64,000 nt of DNA, from NCBI GenBank assembly GCA_045837725.1, contig JBEWZL010000145.1:372001-436000 (forward strand), in the 5' to 3' direction. The notes beneath the pieces were generated by a model. It had not been told where the DNA came from. It did no database searches and worked only from the letters and a program-made list of their open reading frames with translations. Source of the stretch: Vermamoeba vermiformis (taxonomy: Eukaryota). The stretch's first letter is position 1; every line of letters begins with the position of its first letter. Position numbers and translations under genes: made by a program. Shown here in pieces: positions 1 through 64,000 of the stretch.

Positions 1-161
1 CGTCGAAGTAAATAAAATGATTGCGTTTTGGCCGTCTACCTAACGGTTACTTTTCTTAATTTTTAAACGTACGCGAGTTGTATAAAGTAGCACAAAGGCT
101 ACTATCATTATATTTATATCAACTGCACCTATTATAATCAAATTATGACGTATATATTGTT

Positions 162-3009
162 ATGAGCTCAACTAGGTATGTCACAAAGCGAATAGAACAT
201 CTGCAATAATTAATCCGTTGGGTTAATTTATTGGCCCGCTAGATAGATAAAATAAGCATAAAATATTAATATATTATTTTATTCATTATTTTATATGCCA
301 TTTGATCGTGTCGCAAATTTACCGCGAAGATTGCGGAGGGCTCGAATCCCCGTTTTTTTCTATCAACGTAAATCATCCGCGAATAACGATCATCTATATG
401 CATATATAAATATGTTGCAGAAAATAATAGTAATGATAAATAATCAAGCCGTAGCGATTAACTTTTCCTTGATCGCCTTTTCGGCTTCGATAATATGACC
501 CCTAAAATTCATTGGCTTATTTAACGATTATTTCCATATAATTTTGATTATAAATTTCATATTGATAATCATTTTTATTCTTGTAGTCCAATAGAAACCA
601 TCGAAGTCGACGTATTAATTATTGGCGGCGGGATCCAAGGCCTGCTAGCCCTATATGAGCTTCAAGCCCAAATGCCGCATCTCAATGTTATATTAGTAAC
701 CGAAGGAGAGCTCGGATCTGGTCAGACATTAAGCGGACAAGGTTATTTGCATAGTGGTTATTCTTATGCCGCCCACGAACCTGTTGTCAGCAGTATTAAA
801 AAATCATGCTCATATTGGATCAAATTAATGAAGGTAAGGCACTATCATTGGCTTAGTTATCGTAGGGCTGCCCTTTACAATTATTGAATTATTTTTATCG
901 ATTTATTTTATGCTTTTATTTAATAATTATCGTTTATTGGTAGATAAATTGGCAAATATCTATTTAACTAAAATTATACGAAATTATTGCGAGCAGATTG
1001 AACGATAATTAATTTTTATTGCTGGATCTGCCCATGTTTGGCCTAACGAATCTTCATAGGATAATGGAATTGATTACAATAACGGCCACAAATATTTTGC
1101 TGGTCCCAAGCCCTTTGTGGAGAGCTTAAGAGGATTTTGGAAGAAATCAGAGTTGCCTTATCAAGTGCTGCACAAAAAGACGTCATTACCTGGTGCCTTC
1201 AAAGACGGAAAATTATTCACAACAACAACCTCCGTGGTTAAAATCAACGACTTTTCGTTCAATATTGAAAAGCTGATACGAACACTAGCCCAGTCACTCA
1301 TACATCTGATGCTCAAAGGCACCGTTCAGTCGATTTTGCTCAACGACGATGGCTCGCGTGTAGATTCAGCGCGCGTGACACTGCCGAGCGGTGACAACAT
1401 TATAATCAAGACGAGATACATTGTGGCTGCTGCAGGACTCGGCACAAGAGCGCTGTTGGAATCAATCAAATCTGACAGTCAAGCGCAGTACTTTGCCAGC
1501 GAAGCAGCCAAGTTGCAAAATTACTGGGCCAATCACGTGATTTGCGTGCGAGGCAGGTCGGAGATCATTCCGGTGTGTTCAGGCATTTTTCAAGCGTTCG
1601 GACTGAGTATTTACGGTCACGAGCTGAACACGGAGGAGACACCGCTAGCATTCCCGAACATCTCAGACACAATCCTGACGCCGCCCCCGAGCAGTCCAGC
1701 AGTGCCAATCTACGAAGAGAGCGGCAGTGAATCAGAATCAAATCACTCAGAGGACCAACCACCGATGCCTCCGACACCGCCACCTGAAGCACGACCCAAG
1801 TACTCAATGTGGTATATTTATCCCGCGACATTAAAGGCGATGCAGTACGGTGCTGGCTCCAACCCGATTTTGTGGAACTCACCCGCCACAATCAGCAAAG
1901 ATATTGTCGGCGAAGCTACTAGGTACGTCGTACCCAACCATAAGTTATTGCGTGCTAACGGCATTCATTCCAGGAATTTATTTGAACTGTGCCCGAGGAT
2001 CAAGGACATGGCACACCAATTGGAATGGTCTGTCTATTGTTCATATCGACAAGAATATCCTGAAAGGTACGACCAAACTTTTTTAAATGCGGTACACATA
2101 GGCTAATTCACTGTGCCATTTTAGTAAGGGACAGTTTGGTCTGGAGATCGTTGAAGAATTTGGCGCGATTTCAAACCTGTGCGTGTGCATGCCGTCATTA
2201 TTTGCGACATCACACGTCGTCGTAGAACGATTACTAGAGAAGATTAAATATCAACTCGAAGGTCACTCAATACCAACACAATCACCGCCATTGTCAGACG
2301 ACCACATTTATTCTAAGAGTCCACGAAGTTCAGAGTTGAGTCGGTCAATGGCACTGTTGAGCGGCATTGAGATTAACGTCAAAAAAATCGAGAAAAAAAT
2401 CAGCGAAGGAACGTTGAAACCAACGCCACGAGAAGACACAAACAATAACACTAATATTAATAACACCGATCTCAGTTCATCACCGATATCGATCAATAAT
2501 AATGTGAATAGTAATAATGGTGCAGAAGACCGAGGAATGTTGAGTTCAGTGAACAGCGATTCAGATCTGATCATTTTAGAGGAAGAAATTACGTTATTAA
2601 TGCTCAAAGACAAAATGGATGAAATGCGAAAACAAAATGCGATGAATAATAGTGACTCGTCGAATATTAGCAACAATAATAATACGAATCATGATAATAA
2701 TAGTTCATCGCTGCGGTCGTTAAATGTGAATAGTGTTAACCGAAGAAATGAAGAAAGTTTAAGTCCGAAGCCTTGGGACAGAAAATACCATCCAAATGAA
2801 ACCGTAAGTAGCATATTTAACGATCTTAAGGCCATTTCTAACGATTGGAACAGATTGCCAAGTTACAAAAGAAATTTGGCGCCAAAGCGAGTTACGGTCA
2901 AGCCGAATCTAAAAAAGCGACGTTACCTTGGATGACTTGGTCCCAATTCTCAACAACATACCCCATGCCTACTCGAGGACATACAAGGTCTCATTCTAAC
3001 AACGTATAA
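162..3009 (+). CDS. FAD-dependent oxidoreductase (DAO-like superfamily) with acidic/Pro- and Asn-rich insertions; multi-exon
   Basis: Exon 587-833 gives VDVLIIGGGIQGLLALYEL (Rossmann GxGxxG) and GSGQTLSGQGYLHSG. Later exons give IVAAAGLG. A short first exon at 162-175 splices in frame (MSSTSPIETIEV). Last intron about 2804-2853, stop TAA 3007-3009. Confidence 0.7.
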
Positions 3010-3114
3010 TTGTGTTATAATAAGAATTGTTGGATTCGATCCGTTTTTGGATCTCGATCGGCATGTAATTCAAAAACATTTTGTGAAATAGTTTAACAAT
3101 AAAATATTGTACAA

Positions 3115-3520
3115 TTATTCTCGATTTCAGTTATAGGGCTCAACCCAAATTATTTTTATTAATTTTTACTAACTTAGCATTACGCATTGTAATGTTAGGA
3201 CAGTTAAATTAGCAAAAATTAGCTAATTTAACTAATTTTTGCTAATTTACTAAAAATTTCTAATTTGCCTGCCCCGTACTTGACCCCGTGTACTTCGAGC
3301 AACGCTGCCTGTCAAATGGCTTGTGGTTCGAATGTACTAAAGGGGTCTAGCAATGTGTCTATCTTGTCATTAGCAAGCGCACGCTGCAAGCGGCGTATCG
3401 CATGAAATCAGAGTTATTATGCGAATAGTTAATAAGAGTTAATTTAACAAAAATTAGTAAAATTAACAAACTTTAGTAAAATAAATTTAGGCTGTGCGCT
3501 ATAACTGAAATCGAGAATAA
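3115..3520. mobile_element. MITE / non-autonomous DNA transposon, about 400 bp
   Basis: Perfect 22-bp inverted repeats TTATTCTCGATTTCAGTTATAG (3115-3136) and CTATAACTGAAATCGAGAATAA (3499-3520), extending imperfectly inward to about 50 bp. TA at 3116-3117 and 3518-3519 is compatible with a TA target-site duplication. No coding capacity. Confidence 0.75.
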
Positions 3521-3661
3521 CATACCTTTTTATTAACTTTATTTCTGGAATTCTAGTTTTCTTAGCGTCAACTTCGTACCAGCCGGAATTTTTTGCCAGC
3601 CTAAATTTGCGAATAGATTCTGCATTGATTATTGCAAGATTACGATTTATATATAGCACAT

Positions 3662-6074
3662 ATGTTGAGCTATCGCTTATTCACTAAGGGATTGGCTCGC
3701 TCTTGTGCGAAAAATGTCAAGTTCCAATCTGATCGATTGACTGGTCTCAATTGCTTTGCATCACGGAAAATATTCTCAAAGTATGCATATTTAGAATTAT
3801 AGTATTTAAAATGATTCAAGATCACATTATTTGATTTATCAAATTCGATCAGCAAATAATGAGCTCATCCAAAAAATAAATGCAAAAAAAATTGTATTTA
3901 ATTATACAATATCGCTACACCACTATAAATATTAATTACTATCGTATTAATGGTAATTAAATTTGTTTTTAGGCAGACAACGTTTAGGATCGCAAAATCA
4001 ATAGCACCAGTAGCACTACAAAGCAGCTCATATTGTACAAATGCAAATAATCAAATCAAACACGAAAATTTATCCAACAAATTCAATATAAAACTGAAAT
4101 TGGCCGTTATGCCGAATGAGGATCCCACCGTTACCAGATCCACCCCACCAAACACAAATCAAACCATATTTACCAACCATATAGATAATACATCACATAT
4201 TACTTCATCGAAGCTTAAAACAATACCACTAGCTTCATTTGAGATGTTTTCAAAGAAGCATCGACCGTTACACTCATTAACTGGACAAGGTACGATTAAA
4301 TCAAATACGTACTATTGATTAATAGCATCGATATACCATATATCCGATATACCTATTAATCTTGCTATTTTTAGTATTAAATTTCAGCACTTCAACAAAA
4401 TCAGCAGATCCAAACGAAGGTAACGTCTCAAACAAACAATGAATCGTTATTAATATCACACCCTATATTAATATTATACTACAGAATCAAAGCATAAGAA
4501 AGGCAATGTCAATATTACTTTGCCGGCACCACCAAGCAAGACAACAGAAGCACTCGACGCCAGTACCGCAGCAGTCAATTGGGCGATTGGATGTAATATT
4601 ATTGCCATGTTGATTAAGTTTGGTGCCTTTTCTGTTACTGGTAAGTGATCTTAAGATCCCATCCGATCGGATCCGATCCGATCCGATCCACAACGTAATC
4701 CATGGCAGTATTTCACTCGCAAATATGTACCAAATCATATTTGTATTATTTATTTATTTATTTATTACATAGGCTCTGGTTCAATGCTGTCAGAAGGAAT
4801 TCACTCTTTGGCTGACATCGCCAATCAAACCTTGCTCGCTATTGGCATCAAGGTACCTCTATAATATATCTCTCGAATCACATACCGTATTAAATAATAT
4901 ACTCTGTAGCGATCACAAAGAGGACCAACAAAAGAATACCCGTACGGTTATGCAAGTGAACGATTTATTTGGGCTTTGATTAGGTAACGACACTGAACCT
5001 TCCAAATAAGGAAATATTCTAACGAGGTACTATCTTACATAGTGCCGTCGGTATATTTTTCCTCGGTTGCGGTGCTAGTTTGTACCACGGAATTTCAACG
5101 TTGTTGGATCCGCACCCACTCGAGTCACTACCATTGGCCTTCAGTGTATTAGGTATGGCTCATAATGAATATCATATCTTAAATGCGGTTACTAAGACAT
5201 CTTGAATAGGTATCTCTGCTATCCTCGAAAGTATCAGTTTGGTGGCAGCTGTGAAAGCGATCTACGCGTCAGCTAGAGCAACGAATATGACATTCTGGGG
5301 ATACGTCAAGAATGGTCCCGATCCTATGGGTACGATAAATATATCACTTCTAAGGAATGTATATTAATTTGGCTCTCTTCAAGGTGTCGCTGTGTTATTA
5401 GAAGACAGTGCGGCCGTGTTTGGTCTGTTCATTGCGGCTTCGTGCTTAGGCTTGTCGTTTATCCTCGAGAATCCTATCTTTGATGCAGTTGGATCAATTT
5501 TGATCGGTGTTCTGCTCGGTAAGTCAATTCTGATCTGCGTCCTAGAATGACTTTAGCTGACTCTTGCTGCAGGTGGTGTCGCCGTATTCTTGATCAGAAA
5601 GAACACTAAGTCACTACTTGGACGTACTATCCCTTCTGATAAACACACGCTCTTTATGAGCATTTTGGAAAAAGATCCAGTCGTGCGTGCAGTCATCGAC
5701 GCCAAGGCCGTAAGTCTCACTCTGGGCTTCTGTTTGCATTATCTTACCGCCTATAAAGATCACCATGGGTGCCGACACGATGAGATTTGTTGCTGACATT
5801 GAATGGAATGGTCGTGAAGTTGGTCGTAAGTATTTGCAAAACGTAGATCTGAAGCAAGTGCTGCCGACCATCAAGGACGAGAAGGAGCTTGAAGAGTTCT
5901 TGTTGCAATACTCAGAGTCGGTGGTAGCCCAAATAGGTAAGAACAATCGCTTTTAAATGCTTTGTTACCGCGTACTGACGGGCATCTGGATTAGGTGACG
6001 AAGTGGATCGTCTAGAACTTACCATCCAAAACGAAATACCTGAAGCACGTTACGTAGATATTGAAACTTCGTAA
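3662..6074 (+). CDS. Cation diffusion facilitator, SLC30A9/ZnT9-like, probably mitochondrial; multi-exon
   Basis: Spliced motifs TGSGSMLSEGIHSLADIANQ, YPYGYASERFIWALISAVGIFFLGCG and LLEDSAAVFGL. First exon 3662-3780 (MLSYRLFTKGLARSCAK) looks like a presequence and splices in frame to 3973. Confidence 0.85.
4655..4689. repeat. (GATCC)n microsatellite inside an intron
   Basis: gatcccatccgatcggatccgatccgatccgatcc. Confidence 0.85.
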
Positions 6075-6219
6075 GAGGCTTTTAATTGGTAATAAACTTG
6101 TATTATTTCGACTTCGGGTAGTGCGTGTACAAATCTAGATGTGCCAAAATGTCCAAACAATTCTGTTCAATAGCAGAACCGCATATTGTTAGAAAAGAAG
6201 GTTTTTTATTATATTATAT

Positions 6220-6908
6220 TTAATCATCGAAGAGGCCGAAAGCACCAATAGCTTCATCTTCAGACTTAGGCTTCTCCTCTTTCTTCTCCTTCTTTTCTTC
6301 CTTGGGGGCTTCTTGGCTAGGAGCAGCAGCGGCGGGAGCTAAAGAGATATAGCATTAATAACATGATAACCATTGAATGTTGGCAGAGAAATAATATCGA
6401 ATCCAAAAAATCAAATTATTACAATAATAATATCTTCGCTGATTATCTCCTGCGTAAATGAATAATCAATTAATGCCTGACACTTACCAGCAGCAGGGGC
6501 ACCACCACCGTTCAAGATGAGGTCGTCCAAGTTGCGTTCCTTCAAAACACGCTCGAAGAGCATACCCCAGTAGGGAGCAACTTCAACGCCGGCAGCCTTG
6601 ACGAGCTTGTCCAATTTGTCAGCAGTAACGGCGTGACCGTCGTCGTGGAGGATCAAGGCGGCGTAAGTAACAGCGAGTTCGTCTAATAAAATAATTATTA
6701 TTTAAAATTATTTTTCAAACGCTTTGTAAGGCTGTTATCTATTTTATCAACACATTGAGCATTCGCATCACCAATTTAAATATTATTAATGTTTACAATC
6801 GTTATTAAATTCGATTACAATAATTTTCTCAAATCTATCATTCCTCGATCCCTTATCAACATGTAAACGATTGAATAGTGCTCAATACATACCCTTTCCG
6901 GAGGCCAT
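6220..6908 (-). CDS. RPLP1: 60S acidic ribosomal protein P1
   Basis: Three exons: MASGK / DELAVTYAALILHDDG...VAPYWGMLF / Ala-rich hinge, EEK-rich tail and C-terminal AFGLFDD. Confidence 0.92.
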
Positions 6909-7656
6909 TTGTGTATTTATAAAGATTATGCACAGAGGAGTGTTGGTGCTTGTCGTGGGACTGAAAAAAAGGAAGCGGCCTGAAGACGATTCAAAAGGCG
7001 GCGGTCAAAAATTTGGGCCAAAATATTTTGGGCGAAAATCCTTCGGAATATGATTATTGTGTGTTTTCGTTTCGAGTAGCTTGCCAGAACGCAATAACCT
7101 ACCAAAGTGTGAGACGTAGGCAAGAATACCTATAATTCAAATCTTGGTTTTTTTTGGTGCAAGTTGACTCGAGTAAAATCCAAGATTCTAGTTTGAGATG
7201 TGTGCACGCGGAATCATGTACACTGCACTACGAATAGTTCTACCATGGTGCGCCTATCCTGTTTACATCCGTTCAGACAATTGTTACCTTGGCCGCGTAA
7301 AGCTTTTCATTGTCTAAGAACTCAGCCTGGTAATAACTTACTTATTTAACAACAAATTAGGTAGCTAATATTTATTGGTCTACCAATTAATTCTGTATTT
7401 TAAAACCCAAGTTTATTCTAATCTCGAAACCTCGGATGAGTTTGGTTGGATTGGCCGTATGTATTACGGAGGTTCGGGAGTAGGTTTGCCGGGATTCTCG
7501 GCATGCTGCCCATCGTACTACGGCCAGATACGCGCGTGCTCATCACGAGCACGTGCTCGTTCGTGTTGGCTTCTCCGAATTGCATTCCCGCGAATATTAT
7601 TATTTTTTTTTCAACGACAGAAGAAGCACAACAACGCGCTAAGAAGAAAAGCTTCA

Positions 7657-9271
7657 ATGCCTTATTTAGTTTCAGATCAAGGCAAAGTCATTCGTTTGGA
7701 ATGCGACACATCGATGACACTCGGCAGATCTGCTGCTTTGGTATGTAAAATATTTAGAAAAAAACGAAACAATTTTTATAATAATATATTATATTAGTGC
7801 GTACCAAGTAGCACTTTGAAATAATATTATAGTGATAAATACTAAAGTTTCGATAATTTTAATTCGAAGAATTTTTCTAAGTAATTAATTCCATTTCGCT
7901 TCGTAGGGCGTCGATGATGTCAAATGCAGCAGAAATCAAGCTCAGCTAATTATTCAACCGAATGGGACTTGCCAACTCCTCTTTACCGGAAAAAATCCGA
8001 TGTCGCTGATGCAGCCGATCGGCAACCAAGTTCGCGTCACTTACCTAAAGAAAGGCTCCGTATACACACTAAATCACGGTGATAAGTTTTCTATGATCAG
8101 TGACCGCTTCTGGTTCACTTATAAGACCGAACTGGAAGAAAGCCCATCGCAAGACTCGATCGAGCCAACGCAGATCATCCGCAACGACTCTGGCTTAAAG
8201 AACAACACAAATAATAACAGCATAGCACCTGTTCAGAACAGCCACCCGAGTATTATTCCAGAAAAGGTCCAAGCCCAGCAACAAGTTCTTGATAAGACCA
8301 ATGTTGCCCCTGCAGTACCGTCATACAACAATAGAGTTAGCAGCCTCGAGTACGAACCAATTGAACTGAATGACGACGTCTTGATGAAAATCGACCAACA
8401 AGCTGACGACGCTCTCGTGCATAATAATAACAACGTTGCACATGACGTTCCTAGCGATAACTTTAACAACGAGAATGTAAACAATGAAGTCATCGACAGA
8501 CCAATTGAAGAGCAACAACGAAACACCTTGTGTACTGCTAGCGACTCTCTTATTCGCCCAGTCGATGAACATGGTAGCAATGTCCGTGGTGAGGATGATG
8601 TGCACTACCAAGACTTGGACGCGCTGAAGAAGAACGTGCACTTTGAAATTCAACCAATGGTCGAAGAGAACTATACAGACACTCACGAGCCACACAACAA
8701 TAACAATGCCAATGCCCATGCTCGCTCGCACCCAGTCAACAATCAAATGTTGATCACGTCCTTCATGAAGGAAAAGAAGAATAACGACTTTAAGGCACGT
8801 GTCTCACCGACCAAGAAAAAGACAGACAAGCGACCAGTGCCTGGCTCTATGGCTTCAATCATCGAGTCCTCGAAGAACGAGGCGATGGAACAAATTGACG
8901 AGTCTGAGAACAACGACTTTGAACAGAAGATCCGCGAACGAAAGAGAAAGCGTGAAGAAGAGCAACAGTCACCAAACAAGATCCAAAAGATCGACCCCGA
9001 AGTCATTCCTAACTGCCAACACGGTGTTCCAGCCTTTGTGCGCACCGTGCTCAAAGAAGGACCCACAAAAGGCAAGCAGTACTACGGATGTGGCTTGGGC
9101 AGCGAGAAGTGCAGTTTCTTCCAGTGGGTCGGAGCTCCTAACTGCGAGCACGAGTTGCCATGCACGCGACAAGTGGTCAAAAAAGAATGCAAGAATCAGG
9201 GTCGTAACTTCTGGTGCTGCAATCAGATCGACAAGTGCAAAACATTCCGCTGGATCAAGGACGGCGAGTGA
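7657..9271 (+). CDS. FHA-domain protein with PIP-box-like motif and two C-terminal GRF-type zinc fingers
   Basis: TLGRSAAL/GVDDVKCSRNQ...GKNP (FHA GR, SR and N motifs; intron 7741-7906). CQHG...GKQYYGC...CSFFQW and CEHE...NQGRNFWCC...CKTFRW match zf-GRF. Confidence 0.8.
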
Positions 9272-9581
9272 GCAATATCTTTTATGTATATACAATTATT
9301 TAAATTATAGATGTAACGATTATGTAAATAAAGCGAATGTAAATACAATAAGCCTCGTACATCTTCCTTACCACGAAGCGCATTACACAAGAACGTTTTG
9401 CGAATATGCTGAGCCTAACAAACAATAGGGTTGCCTACGTCGATCATTAATTGTGCAACGAAAATTTTGAGAACCGCCAGTCCCGTGTTGTGCGACACAG
9501 CGCCAAAAATAAAAACGGATGGGCATTTTTTAACCGATCTAACAAACACAAGCCTGATTTTCAATAATTTAGCGTAAAGAA

Positions 9582-10290
9582 ATGGGATCTTTATGGAGCA
9601 AATCTCTGGAGTCAGATCCAGCTAGAATTCTGATTGTAAGTGCAAACACATAAACAAATTAAATAATTCTTATTAATTTATTACGTAGATTGGTTTAAGT
9701 GGTTCAGGCAAGACCACTCTTCTATATACTATGATGGGAGTGCCAATTGTAAATGTAATTCCCACTATTGGATTCAACGTGGAAACTTTCGCCCGCGATA
9801 ACGTTAAATTTACTGCTTGGGACGTTGGAGGTCGTGGAAAGGTAATTTTTAGTCGATTATATAATTATAAAATAGGCCAAATTAGCTAAATATCCAACAT
9901 CGCTATTTTTTCTGCGTGCTGACGTCGAAATTCAATTTTAAGGTCAAGACCATGTGGCGCTATTATAGTAGAACTACTGAAGGCGTATTATATTTGATTG
10001 ATGCCACGGATAGAAGCTCATTGGACGAAGCAGCCGGAGAATTTTTAAACCTCGTCAAATCCGACGAACTTGCGAACGTTCCATTCGTATTGCTCGCGAA
10101 CAAATATGATATGCCCGATGCAATACCTATTCGAGAGATCGCGGATAAGTTCGAAGTAGCTGAAGCCCCGGTGCCACTGACCATTCAAATGGCGAGTGTG
10201 AAGAACAAAGAGGGCATTGAACAGGCGTTTAAGTGGCTGGCAGAACAAGTGGCGAAGAGACGTGGAGCTGTTGTGTCGACTACTAATTGA
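9582..10290 (+). CDS. ARF/ARL-family small GTPase, divergent
   Basis: MG start, [31 protein letters not shown]; two introns. Confidence 0.9.
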
Positions 10291-10760
10291 GGCCTAGGCA
10301 CTGATTTGGTGCGGCATCAATCGCTGCAAGGTGCCTCGTCGGATCTGGGTCGTAAATAATGGCTGTTATTGTGCTTTAGTTCTCGAGTCGACTGCGGATC
10401 AGATCCAAAAAGACGAATGTTGACAATATGGAGAGGTTCTATTGGATGTCAATACAGAGCGATCTGAAGTCTACTGAATTACCTTACAACACAAACTGTG
10501 CAAGTTCAGGCATCGAATAAAGAGCATTACTATGTTAAATAGCTCGACCTTCATCGTGGCTGTTAATTTAGGAAGTGCTGTCGCAACGGAAAATCTGATC
10601 TGGTGACAGACACCAGGGTAATTTCTTTGAATTTAGCAAAGATCTTTGCGCCTCAACTATGCTAAAAGTGAACACATTAATCCTCCATAAGAAAAAACTA
10701 TCATTACTCGTCAGCAACATCATTAACGTCTAACTCGTTCTTGATCCAATCCGGAAACAA

Positions 10761-13086
10761 ATGGCATCAGCAACCTTATCTTTGGACACCCTTATTGATG
10801 ACATAATTTTGGTTATTATTGAGCAGCTGTTGGACGAAGAGAATCCAGCTTTGGTCTCCGTGTCAAACAAGCATCACCTCACAATGCAACAAATGTTTCC
10901 TAACCTCCGTAAGTCCGGCCATAATATAAAAATACCTTTCAAAATTAAATTTGCATTAATTTTTTAATTTAGGAAGCAATTTTTCTGGAACTGAGCTTCA
11001 TAACCCGCCAGACGATTTATTATTCAATGAGATCCCCGAAAATATGGATGACGAGCCGCAGAATATGATATGGAGCATTAATAGAGACGTCTTTGGCTAT
11101 CACAATCTCCTGAAGCTTCGCGCTGTATCTAAAAGTTTGAAACAACAGCTCGACAAACTTCCGCTCGTTTACATCCGCTCACAGCTTGACCAATTCTATC
11201 GGGAAAATATTCCGAAGAAAGAACGAGACGCGATTATGCTTGGAATCAGGTCCGAGATTCACATCGCAGAATTGCGACAAAAATGGCCTCGGATGCTGAA
11301 CGATTATCTCCGTCGCTCAACTTCAAACAACAAAGAAGCCACTGAAAAGGAGTTGTCAGCGCTGTACAAGAGGGCCAAGGTCATTTACAACGAGCGCTGT
11401 GAAGATCACAACGGCCAAGTTTACGGCAAAGCATCGCTGTTGGAGCTCGAGTTTATCGATGTCAACAACGAGCGTAAGTAATGTCTCGCCATTGGTTATC
11501 ATTGCGGTGCCAACGCCTACTGATGAAAGGCTAAAAGAGATGCAGCATTCGTCTTACTGATATGTTTTTACGCAGCTTTGAAGATTCAACTGAAGTTGGT
11601 GCATTGCTGGGACGTGAGAGAAGCTAATTGGTACACCCAAATCTTCATCTATGCACTGAACAGGAGTCGGCCAGTCGAGCTCAGACCTAAAAGATCCAAA
11701 GACCGAACCAATCAACCTCCAAAAAACTGCTTAATGCAATTATGGAAAGAGCGTGGCTGCTTGCGTTTGACGTACTTTAATGCAGAACTTACTAGGACGT
11801 AAGGTCATGTTGACACTTTGACACGTGAAAAATATCGTTGACACGTGTCATGCTAACCTTCGCTTTGTTTCCAGCGTCTGCCAAGAACTGTCCATCAACG
11901 AATCATTTTGGATTAGCGACCACACCTGTTTGTTGCTGGAGTTCTTGCTGCTCGTGGCTGGTACGTACCGCTCGAAGTTCATTATGCTGTTCGTCTTTAT
12001 TGACCGTGCATGTAGGTGAATCTAAGTTCACGCACTTCGTTCCTATTGCCATGAAAAGAATCGAGACTCAGGGCACTAAGCCTCAATCGTATGATTGGCT
12101 AATGTTCTACGAACGCAACAGAGAACCAGCGAGCAATGAGGTAGGTCCTCACGTTGTACGTAGTAGATCTTAAGCTTAATCTTTCGTTTGATCAGGAGTC
12201 GTACTTGACCACTGTCAACGAGTTCAAAAACAAGTTTTTGTTGAACAAAATTCCGCATGGCAAACTTGGACAACGATATTTATTGAATGCAAAAGTGCAA
12301 CTCGGTACGTATTGACAAAACGCCGAATAGTTTGGTGCCTTGTTAATCAGTCTGTATAGACGCTTCTCATGTCGAGCACTCGCTCAAAGCATCGAGTGAA
12401 CCCATTGCCAAGTGCATCGAATCGATCTCACACTGCTACGATGTCGAAGTGACACCGAACAAGTTAACACATCTAAACTCGTTCTTCATGAAAGCTATAA
12501 TGAAGACACGTGACGGTGGCTCATTTGTGCTATGGCTCGCGGAAAAGATGGGGACCGGTTATCACCCTCCTTGCGACTATGTCACACTTCGCGTAATGCC
12601 TCTGAATGTAATTAGTGCTGCGGCATTGGGCCTCGAGTTGTACGGCCAGGGCGTGGTGTATTATCACTTCTTCAACAAGAATGTCGTAGTGAACACAGAG
12701 TTCTGTCAAAGATTAATAGAGGTACTCATGAATCATTTGCCAACTTTCCTAATTTGGTAATTTAGCATTTAAGCGCTGTTTTTTACATCGACGAAGAGGA
12801 AGAAAATGAACCGAATGAACAACCGACTAACCCCAAAAAGCGTAAAGCTTCAGTTCCAATACCGAGACCATTCAAGAAGCGACGCACTGAAGACGGAGCT
12901 GTGGATTCTGAGCCCAGTCCCGTGACAATTCTGTCCCTTTTTGAAACGCTGATCAGAGTGCGAGTGTATGTCATGCGCAGACCGGGTGCCTGGACACACC
13001 TTGAGCCGTTCTGTGACTTCCTACAACACGATGCCATACTTACCTTCGCGCGCAATTGTATTTGCAAGGATTGGCACTTGGTTTAA
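10761..13086 (+). CDS. Hypothetical multi-exon protein with a possible degenerate N-terminal F-box
   Basis: Chain of ORFs separated by GT-AG introns. TLIDDIILVIIEQL and LLKLRAVSKSLK resemble a split F-box. Confidence 0.5.
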
Positions 13087-13149
13087 CAGAAACTGTTTTA
13101 TAAAGTTGTTTAAGCTTTATAATATTACTGTTGAATCATTTCACGGTTT

Positions 13150-15112
13150 CTATTTAGGTTCAAACTTGGAAAGGTACAGCGGGTTGGAGTACACGGGTGA
13201 GTCTACGTAAGACACCGAGAGGAAAGGAAATTTTTCAGCAAACGTCGTCCAATCATCTTCGGTGTTTTGATCATCTTCTTCATCATCTTCATCATCGCTA
13301 AAAGTATACTCTTCTTCTGGCTTCATCACATTGAGGCACTGCAAACTCGTGACACGTGTCAAAGATGTCAAAGTGTCACTCGTTACACCACTGATGTCGA
13401 GATCGAGTCGCGTGAGGTGAGTCAAAGTCGATAATAGCGACCAATCAGCGTGCATTTCTTGGTCTATAGATTCATATTTTTGCTTGTCGTTGAAAACTGC
13501 TAACAGTTCCAAGCTCGTCATCGTGCTAACAACTTGCAAAAACGAGTCCATGTCCTCTTTCAAGACGTCAGCGGCAAATATTTTCAATGGCAGGTGTGCT
13601 AATACACCGAAATCTCCTTTGGTGTCTTCAGCATTGAGGCAGCCAAGGTGAGTCAGTCTTGTCAACTTTGCTATTTCGAGGTAGTGCTCTTCTTGCAGTT
13701 TGTTGTTCGAAAATGCTCTCAAATTGGTTAAATGTGGCAAAAATGACCGTTCTATTGAGAGACAGGCACCAGCGTGAAGTCGTTCCAAATTCGTCAAAGT
13801 CGACAGGTTTGCGAGCCTTAAGTTATCATAGGTAAGCACTGTCAAGTCCGTCAAGCGCGTCAATGCACTAACGTCGGCAAGGTAATTCGTCTTTTCCGCG
13901 TGACAGGACATTGTGCCGACTGTCAAGGTGTCCAATGACGTCAAAACAGCAAGGCTCGCGTAGTTGAAATTACTAATTTCGAGCTCTAGTTTGAGATTTT
14001 TCACTGAACTGCTGATGTTCCATAACTCGTAATTGCGTTGCATAAGAATATACAAATACGTCAATTTGTTGAACTCGCTGAAGAATTGCGGATCTGTGTT
14101 CTCTGCTTTCATGTCAATATGTAACCAGTTCAAATTGCGCAAGCTCCTTATTTGGTCATAAATTGTGCTGTCGTTTACTGTAATGAGCAAATGTCTTAAT
14201 TTTGTATTGTTGTCAATTCCGGTGACGCGTTTGGCCGATACTTCTAATGTCTCTAGCGAGCTGATCCCGCTCAAGCATAAGTGTTGTAAATTGATGCCTA
14301 ATAGTTGGAGTTCTTTAAGATTTTGATATATATTGAGTTCGCTTATTTTTTCTGCGAGTCGTATTTTCGGCAAGGCAAAGCACAGTCGAGTCAGATGCGT
14401 TGAAATTGACGGCAACAGATCCGAAGTTGGTATCATCGGAACTGACAGATCTTCTAGCTTTGTTAATAAAGTCACATATTTATCTAATTCTTGGCGCGTA
14501 TAATTGCAATTCGTCAACTGCAAGGTAGCTAGATGTGGCAGATGAACCAAAGCTCGAAGAAACTCTTCAGGGGCACTTAACTGGTCTCTATCTTGTAGTC
14601 TATTCGGGTTGAGAAGAGTAAGTTCGCGTAGATTTGTTAGATTGGTCAATAACTGCCAGTCTGGTTGGTCCCCTGATCGGGACAGATCGTGTTCGAAATC
14701 AGAAAAATACGGGAAAGTAAGCGAGGTAAGGTTGGAAAGCTTTGCAATTTGTTGAATGAACTCGCGCAATGGAATTCTTCGTGGTTTGTGAATAGTCAAG
14801 CTGATTGGAGTGTCATATCTTGATAAACTGTTAATGATGTCGGGGAGGGTAGCAGATCGAGGCAAATAAACCGGAAAGTGTATATTTTTGATCGAATTGA
14901 ACCATATCTTATCAATTAAGCGAACGTTGAGCACGGACTTGTCGTCTAAATACGCCGCTATCAATTGTATAATTTCCTTGAGCAGATCCTGAAAGCGCCA
15001 ATATTTAGCTTTACTATTCTAAAAATTAACTAAAATTAAGGGTTATTATTTAAAATATATGCAAATTGTTTCGAATTAATCAACGGATTTGAGGCAAAAA
15101 TATTCCTACCAT
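13150..15112 (-). CDS. F-box/leucine-rich repeat protein
   Basis: An ATG mini-exon at 15112 splices to DLLKEIIQLIAAYLDDKSVLNVRLIDKIW (F-box). Many LxxLTxLxxL repeats follow, then an acidic tail. Confidence 0.85.
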
Positions 15113-15344
15113 TTTCTTTCAATCTCAGCTTCGTTGTTCAAATCGCAAACATATGTCGCACGTAAGTAAGACTTAGTACTTTATATGTAGCGTGCTGGTG
15201 CATATATCGCGCTAATTAGCAAAAAAGATTTCCGGTGTTTTGTTTTTTGTGGCCTCGACGCACACGGTTAAAAGTACTAGTACTATTCTCTCTTATTAAC
15301 ATTAACAACGCAATAAATACTATTTACTATTCGCATATTTACAA

Positions 15345-17263
15345 CTATGAGTCAGTTTTGTCAGTTTTGTTGGCCTGTGAATTTTTCAACTGCCGCCGGA
15401 TCTGCGTGTACTTGTCAAAGGCCGTATTGTTATTATTATTACCCCTGCTGCTGCCACTACTACTACTGCCAGTCGATCCATCCATTGGTCCGCTAGTGTT
15501 TGAGAACACTTTCTTCAGTCCCCTCATTGACAATCTGAACACAGATCTCACGCCACGGTAGCCAAGGACAGCGCCGGTGAGCGCAAAGAACGGTACTGTA
15601 GCTGGATATATCTATATATGGCATATAAATAAGATGCATACGAACAACTAAATGGTGCTTGGGATCTGCATCCAAAAAGTGGATCTGGTGCAAAATCGAG
15701 ACTTACATAAGCAGAGTACACGTTGTGTTTAGGCACGACATCTAACTGCCGCCTGAACTCGCCTTCATCTCCATCCTCCACGACGTCATTCAAGTGCTTC
15801 TTGATGCCATCAATGTGTGCACCACCGAACACACCAACGATCCTCTCGCCCGTGCATTCGCGCAGTACACTCGCCATGTACTGATCGCGCTCTGTGATCA
15901 TGATTTTCTATCATAATAAAAGCCCTATTAGTAAACAAGTCGCTAGTATTAGTAAAATACTTAATACTAGTTTTTCTATTGAGTGACATGTAGCAACTTT
16001 AATCACGTGTCAAAATGACACTTCGATCAAAAGCTAATAAGCGCTGCTAGATATGGTTATTTCTCGTTACCTGCACGGACTTTGGCATGTTTTTGTTATC
16101 GTCCATGATCCTCTCAAATGACTCTTGTGACGTCAACTCCTCGTTGACAAGTGATTCAAATTGATCACGTGTCATCAGCCCCTTGTCGTACTTGCGTGCC
16201 ATTAATACAAAGCGCAACATGTCCCATGTAAATCGACATAAGAACGGAAATGAAGTTATAATCTCTGTAGGTGTAATTGTTCGGTAGATCCGCGTACTGG
16301 TCACTATTGAAACAAAAAAACTCGATTAGATCGTTCTTCATATCTCAATAAGCTTGTTTAGTTATTGTAATAGGCATCTATATCATATGTAATAACTTGC
16401 AAGTCTATAAATTTAACACTGTGATGTAAAAAAGTCGCTACAAGGCACGTACCGTCAAAATTTCTATCTCCCAATATAATCCTTGATTTTTGCTTCTTTG
16501 CTTCCATAAATGCTGCAAAAAACTCGCCTATATAAACAACATATTAATGTTTGAATATTAGTAAGTGAGAGAAGTCAGATCCGCCAGTTGTCGTCGACAT
16601 CCACTTGTGCTTCTCATATAATCGTGCAAGTTTATTACATACCTCCAGGTCTAACATCTAGAATAGTGCCGAGCTTATAATAGAAATACGACAAGCTGCT
16701 TCTGATTGGCGACGTGAATTGAAAGCGGAACTCACTTGGAGGCCTGTTGGGAAAACGACGTTAAAATGAATCCAATATTTTTAAATAGTAAAAGATTGTA
16801 TAATAATAATTATAGGCTTCAAGAGGGCTTCAAGGGTCGCTGAACTTTTTAAAAAATATTTTCAAACTAAAATTCGACATCCTGCAATTTAAATAGCTTT
16901 TGTCTTCAATAATATTATTTCAATAATTATAGATAAATTTACCATGGCATAGTGAGTAATCCTAAGCGTTCTGGTGAAAGTTCGAGCACAACTGTGTCTG
17001 GCTTCAACTCCTTAACAGCCTTAATACGCCATCGTTAGCATAATAACTTATAATACTCCAATGTAACTATAATGCCACTTGTATTTTCAACATACCTGCC
17101 GGACTTGCTCCTCAGCAGATTTGCTGACATGATTGGTGCCCAATAAATGAATAGGCTTCTTAGTCTTCGGGTGCTCGACTACAACATGCAAAAAGAATTG
17201 TTTGGAAGCATTATTATTGCTATTGGCAGTTGATTCGTCTTTGGTGCGTGGTCCCGAGAACAT
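15345..17263 (-). CDS. TraB-domain protein (TRABD/PrgY-like); multi-exon
   Basis: IHLLGTNHVSKSA, LKPDTVVLEL, PGGEFFAA, ILGDR, ITERDQYMA and VGVFGGAHIDGI are TraB family motifs. Confidence 0.85.
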
Positions 17264-17493
17264 ATTTCAAAATGCAGAATAAATAACTTACGAACTGAAC
17301 TTCACCTTGCCGAAAGAAGCCAATTCAATTCGTAACTGCATCGAAGGGACAACTGTAGGATTATTAAGTCTTCATCATGCTCTGCTACCGTTCTGAACCA
17401 AACGCAGCTTGGGGTTCGGCCAGCCAGATTGCAGCTGCGCAAACCCGTAGCAGCGTCTGTGTACATGGGGGTGTAATAATATTACTATAACCG

Positions 17494-18186
17494 TCAGCGG
17501 ATTAGAATTGACTTCGCTTCTATAAATAACAACGGAACAACTTTATTCCTTTTTAAATTTGAATCAAGCACGCTATATGGGCTTCCTGTGAGTCGTCTAG
17601 GCTGAACTACTACTACTACTACCGCGCCTTTGCCTGTAATAGGACAAAGAGAGGCCGTTGCACTTTCGCAGTAATTGCACTGAAATTTGATCTTGCGTGG
17701 TGACACTTCTCCTGAGGCTCGCTTGCACTGGTCTCAAACCTGCGATCAATCAGAAATATTATTCATTACGTACCAACAAGCAGAATTGTTACCATGCGGT
17801 CAAAATTCCTGCAGGCCATAGTGGTCGGTGTTGGTTTTAAAATCCGCTTTCTTTATTTACATGGGTGGCCTCTTCGCTCAAATAAAAAGCCCTTTATACA
17901 TTTTTTGAGCCAGTTCCGCGACATTCCGGTTGCGCAACTCTCGATCTAGGTTGGAATTAATCACCAAATACTCCAATGATTTGTTTGATCGACCAGATCG
18001 AAGCTTCCTTCGTGCCAATGCTGCAATGCGATTTCTTGCTATTCTCTCCGAGGAGTCCGGGCTCAGGCTGCTAACTTGCACGTCTCTTTTGACTACAACA
18101 GGAGATGAGGGACAGGATTGAGTCTTAGGAGGCTCCTCCCAAATCATCGCATCCAAAAATGAGCTATCAATAACAGGGATATCCAT
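17494..18186 (-). pseudogene. Short or decayed gene with an RPA32C-binding-like motif
   Basis: ORF 18186-17878 contains LSPDSSERIARNRIAALARR. Downstream sequence keeps a splice-like GTACGT...CGCAG and protein-like composition but has several in-frame stops. Confidence 0.4.
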
Positions 18187-18336
18187 GTTCTATCTTCAAA
18201 AATAAAATTAGAAAGGCCTGTCAGAAATTGACCTTTTTTTATCTCCGCAACGGATAGATCATTGACCAAATTTTGACTGTGCTCGATCTTCCATTTATTT
18301 TTAGCCCCTCGCCCGGCACTACAACTCAATAACATC

Positions 18337-19283
18337 ATGGAAGTCTTTTCAAAGTTGCCGTTAGGCTTTATATCATTTCCAATCGTGTTCCTACTTCCGT
18401 ACATTCCTCAGCAGATCAAAGTCTACCTGATGGGAAAAGGAGGTATGATCAATTTATTTTAATTATTCGCGCCCTCGATCGATCATTTTAATTTGATACA
18501 TGATACGTTCTTGAATTTTAATACCCATTAAATTTTGTAATCAATTTTTCAATTTCATTATTGTAGAACTTAAATGACCGCCACCAATATTAATTACATT
18601 ACATAAATAATATAATATCTTTTCGAGCAAGCTAACATAATTAATATTGTTCTTATTACAAGGTCACTACGATAAAGTATCTCCACGAGCCAATACAAGG
18701 GACAATATTGCCGACAGAGATCGTGCTAGAGCTATCGCTGTAAGTACAGTTACTATCATATTTTAAACCGTATTTATTTTTGAATTATGAAGATCCTTTC
18801 TTGAACTAGATCCACTCCGGTACACGTGTTCACAATTTCAGACCATTAACCGCATTATATTATTAGAGATTTGAAGGCGCATATGTTAACGGCATCGAGT
18901 CGTTTGCTCCCTGGGCTGCTGCAGGTACGTCATTAATAATATATAGAACCCTTACTTGCTTATATGCTAGTTCTACAATGCAAGAAAAGCGTTTAGATAC
19001 TATATTAATATTTTACTATTCTTAGTATTGGCAGCTAAATACACTGGCGTTGATAATGCGTTGATCAATGTTTCATCGGTCGTGTTTGTAGCAGCCAGAC
19101 TCTTGCATCTATTGTTTTATATTAAAGGTACGTAGCATATTATACTAACATAACAATCATACTAATACTATTATAGGTGGTAATTTACTATCAGCATCGT
19201 TCAGGACATTATCGTGGCTCGGAGGAGTTGGCGCGACTTGTTATTTGTACGTGATGGCTATTAAGAACGATTGGAAGTCCTAA
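18337..19283 (+). CDS. MAPEG-family membrane protein; five exons
   Basis: YDKVSPR, RFEGAYVNGIESFAPWAAAVL, FVAARLLHLLFYI and RTLSW; four hydrophobic segments. Not in the ORF track because the exons are short. Confidence 0.8.
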
Positions 19284-19430
19284 CGATGGACATATTCATA
19301 CTAATCAATAAGAACTGTATTAAATTGTAATAAAGCTGTATTTTAATTTCTTGGATCACGTGCTTTGTTTTGAGGCTTAATTTTTTCGGATGGGTAATTT
19401 ACTCCATTCATTCTCTCTTCGTGCACCAAC

Positions 19431-21601
19431 ATGGCAGAGCGAAAATTATTCATTCCTCATACTGGTAATAATTACGGTTAACGGTGAAGTCCTTAACTGA
19501 CTTTTGCGATCAGACATTTCCAATCCCGTTGAGCATCTGAAAGCATGGGCCAAGAATAACAATATTGAATTGAATGACCTCAAAACTGCGCAGTTGCTCG
19601 ATCAACAAGATCCTTTGAAGTCGTACAGAGACCAATTTTTCATTCCTCAAATAGAAGATCTGCAAGAAAGCGGTTCAAAAAATGAGAAAAAAGGTAATAT
19701 TATTTTTAAAAAGCATAATCATTAATATTACATAGTATCGCGATTACAGTAATTATTAATTAAATTCTAGAAGATTTTTTTTACGATTTATCGAGTGTCA
19801 ATAAGTTTTTTAGCCGTTCTACAAAATAAGCTAACCATAAATTTAATATAAACCATTTATGCACGTTTCAATACCGCTTCAATCGGTTGATTGCAGATCC
19901 ACAAAAAATAAATAGATAGACTAGCTTACCTCCAACAACAGGTGACAGTGTTTATTTGACCGGTAACTCGCTCGGCCTTCAAGCAAAAAAATCGCATCAA
20001 TATTTGAACGAAGAGATGGAGAAATGGAAGAAGACAGGCGTTCAAGGCCACTTTGTTGGCGATCGACCTTGGGTCACTATTGACGAGGTATGTAACGTCC
20101 TATATGATAATACGAGCCCTCATATTATTTATTTTCATTATATTTGCACGCACATCAGCTTTATCATGCTAACTTTTGCTTGTTTGTTCAAAGGTCGTTC
20201 TACCGCAGATGGCGCGAGTAGTGGGTGCGAAAGAGATTGAAGTCTGCGTCATGAACTCGCTTACTGTTAATTTGCACCTCTTGATGGTCGGATTCTATAA
20301 GCCAACACCTCAACGCCATAAAGTCATTATTGAGGCCGGATCTTTTCCCTCTGATTTGGTACGTCACACGTGCGACTTATACCGCTGATAATACAATGAA
20401 TTAATCGCAACTGTGTAGTATGCTGCCGAGTCTCAAGTCAAGTTACACGGTTTCGATCCAAAGACATCCTTGATCCAAATTAACCGCGACAACATTACCC
20501 TTGAATGTAAGTAACACGTCCAGTCTTCATCGCGAAAGTGACGCATAACTAACGTCGGTGTAGCGCTCAAACCTTACTTGGATGACTCAGTGGCCGTGTT
20601 ATTGTTGCCCGGCATCCAGTACTCGACAGGCCAGTACTTGCCGCTGGAAGACATTGTCAAGGAGGCCAAGAAACACGTGAGTCACAGCCGTTACCTGCAC
20701 TCTAATTGAAGCAAGATCACTAATATTCATTCAAATAGGGTATTGTAGTTGGTTTCGACCTCGCACACGCTGTTGGTAACGTGCCAGTCAAGCTTCACGA
20801 TTGGAACGTTGACTTCGCTTGCTGGTGCTCGTACAAGTACTTGAACTCTGGTCCTGGTGGCATTGGTACGTGAAACAGCTATAGTTAATGAATGTAACAA
20901 CTAGACGATTAACGAACAAATCAGGTGGCTTTTTTATTCACGAACAACACGCGCACAACTTCGATATGCCCAGATTGGCAGGTTGGTGGGGTCACGACCT
21001 CAAGACTAGATTTAAAATGGACGATCCGTTCAAGTAAGTTACCTGCAATCCTACCACTGACCTTTACACGGGTAAACTAACGACTCTTTCAGTCCTATTC
21101 CCGGTGCCTTTGGTTGGCGGTTGTCAAACCCGACAGTATTCCCAATTGTAACCTTGCTCGCGTCATTGGAGTTATTCGACCAAGCAGGCATGGACAACCT
21201 GAGAAGCAAATCCGTTTTGCTCACCGCTTACATGGAAATCCTATTAGGTTTGCTTACCGCCATGGGTGAAACCCACCGACTTTTCGCTAATTTGCGTATT
21301 AACAGACGAAGTAATGAAGGAGAAGGTCACCATCGTCACTCCTCGCGATCACAAACAGCGTGGTTGCCAGTTGAGCTTGCGAGTTGAAGGTGTGGAATCA
21401 AAGCACCTCGAGGAGGACTTGAGGAATGAGGGAGTTGTTGTAGACGTACGTGGTCCCATTATCCGCGCAGCACCGACACCGCTGTACAACAGATTTGAAG
21501 GTAAGATGCGGTGCTAAAATCATTGCAACGGTAACTAACCAGTAAAATTAGATGTTTATCGATTCATACAAATTCTTAGCTCTGTCACGCACAGTAAATA
21601 A
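19431..21601 (+). CDS. KYNU: Kynureninase
   Basis: [47 protein letters not shown] (PLP lysine), GWWGH, RGCQLS and PLYNRF; about nine introns. Confidence 0.95.
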
Positions 21602-21685
21602 AATTGCTTTTACAAGTGATGTTCGCGGCAGATCAGCTATTTACAAGAAAATTAGTTTATTACACATCAGGAGACTATTAACGAA

Positions 21686-21738
21686 GCGAAGTACTCGCGA
21701 CGATAAATTTCGGTTAAAGGGTGGTGTTAAAAAACACC
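21686..21738 (-). terminator. Histone H4 3' processing signal: stem-loop, AATTTATC element and hairpin
   Basis: Minus strand GGTGTT-TTTT-AACACC ACCCTTTAACCGA AATTTATC GTC GCGAGTACTTCGC. Confidence 0.85.
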
Positions 21739-21779
21739 GTATTTTTGTATTACAAATATTTGAGTATTTGTAATTAGAT

Positions 21780-22103
<324 letters not shown>

Positions 22104-22207
22104 TTATGTGTTTCGATGAAGTTGAAATTGGAAAAAGTGTTCGATAAAAAACTATTTATTTCTTTCGGTCATGTGCGTTTATCTTCAAAATCTTGTTGGT
22201 GTTACGG

Positions 22208-22257
22208 GATTGGTCCAAAAAATCGAACAACAAAAATTGACAAAAATTAGACCAATC
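22208..22257. promoter_or_regulatory. Bidirectional H4/H3 promoter with outward-facing CCAAT boxes
   Basis: GATTGGTC at 22208-22215 and GACCAATC at 22250-22257, each about 117 nt from its ATG. TATAAAA near 22304. Confidence 0.7.
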
Positions 22258-22308
22258 GCGTAAAACCTAACCTTGTTTTTCCATTTAAGGCAAGAACAGC
22301 ACGTATAA

Positions 22309-22779
<471 letters not shown>

Positions 22780-22823
22780 GCGTCTTCACGAGACTCAACT
22801 CGAGTGTTAATCACTCACAAAAC

Positions 22824-22874
22824 GGTGTTTTTTCAACACCACCCTTGACTCGGAATTTATCTTCGTTCGCGAAG
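22824..22874 (+). terminator. Histone H3 3' processing signal: stem-loop, AATTTATC element and hairpin
   Basis: GGTGTT-TTTTC-AACACC ACCCTTGACTCGG AATTTAT CTTCG-TTCG-CGAAG. Confidence 0.85.
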
Positions 22875-23749
22875 TAGCCTGTGTTAGTTATCCCACGAAT
22901 TACAGTATTTTATTCGCTGCTTACCTCCGCATATTATTTTTTTCAGGATTGCCGTCGCAGATCGGACTACTAAACGTAGAACGTTGATAGACCTGTCCTT
23001 ACGGTGCCAACAAACCATCACCACCTCAACCTTACTGGCCTCTGTAGCTTAGCTCCGGATCTTGTAATAATTAGCGACTTAGCAGAGATCGGCAGATTTC
23101 GAACACTTACTAAGGACCCGTTGTAAACGAAAAAATAAACGTCTACATTTACAATGAACAAATAATACAAATTTCCTACTAATAGTGCCAAAGCCATTGA
23201 TCGGCCCGCTCATTGCAATCGAATTACATTATTCTTAGCGCGTAACTAAGTTATTATAGATAGCCCAAAAAGCCTTCTAGAATGTGAAATATGCAGAGGA
23301 GGGATTGTTTCAACATGCAAGGCGAAGAGAAGCGCCGCGGCAAGTCCACGCTGCACGTGTACTAAACTCGCCAAATATTCAAACGAAATAATTTGTAAAA
23401 TATTAAATAAATAGCTTGTTGCATGCAATAATAATCTAAGACTAAATCGATTCATAATAAATTATTGTTGGCGAACTAAAATTACTTAACAAATAATTGC
23501 TACTTTCACGGTGTACATATTAGGCTAATATTCAACAAACGAATCGTGCATATGAATGCTTAAGCAAATTACTGTAATCATAAACTCGATGCGCTTTAGT
23601 GTAGTTCTACTTGCGAGATGTGGAATGGTTGATCACGATCCTTTCAAATCGGCTAATGAGATGTCAGCTCATACGCGGTGGTTGACGAGCGGATCGTAAG
23701 AGTAACGAACAGCACTTAGGCACGCAGGAAGGCTAAGACGAAAGTGATT

Positions 23750-23832
23750 GCCCGCCAAAATCACGCCGTGTTGGGAAAATTCCCTGTTCGGTGTATCCAA
23801 AAATCCAAAAAAACAAATTTTCGACCAATCAG
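23750..23832 (+). promoter_or_regulatory. H2A promoter: E2F-like site and CCAAT box
   Basis: GCCCGCCAAAA at 23750-23760 and GACCAATCAG at 23823-23832; both recur upstream of H2B. Confidence 0.65.
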
Positions 23833-23935
23833 GAACAACCGACATGAACAAAAAGTTTTGTTCAGAGTCATTGTAATTCAATTCATTTAAACACAACAAG
23901 GTTTAATTCCAAACAATCTTCTAACTCAATCAACA

Positions 23936-24346
23936 ATGTCTGGTCGTGGTGCTGAAAAGTCTGCTGCTAACAAGGGCAAGAAGTCCGGTGACAAATCCCG
24001 ATCCTTCAAGGCCGGTTTGACCTTCCCTGTCGGTCGTCTCCACCGTCAACTCAAGCACGGTCAATACGCTCGTCGTGTTGGTATTGGTGCCCCTGTCTAC
24101 TTGGCCGCCGTTCTTGAATACCTCACCGCCGAAATCTTGGAACTTGCCGGCAATGCTTCCCGCGACAACAAGAGAGTCCGAATTGTTCCTCGTCACATCA
24201 TGCTTGCCATCAGAAACGACGAAGAATTGAACAAGCTCCTCGGAGACGTCACCATTGCTTCTGGTGGTGTTATGCCTCACATTCAAATGGCTCTCTTGCC
24301 TAAGGGTGAGAAGGGCAAGGAAGAAGGCGAGTCTCAAGCTTACTAA
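23936..24346 (+). CDS. H2AX: Histone H2A with C-terminal SQ motif (H2A.X-like), intronless
   Basis: [21 protein letters not shown]; ends in ESQAY. Confidence 0.95.
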
Positions 24347-24398
24347 GCTCGATAACTCTTCTTTCTTGATGTTTGTAATATAACATCTTTTAAACAAC

Positions 24399-24449
24399 GG
24401 CTTTTTTCAAAGCCACCCTTTCTAAGGAATTTATCGCGGTTTACTCGCG
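24399..24449 (+). terminator. Histone H2A 3' processing signal: stem-loop, AATTTATC element and hairpin
   Basis: GGCTTT-TTTC-AAAGCC ACCCTTTCTAAGG AATTTAT CGCG-GTTTACT-CGCG. Confidence 0.85.
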
Positions 24450-24921
24450 TTCAAATAATTTGTAAATTATTCAAAAATTACTAAATTAGCAGGAACTACT
24501 CGAAAGTGATGCGGCGCTTTTCGCATCTTTGACCCAAATAATTTTCGCTTCAAACAGCTTCGAATCTGGTCTTTCTTATTTATGTTCGTTGCAAATATCG
24601 GTTTCTGCTTGCCTTGGATTTGTTAACAAATACGCTAAATAAAATATTACCTTTTCCAACATCTGTTTCCCTATTATTTGTATCCTGCACAAAGTTGTTT
24701 GATCGGATTACGGATTCAATTTACGTGCGTTTGTTGCTTATCTTAAAATATGGAAAGACAGAAATTAGGAATATTGAGGTTAGTAGTACTTTCGACGCTT
24801 AGTGCTCATCCACCTCGGGCAGGCATCCGCCAGTTTGAAACGGTTAGTTTTAATTTGGGCGCGAAAAAGGTATTTTCTCCCCTTGTTTCTCTTGTCGCCT
24901 ATTATTTCGATCGTCCCAACC

Positions 24922-28221
<3,300 letters not shown>

Positions 28222-28322
28222 GATCGATATAATAACGGCACTATCCCTTTATTCTAGTAGCTTGTTTAGTTGTACAATGTAATAAATTCAGTTCAAATGT
28301 CAATGCAGGATCATTCTTCAAT

Positions 28323-29042
28323 ATGAGCAAGCCAATTCGAATATGCATTGTAGGAGCCGAATCTACCGGCAAGACTATTCTATCACAGAATTTAGCGAAG
28401 CATTTCAGTACTGAGTGGGTGCCTGAGTACGGGAGAGACTACACAGATGAGAAAATACAGAAAGAGGGCAAAGACAACTTAAAATTTAGTACGAATAATA
28501 CTTAAAAATACAGAATATTTAATAACCTGTAATAATAGCTCCGGAGGATTTCTTAGTGATTGGCAAAAGGCAATTAGAAATCGAAGACGAAATTAGCGCA
28601 AAATGCAATAAGCTAGTTATTATCGATAGTAATTTGTTGACTACGTGTTTGGTATGAATAATAGAATTTACTAAAAAATTAATCGACTAATTATTGACGG
28701 TAAAGTGGAGTGAGTTCCTAATCTCGCAGTGCCCGTCAGAGCTCATCGATTTGAAGATAGCCCGCGAGAAGACCTACGACTTGTATATTTTACCTGATAT
28801 TAATGTGCCTTGGGTTGACGACGGTGCGCGCCTAGCCGAGGACACGAAGTGGTTTCATGATCGGTACGCGCCGAACGTCGATCGAGCATTCTCCTTCGTA
28901 TCTAATGAATTGTAATTGCCCTAGGTTCAAGCAAGAACTCGAAACTCGTCAATTAAACTTCGCGGTGATCAGTGGCCCGGACTGGGAGAAGAGGACAGCA
29001 GATGCGATCAGATGCGTGGAAGAGTTTATGAATAATAAATGA
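28323..29042 (+). CDS. NadR-type P-loop kinase domain (AAA_28; ribosylnicotinamide kinase-like); multi-exon
   Basis: ICIVGAESTGKT, WVPEYGRDY, IIDSN, YDLYIL and VPWVDDGAR; three introns. Confidence 0.85.
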
Positions 29043-29101
29043 ACTTCGTCTTGGCTCCATCCGCTATGCTCAAGCGCGCCACCCGTGTTTAGTTCAAAGT
29101 A

Positions 29102-29174
29102 GCCCGCCAAAAATTCTTGCAACGGCTAGAACTGTATCTTGTTTATCCTGTTTTTCATTTTTTGGACCAATCAG
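29102..29174 (+). promoter_or_regulatory. H2B promoter: E2F-like site and CCAAT box
   Basis: GCCCGCCAAAA at 29102-29112 and GACCAATCAG at 29165-29174. Confidence 0.65.
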
Positions 29175-29265
29175 AGCGCTCCGTCCGGATAGCGAAAATT
29201 ACAAATTGTTTTTTTTTGTCCTCATTTCTCAATCTACTCTAATCAAGTAACATCATCAATTCAAT

Positions 29266-29676
29266 ATGCCTCGCGGAAAGAAGGAAGGAGCCGAAAAGGG
29301 TGCCGACAAGCCCAAGACTCAAAAGGTCAAGAAGGCCGCCAAGGGTGAAAAGGGTGAGGATCACTCTCGCCGAAGAAACTACAACAGCTACAGCACCTTC
29401 ATCTACAAGGTGTTGAAGCAAGTCCACCCCGACACTGGTGTCTCCAACAAGGCCATGGCTATCATGAACTCTTTCGTCAACGACATCTTTGAGCGTATTG
29501 CCCAAGAAGCCGGTCGTCTTGCTCGTTACAACAAGAGACAGACCATCACTTCTCGCGAAATCCAAACTGCTGTTCGCCTCTTGCTCCCTGGTGAATTGGC
29601 CAAGCACGCCGTCTCAGAAGGTACCAAGGCCGTCACCAAGTACAACGCCTCCTTGGCTGAGGAGATCAAGAAATAA
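29266..29676 (+). CDS. H2B: Histone H2B, intronless
   Basis: [19 protein letters not shown]...[22 protein letters not shown]. Confidence 0.99.
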
Positions 29677-29716
29677 GCGGTTTAGCCTCGCTTACTGATT
29701 GGAAATCAAAAATTAC

Positions 29717-29771
29717 GGTGTTTTTTAACACCACCCTTCAATGAAATTTATCGTCGATCGCGAGATTCGAC
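29717..29771 (+). terminator. Histone H2B 3' processing signal: stem-loop, AATTTATC element and hairpin
   Basis: GGTGTT-TTTT-AACACC ACCCTTCAATGA AATTTATC GTCGATC-GCGA-GATTCGAC. Confidence 0.85.
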
Positions 29772-30256
29772 TTGCTTCAAACTAACCTTAAATTAGCTGA
29801 TGTCCTGTAGTAGTTTTAGTTCGTACCCTGAGTGCTATCCCTCTTTTCTTGTTCTGCAGTTGCGCGCACCGAAGCCCAAAGCGATCACTAATCCGCAATA
29901 CGAAACTAAAACAAGCCAATGTCTGTCGTCTTTGTATTGAATTGTTCTAGGACTTGTAATAAACACCGTTTGAACAAAACTACGGAAAAGTTCTACCTGG
30001 TACGGATTCAGACTTGTAGATTTACTCCCATTGCGGTTGATCAGCAGATGCACAAGCCTTAATACTTAACGCTCGTATTTGAGGGGAAGTCCGTAAGGTG
30101 TAGAATGCTCTTGGTTGGGTTCCGTTAAGCTTCGCCCGAACTTTTCTATTTTAGGCACTATTCGCCAAAGAAAATTTTTAGCTTCTCATTTTCGGTCAAT
30201 TAATTGATCATTTTATAATGAATACACACATTACGTCATTGTAAGTGGATAATATT

Positions 30257-32550
30257 ATGCTTCAACCTTTGCACGGGTGGCTACGGAAGCGAGCCCGAGG
30301 ATCTTCTTCCTCAAAAACTCCTAAAAGGAGGTACCTCGTGCAAAAAGATAATCTATTGGAGTTATTCAAGAACGAGAGGCCCGGCGGTGTTGTAGTAGGA
30401 ATAATTGATTTGGAAAAGATTAACGAAGTTGTTCCTCGAGGCGAGAATGATTTTGACGTAATTGCGGTTAATAGAATATTAAAGGTACGTTGTTTTATCA
30501 TCCTATAATACCATTGTTTAATTATTAGTGGATTTATTTACGTTGGGAAATAATTTTGTTTGCGGATCGCGTTTATTAAAAATTATTCTAATTTTATACC
30601 AGTTCGAAGTTGACCCAGAGGGGGAAGGGCACGAAAATGTTGAATATTGGGTTCATGGCATTAAGCTATGGATGGACCATTTTCGGAAGAAATCACCCGC
30701 CTTCAAAGCTTTAGCTAAGGCTTCTCGGCACAAATCCCTTGAAGTGAAGTTCCAAATTAGCCCCAAGTTAATGCCAGTACCTCGTCGCAATAGTGACAAC
30801 AATCAAACCCGTCTACAAACTGCGACAGAATCTATTCTACCGCCACGACTTGTTTCAGATTCAAAGATCGACGAGGCGGAGGAAACTTCTTCCTTTGGAA
30901 GTGGCAGCCCTCACTCTCCCGAGAATAAGGACGACCTTAACATGGACGAGCAATGGTCCACAAGCTCAAGTAATTCCGTCACCCCGAGGCTGGATGCACA
31001 ACACCAGCCAGAAGAATTAGCCAAACAACTCGCTGGACGGCCCGTTTTTAAGCTTACAAAGAGTGCACCTAATTTATTAAGCAATATGGGCCCCGAGGAG
31101 ACAATGCCCGAGCCAATTATGTTGCACAAAAGCTCGCAAATGTCGGTTGTAAGTTTGACAGATCCGGTTTACTTTTTAAAGACTAACGCCAATATGAGTC
31201 CTATTTAATATAACTAATAATACATCATCGGCAATGCCAAATAACAGTGATACCTCTCTTACTAAATATGTATTTTACAGTTACGATTCTCCGACGCGTC
31301 AGGAACGACTTATTCACGAACGAGCGCGTATTCTTATGAAAATGACGAGTTATTGAACGTGATTAAAATGAAGAACGAGGAGATTCAATTGAAGACGCAA
31401 CAAGTACGAGAATTGCAGGAACAATTGGCGTTGTTAAAGGAGCAGATCGATCATCAAGTATCAAGTAACCAACAAATCATTACTGATAAGAGTAAGTTGC
31501 GTGTTTTGCGATTAATTACGGTGCTTAATTTGGCGGCGGATTTATTTTCGAAAGTTTTTTTTGGTTTGAAATGTTCGGTGTCTAAATATGGAGCTGACTT
31601 TCACGTTTTATCGATTAATTAACGATAAATTTACTCGCGCAGAGGAGAGACAGTTATGGAGAATTATTAAGGATGGCGATGAAGAAGAATTGAATCAGTT
31701 TTTTCACGATCCGGATTGCCTAAAGCGATCGAAGGCAATGCTTGATAAATGCATTCAATTGACACCGTTGCACCTCGCAGTCAGCGAAGGCAACGCTCGG
31801 TTGACGAAGACACTGTTGGATCGAGGAGCAAATGTCAACAAGACGGATAATTTGGGTACGGTTTTGCGATCCAAGCACACAAATAATTTTCGATTAATCG
31901 ACTTTGTGACTCTAGGACGAACAGCGTTATTGTTAGCAATCGAGACTCATCAAGGCAAGAAGTCATTGGAGTTGGTTCAAATTTTGTTGAAGGGTGGTGC
32001 GGATCCCAACAAAGGTGATTGCACCGAAGATGAATTTACTCCTTTACACGTACGTCCGACATAACCTCGAATATATGATCGTGCTAATATGCTCGTATAG
32101 GCTGCATGCTTGAGCGGCAATCTCGATAATGTTAAGTTGTTACTGTCAAGCGGCGCTAGCGGAACGAAAAGGGATGGTAAGTTTCGAACGAAGTTTGTCC
32201 GTTGTATTCTTTGCATCAATTTTGCAATGAATTCGGTATACTTATTACGAGTCTTGACCGTAGGGCGATTGAAGTGGACTCCTCTTCATTGGGCCGTAGT
32301 TGGTGGTAATCCACAAGTTGTACAGACCTTATTGACCCTTAATATACCTCTATTATCGGTACGTAGTGTTAATGCGGGTATAATTAAGGCACTCCTAATG
32401 TTTGGTTTGCGGCAGGTGAATGGAAAAAGTCCGTTGGATCTGGCTAAAGACGAGGAACATTACAACCCTCAAGTCGTAAATATGTTAATAAGCCACACGT
32501 TGCATATGAATAGGACACGAGGCAATGCTATGACGATACAGATGAATTGA
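30257..32550 (+). CDS. PH domain, coiled-coil and ankyrin repeat protein; multi-exon
   Basis: LHGWLRKR...KRRYLVQ...GIIDL...EYWVHGI (PH). TPLHLAV, TALLLA, TPLHWA and SPLDLA ankyrin repeats. Confidence 0.85.
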
Positions 32551-32817
32551 TGTGTCAAATGTGCAACAGCGTGGCAGCCTATGGAACACGCGTAAGAGCG
32601 ATAGTTCTAGTTTGAGCATTTTTGAGTTAATTTCTTGTAAATAACTGTTTTTATATGTATGATTGTTGGGCGGATAATTGGACCACTTGTAAATAAGAAT
32701 AAATAGTGTTAATCGGAAAATTAGGTGATCCGGATCTGACTGATGCGCTGAAGATAAGAGTGTCCAAAATATTATGACGAATGATTATGGTAATATTAAC
32801 ATATCGAGGGTTTATTA

Positions 32818-33379
32818 TTATTTGCGCTTAGGAGGTGCTGGTAGATCAGGGAACTTGGGAATTTCGAGACCAACGTGGTGAGCTTGCTTAACGAGGTATT
32901 CACGCTCATCCATCTTCTTCAAGTGACCATATCGATCTAATAAGCTCTATTGCGACAAAGCAGTTAATAAATGTCAAGCAGATCCAGCAAATGAAAATTT
33001 TTTGTCAAACGGATCTTCGAAAATATAATTTATTCTATGGGCATACAAATATTCTGCATAATATTGAACATAATTATTATACGTTAAATTGCAACACCGG
33101 CATTTTTAAAAATTACAGAAATTATTTTTTAGGATCGCTTACCAATTGTTCTTCAGCGGCAAGAAATACTCTAATAGTGTCTGTTCCATTATTATAGAGT
33201 TCAAATATTTTACTTTCTTCTTTTAGATTCTTATTATCTTTGAATTGCTTCGTAATGTATGGTTTGAGAAGTGCATCCTTGTTGCCAGGCTTAGTAACCT
33301 TGGTTTTGGCTAGTTTTAATAATCCTCTATATAAAGAGAGTACTTGGGGCTTTGAAATTGACAGTGTGGTGCTTGCCAT
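32818..33379 (-). CDS. LYR-motif (Complex1_LYR) mitochondrial protein
   Basis: QVLSLYRGLLKLAK...YITKQFKDNK; two exons. Confidence 0.8.
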
Positions 33380-33828
33380 TTTGATCTGTAATTAATAACT
33401 TTTTCGTTCAAACTCTTCAACACCCACGCCGCGCGACCACAATGGAACACCTTTTTTTCGTAGTATTATTAAACATATATCGCAGTATGTAGGGCTTCTC
33501 TTGCAAGGAAGTCTCAAGTTAGGAGAACGATTAGGAGTTGATCAGCACAAAAGTGACAATTTCATTTAATTCGGGACTACATAAAGGACGCGTAAGTGAC
33601 TTAAATAATAATAATAAGCAGGTTATTAAAATATTTAATTTTGTGGGTTGATCTTTCACGAGTTAATCCTGAAGGAATTATTTATTACAAACAATCGTCA
33701 TGATGAAACACTCGGCTTGAAGCAATTTGCACAATGTTAATAAACAATAATAATAATATTATTATTATCAACGGTTTATTACTTTAAATTATCGGTATAA
33801 TTGAGTCGCGCTATGCAACGAAATTTGA

Positions 33829-35942
<2,114 letters not shown>

Positions 35943-36138
35943 AGACCGTTTGAAAGCGCCAAACAATGATAAGTTCGACTTAATATGAACGGTAGTTTAT
36001 TACAGAATAATGTAACAACATATCAATAACATCGATTTATGCGACTACTACGTATTAGTTCCCTTATTATTGGAAACGTAAGGTTAGATCAGTACAAAAT
36101 TCAAACTCGTGGTCACTATCCAGGGTCCTAAAACATTA

Positions 36139-38526
36139 TTACTGACGAGTCCACTCAATCTTGTCGCTGTTAATGCTGGGCTCGCAGAATTCCCAGCGAT
36201 TATTCTTCGAATTATATCGTTCAAATAGGAGCAGCACTGCTTCTTTAGTATGAAATACTGCCTCACTAAAAGTATGATATTAATATATATTGATACCTAA
36301 CATTATTAGCGCATAGTATGACGTACTCGTTTTCGTAGTGGTCGGGCTCATCTACGATAATTTGTTGCAGATCGTTCGTAGTTAGTTGCCAAGCACTTCT
36401 TTTGGTTTGATCTGCATCCAAACCATCAAATAGGGCGTAAAGTGCTACATTCTGCTCGCCATAGCGATATATTTCGCTTTCGCTGTAGATCAGTGTAATT
36501 CGAAGTACCGGTTGTGGATGATCCGCCCTGAAACCAAAACGCATCCGTTAGTAATCGTCAAATATTAAGTAATGTTTCATATATGGACTGCATACTGAGT
36601 AAATGTGCGCAATTTCAGCTTGGCGAAAGTGGTATTAAACTTTTGCGCGGCATAGTTGTTGAGCTCGCTCAGCTTGATTGAAGTTTGCTGTGCTTTGGAG
36701 TCTTTCTAAGAACATACATATGGTTAATATAATATCTATAATAGGCGGCAATATACGTACGATATAGACGATGGGAACTTTGAGTTCTGGATTCGCATTC
36801 GGATGAGCGAAATCATAAACGGTCAAATTACTACAAATGATGTTACTACTTGATTATATAGATATATTAATACTACTTACTACGCATCTATGACGATTTT
36901 TCCATTAGGTGGCAAGTAAATGCTTGGATCGGAGTAAGGTGCTTTATCGTACCGGCAGTACAAGGTGGTGAGCAAGTTGCCCGAGGCAATGCCGAGTACA
37001 TAGTGGACAATATGACTACCTAATTCAACTCCAACGACTATTTTGGTTTTGTCGAACGCCACCGAACGGATCTGGGTTTAAAAAATAATTGATTTTGGAT
37101 CCGGATTCCAACTAAGAATTAACAAATAAAATACTTACGTGTCCTTTCGAGGGCAACGACTTCATATGCGGGGTCATATCAATCTCTCTAGTCTCTTTGT
37201 GCGCCGTTAAACTGATGAACTTGATCTTGTTTTTATCTCGGACGGCGATCTGGATCGATAATTGCCTTAGACTTCCATATCTTTGCATAAATTATCTTTG
37301 CAGGTGGAATTACCTCATCTTCATAAATATAAAAAGCTGCGTTCTTATAGTCTGAAGTGAGCGACTCGTGTTTCGAACTGTTCAGATCGTACGCTGTAAT
37401 TTTATCGCCGTGCCACGCGATCACGTAATTGCCCTAATATGGTAATATATCATTACTTGATCTATATTTATCATAATACTATCAATCTTACGTAATATCC
37501 GAGAATATTTTTCGCTTCAATTTTGCGTTCGACAGTCATCTTTGCAGTTTTCAGATCGTACACTTCCATCGTCAGTTTTTCTTCGGTCTTATCAATACTT
37601 TAACCATGCACCATTGTTATTATACGAATATGGATAGCAATGTTGTTTTAACTTACCTGAACGGAATATTGACCAAAAGAATTGAATTCTCATCTCGCTT
37701 TTGGTTGACAAAAAGATTAATTGTCTCGATCGGAGATGCATAGCCCCAGCCTCCATTATCAGGAGGAGGTATAGCCTTCGATTTTCGTGCTAAAATTAGC
37801 GCGTTAGACCACCTGCTAACGAAATTTCAGGTGCCGAAAGTGCACTACTCACAAATTTTATGCAAAGATTTGAGGTTCTTGTCTAGCACTTCCAACGAGT
37901 CCCAATCAAAGTAAGTATCGTTATTCTCTTTAAGACAATGCACTATATAGTCATTGGCAAAGAAACAGCCGTACGGCACTGAAGTTTTGGTCATCGTGGT
38001 CAGATCCACCATAAAGCCAGCTTTGTAGAACTTGTAATTGCCATACGACCTTTAGTAATACCATTAATATACTATAGCCGGGTAGTACTATAATGTTACT
38101 CACGTGGGGTTGATGTGGTGGTTGTTGACTATGACTTTATTGCCTTGGAAACTGGCCACGTACGAGAAATTAAATTTCGGTGAAAATTTGTTTGAAAGCA
38201 CTTCAGTCCACCACCTATAATAGTATTAGTATATTATAACATGGTATGATTATAAAAGGTCATCGTACAATCCTTTCAACATGTTTGCCCCGATAAGCGA
38301 GAGATTCGATCCCTAAAAATCGTTACAATTAATTTTACTATTTTTTTTTAAATAATGTACTTACATAAATGGTAGTTTGTCCCGTTTCGTACCACAGTTT
38401 GCAAGTAAGGATGAGAGAACGGTAAGTATCGAAGTCTACCGAGTTCATAAGCGAGAATATGAGTTCTGGAGGCAGAAAGCCGTTTGGACTAATAATATTA
38501 TCGAAGTTGATTTTTTTCTGCGGCAT
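36139..38526 (-). CDS. F-box protein with uncharacterised beta-rich C-terminal region; many short exons
   Basis: N-terminal FLPPELIFSLMNSVDFDTYRSLILTCKLW; repeated minus-strand GT-AG introns. Confidence 0.65.
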
Positions 38527-38979
38527 CCAAAAAAAAATTACCATTAATTTTGAGGATCAAGCTTTACAAAATTGTTGCGACAGTTTTAATATTTTTTAAA
38601 AAATAGTGAGTAATATTCCATTACTTGCTGGGTCTTAACTTGCTAAAGACCTACCTCGGATTTCGAAACGGATTCATGTCTTGAACTGCGATCATGATGA
38701 TCTCCGTGCGCAGATTTCCCTTGACCCATTGTGATTTGCACAGGCCTATTATATAATAATAATTACAACTGCGTTGTTGGTGAGTACTGTGTGATTCGGC
38801 GAATGAAATTTGAATTCCATTTTAAAGTTCTTTTGTGCACCACAATGAACGTCTTCATTGACGTTAGTAGAGAGGAAATGATATTTGTAGTGGATTTTTT
38901 TGTGATTCCAAAGGAACATTGACAGATCTGTTCGATCAGGGTCATTTGATTTTTCTAAGCCTTACTGTCACACACAAAG

Positions 38980-40504
38980 ATGGAGTATCGTCGTATGCCG
39001 ATAGAGGAGGAGTCACCCGAAGAGTTCGGATATGATTTAATAGAATGTAATCTGTCGGAAAGTTCTGTAACGGATGGAAAAGTTGCGGATGTCAAAGTAA
39101 GGGTTATTATGAGAGTTTTACAATTATAATCACGATAGATAATTAGTGTTAAGTGCATTATATCTATAGCTTGGAGATTTATCCTCTTTGGTGCTTTGCT
39201 ATGGAGATCATAAAGGTTTGCCCAAATTACGCGAGATCATCGCGAAGGAAGCAGGTAATTATTCATTATTTTAATAGAAAGATTACTAATATCATACTTG
39301 TAATCATTAATCTAAAGATATTTCAGGTGGATCATTGACATCCAACGACGTTTTAGCCACAACTGGTGCAGCTGGTGCTTTATTCATTATTGCTACCTCA
39401 TTGCTGCGTAAAGGGTAATTTGCAATTAATATTATACTCAGATCTAATTCGACCACCAAGGGATCACATGATCGTTGTTAAGCCAAACTATGCGACCAAT
39501 ATTGAGACTCCTCGCGCTATTGGTACGTCTAATTAGTATATTATTATACTAATGACCGATTAGGCTGCAATATTAGCTGTTACGAGCTTCAATTTGAGGA
39601 AGGATGGAAGTTCAACTTGGACAAATTAAAACAACTTTTGACACCTGCTACTAAAATCATTAGCATCACGACACCACACAATCCGACGGGTATGCCATAT
39701 ATAGTAATTTCATCGACCACGCGATTACTAACTTCGTTCATGAACGACAGGTGTTGTCATCGAACACGAGCAGATCAAAGAGATCGCTCAAATAATGCGT
39801 GAAATTTCGCCGCAATGCAAGCTATTGGTCGACGAGACTTACCACGGCATGAGAGTCAATGACGGAGTTGTTTCGCCGTCTGCTGCTATTTTAGGCTCAG
39901 ACGTCATTGCCGTGTCATCAATGTCCAAAACTTATGGTCTGCCAGGTGAGTCCAATTCGTCTAAATATGTTACGATGATCTAACGTACCTTGCAGGTGTT
40001 CGTATTGGCTGGATTATTTGCACGGACAAGGCCTTGATGAAAACATTTTTGGCCGCGAAAGAACAGATCTTTGTTTGCGGCAGTGTGATCGACGAAGAGA
40101 TCGCTTATCAAGCACTAGTTAACCAAAAGGCGTTATTGGATCCTATTAAGCAGCTTAGCAACGATAATTTTGCGACTTTGAAAAAGTGGATGTCGAACAA
40201 TCCGTACATTGAATGGATCGAACCTCAAGGAGGTGTGGTGTGCTTCCCGAGGATCAAAGAGAGCGTAAATCTCGATATTGAGAAGTTCTATAAGGTGTTG
40301 ATGGACAAATACAAGACTTACGTCGGTCCAGGTAAGATCTGATGAATCCGTTTGTTTTTGTACTGACCTAGATCTGGCTTAGGCCACTGGTTTGAAATGA
40401 GCAAGCGACATATGCGAATAGGATATGGATGGCCCACTCGAAATGCGTTCAAGAAGGGTTTGGAAAGTATTACTAAGGCCATTGAAGACAGCTTGATCCA
40501 CTAA
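38980..40504 (+). CDS. PLP-dependent aminotransferase class I/II, bacterial-like subfamily
   Basis: MEYRRMPIEEESPE, TTGAAGAL, PNY, TPHNPTG, VDETY and SMSKTYGLPGVRIGW; about seven introns. Confidence 0.9.
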
Positions 40505-40529
40505 CACTTTGAGACGAAAAACGAGAATT

Positions 40530-42372
40530 TTACCTTACTGTAACATCGGGAATAGTATTAATATTGTTCATATTCGTACTATTTGTTAAATTCATCGCTT
40601 GTTCTTGCATTATTTTTCGTTTTTTCCTCTTGCGTTCTTTGTCTTTCTGTCGCTTTCGTTTCTTTTTCAATCTCTTCGCTTCTTCAGCAGAAATAGTCGT
40701 ATTATTGGTCTCTACTATGCTATTATTCTCTACATTTTCTTTCATTTCGCTATCGATACTAAGCGATTTCTCTTCTTTTTCTTTCGAGTGAGTGGATGTC
40801 GAGCACTCTTTTTGGATGTGGTCTTTTAAGCAGTCAAAATCTATTTTTCTTACTGCCTCATCGTAGGTTCTAACAGGTAGTTGCGCATTGCTATGATCCT
40901 TGGACTTATTCGGAGACTTGACGAAGATCCGCCGTTTCACGAACGAGAAGTCAGGTTGCCAATCAACGTTCAGTGAAGCAGCTTTGTAATCGACCAATGG
41001 CTTATCTGATGCATCTAATTGATCTGAAAGAAGTTGATTCACGTCCTGTTGTGTCATGCTGCCTTGCCACATGTCATCGAAGCACGAGACACTTTGCAAC
41101 GTTTTTGACTTTGGGGAGGCTAACGGATCTTTTTGATCTTAAAAAGCTTATTAATTTAGATCCTAGATGAAAATAATGAAGACTTACTCAGGACAAAAAT
41201 TTTCACGGCCTCTTCGTACTCAGTACTTGCGGGCTTGTTAAATTTTTTAGGTTCATTCGTACGCGAGATTTCTATTAAAAATATTAATAAAGGCGACGAG
41301 TAGTATCATTTAAATATAATGAGTACTTGCCTAGTCTTGATCCAATTGTATTTACATTCAAGACATCGGTCAGTGCACGCAAGTTGTGTTCAAGACTGTA
41401 CAAACTGACTTCATCCAACTTCGTTGCGCTCAAGTTGAGTGACGTCAAGGAGGGGAGTTCTAAGTATAAGAGTCAGTATCTTAATGGTTGTACATAGTTC
41501 AAGGGTTATTTTAACGTGTCAAAGTGTCAAGCTAACGTGTTCTTACCTGCCCAACGAGTAATTGAACTGCTCGTTATTGCAGTGCCAGTAGCCACAACAG
41601 TGGTTAGACGTGACAATTTTGAGTCTGTAGAAGTCAAGGTAACAACACCTTGGTCGGTGATTTTTGTTCGTGAAAAATTGACGTGGATCAAGCGCGACAC
41701 ATCTATGTGTTGTTAGCACCTATTGCACACTCTAAATATATTTTTACGTACGTGAAACAACTTCCATGCAACTGTCATTGAAGTTGGTGTCAGCCACGTT
41801 GAGCTTTCGAAGTTTAGGCAGATCTTGAGGAAGAGACGGTTAGAGAATAGCCAAAGCAAGTGATATGCGCTTACGTTGCAATAATTCTTTGATAAAATTC
41901 GAAGAAAGTTGCGAGCATTTGCTAATGTCAAGAGAACGCAGACGAGAAAGATCTGGATCAGATGGAGGTGTTATAAGTGAGTTTGGAAGGTTCACAGATG
42001 TACCTTGAATATATTTAAGACCTTGTACGTCGAAATATTTACAGTTTGAGATGGACAGATGTCGTAAGTCAGGCAGATCTGCAAAATAAATCAAAATAAA
42101 TTACAATAATTCGTAGAAAAATATCACATACGCTTTAATAATGCTACCCCATTGTTATTCAGCTTGGTGTTATTGAAGTCAAGTGTTTTTACAAATTTGG
42201 GTATGTTTGATGAAAAATAATGCAGAGTTTGAGCTGGATCGTGCTGTTTTGACAAGTTGGAAAGAATAATAGACACCGCCTTAGCGTTCTGAAGGAGCGC
42301 TGGAACTACCTCTCTATTATTGAATACATATTGTGCGCAAATAAGTTTAAGCTGAGGTACGGCGCCATTCAT
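40530..42372 (-). CDS. Leucine-rich repeat protein with basic C-terminal region
   Basis: VPQLKLICA, LDFNNTKL, LRHLSISNC, LRSLDISKC and LTSLNLSATKL; KKKRKRQK NLS-like run. Confidence 0.75.
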
Positions 42373-42427
42373 TTGGAAAGTGAAATAATAAAAATTATTA
42401 TTTTTTATTTATCAAACGTAGAACACA

Positions 42428-43627
42428 ATGTACAGTATTACGAGGAGATTATTGGGTAATCAATCGTAAGTATTGATTATTGGCAAGATATTAGACGATG
42501 ATTATGCAACGGGCCAGATGTGATAAAATATTTTTTGAAATGACTTCAATAATTTAGGAAAAATATCTAATATATTGTATTATAGCCGTACATTGTTTAT
42601 TAAGACAAATGATGCGTTGCCAATTTTTTCTATGCACGGCTATGCAAAAGTCAAAGCACAAGCTCAATCCGACACCAAAAAGAAAGCTGAACCTCAAAAG
42701 AAAAAGAAGCAGTTGCCTACTATAACAGCTCCTCGTAAAGAGAAACCAAAAGTCAAAATTATTTTAACAGAAAACGTGCCTGGATTGGGCTACAAAGGAG
42801 AACATCTCGGTGTTGCAAAGGGATACAGCCGCAACTTTTTATTCCCCAAGGGCTTAGCTGTTCACGATACACCTCAAAACACAGCTGCATACGAAGAATT
42901 CACTAAGGTATTAATTATACAACGTACAAGAGTGAACCGGATTCGAGATTGGATCTGCTAAATTTATCAACGCTACTTTGTTGAGTCAACGTGTATTAAT
43001 ACCATATTATTTTATAGCAAATTGATCCTGATGCCAAGGAGAAGGCTAAACAATTACAAAAGGCTAAGAAGAAGTTGGCCAAGATCGTTGTTAATGTATG
43101 CACCAGATCTCGCTTATTTAGACCAACCTTCTGCACATAATTATTCATAATTAATATATTATTCGTAGATGAAACGAAAAGAAATGCCTGACGGCTCAAT
43201 GCACTCAAATATTACTGTCGAAAATGTTATGGAAAAATTGGCTAAACAACACCGGTAAGTGTCGACGCAAAGACTATGCCATATGCATGATATGCATATT
43301 CATATTGTTTTTATATTTAACCAATTGCTTGAATTTTGTTTGAAAGCCGGATCCAGATCCGCACATTTTCTACCTTTACACAGGCTTACCGTGCTATTGA
43401 TCGTTACAATAACCATATCATTATAATCTAGACGTGTCATATACGATATATACACATTACTATATTAATAGAGCAATTACTAATGTCAATTTTGTGTCAG
43501 ACTTGAGATTGCACGCGAGCAGATCCGTTTGGAAAATGGACTCATCACTACTTATGGCAAGTACCCCGCTGTTATCACCATTGACGGAGCGGAGGGTACC
43601 ATTACTATTGATGTTCAACGACGTTAA
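42428..43627 (+). CDS. MRPL9: Mitochondrial ribosomal protein bL9m
   Basis: VKIILTENVPGLGYKGEHLGVAKGYSRNFLFPKGLAV; presequence-like first exon MYSITRRLLGNQS. Confidence 0.88.
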
Positions 43628-44067
43628 TAGAGATATTATAATATAATAATCGTGCTCGAGATCCAGCGATCGAAAATGTTCCAAAATGATATTTAAAAAT
43701 TGTTATATAAACTCTCCTTAATTGAAATAGCTAATGATGAACACGATTTTGATATACGTAAGAACCATATAATAGCTTCAAGAATGATGATTGGAACTTT
43801 GTTTCAAGAACGTAGCTCAGATCTTGAGGAATATTTGGGCGGTTGCTGTTTCTATGCTCAGAATGTAGAAACAATAGCCATAGCTCGTATGATCATATCC
43901 CTTGACTAGTCACGAATGAAAGTTGACCCTGGACTGTCAAAGTATCAAGTTGCTGGAACCTTTTTTTATCCTGTATTTTTGGTAGTTGCGCACCACAACT
44001 CCCTATTTTCTTGTATTATATAGCCCCATATTAGTATATATTTAATACATCGTATACTTAACAGAGA

Positions 44068-45180
44068 ATGTACTTTGAGAAACAAAAGATCGACGAGGCT
44101 GGCGAATATTCAGTCAAGCTCCAGCAAATTATTATTGCCCTTTTCGTACGTAATCTAATATATAACATCATAATACTCCAATATGATTGCTATTAATAAT
44201 AATGATGCAATAGTATCAAACTAAATCCGTAATATTTCGTTTTTCTGACCGCGATTCTATTTAGTGCCTTAATATCGTGCAAATCATTTTCGATATTATT
44301 TTCATGGCCTACTCGCACAGCTTCCTTTGGTACTTCGTCTTCAGTAAGTGAAAATAGTGATTTTCGAATTTTCCAGGTGGACTCGGAAATAAATAATTAT
44401 CTAACTTGATTATAGGAGTTACGTTTTAATATTAGCTTTAATGATAATTAGAATTTGACACGGCATTAAATTCTAGAAGGTTCACAAATACTAACGATCT
44501 GATATTTTCCTGCAGTTATTTTGGCTTGGTTGTTGTTATTGATGGGATTTTTGGGTGCTAAAAGACGCGCCAGAGGTTCTATTACTGCTGTAAGTCTTAT
44601 TCTTATTGACGCCTCGTTTGACAGATCATGACACGAAGCAACTTTATCTCCGAATCTCTATTAACTTTATGATAATATAGTACGCCATTATCATGCTGAT
44701 TATTGTGCTCGTCAAAGCTATTGGTTGGTTCATTACGTTCATTGGTGTGCTCGTTGTTGGATGTAAGTTCGAACGGACCAGATCTGACCAATTGACTCGC
44801 AGTTACTAATATACTTAACACTACTAGTGTTTGGTCCTGCTTTCTTGCTTGCCTTCTTCTGGCTCGGCATCATCTTCGCCTTTATCGTGTTCATTTTGGA
44901 GGTACGTTCCAATGCTCACAAGATGCCACCTCGCACACTATTCGTTTGCCATTCCACACATTAATTTTACTTTTTGCAGATCATTTCCGTCGTTTACGCC
45001 TTCAGATTGCGTCGTCTTCTGACCACTCAAGTCGTTTACGTGACTCAACCTCAATCGACTTACATCCCGCCCACATACGGCCAACCTGCCACCACTTACG
45101 TCTACGTCACGCAGCCTCAAGCCCCTCAATACGTGACTCCGACTTATGTTCCTCCCGCGTACACTAGTTCTAACGTCTAA
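44068..45180 (+). CDS. Small multi-pass membrane protein with PPxY-rich tail; six exons
   Basis: Spliced hydrophobic exons followed by ...TYIPPTYGQP...TYVPPAYTSSNV. Confidence 0.7.
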
Positions 45181-45286
45181 TTTTGATTGATGAAATTAGG
45201 GTGCTAGTATCTTTTGTTTGATTAAGTAAAACAGCAGATCTGTCTGTTTTCTATTTACAATTTATTTACATCGTTTTTTTTTGTTA

Positions 45287-48200
45287 TTATTGTGGCACGC
45301 TCACTTTGCTTACGAGTTTCTTCTTTTTAACTGGTGTGGCGGTCGTGCTCGTGCTCTGATTCTTTTGTGCCACAGTGGCACTACTTTTGCCGCCAGTGAT
45401 CTTCGTACCATTAGCGAGCATGACAGCGGATTTAAATGCTTTCTTGACGATATTCAGAGGTCCTTGTGATGGTTCCACGGGTTTGGAATCACTTGCAATC
45501 TCGATAAGTTCGGTGTCACGTGATGCGGAGCTAGGTCTCTCCTCGTCATCAGTCTTCCTATCGTACTTGTCCTTGTCGTGATGTTTGTCTTTTTCTTTAT
45601 CTCTGTCTTTGTGCTTATCGTCCTTGTCTTTATCCTTGTCGTGCCTGTCTTTGTCTTTTTCTTTGTGCTTCTCTCTATCCTTGTCTCTGTGTCTGCTCTC
45701 GTGCTTGTCTTTGTCCTTGTATTTATCTTTGTCTTTGTCTCTGCGCTTGTCTTTGTCCTTACTACTGCGATGTTTGTCTTTGTGTTTCTCTTTCTCTTTA
45801 TCTCTGCGTCTATCCTTGTCCTTATCTTTGTCTTTTTCTTTATCTCTGTGCTTATCGTCCTTATCCTTCTCTTTGTCCTTGTCACTTGATCGGTCCTTCT
45901 CTCGTCGTTGATCCAACGCGTCCTTCAACACTTTGTGTCGTTTGTGTGCTCTATCTTCAGAAGGTGATCTCGACCGACTTCTTTTTCTGTTGCTGCGTAC
46001 CTCGTTCTGAGAAGGGACAGTCGTCTGGGCCTGTGATTGTGAGCTAGTATTGGCTTCTTGGACAGTGGCCGTAGCAGCAGGTGGAGGGCACGTAGGTGGC
46101 GGCGGAGTGACTTGCGGCTCTCGTGGAGGTTCAGGCTGTGCTGGCATTGACACGACTTCAGTCTTAATAGCCACTGACACGACTTCATTCTTTATAGCCA
46201 CTGGTGCGACTTCGGCCTTAATAGCCACTGGTGCGGCTTCTTTTTTAACCACAACAGGGGTCTGTACGGTCACTGGCCTCGGCTCTACTCGAGCAGTAGT
46301 ACTCGTCTCGGGTTCAGAAGGCTTTTGGTTTTGCTTCCGCTTGGTTCTATTGCGATAGAAGCTATCGTCGTCTTCTTTAGGTTCCTCGTCTAGTTCAGTC
46401 TTTGTGGCCATTATGGACGTTGGTGCTGAGGGCACTTGTTGTACGGCCACGACAACTTGCTGCACGACTTGTTGTTGCAACACTTGCACGGGCACTGCTT
46501 GTTGAACAGGCTGAAAGGGCGGTGGCAGCAGTGCTAGTGGGGGTTGCAATGGCAGGCCGTTCATGGCAGTTGGTACCCCGTATGGAGCCGTGTAACCGGG
46601 TCTATTGTCGTACGGTTGTCGGGGATGGTAATCAGCGTGTTGTGGCTCATACGCTCTGTTGTTGTATCCCCCGACTCCGTTGTAACGTTGGCGGTACCCT
46701 CGACGATTTGAAAAATAACTTGCTTCCCGTATTGTGTCGTCATATCGGCCACGGCGGTAACTAAAGTTGCCGTTGTGATGCTGTCTGTCACGAGGAGCTT
46801 GGTCTCTGAAGTGATTATAACCGTTGTGGGCAGGAGCTGTGGAACAATTAGAACGACGCTCGGAATAATTGTTGCGTTTAAACTGACTCTCATAATGGTC
46901 TTGGTTGTTATAGTCACTTCTGTCGTAAGAATAGTGGTCCTGGTCATTATTATATTGTGCATTGTTCACTTCTTGCGAGGCTGGACCATGGTCTGTCATC
47001 AATTCGTCGTCATTAAAGTCAATCTCATTGCATGCCATAGAACCTGTCAATGACACGTGTCAATCATAGCTGACTCGCATAATTACCTTGCAGTTGTATA
47101 CTCACCGTGCTGTTGATAGTCATCAAAGTTCAGCGCCAAGTTTGGTGCTAGCCTCTCGCTTATGAAGTTATCCTCGTTATTGCCAATTGCTGCAGTGACG
47201 TTCTCAGTTTTAGAGCTGAGTACCGCGGATGGCGCACTGTCAACAAGATTTTGAGACGTGTTTGTGGTACTGGCGACCGTCTCCTCTTTAGGCCTTATAA
47301 CTGATTGGTCAACGACTTTAGTGTCAGTGTTGGTCGTAGTAGCAGGTGCACCATCAAGGCTCGGAGCAGATGCAGCATTGTTGTTATCGTTGTTGACACT
47401 ACTGTCGCCAGCAGCTTGATCCGATAGCGGTGGCGCGGATTGACTTGCTGGCTCAACGACGGCAGTTTTCTTCTTGAAGCTCACCTTGTTCAACTTCTGC
47501 GCGTCAATGACATTGCTCTGAATGACGTTCTGACTGCTGTCATTGACAATCAACTTTGCCGCTGTTGTTGTCTTTTTCTCGTTGTTTGTGTTCGCTTGAC
47601 TCTGCTGCGCACGACTCGAGGTTATTTTGGCACTGAGAGCCGTTCGCTTTTCTTTTCCTTTGCGCCCTGCCAGAGTCCTTCGTTTCGGTGCAGCATCATT
47701 TGCAGGACTATTATCACCACCCTCGGCAGCTTTAGCCTCACCAGGTTGCTCCACGGAGGCAGGACCTTCGCTCTGTGGCGCTTGTTGCGTTATTTTAATC
47801 TTGCTCAAGATTTGAGCCTTGGCACTACTGACTGGTTCAGCATTAGATGACGGCTTCAGTTCTTTGATCTTCGTCTTGTTCGAGGGAGGCTTTTCGATTG
47901 CAGGTGCAACGAGGAACTTTGCTGCGGCCACCGGTGTCTTCTTCACTGCAGGAGTTAGCTGTTGTGGCTTTGTAGGAGTTTTAAGCGCAGTCGTCGAGTC
48001 AACGGAGGGCTTTGTTATTGCCGGTTGGGCAGGTGCTGGCTCTACGGGCTGTGGCTGTGGTTGTTTTTGAACAGGTGTAGGCTCGACAGGAGACGGCTGG
48101 TTCGGGCGCCGTTTAGCTCTTGCAGGCTTGGCGGGTAGCGTCGGCTTTGGAACTGGCTTTTGAGTCTCAGTATCGAGCAGCGGCTTGGGCAGGATTGGCG

Positions 48201-49831
48201 TTTTCTTCGCTGATGGAAAGGGTGGTTGTGGCTTTGAGGGTGGCTTTAAAGCTGACGTTGAATCAACAGCAATTTCTTTAGCTGATGTAGACTCCATGGA
48301 AGGCGTGGGATCTGTTGGCACTTCGTTGTTGATCGAGACATTGTTGACCGATAATGTTGGCGGGTCTGTCGCGCCTTCAATCGGCATTACTTTCTCCGCA
48401 TCGTCGTCCATGAAAGGAATATCTGTCAGCGTGAACTGTGGCGCGGGGCCATTCGCTTCACGTTTGTTTTTTCCATCGCTCACGCGGGGTTCGTCATTGA
48501 CCTTGCTCTGAATGTAATTGATATCCATGTCATCGATGAAATTGTGTTCAATGCAGGTGTCTTCTCCTACAACTACTTCGTCTTCAGACAAGCCCTCGTC
48601 GTGATCGTGATCTCCAGGCTTGTCGGCGAACTGATCCACTGGCAAGTGGACTTCCGTGGCCTTGATGATCTTCGTTGGAGTTGAAACGAAGCTGCGTCGA
48701 TCCATGTGACAGCCGTCATTTATAACTGTCACCGTGGATGCGGTCTCTTGTTCCTTCTGCTCTATTTCAGGGTCTTCATAAGTAAGTTCGATGAAATCAT
48801 CTGGCAATTCCTTCGGTGCCCTTCTCTTTCGCAAATTATACTTTGGTTCACTTGATTCCTCGACAACTTCATCCGCCAGATCGATCAAATGCGTTTCTTC
48901 GTCGTTCGTGTTGTTATTATTGTTGTTAGTGTGATGGTGCCGAGTGTACCTAGTTCGCACGGGCCCAATATCTTCTCTCACCTCAATAGACCGTGGCTTC
49001 CTTCGCTTGGTCTTGCGATGGGAAGTCTGAGTATTATTGCGATGGTGCCGTCGTTCTCTGTGACTGTGACGCGTCATTTCTGCGAGACTTTGTTCGAGCT
49101 GCTCGAGGTTATCTATCGGGGCTACATCCATTGCTGCTGAATAGACCTCGTCATCTATAATCCATTCGTCGAGCTCTTCCATCTCTATATCAAGTTGGAA
49201 TTGTTCGAACTCTGCAAAGCTAAGTAAAGACTAGAATTAATATGGAAAACAGATGCGATCCCGCGAGAAGAAATTTGCTTAGATATGCTTGGAATTTTAT
49301 TACAGTACTTACGTCATCTCGGGCGGCCTTTGTTTTTTATGAGCAATTCTTTTAGTTGTCGCTTGGACTTCTTTTGGATTTGAATCCTCGCCTTGAATCC
49401 GCACCTTCAAAATCAATTAAAACTCGTGCGTTTATTAAATAATATTATTTTACCATTTTTTTAAGCACAGTGAATTTAGTCTTGCATAAGGGGCATGAGT
49501 TTTCTTGCTAAATATGCAAAGAATTAATTATTCTGACAGACAAGTTCTCTTTGCAGAAAAAAAGCAAATCAATTATCGAACGTACTTTAGTATAAATTAA
49601 TTAAATATTGACGATCCGCTCGAAGAATTGAGTTTAGAATCGTTATTGAATTTTCTTTAGTCTACATTTTTTCTAAGGCCTATTAATTACCTCAGCCCAC
49701 GTTAATACGCAGTCAAAGCAAAATACGTGCTGACAAGAATTAATAATCGCTTTCTCGTAATATTTTTCGGTGCAGATGGGACACTCTTCGGCAAACTGTA
49801 AGATTTGCTTGCCATCCAAAGTGCCCTCCAT
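45287..49831 (-). CDS. N-terminal RING (C3HC4) protein with long disordered, RS-like and KD-rich regions
   Basis: CPICTE...SCQHVFCFDCVLTWAE / QENSCPLCK; two long exons; RSRSRSPS and (DK)n tracts. Confidence 0.85.
45560..45900 (-). repeat. Coding low-complexity repeat (Asp-Lys/His/Arg)
   Basis: GACAAA/GATAAG hexamer-like repeats encoding DKDKDKH. Confidence 0.8.
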
Positions 49832-50134
49832 ATTCAAATGATTAATATTCTCGCTGTGAGGTAACGCTGATTTTTTGTTGAGCATTTACTACGGATCTGA
49901 TTGCATCTTCTTTGCGGTTTGGGTCATGACTCGCTGTAAGAGCTGTAAAGCCGGTGAAGATACAATAGACTTAATAATACTAATATTATGACCTTTGTGG
50001 TGTCAAGATTGACGTCTTTCAAGCAGGATAAAATATTGCGATTGTTTTGCTAGGCCACAAATTTTTATCTCCCACGAGACATGAACACGCCTCAAGATCT
50101 GTATCATTAATAACCATATTTTTGTATATAATAG

Positions 50135-53100
50135 ATGGATGTTAAAGGAGGTTTAATTGTAGAAAGTAAGTAGGAATCTTGGTTGAATAGACGAATTGAA
50201 TTTTTCGGATGAATAGTATTTTGGAATTACAATATTAATTATGACGCAGTATTGGAGGCAAAAGTACATCCAGGGAGTGGCAAAGACTCCACAGATCCTT
50301 TTTGTACTGTAACAGTTGGATCGAAAAAGAAGAAGACCAAAATAATTCGCAATACACTAAATCCAGTTTGGACCAAAGAACTCTTCGAATTGTATGTAAA
50401 TTCTAATTAATTTTAATATTTTTTGTTGTCATATGGCAATAGAAGCGTGATTCTAAAGTTTCGTTAACTTCTAACTTTTTGTTGTTTTTAAAGTGAGGTG
50501 GATTTGACTGATTTACCTGAATTTGTCGTGCATTTAGCTGATTGGAGCTTATTGGGCAGTCAAGAACTAGGTTATATTAAAATTAAGTCAGAATCAGCCA
50601 AAATAGAAGGACCAGCTATAGATTCGTGGATCTTGCTCGAAACAACAAAAGAAAAAGGAGGAAGGTCAGAATTAAGACTTAGATATAAAGTATCAAAGAC
50701 TCCGCCTCCTAAAAAGAAGAAGAGGTTTGGTTCAAAAAGTTCATCTCATCCTTCAACACCAGATTCGAAACGACCAGCCAAACCGGTCCCAAAGACGTTA
50801 TTTCAGTGCGTAGAAGCACGTGATATGGAAGGTAAGCAATTCTACAATTACTCAGTTTTTTATCAAAAGTCGGAGATAAAATTTTGTGTTCGATTTTCGT
50901 TTTGGATGTGTTTACCGATCGGCACCACCCGTTGACTTAAAAATAGAATCAAGCGATATTAATATTAAAATATACTAGGTTTTACCAACATCTTGACCCA
51001 CGTTACCGCAGACGAAATTAATCAAGCAGATCCTCGGCTCGGCAATACAGTATTGCATGAAGCGAGCTTAAATTGCAAAAATGAAGTTGTGGCTCGTATG
51101 GTGATCAAATTATTAGAGGTAATCAGATTAATCTTATCTTTACACGTTTATCCGCATTATCAACGTCATCGTAATTTCTAAATATGGAAAGTTAAATTTT
51201 AATGGCGAGCGTCCGAGATTTTGAGCGAGGCAAACCTAAAAATTAATGGCCCTATCATTTTGTATTGCGCAACGCGAATTGTGTTACACAATCCTTGCCG
51301 GACAAACCAAGTCCTATTATATACTTTGCATCATCTAGTTTATCCGCGAGGGTCGACGAATCCAGTTCTTTTGGATCATCTAGATCTGGCCCCTCTTCTG
51401 ACACAGTTTATTGACTTGATTTGTTACGCAGCACCCTGCCACCGACGCGACCATCGCGAACACAGACGGCAACACAGCTTTTCATTTCTTTTGTCGGCAT
51501 TGGTCCTCGCCCAACACCTTAGATCGATCCTTCGAGCTGTTCATGAAAAAAGGCGTCAACATCAACGCGGTCAATGCCAACGGCGAGACACCGCTGTTCA
51601 AGGCTATTGAAAACAAAGACACACGTGGCCTCCTACTGCAAGAACTGTTCAGTCGGGGAGCGGATCCGAACATCGCTAATAGCCGTGGCGACTATATCTT
51701 GCATTACGTGTCAAGATTGGCTGATAGGTAATTACTTAATTATAATTTATTGAGTTTACGAATTGCGGAAAAACTAATGGTTTGAATCTGATCAGAGAGG
51801 ATTTGGTCAACTTGATTTTGAAGGCCTCGCCGAAACTTGACAATAAGGGTGTCGAAGGCAAGACTCCGAAGGAGCTAGCAGCAATGTATAATAATCCTAA
51901 AACGCTGCAGAAGCTCCAAAAAGCGGAAGGTAAGTGTCGCATCTCGATCTGTCGTTGGTACAAATTATGTATTAACGAAAATTAATTTGATCCGTTATTC
52001 TATTGAAGTCATCAAGTACGAAAAGTTACGAATCTTTTCGTAATCTCGGACCAAAGATATTTATCTCAGATAAGAAAGAATTTCTTTCCATTTTTAGTTA
52101 ATCATCTACGGAAAATCTCATACCGCGCTTCCGATTAATTAAGCGATTACTTAATGACCTTTATTTTGCAGAGCTCTTCCAATGGCTCGAGAAGCACAAT
52201 CTCAGCGAGTACAAGCGCGCGTTCATCCAGCGCAACATTGAGCTGGCCGATCTGGTCAAGCTGCAAGAGTCCACGCTATTGGACAGCATGGAAATCACTA
52301 ACGACGCACGGCGGACAATTCTCGATGCCTGCCGTGACTTGGAGAAGACAATAGTGCGCAAAAAGACACGTAAGTTTCACCTCCTTGGTACACTTTAGAT
52401 CAGATCTTAGGAATTTCTCAATTCACTTTTCTTACCCTTATTATGGTCATATTATAACTAGTCGGTTCATGAATTTGTTTCTTTTGATTTTCAAGAGTTC
52501 CTAAGTGAAATTTATGTATCCCCATATGATGAACCCTATGTAACCCAATATCGTGCTCTTTTGCACTGAATTTACACAGGCTCTGCTCGCCCTCTTTCGC
52601 CACATAAAACAGTCGAACATTTGCGTGTTTCAAGTGATACTCCTCGTACAAGATCCGACAGCATCACGAGTGCCACGAGCTCGCAGTCCAATTCGAGCTC
52701 ATCGTCGCTGAAACTCCGAGAAGATTTCACGATTGGCGATCAAATCAACGTAGGCGAGATTGAGTACGTTGAAAAGCTCGGCATTGGAGCGTCAGGCGAA
52801 GTGTTCAAAGGCATCTACAAGGGCAAGTTTGTGGCGTGCAAGTTCCTCAAGGCCAAAGAGAAGGAGTTCGAAGAGTTCCAAAAAGAATACAAGATCATGT
52901 CTGCGATCCGCGATACTTGTGTCGTGCAGTTCTTGGGCGTAGCAATGGGCACGGATGACAAGCTGTGCATGGTCATGGAGTTCTGCGAGCGCGGCAGTCT
53001 GTTCAACGTGCTGAGGGTAAGCTTATCGGCATCATTGGCTTTGCAACAATTCGTGTTGTTCCGACACGTAATTTACACATAATTTTAGGACGACGCCAAC

Positions 53101-53754
53101 TTCAATTGCACGTGGGAACGAGTTTTTTCATTTGCTTTGCAAGCTGCTCGTGGTCTCGCAACATTGCACAACAACAAACCTCAGATCTTGCACCGAGATC
53201 TCAAGTCACTTAATTTGCTCGTTACACAGAACTGGCAGATTAAGCTAGCCGACTTTGGCTTATCTAGATTCGATACAGCTGAGAATTTGGATACCATGAA
53301 GCAGATGCGAGGTACGTGATCCCCCTACAAAAATTTACAATTTTCCAAATTTAGAAAATAACGGAACAACTTTGTAGGCACATTGGCGTATTGCTGCCCA
53401 GAGGTCTACTACGGCATTAAATACACGAACAAGTCTGACATCTACTCGTTGGGCATCATCTTGTGGGAGATGGCCAATCGGTGTCTCAAGAACAAATATG
53501 AGCAGCCGTACTCGGAGTACAGGCACTTGACTTTCGACTTCCAGATCATTATTAAAGCCGCCAAAGAAGATTTGAGACCGACAATGCCGCCAGACTGCCC
53601 TCCGGAGTTTTTGAAAATTATTCTTGCCTGCATCCACAAGGACGCTGCCGCAAGACCCGAAGTCAACGAAGTGATCCAAATGCTCACTGAATGCCAAGAA
53701 ATATTCCGCGCTAACCAAGAGGCGTGGGAGAATCTTCGGGCGAAGCGAGCCTAA
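50135..53754 (+). CDS. C2, ankyrin and SAM domain TKL-group protein kinase
   Basis: LIVEILEAK...TDPFC...TLNPVW (C2); GNTVLH and GETPLF (ankyrin); ELFQWLEKHNLSEYKRAF (SAM); GIGASG, HRDLKSLN, DFG and GTLAYCCPE. Confidence 0.92.
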
Positions 53755-54280
53755 GCTAAGTCAATTTTTGGATTGGCTGGCGAAAGATCCGGATCTGGAG
53801 CTCTTCGTCGTTTTCATCTTCGAGACCAATATTTTGATCTTAACGGAGGTACTGCGAGTTAGTATTAATTCACTGCTCATGGACCGACGTTACGGAATTG
53901 GGCTCGAAGATTTTTGAATTTTTGTTGGCTTGGCGAGGCTAAGTTTTTGTTTGATTTTTGTGCTATAGTATCTCAATATGACCACCTTGTATATTAATAC
54001 CCCATTGTACTACCGCTAGGTAAAATAAAGGACTTTGGACCTTCAGATCTGCTCTCCCCCCGTCGCAAGCAAGGAAGAATTATTTTCTCTAATTAGTGCG
54101 AGTACTAAGAAATAGGTTTGTGATTTTGTGCGATAGTAGTAATAATTAAGAGCTTAGCTATTCGTAGAAATTCACGCGTAAAAGTACAAGAACAAAATAT
54201 TTAGCTGCTGGTAGCATTTTGATTAATATTAATATCCGTAACCACACGTATAAAAAGAGCATAAGTGGTTAGTACCAGTA

Positions 54281-56967
54281 ATGGAAGGCCAGACAACGGC
54301 AGATTTTGATCTTCGAAGTGGATCGACAGAGATTCAGCTCCCAGTAAGTTCCGTAATCTTTTTAAATATGATTTTATTAAATTAATATCGTATAGATAAA
54401 GGAAGAAACGGTCAAGAAGGCAGAGGTCTCTCAAGGTAACAGATTCGGCCAACATTTAAAATTGTAAATTTGATACGCAGTTTGCAAGCTATAAATTAGT
54501 AATCCTACAACATAATTAGGCGAGAATAAAGAAGAGAAATCTTTGGTATCCCAAAGCGCGGGTGATAAAATCAAAGAAAAAAATGACACGGCAAACGTCA
54601 AAAAGAAAAAGAATGCGCCAAAGAAGAAGAAAAAGCTCGAAGGACTGCCCAAATTAGTCGATGCGAATGAAGCAGACGGACCGCGAGCATCTGAATGCAC
54701 GTTGATTTTGACCGAAGGCGATTCTGCCATGGCCCTTGCAGTTTCTGGCTTGTCCGTTATGGACCAGCGAGATCTGTACGGCGTTTATCCATTAAGGCAC
54801 GTTATCTGACATACATAATACAAATTTGCGAAATATATATGGTTATTAACAATGTCTTTAGGGGTAAGCCGTTGAATGTTCGGGATGCGGCAATAGCAAT
54901 GGTGCAAAAGAACGAGGAGCTAATGGCTATCGTGAAGATTATGGGCTTGAAGTTCGGCACGGTCTATGAAGACGTCAGCAGTCTTAGATACGGCCATCTA
55001 ATGATCATGGCCGACCAAGACTACGACGGATCTCATATCAAAGGCCTCATAATCAACTTCATTCACTTCTTCTGGCCCTCATTGCTCAAAATTCCCGGAT
55101 TTTTACTGGAATTTATCACGCCGATCGTGCGCGCTAAAAAAGACAAAGAAGTGATCTCGTTCTACAGCACGAATGAGTACAATGCTTGGAAAGAGAAGAA
55201 TGACACGACAGGCTGGACATTCAAGTATTACAAAGGCCTTGGCACCTCGTCAGCGGTAGAAGCAAAGCAGTACTTCTCCGCACTCGACAAGCACCGAAAA
55301 GAATTCGTTTATGAAGGGGCTGCCGACGACTATGCAATCGACTTGGCGTTCTCAAAAAACAAAGCCGATGAACGTAGGCGATGGCTGTCAGAGTACCAGC
55401 AAGGCACTGGTCTGGACGAATCACTCGCGAAGATTCCTTTCTCGGAATTTATCAACAAAGAACTGATCCAATTCTCACTTGCTGACTGCAAACGATGCAT
55501 TCCGAGCATTATGGATGGACTGAAACCTGGTCAACGAAAAGTCTTGTACGCGTGTTTCAAGCGCCGTTTGACCAACAGCATACGAGTGGCTCAGTTCAGT
55601 GGCTATGTCTCAGAAACAGCGTTGTATCACCACGGTGAATGCAGCCTGCAAGCAACAATCGTAGGAATGGCGCAGAACTACGTGGGCTCTAACAACATCA
55701 ATTTGCTTGAGCCTGAAGGACAGTTCGGCACGCGATTGCACGGCGGCAGTGACGCAGCTAGCCCGCGCTACATTTACACCAAGTTGTCGCCGTTGACACG
55801 TGCGTTGTTTCACCCTGCTGATGACACTTTGGTCAAGCACATCAATGAAGAAGGCCTCAGTATTGAGCCAGAATGGTACATCCCGATCATTCCGATGTCT
55901 CTGGTCAACGGCACTGAGGGCATTGGTACTGGCTGGTGCACGAGCATTCCGAGCTTCAATCCACGTGACATTGTCGAGAACATTCGCCGCATGATGAAGA
56001 AAGAGCCGTTACAGCAAATGACACCGTGGTATCGTGGCTTCAAAGGCACCATTCGATGGAGTCCTGCAAAAAATTCGTTTGTTTCACAAGCTGTTTGGCG
56101 TCGTGTTGACGATGAGACACTGCACATCAGCGAGTTAGTTGTGCGTTATTGGACTAGTTCGTTCAGAGAACACTTGGGCAAAGTCATTCCAAACTCTGTT
56201 GTTAAAGTCACGGTACGTAGCTGCAATGAATTAATATTGACAGTTAATTAACAACGTCATCAGAGCTTCGAAGACAACAGCACCGACACGGCAGTTAATT
56301 TCACAGTCAAAATTCCTGGTTTGAAAGACATTCCCGACGAACAAATCGTCAAAGATCTACGACTCGAAGCCAAGATTAGCACCTCAAATATGCATTTGTA
56401 CGACCCTGAAGGCAAAATCAAGAAGTACAATACGCCTGAGAGTATTATTGAAGAGTTTTATCCCGTTCGATTGAAGTTCTACGAGAAACGTAAAGACTCG
56501 ATCGTTGTAGATCAAACGCTCAAATTGAAACGACTGGAGAATAAGCTCAGATTCATTGAGCTAGTGGGCGATGGCAAGTTAAGAGTATTTAGAAGAAATA
56601 GAGCAGATGTTATCAGCGACATGGCTCAACTCGGACTGGATGCGATGACCGAGGAAAATGGATCCGACAGGCCAACTCCTTCCTACGACTACTTGCTTTC
56701 AATGCATATCAATAGCTTGACTATAGAAGATATTGAAGTATTGCAAGCCGAGTTTACAGAACGAAAAGCAGCACTCGAGAATGTTCGTCAAAGGACGCCG
56801 GAGCAGTTTTGGGAGGAAGATCTGAATTCATTCCTCGAAGCTTTGGAGGTAAGCGTGATAGCTACAGTAATGTTATTAAATCAAATGGCTTACCAATGGA
56901 TTAGGAATACGAGCGAGATCTCGATAAGCCCAAAACCAAGAAGAAAAAGGAAATTCTGGTTTTCTAA
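54281..56967 (+). CDS. Type IIA topoisomerase cleavage core (TOPRIM-WHD-tower-C gate) lacking the ATPase domain
   Basis: LILTEGDSA, PLRGK, MADQDYDGSHIKGL, YYKGLGTS, DGLKPGQRK, YHHGE and AASPRY. Six exons. Only about 70 low-complexity residues precede LPKLVDAN. Confidence 0.9.
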
Positions 56968-57107
56968 GCTGTGGTGGAGGTAGAGGATGCCATAACTCGA
57001 ATAAATTCCCGTAATTTATAACAAATCATTGCGCTATTTTTGGATCGGCTGTTTTTTTTTGATTGTTCGTGCAGTCTATTAATACTTCAAAATTTGATCG
57101 ATTAACT

Positions 57108-59140
57108 ATGGAAGATAATATTTCAGTTGGCACGACTCCCTTACCATTGCAAATCAAGGACACTTTAAGCGTTATCTTTGGTCAGATGCCGTTAAAGACC
57201 ATCGGTCTATGCGCACGCGTATCAAAGCGATGGAAAGAGGTCGTAAGTAATTAATATCATTGGCATTTGATTATTACTAGTCATGAGCACAGTATTTTAG
57301 AGTTTTTTTGGATCGTGAATTTTATTAACGACAAAACCTCATTTACTTACCAAGCATCATTTTAATTAGACGGATAATTTTCTATTGCTCGAAGAACTCA
57401 ATTTAGAGCCAAAGAACTGGATGCCTGCCTATGAATATGCCTCGATGGCGATTAAAAAATTCCAGCACGCCAATAAAATCAAATTACCGAAGCGCTGCGA
57501 TTTAACTCCCGAGGAGCGAAATTTCTTTCAAGAACATTATCCGAAGGGAGTTAAAAATATTACTGCCCTTTCCTTCCCACCTACAATGTATTACGCGGCC
57601 AGAGACGAAAAGCGACGAGGTAATCGAGATATAGATTATATTTATAGCGTATTAATACAAATAATTGGGTTTTTATAGAGGAACTTGCGAGTTTAATTTT
57701 GGATCCGTTGCCAAAAAGTTGCGACCATTTTGATTTCGTCAGTTTTTGGCCTGAAATATTCAACCATATGAACAAAAATCATTCTGAGAAATTAAAGGTA
57801 ATCAAAATAAGCTAGCATTATATCCTAATGAAATTTTAATTTTGGATCCGCAGAGTTTGCATATTTTGCTGAATACGCCAGGCCATATATCAGGATCATG
57901 GGACTCATTTATAAACTTAATTAAGAACAGTACTCGATTGGAATCATTAGGATTGCATTACTACGAATCAACAACATTTTACCACGGCACGCCAAATTTC
58001 AACGTGATGACCGATAATTTGGTTCAAGTCCTGAACTCCGCACCGCAATTACAGCACTTAAATATACCATTTAACTTCAACGTTGACACCGTCGTACAAC
58101 AGATGGGATCGATGCCTCATTTGACGTATTTGTATGTTCAAGAACGAATGACGAACTCGCGTCCCAACACGCTTTTGGAAAAATGCAAAAAATTACGTCT
58201 GTTACATTTGCAACTGAATAATTCCAACGAGCAATACGCAATTTCATCGACGAGCTTGCAGACGTTATTAATTGATGCTACGGCAAATCTGAAAAGCATC
58301 ACCATCGAATGTCCAAATTTGGAAGTGTTGAAATTTACCGGCGGAGTAAATCGAAGTATTAACGAAGTGTTTTTGGCCGGCGCACATAAATTAGAAGAAT
58401 TCACGAGCAAAGTGCCAATCACCGTTGGTCTTTATGGAAATTTCGAATCGGTGAAAGTGGCCAATCAAAACACTTTAATGCCAGCCAACCACGCGCAGCT
58501 CGGATTCATGTCAAATTTGCAACAATTAACGCTTGAATGTGAGGCACCAAAGACTCAAATGATTTATGACTCCATGGAGACATTAACGCAATTAACCAAT
58601 TTAAGAAATTTGGAACTGGTCAAGGTCAAAAGATTTGCAATGTTTAGCGCAATCTCGCAACTTACCAAATTAGTACTACGAGAGTGCGAGACTCACAGCA
58701 AAGAAATTCAATTCATGAATTTGCCAAACTTGCGAGATCTGCAGATGAGACACAGCGCCGAGATTAGTACTGTCAAAATAAGCGGATGCCAGCAACTTAC
58801 CAACTTAGTATTGTTTGATAACGCTCATCTCCGTACTTTGGAGATTAAGGACTCGCCTAATATAGAGGATATTGATATTAGAAATTGCTCGTTGAATTTA
58901 TCGTCGTGGAGACAGATCGAAAAATTGACGAAAGTGAAGGAAATATTGGCGCTAGTTATTCCGATGAGTTCTTACCTTAAAATCACCGGTCAGTGGCCTA
59001 CCATTACCATTTTAGGCAAAAAGATGATGGATCGAGTCTATACAGGCGGAATTAATATGCTTGGGACTCCAGTCGATTGGATCACTAAAGAAGAATACGA
59101 CGAGTGTGGACCTGGTGTGAGAACGAGGAAAGTATATTAG
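57108..59140 (+). CDS. F-box/leucine-rich repeat protein
   Basis: KDTLSVIFGQMPLKTIGLCARVSKRWKE (F-box) followed by LRRs. Confidence 0.85.
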
Positions 59141-59269
59141 TACTCGAAATAATTTTTGTTGGATGTGTAACGTGTCTCGTAAATAAATTTCAGATCTCCA
59201 ATCCGTTCGCCTGTTGTTGATCGACGCTTATCCACATTATTACTGATGCGTTAAGAGATAAAACGTTGA

Positions 59270-60350
59270 GAACCAGTTTTGGAACCTAATTGCCAAAGTT
59301 TCCGGTCCACGGTTGCCAAAAAATCCGGTTCTGGGAGGTTTCCTTCCAGCAATTTACCTTCCAGCAGTTTTCCTTCCAGCAGTTTTCCTCGGAGCTGTAA
59401 CCTTCTTGCCGAAATTTCTTGTCGTTGCCAAAAAATCCGGTTTGGAAGCAAGCTGCCACGAGGTTTGGAAGCAAGCTGCCGCGGTGCCAAAAAATCCGGT
59501 TCTGGTAGCTAGCTGCAAAAAAGTCGGTTCTGGAAGCTAACTGCCACGACGCCAAAAAATCCGGTTCCAGCACTTGGAACTTCTAGCAGTTTTTCTTCCA
59601 GCAATTTACCTTCCAGCAGTTTTTCTTCCGACAGTTTTCTTCGGAGCTGCAACTTTCTTGCCGAAATTTCTTGTTCGTTGCCAAAAAAGTCGGTTCTGGA
59701 AGCAAGCTGCCACGGTGCCAAAAAATCCGGTTTGGAAGCAAGCTGCCACGTGCCAAAAAAGTCGGTTCCAACGCTTGGAACTTCCAGCAGTTTTTCTTCT
59801 AGCATTTTTTCTTCCAGCAGTTTTTCTTCCGACAGTTTTCTTCAGAGCTGCAACTTTCTTGCCGAAATTTCTCTTTCGTTGCCAAAAAATCCGGTTTGGA
59901 AGCAAGCTGCCACGATGCCAAAAAAATCCGGTTCTGGAAGCTAGCTGCCACGGTGCCAAAAAAACCGGTTTGGAAGCAAGCTGCCACGACGCCAAAAAAT
60001 CCGGTTCCAGCACTTGGAACTTCCAGCAGTTTTCCTTCCAGCAATTTGACTTCCAGCAGTTTTTCTTCCGACAGTTTTCTTCGGAGCTGCAACCTTCTTG
60101 CCGAAATTTCTCGTTCGTTACCAAAAAAACTGGTTTGGAAGCAAGCTGCCGCGGTGCCAAAAAATCCGGTTTGGAAGCTCCGCCACGGTTGCCAAAAAAT
60201 CCGGTTCCAGCACTTGGAACTTCCAGCAGTTTTTCTTCTAGCATTTTTTCTTCCAGCAGTTTTCCTCGGAGCTGCAACCTTCTTGCCGAAATTTCTTGTC
60301 GTTGCCAAAAAACTCGGTTCTGGGGTTTCTTCCAGCAGTTACTTCTAGCA
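59270..60350. repeat. Hierarchical (higher-order) tandem repeat array
   Basis: 15-nt subunits (CTTCCAGCAGTTTTY) and about 35-nt subunits (GCCAAAAAATCCGGTTTGGAAGCAAGCTGCCACG). Marker CTTGCCGAAATTTCT occurs at 59405, 59657, 59858, 60097 and 60282. Confidence 0.95.
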
Positions 60351-60464
60351 ATATTTTTCTAACCTAATGAGACAGTGATAATGGCTTGAGACGATGTCGA
60401 GAGGCGAGATTTTCATCTGCAATCGTTTATGTTTTTCAGTAGTACCACCAATTATTATTTATCG

Positions 60465-62993
60465 TTACTTAAGGCCTAATTTATTCTTGAAGAATGCCCA
60501 ATGATCGAGGGGTGCTGCTCGTTGCCACGCACCATTCACTTTAATTTCGTAAATGACGCAACACGGTCCATATGCTGTTCCGCAAGCTGGTGTTTTGGCT
60601 GGCTCAGGCTGTCGCTGTGTATCAAAGTACACGAGCTGAAATATGGCAGCTTTGTGGTACTCAACTTTGTCTTTGTCGCGCCAATCACGTGCGTTGTCCA
60701 CGTACTTGTTGGATGCGGAGAGATGGTGGTCTTTATACGAGAAGATAATGCAATATCTATGCATAATAACATAGGTTTAGCAACATCAATAATCGTATAT
60801 AACATTATCGCTGCGAAATCTGTACCTCTGAGTCTCATCTTCGAACACGATCTGCGACGAAACCGCGCACGGGACATTGAAAATAGTGCAGCTAATGGCG
60901 ATCTTCTTATTTAAGTCACCTTGTTGTATGTGCCATATCTAATAGGACCATTTAATTAGGCACGAGCACCTAACTGTTGTTATTTGCGCGTACCTCGCTC
61001 TTGCCGTTTGGCTCGATCTGCAATACTTCAATAGGCAACTCAACGTCTTCATCCATAAAGCTCAACATATTCACATACGAAGGTGATAAGCAAGTAATCG
61101 TGCCGTTGGATAGCTTCAGTATAAAATAAGTAAATTACATCCGGATGTACTTTTTAACATTAAAAACTGTTATTAATCGTTATGCAGTATATCTATAGTG
61201 AGTTCATTAAACCTTTTTCCCTTACTTGAACAAAATCCGGTTTTTCCCACCGGGACTGCATGGCGATCCGCGTTAAGACTTTGCATTTTGTGGAGGCAAC
61301 CTCTACGAGCAATACAGTTGGTCTACAATAGAGCCATATAATGCCGTCGAATACATCTATCCCAGAGACACTCTGAAACAATTCGTTAGCAAAAATAGGA
61401 TCAAAAATAAATTGGAGGCTTACGCTTATAGGCTCTTCAATAGGATACACATGGCGTTGCATAGTCGTAAGGTTGTATTTAATAAGACATTGCTGTTCGG
61501 AACTAACGATCCACAACTAAAAGGATACGGATGTGTTTAATAGACCGACAAAAATATTGACTCGAAATAAACTTACGTCGTCCCCTACTAATGTTTCGCA
61601 TTTAAGTTTGGCTTCTTTAATCAATATTTCCTTATTTTGGAGCACATCCAGAACAAGAATGAATCCACCCTTGAAAAAAAAGGTCAGATCCGTACCAAAG
61701 GTTGGTTTAAGCATTTCATACTTCGCGGTTATGCAATAGTAGTTTTGAGCCAAAAAGTTGTCGACTAGACATTTCCCAATGCGATAGATCTTCACTAAAG
61801 CTTTTTTCCAGGATTTTTGTTCCAGTACGCAGATCGAAAACGTGAACTAAGATCGAGCTATACAATATCGTTACTAATTATAAATAGTGGACAGATTAAC
61901 ATACCGCGCAGTCCAATCGTCCCAAGTCATTCCGAGCAACGAGCTATTTTTGTCTTTGTTTCTGATCGGGGACACATCTAAGAAAAGTGTTTAAAACTGT
62001 ATTGTTTAGCAGTGCTACACTCTTACACTGATGGTTGATATTCTCTATACGAAGTGTGTTACTGAGCTTTGGTTCTTGGTGGACATTCGTCGGATCGAAC
62101 GTTCCGTATTCAGTTTGGTATGCGTCCTGGTCCCACAGCGTTTCACGCTATAGAAGTTAATAACAAATAATCATGTATCATAAGCGGGACACTTACTTCC
62201 AAAGCATAATTGTTGAAGAGCTCTAAATTCTCATCGTTGTAATTCTAAAGAAGATCAGTTACTTCGTGAAAAAACTGGTAGTCTTATATTATTACCGCTA
62301 CTATAGTACGTGTTTCGAGGTCCCACAGCTCTGTTGCAAGATGATCATGTGTCGAATATGAGTACCTGACAAAAAAACGACACTTGCGTTGGAGACAATA
62401 TTTTCGACTTAAAATATCGTCTCATACCCTTGTGATTCCATCACCTCCCATACCAATAGGCAGTGCTTGCCGCTGACTGTTTGATGGCGTAAGATGATCT
62501 CAGCACGTGGATTTGATGCCGGACAACGAACGCCTAAAGTGTGCTGCACGCATCTGACAAAAACCGGTAAGCCAAACCAAATTGTTTGAGTAATTACCTT
62601 TTTTTAATCATATTTCTCTTCACTTGGAAGTGTCTTTGAACGATTTGACGCCAAGAAACATCTTTTTGTGAGTAGGAGAACGGATGCGGAAATGAATCGT
62701 TGAAAATTGCTTCCTAACGAATAATAATTAATTAAGGATACAAAATGAATATTTAACGGATTATTTTTCCAGACTGTAGTTCCTGACGTGTTAGTTGAAT
62801 TTTCGAATTAATTAAATCAAATTAGCTTATTTACGACTATTATTATTGGTTGCTACCGTACTTTCCAAATACTGTCATAATTTGCAAGATTGTTCCACGT
62901 TGAATTGACACAAACAGCACTGGTCAGCTCTTTGCAACTTAAAAACGAGAAGATCGTTGTCAATAGCTCTCTTGGAAGCCCTGTCCAATCCAT
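60465..62993 (-). CDS. F-box protein with uncharacterised C-terminal domain; many exons
   Basis: First exon MDWTGLPRELLTTIFSFLSCKELTSAVCVNSTWNNLANYDSIWK is a classic F-box. Last exon ends RAAPLDHWAFFKNKLGLK. Confidence 0.75.
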
Positions 62994-63158
62994 TTGAGCT
63001 CAAAATAATAATTGAACTGTTGCTATCACGACGGACGCCGAGATAAACAACAATTGATTTTTTTGTCACTCTGGCATAGTCCCGTTTGAAACCTTTGCTG
63101 AAATTTATTAGAAGTCAATACAAATACAATTATTAGTAAGTGGTTGGACATTAAGACA

Positions 63159-64000
63159 TTATTTGAGTCCTAATTTAGTCTTGAAGAATGCCCAATGATC
63201 GAGCGGTGCTGCTCGTTGCCACGCACCATTCACTTTGGTTTCGTAAATGACCCAACACGGTCCATACGCTGTCGGCTGTGTTCCGTTAGGAGTGGAGATG
63301 GCACCTTCTTCTCGGTCCCTATCAAAGTACACGAGCTGAAATATGGCAGATTTGTGGTACTCAACTTTGTCTTTGTCGCGCCAACCGCGTGCGTTGTCCA
63401 CGTACTTGTTGGATGCGCAATTTTTCTCTTCTGTCATGTTGCCATAAGAGAATGCAATGCAATATCTACTACACATATTAGTATGACGCCATTATATCTC
63501 TATTTGGATGAAATTCGCACCTTGTACTCTGATCTTCAAACACGATCTGCGAAGTGACGAACGATGTTGGGCTGCATTCGGCGATCTTCTTATTTAAGTC
63601 ACCTTGTTGTATGTTCAAGATCTAATAGCTCGAGTTAATATTATACCTTCAATAAATGATTCGAATGGTAAGCACGTATACCTTGTTCTTGCCATTTGGC
63701 TCAATCTGCAAGACTTGAATAGGCAACTCAACGTCTGCATTCATAAAGCTTAATGTATGCACAAATGAACTAGTCGACATAGAGAATACACCATTAGGCA
63801 GCTATAAAGCGTTAGAATAATTTGTGACAACAGATGCGGCCATAACTTTCGTGAATGATATTATAAACAATCGATATTGCATAATATAATATCGTTGTAG
63901 GCTTATTCTAATGTTTTTGTAGCTTACTTGAGTGATAGTGGGTTTGCTCCAGCCTGGGAACGAAATCCATTTTAAGACTTTACTTTTAGTCGCTGAAGTA
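63159..64000 (-). CDS. Tandem paralogue of the 60465-62993 gene (3' part; 5' end outside window)
   Basis: Near-identical last exon (ASNKYVDNAR.WRDKDKVEYHK.AIFQLVYFD...RAAPLDHWAFFK) and matching upstream exons. Confidence 0.8.

What the first reader, a model, noticed from the sequence alone, without database searches (positions are those of the whole stretch)
54281..56967. Type IIA topoisomerase with an intact cleavage core but no ATPase domain
Seen: the spliced model (about 790 aa) starts with a short charged leader and Lys-rich NLS and enters directly at LPKLVDAN, the start of the TOPRIM region. The upstream kinase stops at 53754, leaving about 530 bp, too little for the roughly 400-residue GHKL and transducer domains. 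EGDSA, PLRGK, DQDYD, KGLG, YHHG and the catalytic RY are all present. The frame is intact, the gene has its own TATA-like box (about 54249) and 5' exons, and the long C-terminal tail is also missing. Known: eukaryotic Top2 needs ATPase-gate closure for strand passage, but the isolated core can cleave and religate DNA. Inference: this is either a dedicated break-forming enzyme or half of a split topoisomerase whose ATPase subunit is encoded elsewhere.
Basis: partly seen in the sequence, partly recalled or inferred. Interest (0 to 1): 0.82.

Follow-up and report, generated by a model that had tools for sequence, protein, structure and literature searches.

The report
Natural topoisomerase II without its ATPase
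An unnamed microbial eukaryote carries a conserved, intact copy of the DNA-untangling enzyme topoisomerase II that has lost its ATP-burning motor, a form that a 2023 paper in the field said had not yet been noted in any genome.

Summary
Window 54281-56967 (+) is a six-exon gene for a 792-aa type IIA topoisomerase core: TOPRIM, winged helix with the catalytic Arg-Tyr, tower and C-gate. It starts at the TOPRIM domain behind a 76-residue disordered, Lys-rich leader.

No GHKL or transducer sequence occurs anywhere in the 64 kb, by tblastn or by profile. The nearest upstream gene is a SAM-kinase ending 526 bp before the ATG.

A relative (75% identical core) has an intron-free 806-aa ORF on transcript-sized contigs. 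It shares the first 19 residues (17 identical) and the same C-terminal end, so the short form is old, spliced and expressed.

The clade sits inside cellular full-length TOP2 sequences (UFBoot 98-100) on a long stem. It keeps all six catalytic residues and changes seven times less at invariant than at variable sites.

Best reading: a lineage-specific TOP2 paralogue working as an ATP-independent two-gate enzyme, like the engineered human TOP2B core. No natural example was in print as of that 2023 paper or in my four searches.

Still open: no whole genome or RNA reads were available. A separate ATPase subunit, pairing with canonical TOP2, and the organism's identity are untested.

The parts
52102..53754 (+). 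Upstream neighbour: SAM-domain plus TKL-type protein kinase gene. Its stop at 53752-53754 bounds the space available for any TOP2 5' exons.
   Evidence: Pfam SAM_1, Pkinase and PK_Tyr_Ser-Thr on ORFs at 52102-52398, 52570-53040 and 53362-53754.
54249..54257 (+). TATA-like word TATAAAAAG, 24 nt upstream of the ATG. Its promoter role is inferred only.
   Evidence: Read directly from the sequence. An in-frame TAA at 54251 lies within it.
54281..54343 (+). Exon 1: 21 codons, MEGQTTADFDLRSGSTEIQLP. This is a conserved N-terminal peptide and possibly a relic of the transducer QTK-loop region.
   Evidence: 17 of the first 19 residues are identical to the start of P0385/P0393. The best ungapped offset on 24 canonical Top2 sequences is the QTK loop.
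54396..54435 (+). Exon 2: 40 nt, part of the charged leader. It is inferred from GT-AG sites and frame only.
   Evidence: There is no support from relatives because the leader is not conserved here.
54520..54796 (+). Exon 3: Lys-rich, NLS-like leader followed by the start of TOPRIM (LPKLVDAN, EGDSA with Glu100 at 54714-54716, PLR).
   Evidence: tblastn homology to 7 Top2 queries starts at 54636-54645.
54797..54861 (+). Intron 3: 65 nt, with a GC-AG boundary (AAG|GCACGT ... TTTAG|G), phase 2, inside the Arg codon of PLRGK.
   Evidence: Only this junction gives PLRGKPLNV as in P0385.
54862..56212 (+). Exon 4: rest of TOPRIM (DQDYD; Asp178/180/182 at 55013-55027), TOPRIM_C, winged-helix domain with Arg429-Tyr430 (55766-55771), and tower.
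   Evidence: Pfam TOPRIM_C 2.8e-47 and DNA_topoisoIV 8.8e-79.
56264..56848 (+). Exon 5: rest of the tower, coiled-coil arms and C-gate.
   Evidence: Pfam DNA_topoisoIV positions 253-431, 4.5e-20. The relative's genomic pieces show the same intron positions.
56905..56967 (+). Exon 6: a 20-residue tail with a Lys-rich patch (KPKTKKKK), then TAA. It stands where canonical Top2 has a long C-terminal domain.
   Evidence: The tail aligns with the end of P0385.

Best explanation
This is a lineage-specific paralogue of the nuclear TOP2 gene.

Origin (inferred from the data):
- It arose by a DNA-level partial duplication and lost about 370 N-terminal codons: the GHKL ATPase and most of the transducer. 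It also lost the long C-terminal domain.
- What remains of the transducer's last 70-odd residues has decayed into a disordered, Lys/Glu-rich leader, headed by a conserved 19-residue peptide.
- The rest is a complete DNA-binding and cleavage core with every catalytic residue.

Mechanism (inferred, not shown):
- The protein enters the nucleus through its Lys-rich patches and dimerises through the DNA-gate and C-gate.
- It cuts and reseals a DNA duplex with Tyr430 and the Mg-binding Glu100 and Asp178/180/182.
- Without ATP it lets a second duplex pass now and then, a 'two-gate' mechanism. It would thus be a weak ATP-independent relaxing and decatenating enzyme, or a controlled maker of double-strand breaks.

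My odds: about 0.85 that it is a genuine, conserved, expressed ATPase-less Top2 gene, and about 0.4-0.5 that it acts on its own in this ATP-independent way.
For: Architecture:
- Pfam finds TOPRIM_C and DNA_topoisoIV only. P0385 shows no HATPase_c or DNA_gyraseB even at E <= 10.
- No ATPase remnant is found in the 64 kb. The same profile hits 29 of 34 metagenome Top2 loci at E <= 1e-3, which serves as a positive control.

Age and expression:
- P0385 and P0393 (806 aa) lie on contigs of 2545-4540 nt. They lack the intron read-through seen in the genomic pieces of the same cluster (P0386, P0383, P0384).
- They start MEAQTTADFDLRSGSVEIQ and end with the same Lys-rich tail as the window's model.

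Descent (18 of the 43 rows in the trimmed alignment):
- The ATPase-less clade has UFBoot 100.
- It is sister to P0004 (98), next to P0400, which is full-length with GHKL.
- The stem branch is 0.42 substitutions per site.
- P0004's ORF ends at the position of the window's intron 5.

Constraint:
- The window's protein keeps 174 of 192 columns that are >= 95% conserved in canonical Top2, and P0385 keeps 175 of 192.
- The window's protein and P0385 differ at 12 of 186 invariant columns, against 66 of 140 of the most variable columns.
- 26 substitutions at well-conserved columns are shared across the clade.

Catalysis: P0385 E112, D189, D191, D193, R440 and Y441 align with yeast E449, D526, D528, D530, R781 and Y782. 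The window's equivalents are present.

Fold: AlphaFold2 gives pLDDT 86.8 with residues 1-79 disordered. Foldseek TM-scores to Top2 cleavage cores reach 0.92-0.94.

Precedent: the hTOP2B core (449-1206) relaxes and decatenates DNA without ATP (PMC10853770).
Against: - No whole genome was available. Neither a canonical TOP2 nor a stand-alone ATPase gene in this organism could be looked for.
- There is no DNA of relatives, so no codon-level dN/dS.
- The clade evolves about three times faster than its sister.
- It keeps fewer invariant residues (about 91%) than 40 canonical sequences (92-100%).
- The Toprim Pfam score of P0385 (19.6 bits) is below the cut-off of 23.1, against 30-35 bits in canonical Top2.
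- The window's copy alone has changes at three >= 95%-conserved TOPRIM columns (G87D, K105M, G116D) and a one-residue insertion.
- In the human model the core without a CTD is only weakly active. The headless enzyme is toxic, raises recombination, and does not replace Top2 in yeast.
Confidence: 0.5

Rival explanations
1. Modulator of canonical Top2. The ATPase-less protein pairs through the conserved DNA-gate and C-gate interfaces with a full-length Top2 subunit. The resulting heterodimer has a single ATPase head, so its N-gate cannot close, which tunes or blocks the canonical enzyme.
For: - The dimer-forming parts are complete and fold like known cores.
- The gene's closest relatives are canonical Top2 of the same clade, so interfaces may still match.
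- A dosage-sensitive regulator would explain tolerance of an otherwise damage-prone core.
Against: - A pure inhibitor would not need all six catalytic residues, which are kept in every member that covers them.
- 26 clade-specific substitutions and a long stem may equally mean that the interfaces have diverged.
- No partner from the same organism was available to test.
Confidence: 0.2
2. Split enzyme. A separately encoded GHKL-transducer subunit docks on this core, perhaps through the conserved N-terminal peptide, and restores ATP-dependent strand passage, as in GyrB/GyrA-type two-subunit enzymes.
For: - The first 19 residues are far better conserved than the rest of the leader: 17 of 19 identical, against roughly one in five for the rest of the leader by my reading of the printed alignment. 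That fits a docking motif.
- The genome could not be searched.
Against: - No ATPase piece is found within 54 kb upstream or 7 kb downstream.
- If exon 1 is the relic of the QTK loop, its ATP-contacting lysine is replaced (QTT). The helices that should transmit ATPase movements are then a disordered low-complexity stretch.
- Known natural splits leave TOPRIM with the ATPase subunit (recalled, not tested here).
Confidence: 0.12
3. A decaying duplicate (pseudogene), or an artefact of assembly or gene modelling.
For: - Evolution is faster and some invariant residues are lost.
- One intron needs a GC donor.
- Exon 2 is unsupported by relatives.
Against: - The frame is open across six exons.
- The same architecture is seen as a spliced ORF in a relative with a 75% identical core.
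- Fragments from at least two further lineages (P0003, P0005) fall in the clade by identity, P0003 also in the trees.
- Substitutions are seven times rarer at invariant sites than at variable sites.
- The window holds no N.
Confidence: 0.05

Closest known systems
Canonical eukaryotic DNA topoisomerase II (yeast Top2, PDB 4GFH; human TOP2A/TOP2B)
   Same: - TOPRIM, winged helix, tower, coiled coil and C-gate are all present.
- The catalytic Glu, the DxDxD aspartates and Arg-Tyr are conserved.
- Core identity is 43-58%.
- It descends from this family.
- Foldseek TM-score reaches up to 0.94.
   Different: - It has no GHKL ATPase, no functional transducer and no long C-terminal domain.
- A novel disordered leader carries a conserved 19-residue peptide.
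- 26 clade-specific substitutions are found.
- Its evolutionary rate is about threefold faster.
Engineered Top2 cores: the yeast 92-kDa fragment (PDB 1BGW, residues 410-1202) and the human TOP2B core (449-1206) and 'headless' enzyme (449-1626) of Bandak et al., NAR 2023 (PMC10853770)
   Same: - The boundaries are almost the same: P0385 residue 72 aligns with the first residue of 1BGW.
- The engineered human core shows ATP-independent relaxation and decatenation by a two-gate route. That is the mechanism proposed here.
   Different: - Those are laboratory truncations. This one is a natural gene kept by selection.
- Like the 'core', it lacks the CTD that boosts the headless enzyme.
- Its activity is untested.
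Two-subunit type IIA enzymes (bacterial gyrase and topo IV; phage T4 gp39/gp52/gp60). The subunit make-up is recalled, not tested here.
   Same: The cleavage part is encoded apart from an ATPase part, which is the model behind the split-enzyme rival.
   Different: - In those enzymes TOPRIM stays with the ATPase subunit. Here TOPRIM is on the cleavage protein.
- No partner gene is known here.
Spo11, the ATPase-free descendant of the topo VI A subunit that makes meiotic breaks (PMC12203943, search listing only; the rest is recalled)
   Same: A type II topoisomerase cleavage module has been separated from its ATPase and could serve as a break-former.
   Different: - Spo11 is type IIB with a different fold and a different origin.
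- Spo11 no longer reseals DNA.
- Here the whole type IIA core, including the C-gate, is kept.
Giant-virus topoisomerase II (IMG/VR contigs; ASFV P1192R structures)
   Same: It has the same fold (TM-score about 0.8).
   Different: - The 80 best viral loci are only 43-48% identical.
- 11 of the 12 placed in the tree form a separate clade, and the viral ORFs taken there are 1072-1205 aa long.
- There is no sign of a viral origin.

Membership tests
Eukaryotic type IIA DNA topoisomerase (Top2) | N-terminal GHKL ATPase domain (Pfam HATPase_c) | tested here: not met
   - It is absent from the model and from P0385 even at E <= 10.
- No hit is found in the 64 kb by tblastn or by profile (best E 2.2).
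Eukaryotic type IIA DNA topoisomerase (Top2) | Transducer domain with QTK loop (Pfam DNA_gyraseB) | tested here: not met
   - No Pfam or profile match is found.
- There is only a weak relic resemblance: the N-terminal peptide aligns best at the QTK offset, with median rank 1-2 of about 430 offsets, and the Lys is replaced by Thr.
Eukaryotic type IIA DNA topoisomerase (Top2) | TOPRIM fold with the catalytic Glu and the DxDxD metal-binding triad | tested here: met
   - Glu100 and Asp178/180/182 are present and align with yeast E449, D526, D528 and D530 via P0385.
- TOPRIM_C scores 2.8e-47.
- Caveat: Pfam Toprim scores 19.6 bits in P0385, below the 23.1 cut-off.
Eukaryotic type IIA DNA topoisomerase (Top2) | Winged-helix domain with the catalytic Arg-Tyr, plus tower, coiled coil and C-gate (Pfam DNA_topoisoIV) | tested here: met
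   - The two exons together cover DNA_topoisoIV positions 1-431 of 432.
- R429 and Y430 correspond to yeast R781 and Y782.
- The model matches solved cores with TM-scores of 0.92-0.94.
Eukaryotic type IIA DNA topoisomerase (Top2) | Descent from the eukaryotic TOP2 gene | tested here: met
   - It is nested among cellular Top2 sequences, sister to P0004 (UFBoot 98) and next to full-length P0400.
- It is separate from giant-virus Top2.
Eukaryotic type IIA DNA topoisomerase (Top2) | ATP-dependent strand passage as a homodimer | not testable with these tools
   This needs purified protein. The domain loss makes ATP dependence implausible unless a partner exists.
Split (two-subunit) type IIA topoisomerase | A separately encoded ATPase subunit in the same genome | not testable with these tools
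   No genome is held for this window. None is found within the 64 kb.

The most novel reading that the evidence does not exclude
This is the first natural, selectively maintained ATP-independent type IIA topoisomerase. It would be a secondarily derived living counterpart of the hypothetical ATPase-less 'two-gate' ancestor, working on its own in the nucleus beside a canonical Top2. The cell may use it for a task where uncoupled cleavage or strand passage is wanted.
Probability: 0.4. Interest if true: 0.88.

Novelty: new variant of a known kind. Interest (0 to 1): 0.76.

Why it matters
Why type II topoisomerases that only relax or decatenate DNA burn ATP at all is a long-standing question.

- Bandak et al. 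(PMC10853770, passages read) showed with engineered human enzymes that the ATPase is dispensable for strand passage but protects against DNA damage.
- They wrote that, to their knowledge, no ATPase-less type IIA topoisomerase had been noted in genomic data.
- My four literature searches found no later report.

A natural gene of this architecture, kept across several lineages, turns the question into an experiment. One can ask what this protein does in its cell, how the cell tolerates it, and which of its 26 clade-specific substitutions tame or boost uncoupled cleavage. It also gives a ready-made minimal Top2 for biochemistry.

Tried and rejected
- **Whole-genome search.** The search for a canonical TOP2 and a stand-alone GHKL gene could not be done.
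- **Metagenome scan with P0385.** It returned 34 loci at 36-61% identity, with no close relative of the ATPase-less clade. Of the 5 loci with no hit to the ATPase profile, I opened two (L020, L022) and read only L020's translation. It is merely a 5'-open contig that still carries transducer sequence.
- **Genome-contig scan.** It found no relative.
- **Viral origin.** Rejected.
- **Other ATPase-less forms among what I fetched.**
  - 62 of 477 proteins have EGDSA within the first 140 residues and are at least 600 aa long.
  - By my reading of their N-termini, the other 60 start inside TOPRIM or carry recognisable canonical linker or transducer sequence. They look like gene-call fragments.
  - Only P0385 and P0393 have the new leader.
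- **Leader as a transducer relic.**
  - The profile search of the two leaders was not significant, at -0.5 and -2.4 bits.
  - Only the ungapped offset test was suggestive. The offset for the shuffle test was chosen after I had seen the resemblance, so 6 and 9 of 2000 are not clean probabilities.
- **Taxon.** It could not be settled.
  - The two Atlas look-ups gave no usable taxa, and Rfam found nothing in the window.
  - The clade includes a protein labelled as a locust gene (P0137), but that protein's 12 closest rows in the trimmed alignment do not include human Top2. It is probably not an animal gene.
- **Full 43-taxon IQ-TREE run.** I replaced it with an 18-taxon subset and FastTree trees.
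- **Mapping the hTOP2B R757W and K600T hyper-cleavage sites.** I could not map R757 reliably by numbering, so I make no claim.
Full report
**1. What is in the sequence**

The window is eukaryotic nuclear DNA: about 41% G+C, short introns, no N. On the + strand, 54281-56967 holds a six-exon gene.

- The exons are 54281-54343, 54396-54435, 54520-54796, 54862-56212, 56264-56848 and 56905-56967.
- Joined inside a script, they give a 2379-nt open frame of 792 codons plus TAA.
- The introns are 52, 84, 65, 51 and 56 nt. Four have GT-AG ends.
- Intron 3 (54797-54861) must use a GC donor (AAG|GCACGT) to restore the universal PLRGK motif.
- Pfam finds TOPRIM_C (2.8e-47) and DNA_topoisoIV positions 1-248 (8.8e-79) in exon 4. 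It finds DNA_topoisoIV positions 253-431 (4.5e-20) in exon 5.
- Twenty residues with a Lys-rich patch follow the last exon junction. Canonical enzymes have a tail of several hundred residues there.

**2. The ATPase really is missing here**

- The gene upstream on the same strand is a SAM-domain plus TKL-type kinase that stops at 53754. That leaves 526 bp.
- An in-frame TAA lies 30 nt before the ATG.
- Seven full-length Top2 proteins searched by tblastn against the whole window align only from 54636-54645 onward. This corresponds to about their residue 330-520, the start of TOPRIM. Every other HSP has E >= 1.8.
- I built a 428-position profile from the GHKL+transducer parts of 26 canonical sequences. 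It scores no better than E = 2.2 (4.2 bits) on 3138 six-frame pieces of the window.
- As a positive control, the same profile hits 29 of 34 metagenome Top2 loci at E <= 1e-3. I opened two of the five misses (L020, L022). L020, the only one whose translation I read, is simply cut at its 5' end and still reads into transducer sequence.

**3. The short form is old, spliced and expressed in a relative**

The protein searches found a small set of close relatives, none of them named.

| Protein | Identity to exon 4 | Note |
|---|---|---|
| P0001 | 96% | |
| P0002 cluster | 80% | 16 members |
| P0005 | 77% | |
| P0003 | 76% | |
| P0004 | 67% | |
| any protein of 789-2250 aa (mostly full-length Top2) | at most 62% | |

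- The P0002 cluster holds genomic gene-call pieces that run into introns at the positions of the window's introns 4 and 5 (P0386, P0383, P0384).
- It also holds two 806-aa proteins, P0385 and P0393, on contigs of 2545 to 4540 nt. These read straight across those junctions.
- A gene caller that cannot splice can only give such an ORF on cDNA-derived contigs. That last step is my inference.
- P0385 starts MEAQTTADFDLRSGSVEIQ, and the window's exon 1 starts MEGQTTADFDLRSGSTEIQ. That is 17 of 19 identical residues, with conservation beginning exactly at the Met.
- A poorly conserved Lys/Glu-rich stretch follows, then LPKL-DAN and the core, and the same Lys-rich end.
- P0385 has no HATPase_c or DNA_gyraseB match even at E <= 10, while P0400, P0398 and P0197 do.
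- Of the 477 proteins fetched by then, 62 have EGDSA within the first 140 residues and are at least 600 aa long. By my reading, the other 60 begin inside TOPRIM or with recognisable canonical linker or transducer sequence, so they are fragments of ordinary genes. Only P0385 and P0393 carry the new leader.

**4. Where it comes from**

- In a maximum-likelihood tree of the core, the window's protein, P0385 and P0003 form a clade with UFBoot 100 on a stem of 0.42 substitutions per site. The tree used 18 of the 43 rows of the trimmed alignment, LG+G4.
- The clade's sister is P0004 (98), followed by P0400 (77). P0400 is a 1567-aa enzyme with GHKL, transducer and a long tail.
- The whole group is set apart from the fungi, green plants, the oomycete, Physarum and Bigelowiella in that subset (96).
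- FastTree on 43 rows gives the same picture. Two short rows, P0005 and P0001, were dropped from the trimmed alignment.
- P0004's ORF breaks off at the position of the window's intron 5, with a read-through that starts Val-Ser as a GTAAGT donor would give (my reading). This fits a DNA-level duplication rather than a retrocopy.
- A viral source is unlikely. The best 80 giant-virus loci are 43-48% identical to P0385. Of the 12 added to the tree, 11 form a separate clade and one groups with the long Albugo branch.
P0137, labelled as a locust gene, sits in the wider group, but its 12 closest rows in the trimmed alignment do not include human Top2.

**5. Is it still an enzyme?**

Mapping P0385 on yeast Top2 (PDB 4GFH) gives these equivalences:

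| P0385 | Yeast Top2 |
|---|---|
| E112 | E449 |
| D189 / D191 / D193 | D526 / D528 / D530 |
| R440 / Y441 | R781 / Y782 |

- The window's equivalents are Glu100, Asp178/180/182, Arg429 and Tyr430.
- P0385 residue 72 aligns with the first residue of the classic yeast 410-1202 fragment (1BGW).
- AlphaFold2 on a 66-sequence alignment gives mean pLDDT 86.8 and pTM 0.83. Residues 1-79 are below 50 and the rest is confidently folded.
- Foldseek puts Top2 DNA-binding and cleavage cores first, with TM-scores to the target of 0.92-0.94 and rmsd of 2.1-2.8 Å for the best.

Constraint can only be judged at the protein level.

- Of 192 columns that are >= 95% conserved in 40 canonical sequences, the window's protein keeps 174 and P0385 keeps 175. 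Five of these columns are misaligned leader columns.
- Canonical sequences keep 92-100% by the same leave-one-out measure.
- The window's protein and P0385 differ at 12 of 186 invariant columns (6.5%) but at 66 of 140 of the most variable columns (47%). That is a sevenfold gradient, and neutral decay would not give it.
- The gradient is flatter in the middle classes than in canonical pairs.
- 26 well-conserved columns carry substitutions shared by the whole clade, several of them non-conservative.
- I read this as continued purifying selection under altered constraints.

Against it:
- The Toprim score of P0385 is below Pfam's cut-off.
- The window's copy alone changes three near-invariant TOPRIM columns and has a one-residue insertion.

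**6. The leader**

- MAFFT put the window's first six residues on the canonical F-D-S-Q-T-K.
- I slid the N-terminal peptide without gaps along 24 canonical N-terminal regions. The offset that puts its Gln on the Gln of the QTK loop ranks first (window) or second (P0385) in the median sequence, out of about 430 offsets.
- Shuffled peptides reach that score in 6 and 9 of 2000 trials. That offset was picked after I had seen the resemblance.
- A profile search of the two leaders is not significant.
- The distance from this Gln to LPKL is 73 residues in the window. By my count of the printed sequences it is about 65-70 in canonical enzymes.
- My inference is that the gene was cut just before the QTK loop. 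The ATP-contacting Lys was then lost (QTT), and the connecting helices decayed into a disordered, basic linker. This is suggestive, not shown.

**7. How it most likely works**

- I read passages of Bandak et al. (NAR 2023, PMC10853770; find mode only, no supplements).
- They report that the hTOP2B core (449-1206) relaxes and decatenates DNA without ATP at high enzyme:DNA ratios.
- The CTD or the R757W and K600T mutations raise this activity and also the cleavage.
- The headless enzyme does not replace yeast Top2, and no colonies are obtained in rad52- cells.
- The natural protein here has the boundaries of that 'core'.
- I therefore propose a nuclear homodimer that cleaves and reseals DNA through Tyr430 and the TOPRIM metal site. 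It would allow occasional ATP-independent passage through the DNA-gate and C-gate.
- Its Lys-rich ends would serve for nuclear import and perhaps for holding DNA.
- None of this is shown. The rivals are pairing with canonical Top2, a separately encoded ATPase, and decay or artefact. They are listed with their odds.

**8. Novelty**

- My four full-text searches returned no natural example. I saw only listings and abstracts for the other papers.
- The scan's own notes hold nothing similar.
- By descent this is a Top2. By architecture it fails two defining features of the family. I file it as a new variant of a known kind.

**9. What remains open**

No genome, no reads and no relatives' DNA were available. 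Four things are untested:
- the presence of a canonical TOP2 or of a separate ATPase in this organism;
- transcription of this very locus, and exon 2 in particular;
- codon-level selection;
- the identity of the organism.

Noticed in passing
window 34479-35942 (+): A 487-aa uninterrupted ORF encodes a GH13 alpha-glucosidase/alpha-amylase (Pfam Alpha-amylase 8.3e-87). Its nearest Atlas clusters are mostly bacterial: the first is 92% Bacteria and the second is 54% Eukaryota. It may be a gene of bacterial origin in this eukaryote. This is a lead only.
   Followed up: partly
window 59339-60206: A tandem-repeat array with nested periods of 15, 30, 36, 65, 201 and 239 nt (TRF scores up to 851). It overlaps long ORFs on both strands (59541-60362) that have no Pfam match.
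   Followed up: no
window 45287-49230 (-): Two long ORFs (590 and 715 aa) have no Pfam family. The one I translated is a Pro/Thr/Ser/Gln/Lys-rich low-complexity protein. The region has G+C of 0.40-0.50 and a strong AT skew (-0.19 to -0.31).
   Followed up: partly
window 54797-54861: Intron 3 of the Top2 gene needs a GC-AG boundary. I could not check whether the relatives share it, because no DNA of theirs was available.
   Followed up: partly
window 57063-59140 (+): The downstream neighbour is an LRR protein (Pfam LRR_14 and LRR_R13L1-DRL21, both below cut-off). By eye it has an F-box-like start.
   Followed up: no
window 7907-9271 (+) and 25329-27400 (+): A protein with two GRF zinc fingers (8.6e-20), and a USP7-like ubiquitin protease in several exons (Ubiquitin_3 and UCH; USP7_C2 at 26.6 bits, below its 29.4 cut-off).
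   Followed up: no
P0137 (protein found): A Top2 labelled as an uncharacterised locust (Schistocerca gregaria) gene on an 82.7-kb contig groups with unnamed protist-like Top2 sequences and not with human Top2. It may come from a non-animal organism in that assembly.
   Followed up: partly
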